A stretch of DNA of 32,492 nucleotides. Origin: Neolecta irregularis DAH-3 (lineage: Eukaryota). Below, piece after piece: positions 1 to 32,492 of this stretch. Position numbers and translations under genes: made by a program. Each line of letters begins with the position of its first letter. Positions within the stretch are counted from its first letter, which is position 1. Location of the stretch: assembly GCA_001929475.1 (NCBI GenBank), contig LXFE01002699.1, positions 1 to 32,492 of the forward strand. Direction: 5' to 3'. Under the pieces are notes generated by a model that ran no database searches, was not told where the DNA came from, and saw only the letters and a list, made by a program, of their open reading frames with translations.

Positions 1-190
1 GTCGACGAATTCTCTTTCCGAAAAGCTAGAGGCGTACCATGGCGCTCGTCAAGTCGAGAAATGGGTTGTGCAATACAAACTTTATCGGGAGACTCTGAAT
101 CCAAATTCTCCTAAAGTACTCCACCAACTGTTTCTGTCACAGTTCCCGAAGAGCATGTTCTGTCTAATTAATGATATTGTGGTGGAAATG
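1..190 (+). repeat. Near-identical copy of 24539-24728 (internal MED20 exon), followed by N gap 191-200; probable alternative-haplotype fragment
   Basis: Identical to 24539-24728 except pos 67 T vs 24605 C (GTT/GTC, Val) and pos 124 C vs 24662 T (CAC/CAT, His). Confidence 0.93.
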
Positions 191-254
191 NNNNNNNNNN
201 TCGTTTAGAGATATGATTTACTTGGCCTAGACACTATTTTTGAAAAAGAACATG

Positions 255-1319
255 TTAGTCGCCGAAATAAATACTAATGTCACGCCATTCTTGTGCCATT
301 TTTGTGTTTCCAATGTCCGTATATAAAGCAGTCAGAAAATGTGAGGCAAGTGCAGAGCCATCTTTCGCGGCTTCTTCGAAATGATGGATTTTATCACCAG
401 TGTCTTTGGCCAGTAGGGCAAGGTGAAGGTGAGCACGCTTCATTCCTAAGCCGATTAGCATGTCTGTAACGAAATTATCATACCAAGCTGCGCAGCTTTT
501 CGAAAAGCTTCCTGGGCTTCTGCTGCTCTCGAATCTTCTTTTAAAAGTTTCGCCAGAATGAGAGCCGCATTACCGTTACCAGCATCCATAGCTAAACGGT
601 AAAATTCTAAGCTTTCTGCCTTTTTTCCTGACTGCAAAACCAACGTTGCCTTGTATTCAAGTGCATCCGGTTGCCTTTCTTCAACAAGCTTTCGAAAACG
701 TTGTGTAGATTCATTTTTTTCCTTTAACGAAGTAGGATGCAACATATTTCGACGCACGAGATGAAAGGTAGCATGTCGATCGCCGAGGAGACTTGTTGTT
801 CGGAGAATCAGGGTTGATAAGGGATCCCACGCGTTTTGATTCTGTTTCATTGCCACTTTGAGCTTGTTTATATGTAAAGCAATGCTAGTTAGTATGCTTG
901 GTGGAATTTTGAAAGCTATGGGGTTAACTAATGGGTTTGCAGCCAGCACTCACATTCTTGAAGAGTACTAGCAGCCTGCTTAGGATTCTGAGCAGATATT
1001 ATCATCTCTAAAGCCTTCCGTAGAGTGGTAGGTCGAACTTCTAATTCGAGGGCATGGACTAGCGCTCTCAGAAAGTTGTCCTGTGGCAACTGTATTGAGG
1101 GTAGTTTAGGTCCAGGTACAACATAGGTCACTATTTTCGATCTGTTCATCAACTACAGAAGTTTCCGAGTTCTTACTGTCTGTCTGTTATGGTGCATACG
1201 CTACGATACTGTGACTGTAGAAACGAATGGGCCATTGGTAAATTTTGTGCGGGTCTGAAAATCAGGAACAAGGACTTCAAATTCATATGGAATAAATTTG
1301 CCCTTGATGGCGTCGACAT
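255..1319 (-). CDS. Sel1/TPR-like repeat protein, probably mitochondrial Mss2-like; multi-exon
   Basis: Consecutive minus-strand ORF pieces join via short GT-AG introns. Sel1-like helices (EFYRLAMDAGNGNAALILA, EAFRKAAQLG, HFEEAAKDGSALASHFL, AQEW) and a basic/hydroxylated N-terminus resembling a presequence. Start is ATG 1319 or 1286. Confidence 0.65.
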
Positions 1320-1420
1320 GTTTCTGGGGAAGCTACAGTGAAGAAATGTGAGGTCACGTCTAGACTGATACAATTTTAGTTTTTATTCTATCCATAACAT
1401 GATCTCGGTAGTCTAGATCA

Positions 1421-2621
1421 ATGCAAACATTACATCCAAAGAGGTTATCACCGCAGGAGAAACGCTCCCAGACTTCAGTCAACGGCCCCAAGATGAGAAA
1501 AGGAGATCGTGTCTTAGCAGACACCATGACAGCCATTTCACCTTCACATCAATTTTCAAGTCATTCTCATACCACACCAAGTAACCCTAACCCAAACCTC
1601 ACAGAAATAGAAAAAATAGAAAGGATGTCGCCTCTAGAGCTTGGGATCCGCGCAGTCCAAAATCACATTGGCCCGCATTATCGCAAGAAAAGAAAATTGG
1701 AACATCCACAGCCTCTCGAAGCCTGCGAAACTTCGATTGACGGTAACAAATCTACAGGGATCGGGAAACAGGCCGGTTTGCTATCTTCTCAGCCGCTTCA
1801 GGACGAAAATAAAATAAAATCTGTAATAGAACCCGAGTTCATTACCATTGAGGACATGACTCATGGCACTATACAACAGGGCTTTGGCGGTAAAATGGTA
1901 ACAAGAGACAAACTCAATCATTCCGAGAGCGACTCGGACACCGAAGCGCCGGAAATTGTTACTCTGTCGGACGGGAAGGCTGATGCAGATCAACGGGTGA
2001 AAACTCTGATGGGGATAAAGAAATTGTATAGGGCTTTTCTTATTCTCAAACCTGACTTATAGGAAGAAAGATGAGCAGAAGAAGAAGTGGAGAATGCGAG
2101 AGGCCAAGCATAAAGAGAACAAGGAAATATCTTTGAGTCAAAAGGCATTCATTTCTGAAGAGAACACTTTAAACTCCCCACTTAAAGAATCTCACTTCAA
2201 CAGAGACCTGACTTCAAATATTACATCGGGATCCGAGGACGAGCTTGATCTACTAGTTTCGACAAAAAATAGTCCATCAAGCCGAAGAAAGCCTCTTCCT
2301 TACCGATTACCTGATTCGGTACTGGCTCCAGCAGACAAGTCCATAGCGACAGAAACTCAGGTCAGTAATAATGCTCATAAGCGATTCGGTTCACATGATT
2401 CCGATGAATTAACAATGCAAACTAAGAAGTCAAAACAACGAACAAAATCCAAAACAAATCTTACAAGAGATATTGGGCCGGTCCAAGTTCTGGTTCTCGA
2501 AAGGGTATCAAACAAAATACCGCCAAAAGCCCAATCAAAGTCCCTGAAGGATCAAACCATGTTCAAGAAAAATACTTTGCGTAAAATGATTACAGTGCCG
2601 AAGGGATTGGCAAAGAAATAA
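1421..2621 (+). CDS. Bud21/Utp16-like U3 snoRNA-associated nucleolar protein; intron 2026-2062
   Basis: A 37-nt GT-AG intron joins the two ORFs in frame (KKL|KKDEQKKKWRMREAK). Motifs SDSDTEAPE, LPYRLPDSVL and RDIGPVQVLVL...IPPKA resemble the U3_snoRNA_assoc family. Start codon uncertain. Confidence 0.6.
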
Positions 2622-2916
2622 AGACTTTTGAGATTCCTGGGATATCATTGATAAGGGAAATTCATCATTCGTTCATCGTGGTGGTCGACATAATCGCTTT
2701 TCAATGAAAATTATCAAGCACAGTATATTCCATATACATAGAAAGAAGGATCTTGAATTTAGCTGTATCAGCAATGATTAGTTAGCTGTTCATGACGTTT
2801 TTCCTGCCGTTCATTGGACAGCGGACTTTATATAAACACATTCACTGTTGGCAACAATAAGCCACTCGCCGTTGAGAAATCTAAAGTTTACTGTACAGTC
2901 GGTGAAAGTCTATCCG

Positions 2917-3422
2917 TCAAATAACCATTGCTCCTCTGCCATGTCCTCTGCCCCTCCCGCGACCACGTCCTCGTCCGCTTGATGTGTGTCCATTGTCATC
3001 GGTTCCATCATCTTGGTGCATGGGATCTGGATACTTTTCAATGATATCGACCAGAAAATCAAATTGTTCTGTTTTGAGAATAGCTTGCTTCCTTGCCATG
3101 TTAACATTTGAGCCGTTTTTTTGACATATGTACATATGAGTGACAGTGACTTTTTTGGCGCCAGCATCTCGAGTTTCCTTGCAAGCTTCTCCAATTATTG
3201 ACTGCATAAACAATTCCAATGCTTTTGCTAAACTATAAGTTTTATTCGATCAGACTAGCTGCTCACACACGATAACAGGAGCGACCTGGGCTACTTTACC
3301 GACGTCTTCATCCGCCTGCATGATCTTCTTGATTCGAGCCTAAAATATATCAGCAACCGAGAATTTGCCGGGACTTGACAGACCACTGGAAAACGACATC
3401 CAGCTTGTCTCCTTGACGCCAT
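2917..3422 (-). CDS. BUR6: Negative cofactor 2 alpha subunit (Bur6/DRAP1), histone fold; 3 introns
   Basis: Spliced sequence reads MASRRQAGCRFPV|ARIKKIMQADEDVGKVAQVAPVIV..KALELFMQSII...EQFDFLVDII, with an RG-rich tail. Confidence 0.93.
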
Positions 3423-4047
3423 TATACACGTGATATATTAGTTGTTTGAAAAATCGGAAATATAAAGGGTATGTGGTGGTGGGTTTTCGAACGCGGTGCT
3501 CGATGACGCCGGACCTGACGCGCGTTTATATAGCTTTTTCTCGGATCTTGTTAGAGGCCGAGCTTTTGAGCTAGTCTATGAGATACATAAAATTCCTTTT
3601 TTCACTATTCACAACTATTGGTACATTTTGGATGTGTAATTAAAGATTCGGAGTTGATATATAAAGCAGCGGGGGCGTGTCATCTTGTCTTCCCTCTTGT
3701 ACGTAAACAGTCCAAATCTCTTGGAGAATTACTGACTTGTTAATGCTATTCCCATTATTTCTATCTGTCTGTCTTGAGGAATTGTACCCGCTTGATATTG
3801 TGTCAATACAGTTGTCTCACTGGGAATGTGGGTCTTGGATGATTATAACAGAAAGCCCAGATTTCCAAGCTTTCTGAACAAAAGCTGTCCTGCGAAAGTC
3901 ATCCTTAACAGCTTCTCATGGCGAGTTTCAGATGGCTTTCAGAAGCAGGCGCGGAAAGATGAAGGGATAACTTGATCTAATATGACAACACCTACCAAAC
4001 ACCGTATGAAGCTCTCTGACCTTGTCGCTTTGAATGTCTCCTATGTA

Positions 4048-5185
4048 CTATCCACCTTGAAATGCTACACCTACCTTTGTGACTTCTGCATTTCCTCCCT
4101 TGGCAAATCCAGTCCCTTCACTCTTCATTTCAATAATACCACGTCCTATTTTATCTTTTTTCGAGACAGTCTTGGGTGAAACGTCCTCTTCGCAAATATA
4201 ACATCTCAAAGTCACTTTAACAAAACGGTCAACACAGGGACTGCAAATTACGTGTCCGCAAGGTTTCATCACTGCCAGTTAGTTCCGGTTACAGAAATGA
4301 GACTTACTGCATGCTTTAAGAGCATTCGTCAGGACTTTTTGACAAGCAGGGCATATCCTTTGCGGATGACCTTCCTTTGTCATTGCATTGGAATCCTCGG
4401 AGAACTTGACGCCGATAAGGGCTTTCAGAGATATTTGATGGGCTTCATCGCGATTTGAAGCTGGACATACTGGATTAAGGGTCTTGGGTCCTTGTGGACC
4501 TTTCCCTTCGGCATTGGGCGTCAGGGATGGCAACCAAAATGACGGCAGTAATGGTTTCGACGCAGCGGCCTTGTTGTCAGAAACAAAAAAGAAGACAGTG
4601 GAATCGTGCCTTTTCGTCGATCAAAGCCTTCTTTGCTTTCTCCCCATCTTCTCTCACGACGCGTAACAAATCTTCTTCATCAAGTACGAAAGATCGTTTG
4701 ACGCCTCGCTTTTCTGAGTCTTCCGGTTTTTTTTCGACTGTAGTTTCCCCTTTTCTTACAGCCATAGTTCTATTAGAACCAACTGTTGTATTAAGCCCCA
4801 TTTGAATGAGTTCAAATTCCTTGATCGCTAAAGCCCTTGCTTGTTCCTCTTCATAAAACTTCGTATCTTCCTCGTGTCTTGTATTCTCCGCCATTTCTTT
4901 CTCCATTCGCTTGATTTCCTTCAGCTGAGCCAAGATATTTTCCATCGCGCACTCGCGACAAAATATATCGCCATTTGTCGAACAGGCCACAGGATCTCGA
5001 GCACGAGAGAGACATAAATGACATGCATCAAAGCTCCTAAATGAGTCTCGACCGAGTCGCTGTTTCTTTGTACCGTAATCGAGGAGAGAGCGTTCATAAG
5101 CGGTGAAGAAGGCGAGGGAGGTATTCCGCTGAAGATATAAGCTTTCGATCGAGTTGCAAAATAGTACCTTTGAATGGCGTGACAT
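4048..5185 (-). CDS. NOSIP: NOSIP-like RING/U-box protein; multi-exon
   Basis: MSRHSK|RNTSLAFFTAYER..., RLGRDSFRSFDACHLCL, FWLPSLTP, CPACQKVLTN, KPCGHVICSPCV and C-terminal EGTGFAKGG match the NOSIP family. Confidence 0.9.
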
Positions 5186-6029
5186 TCGAGACTAGACTGG
5201 AGAATAAAAATCGGCCTATGAAGATGACGAATTAGATTGAAGATTTCTTTGCTGAGCTTGAAGACAAATATCGAGGTTCAAAGTCAAGCGACGGAAAATC
5301 TCAAGAGTACTTGTAGTCAAAACCTACACTTTTATCCAATACTCAATGGCCGTAAAAATTTCAGTGCATCGAGGACTGGAATACAGCACAGCATTATCAC
5401 TTGAGTATAGAGGGGTGTGTCTAATACAGCATATGCACTCATGCATGAAGCATGATCCATCCCTCGGTTTAGTGAAAACATATCCACTAAATGAACTACT
5501 GCAGCTAGTAACACACAGGTTGTAGTTGTAGAGCCTTTGGGGATTTTAGGATTCTGGAAACATAGAGGAAAAGAGGAAGACGATTCTTTGATCACGCTCT
5601 GGCATCAATGTTGTAAGACGCCCTGTTTTATCTAATGACCATAGTGTCAAATATGCCAGCCTCATGAGCTAATTCCATTAATAACACTTTCCTCATTCTA
5701 TTTCAGTCGCTCTTTGTATCATTCTTCGACCCTTTCAAAATTTATGAGGTGCGTTACATATCGCTCCAGGCCCCAGGTGTTGAGAGCAAAAGATACCAGG
5801 GTAATTGACAACTCCATTTGTCAATGATAGTCCATGATATCTCTACTTCGAATTTTATTATCCATCGGAACACTTTCGTGTTTAATTTCCGATATTTGCT
5901 ACTTGTTTCCACATCTATAATACTCTCTTGTTTCCTGAACCTTTGGCGAAGTCCCGTAAACAGTCGCGTGGTTTGATGATAACTCGAAATCCCCACACCA
6001 ATTTGCAGCCCTAATAAAGTTTTCTCATT

Positions 6030-6035
6030 TGACTC
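6030..6035 (+). promoter_or_regulatory. TGACTC core (Gcn4/CpcA-type site) about 50 bp upstream of the ILV3 ATG
   Basis: TTGACTCT in the ILV3 proximal promoter; a 6-mer only, so it can occur by chance. Confidence 0.4.
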
Positions 6036-6084
6036 TTCTCCAGATACGACCTTGTCTCCAAACACTCACGCCTGTAGATTGCGC

Positions 6085-8228
6085 ATGTCTTCTTCCAAAC
6101 TTGTCAGAGCCGGCGTACAATCCTCTTTTCCCCGTTTAATGTGTCCATGTCTTTTATCTTGAAGGGTTTTCTCATTCATTTATAGGTCCTATAAACAGAA
6201 TATGGCTAATGGAGTTGAACTGAACAAGTACAGTAAAAATATCACACAACCAAAGTCTCAAGGAGCTTCACAGGCTATGTGTATGTGCATCAAATAGCCA
6301 TGATACTTACGGTCTAGTATATGCCACTGGTCTCTCGGAAAATGATCTTCAGAAAGCTCAAGTTGGAATATCGAGCGTGTACCGTCCTTGTGCAATGGAA
6401 TATATCTATTGACATGGTTAGATGGTACGAAGGGAATCCTTGTAACATGCATCTTTTGGATCTTGCCAAAAGGGTAAAAGAAGGCGTCGAGAAGGCCAAT
6501 TTGATCGGATATATCTTTAATACTATTGGAATAAGCGATGGCATATCAATGGTATCTTCCACTCGAGGCCTTCTAAAATAAGGGAACAAAAGGCATGCGT
6601 TACAGTCTTCAATCTCGAGAAATCATTGCCGATTCAATTGAGACTGTGACCTGCGGCCAATGGTATGACGCCAACCTTAGCATACCAGGATGTGATAAAA
6701 ACATGGTAATTCAAAGATTGGTAAAATAGTGATAAAAAGCCTGGCTGCTTGATCGCAATGGCACGTTTTAATCGTCCGAGCATAATGGTGTACGGAGGAT
6801 CTATTCGACCTGGCAAATCGGCATGTCAAAATGACGCACCTATCGACATCGTTTCAGCGTTTCAAGCATATGGTCAGTTCATTGCCGGGGAAATCAACGA
6901 GGCTACACGAGCAGATATCATTCGTCATGCTTGTCCGGGCAGTGGAGCTTGTGGAGGTATGGTTGCAACTTTTGAACGGCATCTGATCCAAAGGCCTTTA
7001 TACTGCTAATACGAGTATGTTCTACCCTCCAAAGCAACACTGAGCATTAGTGGCATCTGCTGCTGAGGCAATGGGAATGACTCTACCCGGCTCATCATCA
7101 ACACCAGCAGAGAGTCCGGCTAAATTCCGGGAATGCGTGGCAGCTGGACAAGCTATTTATCGTCTCCTTGAAATGGACATAAAGCCACGAGATATAATGA
7201 CAAAAGAAGCTTTTGAAAATGCAATGACGATCGTAATGGTCCTTGGAGGTTCGACGAATGCTGTCATACATTTGATTGCTATTGCCCGAGCCGCCGGCAT
7301 TAGACTCACTCTTGATGATTTTCAGAGAGTTAGCGACAAAGTACCTTTCCTCGCTGACATGAAACCAAGTGGAAAATATGTCATGGAGGATCTTTATAAC
7401 ATCGGCGGTGTCCCAGGTATACTCCCATTTTCGCATTAAAGTTGATCATCACAGCTGTTCTGAAGTATCTCTACCAGGAAGGCCTCATTGATGGGAGTAT
7501 CATGACAGTAACTGGTAAAACGCTCGCGGAGAACCTTGAAACCGTTGTTCCATTAAAAGAAGGTCAAGACCTCCTTAGGCCTCTCTCCAATCCAATCAAG
7601 TCAACTGGTCACATTCAGATACTCCGGGGAAGTCTCGCTCTGGGCGGAAGCGTCGCCAAAATCACCGGTAAAGAAGGCTTCCAATTTCGTGGCAAGGCTC
7701 GCGTTTTTGACGCTGAAGATGCATTCGTCAAGGCTGTTGAGAATGGCGAGATCAAAAAGGGCGAGAAAACTGTAGTTGTTATTCGGTATGAAGGCCCTAA
7801 AGGTGGACCAGGAATGCCTGAGATGCTAAAGCCTTCTGGATTGATAATGGGTGCTGGATTAGGCCATGACGTTGCTTTGATCACTGACGGTCGGTTCAGC
7901 GGTGGTTCTCATGGGTTTTTAATTGGTACTGTTTCTCAAATGCGAGAAATAACTCTAGGCCATATTGTCCCAGAAGCTCAGGAAGGAGGCCCAATCGCTC
8001 TTATTGAGGACGGAGATGAGATTTCGATCAATGCAAAGACTCGAAAGCTTGATCTTCTTGTTCCTGATGTTATCATGACAGAACGAAAGGCTAAATGGCA
8101 ACGACCTCCCTTAAAAGTTTCCAGTGGAACCTTGTACAAGTATTCCAAGTATGTTCTTCAATTAATTGATGTGCTAAGATCTGAGATTAGTGCTGACAGC
8201 ATCAGAAGGCTGTGTGACAGATGCATAG
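6085..8228 (+). CDS. ILV3: Dihydroxy-acid dehydratase, mitochondrial; about 10 introns
   Basis: [93 protein letters not shown]-terminus [14 protein letters not shown] after the last intron. Confidence 0.97.
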
Positions 8229-8758
8229 TATTTATTTAAGCGAGAATATCAAAATCGGACCTTTTTTCGAGAGGTTTTTAGCCTTCGAATTTCGTTTATC
8301 TTGACCAATGGCTTGTTATCGATAGTCTGACTAGTGTATGAAAGCATGAATGTATAAAGCAAAAGCTAATTGGTAATGATGCACACTTGATCTTCACGAA
8401 ATCCTTCATACCGTTTGTTTTTTCTCTTGTTATTCAGATTAGAGGGACAAGTATAACCACCTATGGCCAATTGTAAAGATCTCGTGTGTATCATATTCTA
8501 TACCGAATATGAGGTTGATTTTGAAATTTAACTACTGAATGAAGTACATAATGGTTGCATCATAGCTTCCAAAATCATTTACTCTACCCTAAAATGGTTC
8601 ATCATTTTGTAAAACATGAGTACTGTGCCTATGTTAAAGTTGCTTATTGATCTCCGATCTCCGTTCGATGACTAATCATCCAAGCTTTTAATTTACTGAT
8701 TCATTTCACGAAAACCCTTCTTCGTCCATCTTTCCCGTTCTATGTGCAGGTGTTATAT

Positions 8759-9451
8759 TTACAGATTGGAAACTTCTCCTCTCCACTTAACCCCGCATTT
8801 TTGACATACTGCCATTGAAATTGCCCTTGCAGCACGGATTTCTTCCATTGTAGCTCCATTATTTAATCCACCCTTCAGGTGTCCTCTGAGCTGTGGTGGT
8901 ACATCCAAAGGTATAAGCGTTGCGATCATAACCAACGAGGTTTCGCGAGGTGATAGGATCTGCACGTTCGACATGACGGATCCATATATCGTCTTGATCG
9001 CTGCATCTCCAAGATCCTTATACGACGAGGTTATATTTTTCAAAATCCGTTCAGCGACTTTTCCATATGTTCGGTTGAAAAATTCCTTTCCGCGTTCTTC
9101 AATTTGTGACGATGATAACTTTTCTTTAACTCGTGGTGAGGGATCCTCATGAAGATGATCTGGTAGTGCATTCTTTATAGCTCGCAAGGCATTAATACCC
9201 TTGGGAAGTCCCCCCAGGAGGCTACCTTTGAATAAAGCTTCTCTCATTTTGTGCGTAAGAACCAATTGAGATGCCTGGTCTCGAGCATCATGTTCAAGAG
9301 CGTATCTATAGATTGCAGGAATTTCGTGCGGAAAATTACAGGCGGATAACGCAGTTGCAGCGAGAATATACCAAGGGAATCTTTCCGAGCAACTTAATTG
9401 TTTTAACGATACTATAAAAGCGTTATCGAACAGCAAAGTGGATCCTGCCAT
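8759..9451 (-). CDS. AhpD/carboxymuconolactone decarboxylase-like protein (Pxp2/YJR111C-like), intronless, 230 aa
   Basis: KMREALFKGSLLGGLPKGINAL, ERGKEFFNRTYGK and LSPRETSLV...PQLRGHLKGGLNNGATMEEI fit the fungal Pxp2/CMD family. Confidence 0.82.
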   Translation of the reverse strand: MAGSTLLFDNAFIVSLKQLSCSERFPWYILAATALSACNFPHEIPAIYRYALEHDARDQASQLVLTHKMREALFKGSLLGGLPKGINALRAIKNALPDHLHEDPSPRVKEKLSSSQIEERGKEFFNRTYGKVAERILKNITSSYKDLGDAAIKTIYGSVMSNVQILSPRETSLVMIATLIPLDVPPQLRGHLKGGLNNGATMEEIRAARAISMAVCQKCGVKWRGEVSNL

Positions 9452-9515
9452 TTTGGTGGAGAACTTTACTAGCCACTTCCTCCTAAGTTCGCAACGTCAC
9501 CTCGACATTGATACC

Positions 9516-10417
<902 letters not shown>

Positions 10418-11594
10418 AAAGGACGGCTATGGCGATAGCTGATTGTTAGCGTAGGGTATCATTTTTAGCTTGATTGTGATGAGAAGTATGTCTCAAGAAA
10501 CGTGCAGGAGGCTTAGACTATTAGAAGGTCTTGCATGTCCTCGGAAAGATAGTCTTGATAGGCTGGAGTAGTATCATGGAATGACCAATAGATCTCTCCT
10601 AAATAGTTTCTTTGCAACTCCTGGAATGTCTTGCAATAATACTCATAGTTTTATCTTCTCCCCCGAAAATATATAATCCGTTGACAAAAGCGAAATAAAA
10701 TATATCAGCATACGCCATAAATATAGAGCAAATATTGCCACATAGACAAAAAAGAGAAGAGGTTCGCCAATGTTGCAAAGAAATTGTAATCATCACCGAA
10801 TATAAATTTTCGGAAATGATGGTTGGTGCATTCTGAAAAGAATCTTATCGATGCAGAAGGGATAGATGATGGGTGTTACTAAAACCCTTGTCTTTACTCA
10901 TTAGTCATTTAGTTTAGAGTAGCGAGGGACAAGATCGACTATGTATATGTATTTATAATTTAGGTGGTATAAATGAGATCACCTTAGTGTCTTTCTAAGT
11001 TGGCTTGCTGAGGCGAGTTCTTCGATTGCAGGAAACCGCGGATTGCTTAAAAATTGACTCGGGACGAACTGTCCAAAATTTTATATCTGAAGACCCAAAC
11101 CTGATCGAGAATCCTCGAGCGATTTGCACTATTTGAAGATGCGCTACATCCCAAAATTGAAGCATTAATTAATACAACATTGATCTCACAGACGTACAGC
11201 AATATGGTCAACTCTGCTCCTGATTCTGATTGTTCTGCAGACACGCCATTGAAACATCTTTCAGAGGCCACTGGCCGGCATGGTTTCTGAGAAAGGCAGA
11301 AGGATTTTCCTTCATTGACCTGCCCCTCAATAAAGTGTGAAAAGAAGACTCATAGCATTAAGCTAGAGTTACATTTCACTTTTTGAAATCCCACATTGTG
11401 AATTTAACAAACAGCGAGCTGATGAAAGAAGGCAATAACAGCCTCGGAGTGAAATGCTTGTATATTGTAAATAGCCGAAAGAAACGCAACGATAATGAAA
11501 TTGGAATCTTCGTCATACGTTCCGATTACATTTGTGAACCCCAGATGAGCTCGTACGAAATAATGACTAAAGGTTATGGAAAATATCCATCCAC

Positions 11595-12813
11595 TTATCC
11601 ATCCACTTGATCAATCCCGTTCAGCCGATCGATCGAGGTCAAATCTACTTCGTCCAGTTGGAATGCCTCCGGTCGAATCATATCTGCGAATCCATCGTCG
11701 TCATCGCCGTTTTCTTCCATCGTGAAAACCATTGGTTTGTCCTGGGAACTATTCGTGGATTTTAGCCGGGGAGATATGGGGCTATCTGGTATTTCACTCC
11801 GAATCATTTCTTCCACTTCTTGAAGTAGGGTGGTCGCACGAAACTGTTTGGCTTGTACGTCCTTTAACTGTAATCTCTCGGCTTCAAGGGCTCCCTTATT
11901 GGCATCGAGAAGTTGAGTTAACTGATTTACAAGTTCTTCTCGGGTAGAAACTGCTGCTGTTGCAGCTTTAAAAGCCTCTCCAAGGCTGTTGATAAGATTT
12001 TGTAACTTATGAGCAAGAACAGGCGGATTTGGCATCTGTTCCGATTCTATGATATCTGAGAATGCTCGAGACGCAGTGCTGATTGCAAGAGTGTTGGATG
12101 ACATTGAGGCAGTTAAATTCTGCTGAGCTTTAACCAGTTTGGTCTTCAAGTTAATGAAAATTTTACGAACAATGTACCAGCTCTGGGGGCATGGGCAGAG
12201 TTGGTAACGATGTCCGCGGAAGCGTACCATAGACCGCCCCGTTTCCTTTACCTTTATCCATTACTGATATATTAATTTGATTAAGTGGAGGAGTGCACAC
12301 AGGCAATTGTCTCATCAATTCTCTGCAATGTATCCGCCGGGAAGACTTGCCTCTGTCTCCAAACATCAACTACCCGTTTGACTTTCCCCTGCAGGTCATT
12401 CGATCCCTGACGAAACACTGTTTCCATAGCTGTAACAATAACCTCCTGTTAGATAGACAACGTAACTAAATATACTGGATTAAATGCATTGATGAAATCA
12501 TCCCGTTTCCGAGCTTTACTCTGTTGAGCAACTTCATTTGCAAGGTACATGAGGTTAAGTTTCCTCGACGACGAGGCTTTCTAGATTAGATCTTCGAAGC
12601 CGAGATACTGGAAGAAAAACCCTCTTGAAGACACTGCATCCATACTGGAACGATGGCATTTGCATGGCGACGGTGGAATAAAATCCCTTGTAATGTCAGA
12701 TCTAGGATATATGATTCGGGCCTACATTGTGCAACTGATGTAATTCCTTCTTGTGTATCATTCAAATTCGACAGCTTCGATGTGACTAGATCCGCCGAGA
12801 AATTAGCGCTCAT
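11595..12813 (-). CDS. RTT103: CID-domain RNA polymerase II CTD-binding protein Rtt103/Rhn1; multi-exon
   Basis: FSADLVTSKLSNLNDTQEGITSVAQ..ILFHRRHA and RKLNLMYLANEVAQQSKARK (CID domain), then a coiled coil. The 3' end is uncertain. Confidence 0.87.
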
Positions 12814-12838
12814 AGAGTTTGATTTGAGAGGACTGATA

Positions 12839-12874
12839 GATCAGGAATAAGATCAGGAATAAGATCAGGAATAA
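12839..12874. repeat. Perfect tandem repeat (GATCAGGAATAA)x3 in the divergent RTT103/mL50 spacer
   Basis: Three exact 12-bp units read directly. Confidence 0.95.
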
Positions 12875-12960
12875 GATGGTTGGAGTTGCAGCTAAGAATT
12901 TCTCGGATGGAGGCCAACCGGCACAAAAATCCCAAACGCGACCGAATATTATTCTTAGAC

Positions 12961-13654
12961 ATGTTATCAAGAACTATCCATTTTCTCGGAAACATTTCCG
13001 TTTGTTCTTCGATAAAAGCTACACAAAGAACCGTGCACACAGCTTCATCGCGTCGCAAGTTCCTTGATCTTTCATTTCTCAAATACTTTCAAAGGCACAA
13101 AGAATCAATAAGGGCTAATAAAACTCCCGAGCCGCCAACAGAACTAACTCAGAGAGAGCCAGATAAGATAGAGAAGTCTAAGAAGGGACAATATGAGGTG
13201 GTTGGAGGGGGCCGAAGGAATAATCTCGCTCCATTGGAAATATCATCGTGTGCCTCCACAAGTCGAGCTCAAATCTAATTTAACGTAGATGGATGAACTC
13301 CAGTCCGATTACAACGACACCTGAGATTGTGGAAGTATTGGAGTTAATAGTGCGGCAGAACAACCCTGAAGCAACGGACTGGCAGACGGTCTCATTGGAT
13401 GACTTTAGTATGAAATTCAAGGTAGTCATTCAGTGTTGTAATAATTCTCATTTCAGGTTGCAGTCCAAGCATCCGAACAAATTGGCCGTCGGATTCCTGA
13501 TCAAGTGTTAACACGCGTGAAAGATGTCAAGGCATTGATTAAGTTTTACACCACGCCAGAGAAAAAGAAAAGCCGGTATCTGGTAATTGACGAAGCCATA
13601 CTTGATGGAACTAATATTCGCGTGGTGGAAAACCGGCGTAAAGCAAGAATATAA
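12961..13654 (+). CDS. Mitochondrial ribosomal protein mL50-like; 2 introns
   Basis: Presequence-like MLSRTIHFLG... The spliced C-terminal domain WQTVSLDDFSMKFK|VAVQASEQIGRRIPDQVLTRVKDVKALIKFY fits Ribosomal_L50. Stop TAA at 13652-13654. Confidence 0.75.
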
Positions 13655-13761
13655 TATAGATTATCATGCTAAAATATTTGTCGTCTCGGGACGCATAGGA
13701 CATGTTCTAGTGGGACCATTTCTCGACACAAATATATCAGGCATGAGCACCAGTCAATCCA

Positions 13762-15013
<1,252 letters not shown>

Positions 15014-15090
15014 CTAGATACATAAGCTCAAACTTATTAGTGGAAATCACTGGAGACATTGAGGCGTATGTTTTGAGGGTGAAGTTCTGG

Positions 15091-15099
15091 ATGAGTCAT
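15091..15099 (-). promoter_or_regulatory. Perfect ATGACTCAT Gcn4/AP-1 site 77 bp upstream of the DAHP synthase ATG
   Basis: Plus-strand ATGAGTCAT is the optimal Gcn4 consensus, and it lies before a classic general-control target. Confidence 0.6.
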
Positions 15100-16195
15100 A
15101 ATAATTTATAGACAACTGCTGATAACGCCGGCGATATTTGGGCCTTGAGACCGACCCAGATTACGATGACATCTGTGTCTCTTAGAGATTCGAAGATTTT
15201 GGGAGACCGCTATATCGACAAAACTATCTAGCAGAACAGTACGCGGAAGACTGAAAAGTATAATGATAATGATAATGATAGCGCATTGCAAATGGCGGAG
15301 AAGCAAAGATAAATCGGAGGAATTAAGGAACACACAAGAGATCTTTACATAAAAAAGCCTTATCCTAGCTATGAACACAGCTTCTACTACTCACAATCCA
15401 TAGGCCCTGCGTCATCTGGTTCCGCCATTTGACTGTGGCTACTATTCGCTCGAGACAGACTAGAGCAATGTGTTCCTTTGATATCAGTGGTTTGACGGCA
15501 ACACAATCAGAGTTAGCCAAATAGAAAAAAAAAGATCAAAGCAAATCCAAACTGTAAGTGTTGAGCGAGTTCGAATAAGATCAGGTTTTATTATACTAGC
15601 CTAAGTGACTGAACTTCCGCGGACATACCTAGCCGAAGTGAGTGAACTTAGCAAGGTAATGTCTACTTTATATATACAAATTAAAATGCCGCAATGTTAT
15701 TGCAAGCCTTCCTTCCGTAGCGGTAAGCTCTACCCGAGGGTATATGCATACACAAACCAAATGAATCAGAGAGAAAAATAACTTGATTCTACCATCTATA
15801 TCTATATTTTGATGATATATTCCATTTTTGACCACTTGACTACGAGAGAGAGTCCCAACATCATGTCTCTATTACAGCATAACCAGATGTTATCCAATGA
15901 ATTCACTTCAGAATCTCTTGCTTGAATTCAAAAAGTGGTAGCTGTGCTGGATCCTGGGGCCAGGCCGGGCGATTGTTGCGGATGGACCGCGCCACTGGCT
16001 TGGGCTTAGCGCCCATTTGCTTAAATAGGCAGTGTGTTCATGGCAGTTGCCTAACCAACGTGCCTGCCTGCCAACTTGCCAATTCAGGCCCATCCGTGGG
16101 TATGCAGAGCAATCTTTTGCTCAATTTTAATAGCAGACCGGCGTTTCGTGTATTCTTTTTATAACCAATTTTGCATTAATCTAACGAACTTCGTA

Positions 16196-16374
16196 CAGTC
16201 AAACCTGGCTATGGGAGCCTCTGTCTAACGAATTAGCAGTTATAACGAATCCAACTCTCTGCCAAAAATGGTTTAAATTTGTTAAATCCCATACAAATTA
16301 ATTTTGGCAGAGAGTTGGATTCGTTATAGGGGGGAATTCGTTATACGGAGCTTCCCTGTAGCCAGGTTTGATTG
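16196..16374. mobile_element. MITE (179 bp), Tc1/mariner-pogo type, TA target duplication
   Basis: TA|CAGTCAAACCTGGCTA ... TAGCCAGGTTTGATTG|TA (15/16 match). Also a perfect internal 27-bp inverted repeat at 16241-16267 / 16302-16328. Confidence 0.88.
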
Positions 16375-16581
16375 TAGTAGGTTCAAGAATATTACGCCGA
16401 AAAACAAGGGTCGCGATATCATGTGCCGATTTAACCAATATACTCGATTACAGAGGCATTTACCAAAGTATTCCAAGTATTCCAAGAGATTAATTATACT
16501 GGAGCCAAATCAATAACTGTCCTTGATGGATCGGCGAGTCTCATACAGCCACCTGTTCCACCGCCTCAAAATTTCTTTTAC

Positions 16582-18033
16582 ATGTTCCTAATGCCAAATC
16601 TTAGTCTCAAATCACGCTTTGCATCGCTGTTCTCCACCAGAGACAGCCCTGGATACACCATGGTTGAACAGGAATCCACCGCACATTCGACTATTGGATC
16701 TCCTCATGTACAAAAGGAGCTGACTTCAGTGCAGAATGCCCTGGCATATATTTCCTTTATGCTAGTTGGCATGTCTCATATCGAGTGAAAAATTGCATTA
16801 ATGGGTATAGGAGTCGCTATGCTGTGGCCCTGGAATTGCTTTATCGCTGCAGTGAATTTTTGGAACTCAAAGGGGTTGAATACCTTAGGAAGCTGGATAA
16901 GTGCGTCTTTTACTACCGCGAATTTACTCAGCATCTTTCTGCTCACAAAGTTTCAAGTGAAAGTATTTTCCCATTCTAAAGCCCGTTGATGCAATAGGGT
17001 AATTTGGCATTACGGTCGTCAATTGCACTTGGATTCAATATCGTTTTATTCTTCGTAATCGCAGGCAGTACTTTCACTAATTTTTCCGCAAATGCGTACT
17101 TTGGGTTTATTATATTTATGTGCATCTTGAGTGCATGTTCAACTGGATTAATGCAAAACGGGGCATTTGGATTTTGTGGGCTATTTCCCACAATTCACGC
17201 TCAAGCTATCATGACGTATGTTTCACGCTATTTTCTAAGGGCTGATGGAGTTTAGGGGACAAGGCATTGCAGGAATACTACCATCAGTTGTTCAAATCAT
17301 CCTTTTGACAACATCAAAATCGAAACACGACGCCAAAAACCATCTCGAGGAAGCATCGGCAAGAATTGCCTTCGCTTATTTCCTAACAGCATCTGCGATA
17401 TCACTGTTAGCATTCTTTGCAAATGCCCTTTTGATCAGAATCTCAAAGGACCTGCCTCCCCATCCGTTTATAACTACTACTTCGGACTCAACATCCTTTC
17501 ATCGTCTTTGGAAACTATTCAAACAACTTCTTCCGCTATCGATCAGCGTTGTCGCTGTGTTTCTTGTCACACTGTCTATTTTTCCCGGAATTACATCATC
17601 AGTGACGCCTGTATCTTCCCGACCACTTCGAAAAGATATCTTCATTTCTCTCGGATTCTTAGTATGGAATGCATCCGATCTACTTGGCCGAACAGTAGCT
17701 GGGTTGAAGCCCGTTTCGAAGGCACTGGTTCCTCATCCTCGCTATATCTCTATACTCACCTGGTCTCGAGTTATATTCATCCCGCTCTTCATTTTGTGTA
17801 ACATTTACGATAAAGGTTCAGTTATTAAAAGCGATGTATTTTTCTTTTTCTTGCTCACGTTGAATGGTCTTTCGAATGGGTTATTGGGTAGTCTTTGCAT
17901 CATGTCTGCTCTTGAAATGAGCAATAATCGGCAAGACGCGGGTGGGTTTATGAGCTTGATGCTTTGTCTTGGACTGGCTTTAGGTAGTTGTGTTAGTTTT
18001 GCGGTTGTTGCGGTTGCCAAAAGCATAAGGTGA
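16582..18033 (+). CDS. FUN26: Equilibrative nucleoside transporter (Fun26/ENT family); multi-exon
   Basis: GVAMLWPWNCFI, QAIM..GQGIAGILPS, FLVTLSIFPGIT, WNASDLLGR, GLSNGLLGSLCIM, GGFMSLMLCLGLALGS. Confidence 0.92.
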
Positions 18034-18397
18034 CATACTCCTCTTGTTCTGGGTTGTCAACCCTGGCGATTTAATTGGTTTGGCGTTATGGTTCGGATCA
18101 TGTCAGAAGTATAGATAGATATGTCATAGGTCAATTAATTTTCAGATCAACCTTTTTACCACAGTTTTATGTGAGAAGTGAAAATCTCTCTAATTGGCCC
18201 AACATATTTTCTCTTGTCATAGGGAGTTGACGAGTAAGTGTTCATCTAATTCATTTTGACATGGATGGAATGAGATTTTCCCCTAAATTTGTGTGTAAAC
18301 CTTTGGTATCTTCCCAAGGGTTTTCCACTATAGCATTTCACAATTAAAAATTTTTATAGTTTCCAATATAGGGAATAGAAACCTCTTACCCTATTTT

Positions 18398-20269
18398 ATG
18401 TATGCGCAAGCATCTCAAGTACCGTCCACATTGAAGCCGGGACTGGCCAAGAAACTTCACAGCCCCACCATGCTCAAAGATTCTGACCAGTCGCAATCTG
18501 AAAAACATCGCCATCGTTCTCTACCTTCACATCAAGAGAAACATCGAAACAGAGACGATAACTCAAATCGCAGAAAACGCCCACGTTCAAGGTCGACAGA
18601 ATATATACCTTCGAGAGAACGATCTCCTCTGATCGAAGAAGTTAGATATGCAACGCAAGAAGGCTAACATCTAGGATCATGCTGAAGGCATCGATTTGAA
18701 ATCTGAGGTACAACGAGATGCTTGGATGACTGCATCCCTCAATTTCGAAATTTCCCGAGCTCGTCAAGGATCTAGCTCTATCCCGACAACGGAACGAGAA
18801 TATCAGATGTCGACAGAACTTCCATCTACAACTCCCGCTCCAGCGGCTTCTGAGAATTCCTATGAGATTGGAGATGGTGGTTCAGATTGGCGAATGCGAA
18901 AATTGCACCGAATTTATGAAACTGCATTAGACAAAGATATTTCTGTCGAGCAAGTGGCGATCGATCATTACGGATCACTCAGGTTATTTGACGAAGCTAG
19001 AGAAGAACGCGAAGAACTAGGCCGAAGGAAGACTTGCGGTATCTCGAAGACTAGAGTTACAGGTTGTTTATACGATAAACGACTTGAGAAAGAAGGGACA
19101 AAGGTACCTGAGGTGAAAGAAGAGATTGAAAAGATTGACCAATCAACGTTGAACCGTCTTCAAGCGAATATTTTAAAGGCGAAACTCAAGGGTCTCGATG
19201 TGTCCAACTTGGAGAGGGAATATGAAGGCGTAGAACAGAAATATCGACGACAATTGAATCCAGACGTTATACTTAGACTTGAAGATACAAGACGAATGCA
19301 CGGGACCTGGGGCAATGACATGACAATTGAGGAAATGGTACGTGAGGAAATATTGACGAGAAATCAAATTCGTGGAGGCGAGGGGCGGCTGCTTGCAGAT
19401 AGAATCGCAAAGGATGGCAAGTTCACTGATAGTCTCGATTATTTGGAAGAAAATGCAGACAGTCTTGCAGCTAGAGTAAAGAAAGACATCGATCTGAAAA
19501 ACCAATCTGTTGCTGGTGTCTCTTACATCTGACCTCAAGTATTGACAAGATAGAGTACAAAAAGCAACATCGAATCGTCGAAAACTGTCCCCTCTGCCAC
19601 CATGACTCGGATGCGCCGCTGGCACCAATTGTTTCTCTGGGATCTCGGACATACCTTTCACTACCAACCCTGCCATCTCTTGGTCCTGGACATGTTCTGA
19701 TTGTGCCGTTGCAACATCATGTCAACACTTTGCAATGTGACGAGGACGAATGGGCCGAGATACGCAATTTCCAAAAATGTCTAATTAAATGGGCTGAGAG
19801 TCGAGGGAAGAAGATGATCTTTTACGAGCTATATATGAATCCCGAACGTCATAGGCATGCTGTCATTGAATGTATCTCGTTACCTCCCCAAACTGCCGAT
19901 CTGGCACCAGCATACTTCAAGGAAGCAATTCTTGGGGCAGATGAAGAATGGAGTCAGCATAACAAACTGATCGATACATCTCATCTTGGGAAGATGGGGT
20001 TTCGGAGAAAGATGGTTGAATATTTGCCTTTTTTCCACGTCTGGTTTGGAATTAACGAGGGGTTAGGGCATGTCATTGAAGATGGCAAGAAGTGGAGCGA
20101 AGCTGGATCATGGGATCTGGGCCGGGAGGTTTGTTGTGGGTTGCTTAGATTGGGGATGGAAGTCTCTAGGGCAAAGGGTCGATGGTCTGGCGATGATCAT
20201 GAAAGGGTTGCGAAGTTTAGGCAATCTTGGAGCAAGTGGGATTGGACGAAAATGCTGGAACAGAGTTGA
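18398..20269 (+). CDS. cwf19: Cwf19 (CWF19L2-like) pre-mRNA splicing factor with CwfJ domains; 2 introns
   Basis: RDAWM, GDGGSDWRMRKL, DMTIEEMVREE, IAKDGKF, spliced ENCPLCH, DEDEWAEIRNF, ADEEWSQH, LPFFHVWF, KWDWTKML. Start is 18398 or 18470. Confidence 0.92.
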
Positions 20270-20820
20270 TGGATGACTGGGCGTACGTGATATACCAATT
20301 TGTCGATCTCTGCGCAATTACCACAACCATTGCGATCACAAATCACAAATCACACTCGCAAGATTGAGTACAAGTCATCATACAAAACGATATCCGGTTA
20401 TCGATAAGGTATCGCTTGCCCACCACTTCATTGCTTAGAATGTGGCTCACCGTTAATATATTAGAGCAAAATTACTATTCAAATTCGTCGTAAAAACCTC
20501 GAACTATGATCCAACTGATAATAAGGCTAGATCCATTGATCGAACGATTTCATTAATACTAACCCGCTTCCACTGGTAATGAGCTACTAGGAAATCCATA
20601 TAAGGAAGGAGATATTCTCTATCTTTCCCTACATATCCATTCGATCTGTTTGGTATGCCCCAAATCGCAGTTATGAAAATCTTCACCATGTTTGCGACTA
20701 TGCGTTCTATATTCGTTGTATCTAGCCTGATTCGTAGCCGTAAGGTGCTGTAGCTGCTAATACCTTTGCCAATACCTCAGAAAGCACCCTTATTTATTAT
20801 ATAACATCACTGAATCAACC

Positions 20821-23754
20821 TCAAATAAGTTTAACATTCTCATATAATGCCCGTCGAGTTTGTATAATCGCTGCCAGTTCCTTGATGAATTCCTAGAAGG
20901 TTGGAATGTATATCATGGAGAAATATACTTGAAAAATCACTATATTATTCAAAAGATGAGAGATGGTAATATCTTTTCCTGCACTCTCATCGCCCGACCC
21001 AGAAACAGAAATTTCAGAAAGTGTAGGTGAAGCCATGAAAATATCTTCAGGGTTCCGCTTAAGAGCCAGGTTCAATAAAGACATATCAATAGCTAAATTT
21101 GTTGGTCGAAGAACTCGAATCCTCTGACTTGTCCGAGTCAAATGGGCATCTATCGGTGAATTTTCTGTTGATAGAATTGAATTCTGTGTTATTGGAGTCG
21201 TTGTTCCTTGATGAGGAGTCCTTTGAACGGGTGTAGGTGTTGATGAATCGATCGATGATTTTCTCATTGGAGAGGAAAACCCTCGGATGGCTGTGACAAA
21301 ATAACTTGTTGGCATTCTTTTGAACAGGGTGGAAGAGCGTTTAGAAAGCGCCTGTCTCTCAAGGTTTGGAGCTTCGCTGTTTTCATACTCGAGAAACGCT
21401 CTTCGTCGCTCTTCCAATAGCTTGGGTAATTCATCAATCTAAGATTGAGTCAGATACGAGCATTCTATCATTACCTCGCCTTGATACTGCTGGATCCGAG
21501 CAGAAAGAGCCCTAAATGAAGCAAGGAACGGCGGTAATTTCCTCCACACAGGAGTTTGTCTTGATCTCTTCACTGCAGGGCTTGAAACAATCCCATAATC
21601 AGATGATCCAGAGTCACTCAAAGAATCATTCAATCGAGTATCATTAACATCGGAAGCGAACTCGCCGTTGTCCTCTCCAGATTCAAGCCACGATGCGTCA
21701 GTCCCAAACAGCAACCAACCATCAAGCGTCCGATATTTGCACGAGGCGAGGTCAACCAAAATGCGTGTAAGTATGAGATTGACATCAACCGCATTTTCAA
21801 GGAATGTCGAGAACAGTCTTAACAGACCTTTGAGAAATGGTGAATCTGATTTGATGGAATGATATGTTGCTAGACTCTTTGAAATCTCAATTCTCTTCTT
21901 GCCATCTGAAAAGTCGTCTGGCTCAATATGACAAGGATGTATTTCAAGAGTTAGAAGACTATCTCTGAGATAACTCGCATAACTTTGACTGGATGTTTGA
22001 TCGGACATATCTGTCAAAGCCAGTAAAAGCTCCATTTCTTTCATATGTCGCCTAGAGAGGTCAACAGAGCCTCTAAATCAGGGCAAACCCGATTGTAGCA
22101 GATTCATGCGTCATTTTATCGGGGATTCGAACAATGCGAAGGAGTCTGGAATATACTAAAGAGCAATTTTTACGTAGAAGCGTTGACACTAATTTCAACG
22201 TTGCTGCAACACTTTGCGGGGACTTTGAATCGAGATTGGCAATAATAACGTCTGCAAGTGAGAATAATGATGGTGCCATATTTTCAAAGTCATTCAAGTC
22301 TTCTCCGTTCTCGATCATCGATAAAAGATCGTTCGTAGCACGTCGTGCATGTGACTTATGTGTGGTCGTGCTCGAGGGTCCAAGCTGTTCCCCAAACAAA
22401 TAATTGATAATGACCTCGACGATTTCGGGGTGCTGTAGATTTTCTAACAATGCGCGAACATATGTCAATACTGCAACCGCAGAAGGGGCTTCCAAGTCCA
22501 AGCTGTCGACGAGTGAAGGATAGAGTACCTGGGCCAGGAAGAATTGCTCGAAACGTATTAATAAGGATTTTCGTATGATTTCTGATTGACAGTTACTAAG
22601 GATATCCTGCCAAAACGCAAGATATGTCAGAAACTCGCCGAGGTGAAGTAAGAAGTCCGGACTTTCCGATGACTTGATCTCGGAATCTCGAGGCTCCTTT
22701 TTAGCTCTCTCTGGAGTTAGTAGCTCCGCAGTTTGATTTCTATTAGAGTAATCGATAGTAAGTTTACTGAGTTGTGAGTGAAAGTATATTAAAATCGTAC
22801 CTGCTGAGTTGACTATAAAGGGCACCCAACCCGCAGGACATTAAAATGCCCATATCACTGTCGTTAGCCAACCACAACTCAAGCGGTTCCCAGGTTATTG
22901 CAGCTTCAATGAGAAGCAGAAGACCCGTTCGAGCAAAACTCCCAACCTCTCCGTCAGCGCAAACTAAATCCAAAAGTAGATAAATAATGATGCAATCTTC
23001 CTAAACTTGAGCCGTAAGTTATTAATGGACATCGAGTACGTCTAAATGCTTCAACTTATTGATAGCACTGTTTCCTGACTTCAAAGAGGGTCTAGGCGAC
23101 ATATACCCAGATGGACTGCTGGAAATACCGGTTCTATATACCAGAGTTTCTTCGTCGAACCAAGTATGAAGAATCCTATATCTCAACATTGATCTGAGGA
23201 GTTTGATACCGTTTTTTAATCTTGAATTTATTCGCAATGCTGAAAAGCAATCTTGCCAGATCTTGCTGTAATAATTGCCGGTCACTTGACGATGCAACAA
23301 ATCTCAATAGCCCTTTGAAGCTTGCAATGACTGAAGGATCGTTCAACAATTCGTCGTCATCCATTTCTGTAATGATAGCAAAGCATTTCAGAATCTCTCG
23401 ACAGATATCGTTTGATGATTGTTGCGCAATTTGTGCGAGATTTGGGAATACGCTTTGTCGAATAGCAAAGTGCATGCACGGGTTATTAACCAGTTGTGAA
23501 TTGACGACCAAGGGACCGGTTGTTGAAGCAATTCGTTCTTCATCGATGAGAAGGTCTGTGAGCAACTGGACATGTCCTATGATTGGGATCTTGAATGCTA
23601 TATGGGAGAAGTCAGACGACTGCCATAACTCCAGAAGGTTTTCGAAGGTTTCTTTGAATTTATTGAAACGTTGATCTTTGGTATACGGGGTCGCTTTAGG
23701 ACGTTGATTTTTTCTTGGCCCAGCGATTTTCCTCAGAAATTCCATATCTTCCAA
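20821..23754 (-). CDS. FHIP/FAM160 (RAI16-like) FTS-Hook-interacting protein; multi-exon
   Basis: DGEVGSFARTGLLLL, SDMGILMSCGLGALYSQL, FLTYLAFWQDIL, FLAQVLYPSL, SYASYLRD, N..VNLILTRILVDLA and C-terminal ISHLLNNIVIFQ|EFIKELAAIIQTR are typical of fungal FHIP. Confidence 0.85.
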
Positions 23755-24451
23755 ATCACCATAGTTCTGTTGAGATTCTTTAAAGTGGAACTTGGGGGAT
23801 CAGGTAGGACCTCTCTATATTATCAGATGTGGAAGTTGATGTTTATGAATTGTAACGATCAACCTACACAAAATTACCAACGCAGACAAATCTGGCTTTT
23901 TTGGGTTCTAGATAGAGTTTTTTGATCTCAAGTTCTGACTGACAGCCGAAGACGATCGCGTCAATTGTTTCTCGGGAGATTTGTTTCATGTATTGGCTAT
24001 TACCATGTACTATATTGAATCCGCTCTCGTCAAGAGGATATAGATTCGGTTTCAGTAGCGTTGCATTGTGTGAAATGACAGTAAATTCGTTTACAAAATA
24101 GCGCTTTTCCCGATTCCTTTCAACGGCATGGGGTTATCTGTCACTGTGAAATGAAAGCACTGGCTACTCTCCATCGATTACTTGAATCCTTCAAAATAGT
24201 AAGGGACTAAAAAGATCGAGTGTTTAAAAACAAATATGGTAAAAGCACCATAGAAATGTCTGATATTTACAAGTGTGGGATTTAAGTATAGTTTTTGATA
24301 GTAGTATCTTTGTTTAAAGTCAAATTCTCCTTGCTCTGATTAACATCTATCCGATCTGTTGCATGTAGACACGTTTCAAGATGAATCACACTTACGTTGA
24401 AGCACGGTCAATCAACATCATATTTCTGACCCCTTCCAATATGCCATTATT

Positions 24452-25107
24452 ATGCCGGTGACTGGGTGTGATCTACATGTCCTTATCATATTGACAATTC
24501 AATAGACTGATTCTGCTGCCAGCGTCGACCAATCCGGCGTCGACGAATTCTCTTTCCGAAAAGCTAGAGGCGTACCATGGCGCTCGTCAAGTCGAGAAAT
24601 GGGTCGTGCAATACAAACTTTATCGGGAGACTCTGAATCCAAATTCTCCTAAAGTACTCCATCAACTGTTTCTGTCACAGTTCCCGAAGAGCATGTTCTG
24701 TCTAATTAATGATATTGTGGTGGAAATGGACCGCGATTTTGAGGGTTTATTGAAGAAACTAAATCTGTGGACACAGCGACAAGAACTTGTATCTGATGGC
24801 ACGACACTCGATATGGACGAATTCAAAGTCAGAATTGGGAGTCTAAGATCAACTACTACAATATTGGGTCAATTAATAGAAGTATGTTCCTTATCATATG
24901 TATACTGATCTCTTCAAGATTGAGTATTTACCGTGTAACAACAATTCAGCGCAACCGGTCATATCCGAATTTGCAAAGGATTATGTTTTCAATCTCACCG
25001 AAACTGAAGCCCCAATCGTCTTTTCGAAAAGCGAGACAGATGTAAATTCAGAGATTACACTCCTTGATATAGCATCTCAGTATATAGACCTATTAAAAAG
25101 GAAATAA
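24452..25107 (+). CDS. MED20: Mediator subunit Med20 (Srb2); 2 introns
   Basis: MPVTG|LILLP..., KWVVQYKLYRE, LLKKLNLWTQRQ, DEFKVRIG, LIE|IEYLP, DIASQYIDLL. Confidence 0.87.
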
Positions 25108-26124
25108 ATGGTGATTGCGCTCGAGTTAGTACGAGAATCTGGAGAACAACCTCAACGGTTATATGCTTCATATAAAATCGGGCTCAACTCTTCAATGTCA
25201 TGTTGGGTTTTTGCTTTTTTTCACTAGGCTATCTATATTCTCGAAAAGGCCAAGATTCTCTTTGCTCCAGGATTTCTGATTTCGGCCCGATATTTAGATG
25301 CCTCGCTCTTCATCGACAACCTCAACGACGAACTAGTCCAAATATATGTCATCTTTATCCAATTGTCAATAACGACAATATTTATAGTTCGATGATGAGA
25401 TATGTGGCACGAGACCCATTGACAAGTGCTGACTAGCTAAACGCCGTAGCTCCTTCAAATGTGTATATTGAACCAGAGTCTGAACGCCGAATATAAGACT
25501 TTGAGATATTTAGTCTCGTAATCATGAGCCGCGAATCGGGAGACTAAACTCCTAGGTTTATTGGAGATTCCCCTGATTGCGGTCTCTGACCTTTGTCCCA
25601 AACTGCTCTCCTACAACACAGATTGGCTTGATCGCGTTAAAATGTGTCTTCCTATTCCACTAGTCTGTATTGAATGCGGGACAGACAGAAATCCCTGCCA
25701 GTTCGCCATATCACTTGTATCGAGCTGACTTTTTCCCAGTCTTCGAATTGTCGCGCCTACTCTTGGGTTTGTCATCACTGTGGTTTCTGCGATCGTTTGC
25801 TGGCCGGCTGGATGCGTGACATATTGCTGTAATAAAGAAAAAGCGAATAAAATGTTTGGAGCGCCTATCGATATGTCGCGAAGAATTACGGAGCCGATAC
25901 CTTTCTAGAATTTTCAATAGAGCATTCTCTGGACAGACGAATAAATGTCAAGTATGTGCTTCATGTAATAGTATATTGCGAATCCACTCGGTCAATTATG
26001 ACTATTTACCAAGTCGGGTTATTAATCTCAAAAGTTGGGCGGCTTTCGTTTATCCAAATTTGATATTTTTTACCAATGTTTTATTATCCCATGCTTTCAT
26101 TACATATTACTATATTACCCACTG

Positions 26125-27910
26125 TCACTTCTTCACGTCCCCTATAATGACGACCCAGAGGCCGACTTCATCGTTGAGACTCTTCAAGGGCGTAGCATGG
26201 ATCCAGCGTTGACCATGCCAGATGATCTTTGCGCTAACCGCTTGGCCCAGTCGAAGAGTTCCTGAAAGACCGTCAAGAATCTGTGTAGGCGTGCTTGTTC
26301 GGAGTAATTCCGAGAAACTTGTTCCAGACAATGTAGAATGCTTGAGTTGCAGACTTGGTGATACGAATAGTATAGTCAAAGTAGGATCCTGCCGCAGAAT
26401 AACGTACTAAACATGACAATTTGTAGGAATAGAACAATGACCTTGCGATATGTCGCTTTAAGCTTCATTATGTTCTGATCAAGTGAGTCTTGATGATTGT
26501 CAATGAGATCTTCATTTAAATCCTGCTTCGATATTACTAATCGCTGTCTCTCCTCTGAGCTAGATTTTCTCTTGGATTTAGATTTGTATAAAAAGCAATC
26601 GTCGTGCTCAGTGTAATGTAAACCAGCGTCATGTGCTTCTTCTGAATGTACATTATCTTCGTTAAAAAACAAGAATCGCCGAGATTTATGGAGCATAGCA
26701 GTAACATTAATTTGACCGCCAAGGAAATATTGGATTTTATCGTATTCATCACGTAAAGGGGCGACAAAAAGGAGATTGAAGAACGGAACCCCATCCTCGT
26801 GGATAAGCAAACATTAGAACAAACAAATAATATACCTTTCGATAATTCAACAAGAGTTCCGTATGTTCAACACCATTCATTATCGCTTTTTTCAGACGAG
26901 ATACACAGGAGGGGTTAGTAGCCGGACCCTGAAGAAGCCTGCAATCTAAAAAAGGTAAGGCTACAATCAACAGAAACGGAGACGACCTTGGTTTATAATT
27001 TCATGTCGATCGTAACCAGTAACTTTTAGAAACCCATCACTAACCAAAACAATTCTAAAAAGTTAGAACTGAAGCAGGAAAACGACCTGGGTAAAGAAGT
27101 ATACGGGTTATCAAGATGTGAAGGATTCGTTAGACAAAAACATTCGCATAGACCTTGGACGCTTCGAGAAACGCGTGGTCCATCAAATCCGGTAATCTTT
27201 TCGTAAGATTTTTGAGAGATAAAAGATGCCATTCGATCTCGAAGGTACTCGGGAAAATCAATTTCATATAGTTCTTTTTGGGCTGATGCGCACATTGTAG
27301 CGAGAGGTGAGGGACGAGGATTTGAAGATCGAGGTAAATCAGGGTATTCCTTTGATATTGTATTTGAAAGGGCGTTGAGGTAAACTGTTGTGGTTTGGTG
27401 ATGATGTAGTAAAATCCAGCGATCGAGTAGATGTGCACTAATGTTTGTGTGAAGCGGACATTATATTTTTGGTAAATACCGTTTTCTCAAAGCCAGCCAT
27501 GAACGAAAGACTTTTCTTCCCTGTGAATCTGCAAGCGCTTCGAGAAAAGCTCTTTCCGAGACGAGGTTGAGGGCATCAGATTGTGAATCTTCTTGTATAC
27601 TGAGTTTCGGCATTGATCTTTGGACGTTTCGCAAGATAGATTCGTTGATTTGTTCAAAGAAATCTAACGTGAACCCGGAAGAAGAAGTACTCGGAGTCGG
27701 AGATTCAAAGAGTTTGCCCGAACTGATCATATCCATGATTGATTCCATGTCGCCATCACTTTCAAAGATATTATGGATATGACAATCATTGTGTTTTGAA
27801 TGCGCGAGCTGTACTCGATGAAGCACGTCTCTTGTGGCAGCGTTCATATCCAGGGGTCTGTCCTTGCTACATGATTTATCAGCAATCAAATTTCCAGAAA
27901 ATCCCGACAT
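26125..27910 (-). CDS. RGS-LOV-DUF blue-light photoreceptor (BcLOV4-like architecture); about 5 introns
   Basis: The spliced LOV domain reads GLCECFCLTNPSHLDNP|IVLVSDGFLKVTGYDRHEIINQ|DCRLLQGPATN...ELLLNYRK|DGVPFFNLLFVAPL...FLGGQINVT. Upstream is an RGS-like segment (KVFRSWL..LLDRW..ELYEIDFPEYL). The C-terminus reads RWIHATPL...VGLWVVII. Confidence 0.88.
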
Positions 27911-28143
27911 GGGGACGCAAGAGGAAATTTCGGATACCTTGGGTTTGTTTCAGGTGGGGAGATGTTTAATGCGGTTATACTTTCACCAATAGGGAAAGAA
28001 GGCGTAGAGAATGTTACGACCTTTATGGAAGAGTATAAACTAAAGGTATATAGAATAGTCCAAGTTGCAACAGTTAGAGTAGGTCCGTTTCCAAATTTGA
28101 CAGCTCCAGATGTATCCGGTGTTCAGCGATTATCATCTAGCTT

Positions 28144-28315
28144 TGTCAACAGCCGGGTCACAAGTGTCAGCACATGACCTGGGGTTGGGTGCTGACGTGG
28201 ACTTGGATAGGATATGCTGACGTAGAGACTGAGTAAAAGTAACTACGTATAAATATCAGGGGAAAGCCTAGCCGGCTAGCCCGGCTGGGCGCTACTTATA
28301 TACAGATCCGCCACA
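28144..28315 (+). mobile_element. LTR-like segment (TG...CA, 172 bp), putative retroelement remnant
   Basis: Starts TGTCAAC and ends CCGCCACA. Contains two TGCTGACGT motifs, TATAAATA (28248-28255) and GC-rich palindromes. No target-site duplication or convincing PBS/PPT found. Confidence 0.38.
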
Positions 28316-28506
28316 TGGGCTGCTGCCGTCATTTGACTGCCTGCCTTCATATTTCTTTGCTGGGTGGCGGTGCTTGTGACTGGCGCGACCTGGACGAGCT
28401 GCGACCCTGCTGCACTTTGTGCTCCTTTGGGCGGTGGCGGTGGCAAGGCGACCGTGGGGTCGACAACAAGGGTAAGAACGAATGTGGAAATCCAACAGTA
28501 ACGGAG

Positions 28507-28650
28507 CCTCGAGTTATTCTTCAACGCAGGGACAAAAAACCTCTATTATACTTGCTGACTTGTCGGAACCATNNNNNNNNNNATCCTCGAGTTATTCTTC
28601 AACGCAGGGACAAAAAACCTCTATTATACTTGCTGACTTGTCGGAACCAT
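28507..28650. repeat. 66-bp direct duplication (28507-28572 = 28585-28650) across N gap 28573-28582; probable unmerged contig overlap
   Basis: Identical 66-mers on both sides of a 10-N gap, with a G/T difference immediately before them. Confidence 0.9.
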
Positions 28651-28733
28651 ACACTAGGTGGCTCGCCTAGCTGTTTATCGGTTTATCTGCTGGAGCGCGT
28701 TGTTGATCGCCCATGCCCTCCCTTATTTTGCAC

Positions 28734-28746
28734 TAGGGTTAGGGTT
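28734..28746. repeat. Short interstitial telomeric-type motif TAGGGTTAGGGTT
   Basis: About two TTAGGG units; reads AACCCTAACCCTA on the minus strand. Confidence 0.6.
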
Positions 28747-28797
28747 TAGAATTTGAATTCATATAATATTTACAAAGACAAAAGAGATAAAAGAATA

Positions 28798-28946
28798 CAG
28801 TAGAACCTGGTTACATTGAACCTCGGCACAACGAATTCCTTGTTCAACCGACCCCAACCCCTTCCAATATCAATTTGTAAAGGTTATAGAATGAATCCTC
28901 CTTGTAACAAATTAATACCCTTGAACGCCATAACCAGGTTCTACTG
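28798..28946. mobile_element. MITE (149 bp), Tc1/mariner-pogo type, TA target duplication
   Basis: TA|CAGTAGAACCTGGTTA ... TAACCAGGTTCTACTG|TA, a perfect 16-bp TIR related to that of the 16196 element. Confidence 0.9.
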
Positions 28947-29024
28947 TAAAACTCTGCATGGGATATAGCAATGCCGCAGCACAACCACAATAAAAAGAAA
29001 AGAGATAATGCCATGAGGTACAAT

Positions 29025-30736
29025 CTAATGTCCATTGGTCTGTGCAAGTCGACCTAGAAGGACCGTAAACTGTGAGCCAGCGCCTCCATTGACCATATGG
29101 ACTCCTGTGGTCGCTGTATTAACGATTTGGGTAGGGACAGTAATATCTTCTCCTGGTGGTCCGTGACCAACTTGATACATTTCTCCAAACCCCCAACTCC
29201 ACGCGGCTCCATCTTTAGTAATAGCCACATTATGATGCGTTCCGCAGAAAACCTTTTCAACGGGGGGGATGCCGGGGACTTTGGTAGGCGAGTAAATGTA
29301 TCGTGGTCGTCCGCCGTCATCTTTGTATACTTTCTCTGGAGGTAAATCGGATTTACATAGACCTAGTTGGCAGCCATCTAGACGGCCCCAAGCTAGTACA
29401 TCTCCTGATCGAGTAACCGCTATCGAATGGTGTTCACCGCCTGTAATTCCAACGACATCGTAACCTTTCAGACTATGGACTCTAGTTGGATTTCCAATAA
29501 CCGCTTCATTTTGATTGCCTTGGTTTGCAAGTCCGCATTGACCAAACTGGTTCAATCCCCAAGAAAATACAGTCCCGGTATTATCAATCGCAAAAGAGTG
29601 GTACGATCCAGTTCCAATAACTTTAATATTTTTTAATCCGAATTCGCGCGGGGTAAGTGCATTATTCCGTGTCCGTTCGACTACTTTTCGACCGAGTTGA
29701 CATTGTTGGCCGTTTCCCCATGCGAATACTTTTCCATGTGCAGTAAGCGCGAGGATATGATCGGTTCCACAAACTACTTGCACTACGTGATGTAGCCCGT
29801 GAATCAGGGCCGGGTAGTGCATAATTGCGTAATGAGGACTATACCCCAACAGTCCCTCTGAACACTAAAAACAGTCAGCTGAAAGATGAGGGCGAGAGTT
29901 ACTCTGAATGTACCCCACGTGTACAATTCGCCTTCGTCGGTAATAGCAGCAGTAATACTATCGCCACAAGCCACAGAAACAACATTTACATCCTGTGGTA
30001 ATTCGACAACGACACCAGGAACAGATTCTCTAGGATTGATCGGTTCATTCTCGTCTTCTTCCGAATCGTCGGCGTCAGCATCGCCATTTACAGTGGCTTT
30101 AGGAGGAGGCACTTCCCACCGCGTATCACGACCAAGGGCTCCCTGATCATTAACTCCCCACGTATAAATCTTTCCGTCAAAAGCCAATGCAGCAGAATGC
30201 ATTCCGCCGACAGAAATATCTACTGCGCCCACTTTTTCCAGATCAAGGAATGTATTTAAACGTGGTCTTTTTACTATTTGACAGTTTGAAGCGGGACCGA
30301 GTCCTAGTTCGGCCATGGTTCCTGTGCCAAATACGTAGACGGCAAGTTTCTCTGAAAGGCGGATGCGAGGCGGATTTAATGGAGGTTTTGTAGTTCGTTT
30401 GGCGGCGGTTGTTGCGGTTCTGCCTCGTTTTGCGGGGGGGATTTTTGCCGATGGATCGTCTTGGGAAGGAGATGGATGGTGCGCTGTTTTACTGCGTTTA
30501 GACGAGGGTACTTGCTTGTCGCCTGAAATCTGACGTTTCTTTGACGAGGCTGCAGGGATTTCTGATTCCATTTGTGAAGGGGGGGGTTTATTATGCGGGG
30601 AAACTTTCTTTGTGATTGTTTTCTTTGAGGATGTTTTTGTTTTTGAGGCGGTTGATTTTGATGAGGATGTTGACTTTTGAGAAGAGAGGGTTTCGTTGGT
30701 GGTAGTACGAGACCGACAAGTTCTTTTTTGAGACAT
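29025..30736 (-). CDS. RCC1: RCC1 Ran guanine-nucleotide exchange factor (Pim1/Srm1/Prp20); one intron near 29863-29908
   Basis: Basic N-terminal tail, then RCC1 repeats: VYVFGTGTMAELGLG, GGMHSAAL, TWGVNDQGALGR, YTWGTFR, AWGNGQQCQLGR, SWGLNQFGQCG, GGEHHS. Confidence 0.95.
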
Positions 30737-30879
30737 AATATGCAGGAATAAGATGGAAAAGATGATTATGGCAGGGGGAAGTAAAAATTGGTGGAGGTTG
30801 TTGACACGCGGTTACTGCGCGACTTGCGATTTACACGGTTAGAACAAGCACGTTTATGATACAAAGAAAGCGAAATAGC

Positions 30880-31257
30880 TTACTTTTGGACGAGATGATT
30901 GTAATGACTGGGAGTTTTCATTAGGCACTTTAGACAATCCTGGCGGAAACCCATTATCAGTACATTCTTTATATGAGGCGATTGGTGATCCATATCGACG
31001 TCTAGCATAGCCAAATCAGAAACCTGCCTAAGTACAGAATGCAAATTCGAGGAATACCTGGCTTTGGGAAGATTGTATGCGGAAGTTCATTTGGTCATCA
31101 TTACCAGACATACGTCGTTTCTGGCGGGGGTTAGTAGTGTGGGACGGTAGACTACCTGTCTATAGTCGTCGTGGTCTGTTTCTGCCTTGCGTTTTGTGCC
31201 CTTTCGAGAGAGAAAAGAGTATTGGGGAGGGCCGGTGTGTTGACTTGTGAACGACAT
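30880..31257 (-). CDS. Small uncharacterised 3-exon protein (about 102 aa) with a C-terminal MGFRQDCLKC..PSHYNH motif
   Basis: Exons 31257-31156, 31120-31058 and 31023-30880. Intron 1 (35 nt) has GTAGT, a perfect TACTAAC branch point and CAG; intron 2 (34 nt) runs GTATT...CAG. Splicing gives a continuous frame with KRK/KRR basic clusters and a CxxC-x6-H-x2-H end. Confidence 0.72.
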
Positions 31258-31489
31258 TGGAAGGGGATTTTGCAGGACCTTGATGTTTGTCAAATGTAAA
31301 TAATACGTGAGGGAGTCCATGGTATATTGTGGTTAGGACATGAAGACTATACGAGGAAGAATATAGCAGGATATCAATTTTACATCATAAATATAGACGA
31401 AGAAAAATGGAATAATATTGATTCAAGCTATTTGAGGGTGAAATTTTGGCAGGTGGTGTAGTGAATTTTTCACGATTGACTTCATACCG

Positions 31490-32349
31490 ATGGGGTGGTT
31501 TTGGGCTGAACGCAAGAGACCACAAACAGGAGGGAGTTTGGACAGAGGAGGGAGTTTGGACAGAGGAGGATGTCCCGTTGCAAGGGATCAAGGCTCGGAT
31601 GGATGCCCCGTTGATTCTGCAAGGGATCAAGGGTTGGATGGAGGGACGTGCCCAATGGTCAACGCGCTCAACGGGATGCCTATGGTGTCTCAAACAGCGG
31701 CGGCTGGGCAAAAGACGGCACTGTCTACACGGCGGGAGACGAGCTCTATTCCGCGGGGCGACAAGGAAGGGAAGTGGGAGTACCCGTCGCCGCAGCAGAT
31801 GTACAATGCGCTACTGCGAAAGGGGCACCACGACACGCCTGCCGAGGATGTGAGCAGCATGGTAGACGTGCACAATTTTGTGAACGAGGGGGCGTGGAGG
31901 GAGGTCGTAAAGTGGGAGTCGCGGTATGCACGGTGCGCGAGCGCGAGATCATGGCTGACGGCAGGGAGGGGCAGGCGCCGCGGCTGAGCAGGTTCCAAGG
32001 GCGGCCTGGGGAGACGAGCCCCAAGGCGCGGGTGCTGCACGCGCTGGGGAAGGTGTGCCCGGCCAGGTTTGGGTACGGCGCGGGCGGCGGCAGGCAGTAC
32101 GGCTGACAGCAGGGGGCCGCTTCCGTTTGACCGGCACGACTGGTATGTGCAGCGGGGGGAGCAGGAGGTGCGGTATATTATCGACTTCTATGCGGGGCCA
32201 GCTGCGGGCGGGGAGGCGGTGTTTTATGTGGACGTGCGGCCTGCGCTCGACTCTGCGGGCGCTGTCGCTGCGCGGGTGCGGGCGCTGTGGGCGGCAGACG
32301 CAGGCGCAGACACAGACGCAGGCGCAGGCGCAGACGCAGACGCAGACAG
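31490..32349 (+). CDS. CYC3: Holocytochrome c synthase (cytochrome c heme lyase); 2 introns; 3' end lost in the N gap
   Basis: MGWFW start, CPV/CPV/CPM heme-regulatory motifs, [65 protein letters not shown]. Confidence 0.95.
32294..32349 (+). repeat. Degenerate (GCAGAC/GCAGGC)n hexamer microsatellite encoding an Ala-Asp/Gly tail of Cyc3
   Basis: Hexamer periodicity running into the N gap at 32350-32359. Confidence 0.85.
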
Positions 32350-32359
32350 NNNNNNNNNN

Positions 32360-32492
32360 TTGTGAGCCAGCGCCTCCATTGACCATATGGACTCCTGTGG
32401 TCGCTGTATTAACGATTTGGGTAGGAACAGTAATATCTTCTCCTGGTGGTCCGTGACCAACTTGATACATTTCTCCAAACCCCCAACTCCAC
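32360..32492 (-). repeat. Near-identical copy of 29070-29202 (RCC1 3' coding region); probable alternative-haplotype fragment
   Basis: Identical except 32360 T vs 29070 C and 32426 A vs 29136 G; both are synonymous in the RCC1 frame (Gln, Val). Confidence 0.93.

Follow-up and report, generated by a model that had tools for sequence, protein, structure and literature searches.

In the window, the whole 32,492-nucleotide stretch of DNA that was analysed, the RGS-LOV gene of Neolecta irregularis lies on the minus strand from 27910 to 26125 and is divided into six exons. Spliced together, these exons give 1578 nt, which is 525 codons followed by a single terminal stop, with the frame open throughout. 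Its product is a divergent protein of the fungal RGS-LOV family of blue-light receptors, which was already known. A preliminary description of the locus, made from the letters of the sequence, had placed it in a compact, yeast-like genome and set it against S. cerevisiae and S. pombe, which it gave as lacking LOV receptors. That contrast aside, the database protein record identifies the source organism as Neolecta irregularis, and the description suits the genome, which is yeast-like, but not the organism, which forms fruiting bodies and is not a yeast. Neolecta has been studied for what it can tell of how fruiting bodies arose (PMC5309816).

Gene structure

All features are on the minus strand. 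Exon 1 (27480..27910) codes for an N-terminus that is disordered and for the first RGS-like helices; the first in-frame ATG is at 27910-27908 (-), and the database model begins 21 codons later, at the second Met. After intron 1 (27438..27479; 42 nt, GTATTT..TAG), exon 2 (27105..27437) completes the RGS-like domain and opens the LOV domain (CFCLTNP..LDN). Intron 2 (27055..27104; 50 nt, GTATAC..TAG) has a CTAAC 11 nt ahead of its AG. Exon 3, in the model of the preliminary description, occupies 26987..27054 and contains the LOV part IVLVSDGFLKVTGYDRHEIINQ and the first base of an Asp codon; in the database model it is 9 nt longer and ends at 26978. Intron 3 in the preferred model is 26946..26986 (41 nt, GTCGTC..TAG), and exon 4 (26836..26945) continues the LOV domain from CRLLQGP to NYRK. 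Beyond intron 4 (26796..26835; 40 nt, GTATAT..GAG), exon 5 (26442..26795) closes the LOV domain (DGVPFFN..GGQINVT), spans the linker and runs into the C-terminal domain (..ATYRK). Intron 5 (26407..26441; 35 nt, GTCATT..TAG) yields the junction ..TYRK/YVIL.., which agrees with the family consensus YxxYLL. The rest of the C-terminal DUF/TSD domain, which is PAS-like, and the stop codon (tga, 26127-26125) are in exon 6 (26125..26406). All five introns thus begin with GT and end with AG.

Three domains are encoded, and each is interrupted by at least one intron. The RGS-like helical domain covers 27194..27667 (residues 61-204 of the database protein) and is split by intron 1, the LOV domain covers 26700..27142 (residues 243-346 of the 525-aa model) and is split by introns 2-4, and the DUF/TSD domain covers 26140..26459 (residues 427-521 of the 525-aa model) and is split by intron 5. 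The preliminary description had held that the LOV domain, divided in the ORF track, becomes whole after splicing, and it does so across exons 2-5.

The database protein of the contig, P0007, has 507 aa and is titled 'Phototropin-2 [Neolecta irregularis DAH-3]'. It equals the present model with another donor for intron 3 and without the first 21 residues. It is otherwise identical, intron 1 having the same junction, so an independent annotation has the same positions for four of the five junctions.

Choice of the intron 3 donor

The motif read in the preliminary description, NQDCRLLQ, requires that intron 3 begin with the donor at 26986. With the donor of the annotation, at 26977, the intron is 32 nt long, Gly-Arg-Leu is added and His stands before the Cys (NQGRLHCRLLQ). 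Both versions are in frame and stop-free, while retention of intron 3 leads to a stop. We compared the two using a family profile of 69 relatives from which the Neolecta protein was left out. With the 26986 splice the score was 361.7 bits; the annotated splice, at 352.1, fell 9.6 bits short. A LOV profile run over the 15 in-frame, stop-free GT..AG options gave 147.0 bits to the 26986 splice, 140.8 to the next option and 138.7 to the annotated one, which is 8.3 bits below the first. The spacing from Tyr to Cys is nine residues in 68 of the 69 relatives and in the 26986 model, and 12 in P0007.

If the annotated isoform were real, its three-residue insertion would fall in the Cys-bearing helix of the LOV domain and would probably alter or abolish photochemistry. 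This isoform is the deposited gene model, it keeps the frame without stops, the 35-nt intron 5 of the same gene means that a 32-nt intron is not out of the question here, and neither of the two donors, GTCGTC and GTTTCT, is a good match to the remaining four. However, the columns that hold Gly-Arg-Leu of P0007 in the family alignment are empty in all 69 relatives, and solved aureochrome LOV sequences have a three-residue gap facing the insertion. In the AlphaFold2 model, pLDDT falls to 74-81 near the insertion, against 93-95 in the flanking blocks. The genome paper contains none of the terms 'intron', 'RNA-seq' and 'transcriptom' and gives no sign of transcript-backed models. Together with the lower scores, these points make the annotated isoform improbable. 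Judged by the sequences of its relatives, the mRNA most likely uses the donor at 26986, and the splice first proposed is favoured by the spacing in the relatives, the family profile and the LOV profile alike.

The public gene model is thus probably wrong by a 9-nt mis-splice that inserts three surplus residues next to the reactive Cys; anyone expressing the protein or comparing it from that model would have the wrong starting sequence. An attempt to pick the donor by donor-site or branch-point logic was dropped because only five introns are available to compare.

The LOV domain and its cysteine motif

The Pfam PAS_9 model matches P0007 with E=1.6e-15 and 57.7 bits (cut-off 27), and phmmer links the domain to the aureochrome LOV 6i21_A at E=1.3e-24. 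When Pfam was run on single exons, the sole LOV signal was a sub-threshold PAS_9 match on the 22 residues of exon 3; a match of MPM1 to exon 5 (E=0.083) was set aside as due to chance. The predicted flavin-adduct Cys is encoded by the codon tgc at 26941..26943 (-), where the preliminary description had put it; the minus-strand translation of 26836-26943 begins CRLLQ, and 68 of the 69 relatives have Cys at that column. Given the 26986 donor, a predicted splice, the Cys sits in a GXNCRFLQ-type motif at the standard spacing. The further motifs that had been noted as retained, NYRK/DG, FFN and GGQ, can all be read in exons 4-5. In P0007 numbering, the Neolecta protein has the commonest residue of the family at C261, R262, L264, Q265, R276, N293, Y294, R295, D297, G298, F301, N303, G322 and Q324; at K278, the same column holds R in 41 relatives and K in 12. 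Among these positions are the Arg after the Cys, the Gln of ..LQ, the Asn of NY.., the Asn of F.N and the terminal Gln, which we take to be flavin contacts.

The residue before the Cys is the exception. It is Asp in the 26986 splice (His in the annotated one) and Asn in 69 of 69 relatives, so that the Neolecta protein is the only one among the 70 aligned family proteins without Asn there. Across 246 collected proteins, xC[RK]..Q motifs were matched 321 times, 312 of them with Asn before the Cys and none with Asp. Because Asn is found in every relative and Asp in none, an impaired flavin site is possible. The oddity of this residue, which the preliminary description had pointed out, is therefore confirmed, but the motif as a whole is less exotic than it was made to appear: CRLLQ occurs in 27 of the motif matches, and the motif of Xac-LOV, which has canonical LOV photochemistry, is stated as 'GXNCRFLQ (variant YXDCRFLQG)' in the account given by PMC3366940. 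Since that account accepts YxDCRFLQG for a photoactive LOV domain, Asp is no bar to LOV membership. By analogy with BcLOV4, the Neolecta LOV domain is likely to be photoactive, and the Asp variant offers a natural test of the effect of this residue on flavin binding and the photocycle.

The Asp codon straddles the intron 3 junction, and a single base at 26987 determines whether it reads Asp or Asn. An assembly or sequencing error at this point, or the decay of the whole gene into a pseudogene, would explain the unusual residue, and the contig, a draft, has three runs of N; one of them, at 28573-28582, is a gap with an exact 66-nt duplicate at its flanks. There is, however, no N inside the gene, the frame stays open for all 525 codons of the six exons, the GT..AG borders are intact, and conservation is strong over the full length, all of which make decay or error very improbable.

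The N-terminal RGS-like domain

The preliminary description had called the RGS part short and degenerate, and Pfam bears this out: its RGS model has no match to the Neolecta protein at E<=1. In the HMMER check that it had proposed, PAS_9 thus matches far above its cut-off, and the Pfam RGS model gives no match. The same Pfam model matches all ten relatives that were scanned, including five that the Neolecta N-terminal segment matches by phmmer, yet at 1e-3 it matches just 11 of the 70 aligned family members. In Saitoella, one of the ten, the RGS domain is narrowly above the Pfam threshold (E=3e-5, 24.8 bits, cut-off 23.9), and the Neolecta N-domain aligns with it.

AlphaFold2 gave the N-domain a pLDDT above 90 in the full model and 85.0 when folded alone. 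A VIA-align search with the whole 507-residue model was filled by LOV and PAS domains, and the N-domain was then folded alone. With this model, 35 of the 37 among the matches listed by Foldseek were RGS or RGS-homology domains, as were all of the best seven matches in VIA. Residues 55-212 of P0007 gave no usable feature match in the ESM Atlas, where structure matches had TM <=0.39. A search of PDB sequences with the family profile returned LOV proteins only, among at least 60 matches listed, and was uninformative on the RGS part. From the alignments and the predicted fold, we take the N-terminal helical domain to be a probable, though divergent, homologue of RGS domains. That it has GAP activity, as analogy would suggest, is doubtful.

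The C-terminal domain and family placement

On the spliced product, the family profile matched two stretches, residues 70-371 (N-domain and LOV) and 385-522 (C-terminal). The C-terminal stretch contributed 85.1 bits in the whole-family profile and scored 64.2 bits with a DUF-only profile. The C-terminal segment matches 73 of the 246 collected proteins at E<=1e-3, and its domain is predicted by AlphaFold2 to be mixed alpha/beta and PAS-like, with pLDDT >90. At E<=1e-3 the DUF profile also matches the LOV domains of phototropins, so only matches outside LOV were counted as DUF; this count leaves 38 proteins ambiguous, some of them true members.

In a tree of LOV domains with 102 rows, Neolecta is sister to Saitoella (SH-aLRT 87) and falls within a clade of 58 tips (support 96) that contains 48 of the 48 DUF-positive rows; the inner branching is weak because the alignment has only 104 columns. 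The phylogeny that had been proposed as a check therefore groups the protein with the RGS-LOV family, inside the clade of all DUF-bearing rows. The RGS-LOV-DUF architecture proposed from the sequence likewise holds: a divergent RGS-like N-domain, a single LOV domain and a C-terminal DUF, with homology to fungal relatives over the full length. We conclude that the Neolecta protein very probably belongs to the RGS-LOV-DUF class, of which BcLOV4 is the type and which now goes by the name RGS-LOV-TSD or 'RLT'.

White collar-1 in ascomycetes combines a LOV domain with more PAS domains and a GATA zinc finger. We rejected this identity: the Neolecta protein has no GATA match and nothing but PAS_9 at E<=1, and its N- and C-terminal domains fit RGS-LOV-DUF. 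We also rejected phototropin, since PAS_9 matches a single stretch and kinase families give no match at E<=1. A 2016 survey of LOV photoreceptors was reportedly the first to name the RGS-LOV-DUF class. Lists of its members now include 66 proteins in the compilation presented in PMC6099885 and 69 in that of PMC12667789.

The linker and its basic segments

Directly after the LOV core, at the position of J-alpha, comes the first basic/hydrophobic segment, LHKSRRFLFF (26664..26693, -); the 11-mer VTAMLHKSRRF has a hydrophobic moment (muH) of 0.50 and a net charge of +3. The second is the polybasic patch FLYKSKSKRKSS (26559..26594, -), which has 5 K/R in a 7-residue window. When the linker was shuffled 5000 times, such a window appeared only 178 times. 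The linker itself is mostly disordered and 79-81 residues long, with a net charge of -3; in the 69 relatives the median length is 122 and the minimum 80.

The polybasic amphipathic helix AH1 of the LOV-DUF linker is described as 'largely conserved' in the class in the text available from PMC6099885. The suggestion that Neolecta has such a helix is not borne out by prediction, although helix prediction of this sort is no verdict on lipid binding. The patch is polybasic, and in a MAFFT alignment it faces the FFK..WRK segment of Helotiales, but its helical hydrophobic moment is 0.24 vs 0.52-0.59 in the Helotiales relatives, and AlphaFold2 predicts no helix at FLYKSKSKRKSS, with pLDDT <50 over residues 346-400. 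The best basic 11-mer within the linker reaches muH 0.39, and 47 of the 69 relatives have one of at least 0.5. A scan of the linker for amphipathic helices found nothing above shuffles (maximal muH 0.45 vs a mean of 0.52 +/- 0.09).

A putative light-gated membrane receptor

Taken together, the gene is probably the Neolecta orthologue of RGS-LOV-DUF/TSD receptors of the BcLOV4 type, spliced with the donor at 26986, and it may work as BcLOV4 does; this reading draws on sequence comparison and on analogy. By analogy with BcLOV4 as described in PMC6099885, the LOV domain would bind flavin, and blue light would drive formation of a Cys-flavin adduct. The RGS-like domain would then no longer inhibit the J-alpha/linker region, whose exposed basic segments would bind anionic membrane lipids. 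Membrane binding would bring the RGS-like domain near G-alpha subunits, and the C-terminal domain would tune the response, possibly with temperature. Light-driven membrane binding, the central step, is by this analogy possible, with the balance tilted slightly against it.

A true family member may instead have ceased to be a light-gated membrane binder, being light-blind or weak in flavin binding, and may now work by way of its PAS-like domains, perhaps as a scaffold that is constitutive or responds to temperature. The Asp before the Cys, unique against the 69 relatives, would fit such a loss, as would the unmatched Pfam RGS model and the unpredicted amphipathic helix. The C-terminal domain of BcLOV4 senses temperature, by the account in PMC12667789, and knock-out of the Magnaporthe member is described in PMC6099885 as having no pronounced phenotype. 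Yet the remaining conserved LOV core is kept, including the Cys, the Arg, the Gln, both Asn and the terminal Gln, and the YxDC variant is found in a photoactive bacterial LOV domain according to PMC3366940. The polybasic patch is non-random and lies at the AH1 position, and all six exons are open. We consider the loss of light gating unlikely, and prefer the BcLOV4-like reading.

A more speculative version, which we also think unlikely, is that of a naturally minimal 525-aa receptor with a linker among the family's shortest, in which, by analogy, Asp-Cys-Arg-Leu may give a markedly different and possibly long-lived lit state and the membrane may be reached through the unstructured hydrophobic and polybasic FLY-KSKSKRK patch in place of an amphipathic helix. 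If true, light-gated lipid binding would have a second mode among RGS-LOV proteins, and BcLOV4 a compact counterpart for optogenetic use. By analogy, the receptor is a candidate for a second route of blue-light input into Neolecta, alongside White collar, and it may be linked to G proteins. Two named RGS-LOV members in the early-branching ascomycetes Neolecta and Saitoella widen the range of the family; the findings leave current views standing.

Comparison with known systems

Plant and algal phototropins pair two LOV domains with a Ser/Thr kinase, whereas the Neolecta protein has one PAS_9 match. The LOV domains of two phototropins in the set, P0010 and P0012, are 36-38% identical over 25-29% of the query, and both proteins carry a kinase (Pfam PF00069/PF07714), which the Neolecta protein does not. 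The database name 'Phototropin-2' is a misnomer.

BcLOV4/BcRGS1 of Botrytis cinerea has the same order of parts, from a disordered N-terminus through an RGS-type helical domain, one LOV domain with its adduct Cys and a J-alpha/linker with basic residues to a PAS-like C-terminal domain, as described in PMC6099885 and PMC12667789. BcLOV4 itself is absent from the set, and the comparison was made via two Helotiales proteins, P0018 of Hymenoscyphus and P0028 of Diplocarpon (31-34% identity). Relative to this class, the Neolecta protein and its linker are shorter, the Pfam RGS model fails, Asp-Cys-Arg-Leu replaces Asn-Cys-Arg-Phe, and a non-helical polybasic patch stands in place of the predicted amphipathic helix.

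The Asp directly before the adduct Cys is shared with Xac-LOV of Xanthomonas citri and Pst-LOV of Pseudomonas syringae, as described in PMC3366940. These are bacterial LOV-HK-RR proteins of unrelated architecture that are not close in sequence. Their likeness to Neolecta is one of motif description in that paper. Their dark recovery is slow, with 5200 s for Xac-LOV and 5650 s for Pst-LOV as cited there. The Asp-Cys arrangement is thus that of slow-cycling bacterial LOV kinases; the text available from PMC3366940 does not state that Asp is the cause of the slowness.

The literature searched yielded no report of the RGS-LOV family in Taphrinomycotina. A profile search with Neolecta and Saitoella found no further named Taphrinomycotina relatives, a result that depends on shared words and is no proof of absence. 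Saitoella and Neolecta both belong to the Taphrinomycotina, early-branching ascomycetes, and the nearest relative by every measure is P0008 of Saitoella coloradoensis (hypothetical protein YB2330_006369, 704 aa), which is 45% identical over residues 76-340 of P0007 and 27% identical over 379-501 (E=2e-9). Unlike Neolecta, Saitoella retains the canonical Asn-Cys-Arg-Phe and reaches the Pfam RGS cut-off. Its N-terminus is about 200 residues longer, and its 140-residue linker has a strongly amphipathic basic segment with muH 0.65. The two proteins have in common the stretches GPATNP and NYRKDGVPFFNLLF, an IIN ahead of the Cys motif and an SRxxLFF that follows the LOV core.

Gene structure and database annotation

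The gene lies on the minus strand. The reverse complement of 28000..26050 was read, each exon was translated, and the exons were joined by coordinates in a script. Translation gives exons at 27910-27480, 27437-27105, 27054-26987 (22 residues, with the donor chosen in the preliminary description), 26945-26836, 26795-26442 and 26406-26125, separated by introns of 42, 50, 41, 40 and 35 nt, all of them GT..AG. The six joined exons amount to 1578 nt and read as 525 codons closed by a single stop. The LOV domain is divided among exons 2 to 5 and is therefore visible in no single ORF, as the preliminary description had held; the codon of the photoadduct Cys (26943-26941, minus strand) is also where it had been placed. 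Pfam needs more length than any one exon offers and returned only a sub-threshold PAS_9 match, to exon 3.

With exon 5 as a query for longer proteins, one protein was found: P0007, of 507 amino acids, identical to the exon at 100% and named 'Phototropin-2 [Neolecta irregularis DAH-3]' in its source. It is the six-exon model with another intron-3 donor and without the first 21 residues, and four junctions are therefore common with an independent annotation. The starts differ: our model, like the preliminary description, takes the first in-frame ATG (27910) and the annotation the second Met. The locus is an ordinary, already annotated gene. A phototropin identity was rejected because the protein has one LOV domain and no kinase, and a White collar-1 identity because there is no further Pfam family and the flanking domains are those of the RGS-LOV-DUF family.

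The neighboring genes in the window are unrelated and of housekeeping type (dihydroxy-acid dehydratase C-terminal domain, CMD family, nucleoside transporter, CwfJ, RAI16-like), and no tRNA was found in the window. Directly upstream lies an RCC1-repeat gene (29028-30811, minus strand), split into two overlapping ORFs (WD40_RLD, E = 1.5e-69 and 3.7e-33), so that a short intron has to lie near 29804-29864. A 10-N gap (28573-28582) is flanked by two identical copies of a 66-nt sequence (28507-28572 and 28585-28650), which suggests a scaffolding error in the draft assembly; further 10-N runs occur at 191-200 and 32350-32359. Approaching the right contig end, G+C rises from 0.46 to 0.515 (30001-32000) against about 0.42 elsewhere, and GC skew reaches 0.30 (31001-32000) against about 0 elsewhere in the window.

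Family membership

A search with P0007 against a library of 1.84 billion proteins returned 14,033 at E<=0.001, the majority of which share the LOV domain alone. The nearest, a hypothetical protein of Saitoella coloradoensis (P0008), is 45% identical across P0007 residues 76-340 (N-terminal domain and LOV) and 27% across 379-501 (E = 2e-9). Four segments of the spliced product were each compared with 246 collected proteins at E<=1e-3: the LOV segment matched all 246, the C-terminal segment 73, the N-terminal segment 5 and the linker none. The family profile aligned C-terminal residues 385-522 with 85.1 bits, and family strings such as YxxYLL, ..ILFxSPSL.., RWIHxTPL and WxVVI are retained.

In a quick IQ-TREE phylogeny of the LOV domain alone (102 rows; with only 104 columns, inner branches are weak), the Neolecta protein is sister to that of Saitoella (SH-aLRT 87), and the pair falls inside a 58-tip clade (support 96) with all 48 rows that have a clear C-terminal DUF, the grouping with RGS-LOV proteins expected from the preliminary description. 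Judged by its sequence, the Neolecta protein is a new, divergent member of the known RGS-LOV-DUF photoreceptor class.

Two other proteins resemble this family, P0025 from Sorochytrium milnesiophthora and P0041 from Irineochytrium annulatum, fungi outside Dikarya (Blastocladiomycota and Chytridiomycota). P0025 adjoins the Neolecta and Saitoella pair in the LOV tree (support 77) and has a C-terminal PAS-like stretch with a ..LTPL..WVAVI.. end, which falls below the DUF profile threshold of E<=1e-3. The class was described as the 'dikarya LOV class', with 66 candidates (PMC6099885), and has lately been renamed RGS-LOV-TSD, its C-terminal domain being a temperature sensor (PMC12667789); the 'dikarya' label may be too narrow. 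The family DUF/TSD profile also matches algal phototropin LOV domains (E<=1e-3), and the LOV profile weakly matches some family C-terminal domains, a cross-matching in line with the conjecture in PMC6099885 that the DUF belongs to the PAS type.

We found no paper describing the Neolecta protein or the RGS-LOV family in Taphrinomycotina, and an earlier listing is possible; the texts of the two BcLOV4 papers (PMC6099885 and PMC12667789) do not mention Neolecta, nor does that of PMC12667789 contain Taphrin* or Saitoella. That light signalling is retained in the Neolecta lineage is not new.

The choice of intron 3 donor

Splicing at 26986, as in the preliminary description, removes 41 nt and gives ..IINQ-D-CRLLQ.., whereas with the annotated donor, 26977, the intron is 32 nt long and the product reads ..IINQGRLHCRLLQ... 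The three alignment columns holding the extra G-R-L of P0007 carry residues in none of the 69 relatives (70-sequence alignment A2), and a gap of three residues faces G-R-L in solved aureochrome LOV sequences as well. The conserved Tyr-to-Cys spacing is nine residues in 68 of the 69 relatives and eight in one; it is nine with donor 26986 and twelve in P0007. A profile of the relatives scores 361.7 bits for the 41-nt splice and 352.1 for the annotated one. Among all 15 in-frame, stop-free GT..AG options between 27054 and 26836 (intron 22-130 nt), the LOV-only profile ranked the 41-nt intron first (147.0 bits), followed by a 38-nt intron (140.8) and the annotated one (138.7). In the AlphaFold2 model of P0007, pLDDT drops to 74-81 at the insertion, compared with 93-95 in the flanking blocks.

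A real 32-nt intron would accord with the 35-nt intron of the same gene, by which very short introns are in use, but given the alignment and profile results we regard it as improbable; the five introns are too few to judge the donors themselves. A search for RNA runs over the locus returned none. The words 'intron', 'RNA-seq' and 'transcriptom' do not occur in the main text of the Neolecta genome paper (PMC5309816), and the gene models are therefore probably not transcript-based. Homology and the structural model together make the 41-nt splice the likely one, and a correction of the gene model at intron 3 is probable.

The N-terminal domain

The preliminary description had called the RGS-like part short and degenerate, and this agrees with what we found. 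At E<=1, the Neolecta protein has no match to Pfam RGS. At 1e-3 the RGS model matches only 11 of the 70 aligned family members; when relatives were scanned singly, 10 of 10 matched, including all five found by the Neolecta N-terminal segment. The Saitoella match is near threshold (E = 3e-5; 24.8 bits, cut-off 23.9; residues 224-322), and the Neolecta segment aligns to this part. AlphaFold2 predicts a confident helical domain at P0007 61-204 (pLDDT >90 in the full model, 85.0 for the domain alone). Foldseek with the domain alone gave nothing at E<=0.001 (best 0.24), and 35 of the 37 matches listed were RGS or RGS-homology domains. From alignment and predicted fold, we take this to be a genuine RGS-type domain, though divergent and shortened.

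The linker and membrane binding

In BcLOV4 of Botrytis cinerea, the polybasic amphipathic helix AH1 (residues 403-416; motifs FFK and FKK) follows J-alpha, binds anionic lipids on illumination and is kept inhibited in darkness by the RGS domain (PMC6099885; PMC10410727). At 81 residues the Neolecta linker is nearly as short as the shortest among the 69 relatives (80; median 122), and it carries a net charge of -3. Its segment FLYKSKSKRKSS holds 5 K/R in 7, a window matched in 178 of 5,000 linker shuffles, and lies opposite the Helotiales ..SFFKAWRK.. segment in the MAFFT alignment. Of a BcLOV4-like helix, the polybasic patch is present in the aligned place, but an amphipathic helix is not supported: the helical hydrophobic moment of FLYKSKSKRKSS is 0.24, against 0.52-0.59 in Helotiales relatives, and residues 346-400 are predicted by AlphaFold2 to be disordered (pLDDT <50). 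A basic 11-mer with a moment of at least 0.5 exists in 47 of the 69 relatives; the best in Neolecta reaches 0.39 inside the linker and 0.50 with two LOV residues added (VTAMLHKSRRF). The maximal linker moment is not higher than in shuffled sequences. A basic, membrane-competent patch is plausible; light-driven membrane binding is possible, though we lean slightly against it.

The LOV active site

What is unusual about the Neolecta member is one active-site residue, the Asp before the Cys. The preliminary description had noted an atypical motif, correctly, and it is unique within the fungal family: the position is Asn in all 69 relatives, and Asp in Neolecta (His in the annotated splice). Across 321 motif matches in the 246 proteins it is Asn in 312 and Asp in none. 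After Cys-Arg, Leu replaces Phe, as in 2 of the 69 relatives; within the wider set of 246 proteins, 27 motif matches read CRLLQ.

Different photocycle kinetics, as suggested earlier, are a guess. The Xanthomonas citri LOV kinase paper writes the motif 'GXNCRFLQ (variant YXDCRFLQG)' and reports canonical photochemistry with a slow dark recovery of 5200 s, citing 5650 s for a Pseudomonas syringae LOV protein (PMC3366940); the available passages do not link Asp to slowness. By analogy with this bacterial variant, a precedent known from its published motif, the Neolecta Cys motif is compatible with a working LOV domain.
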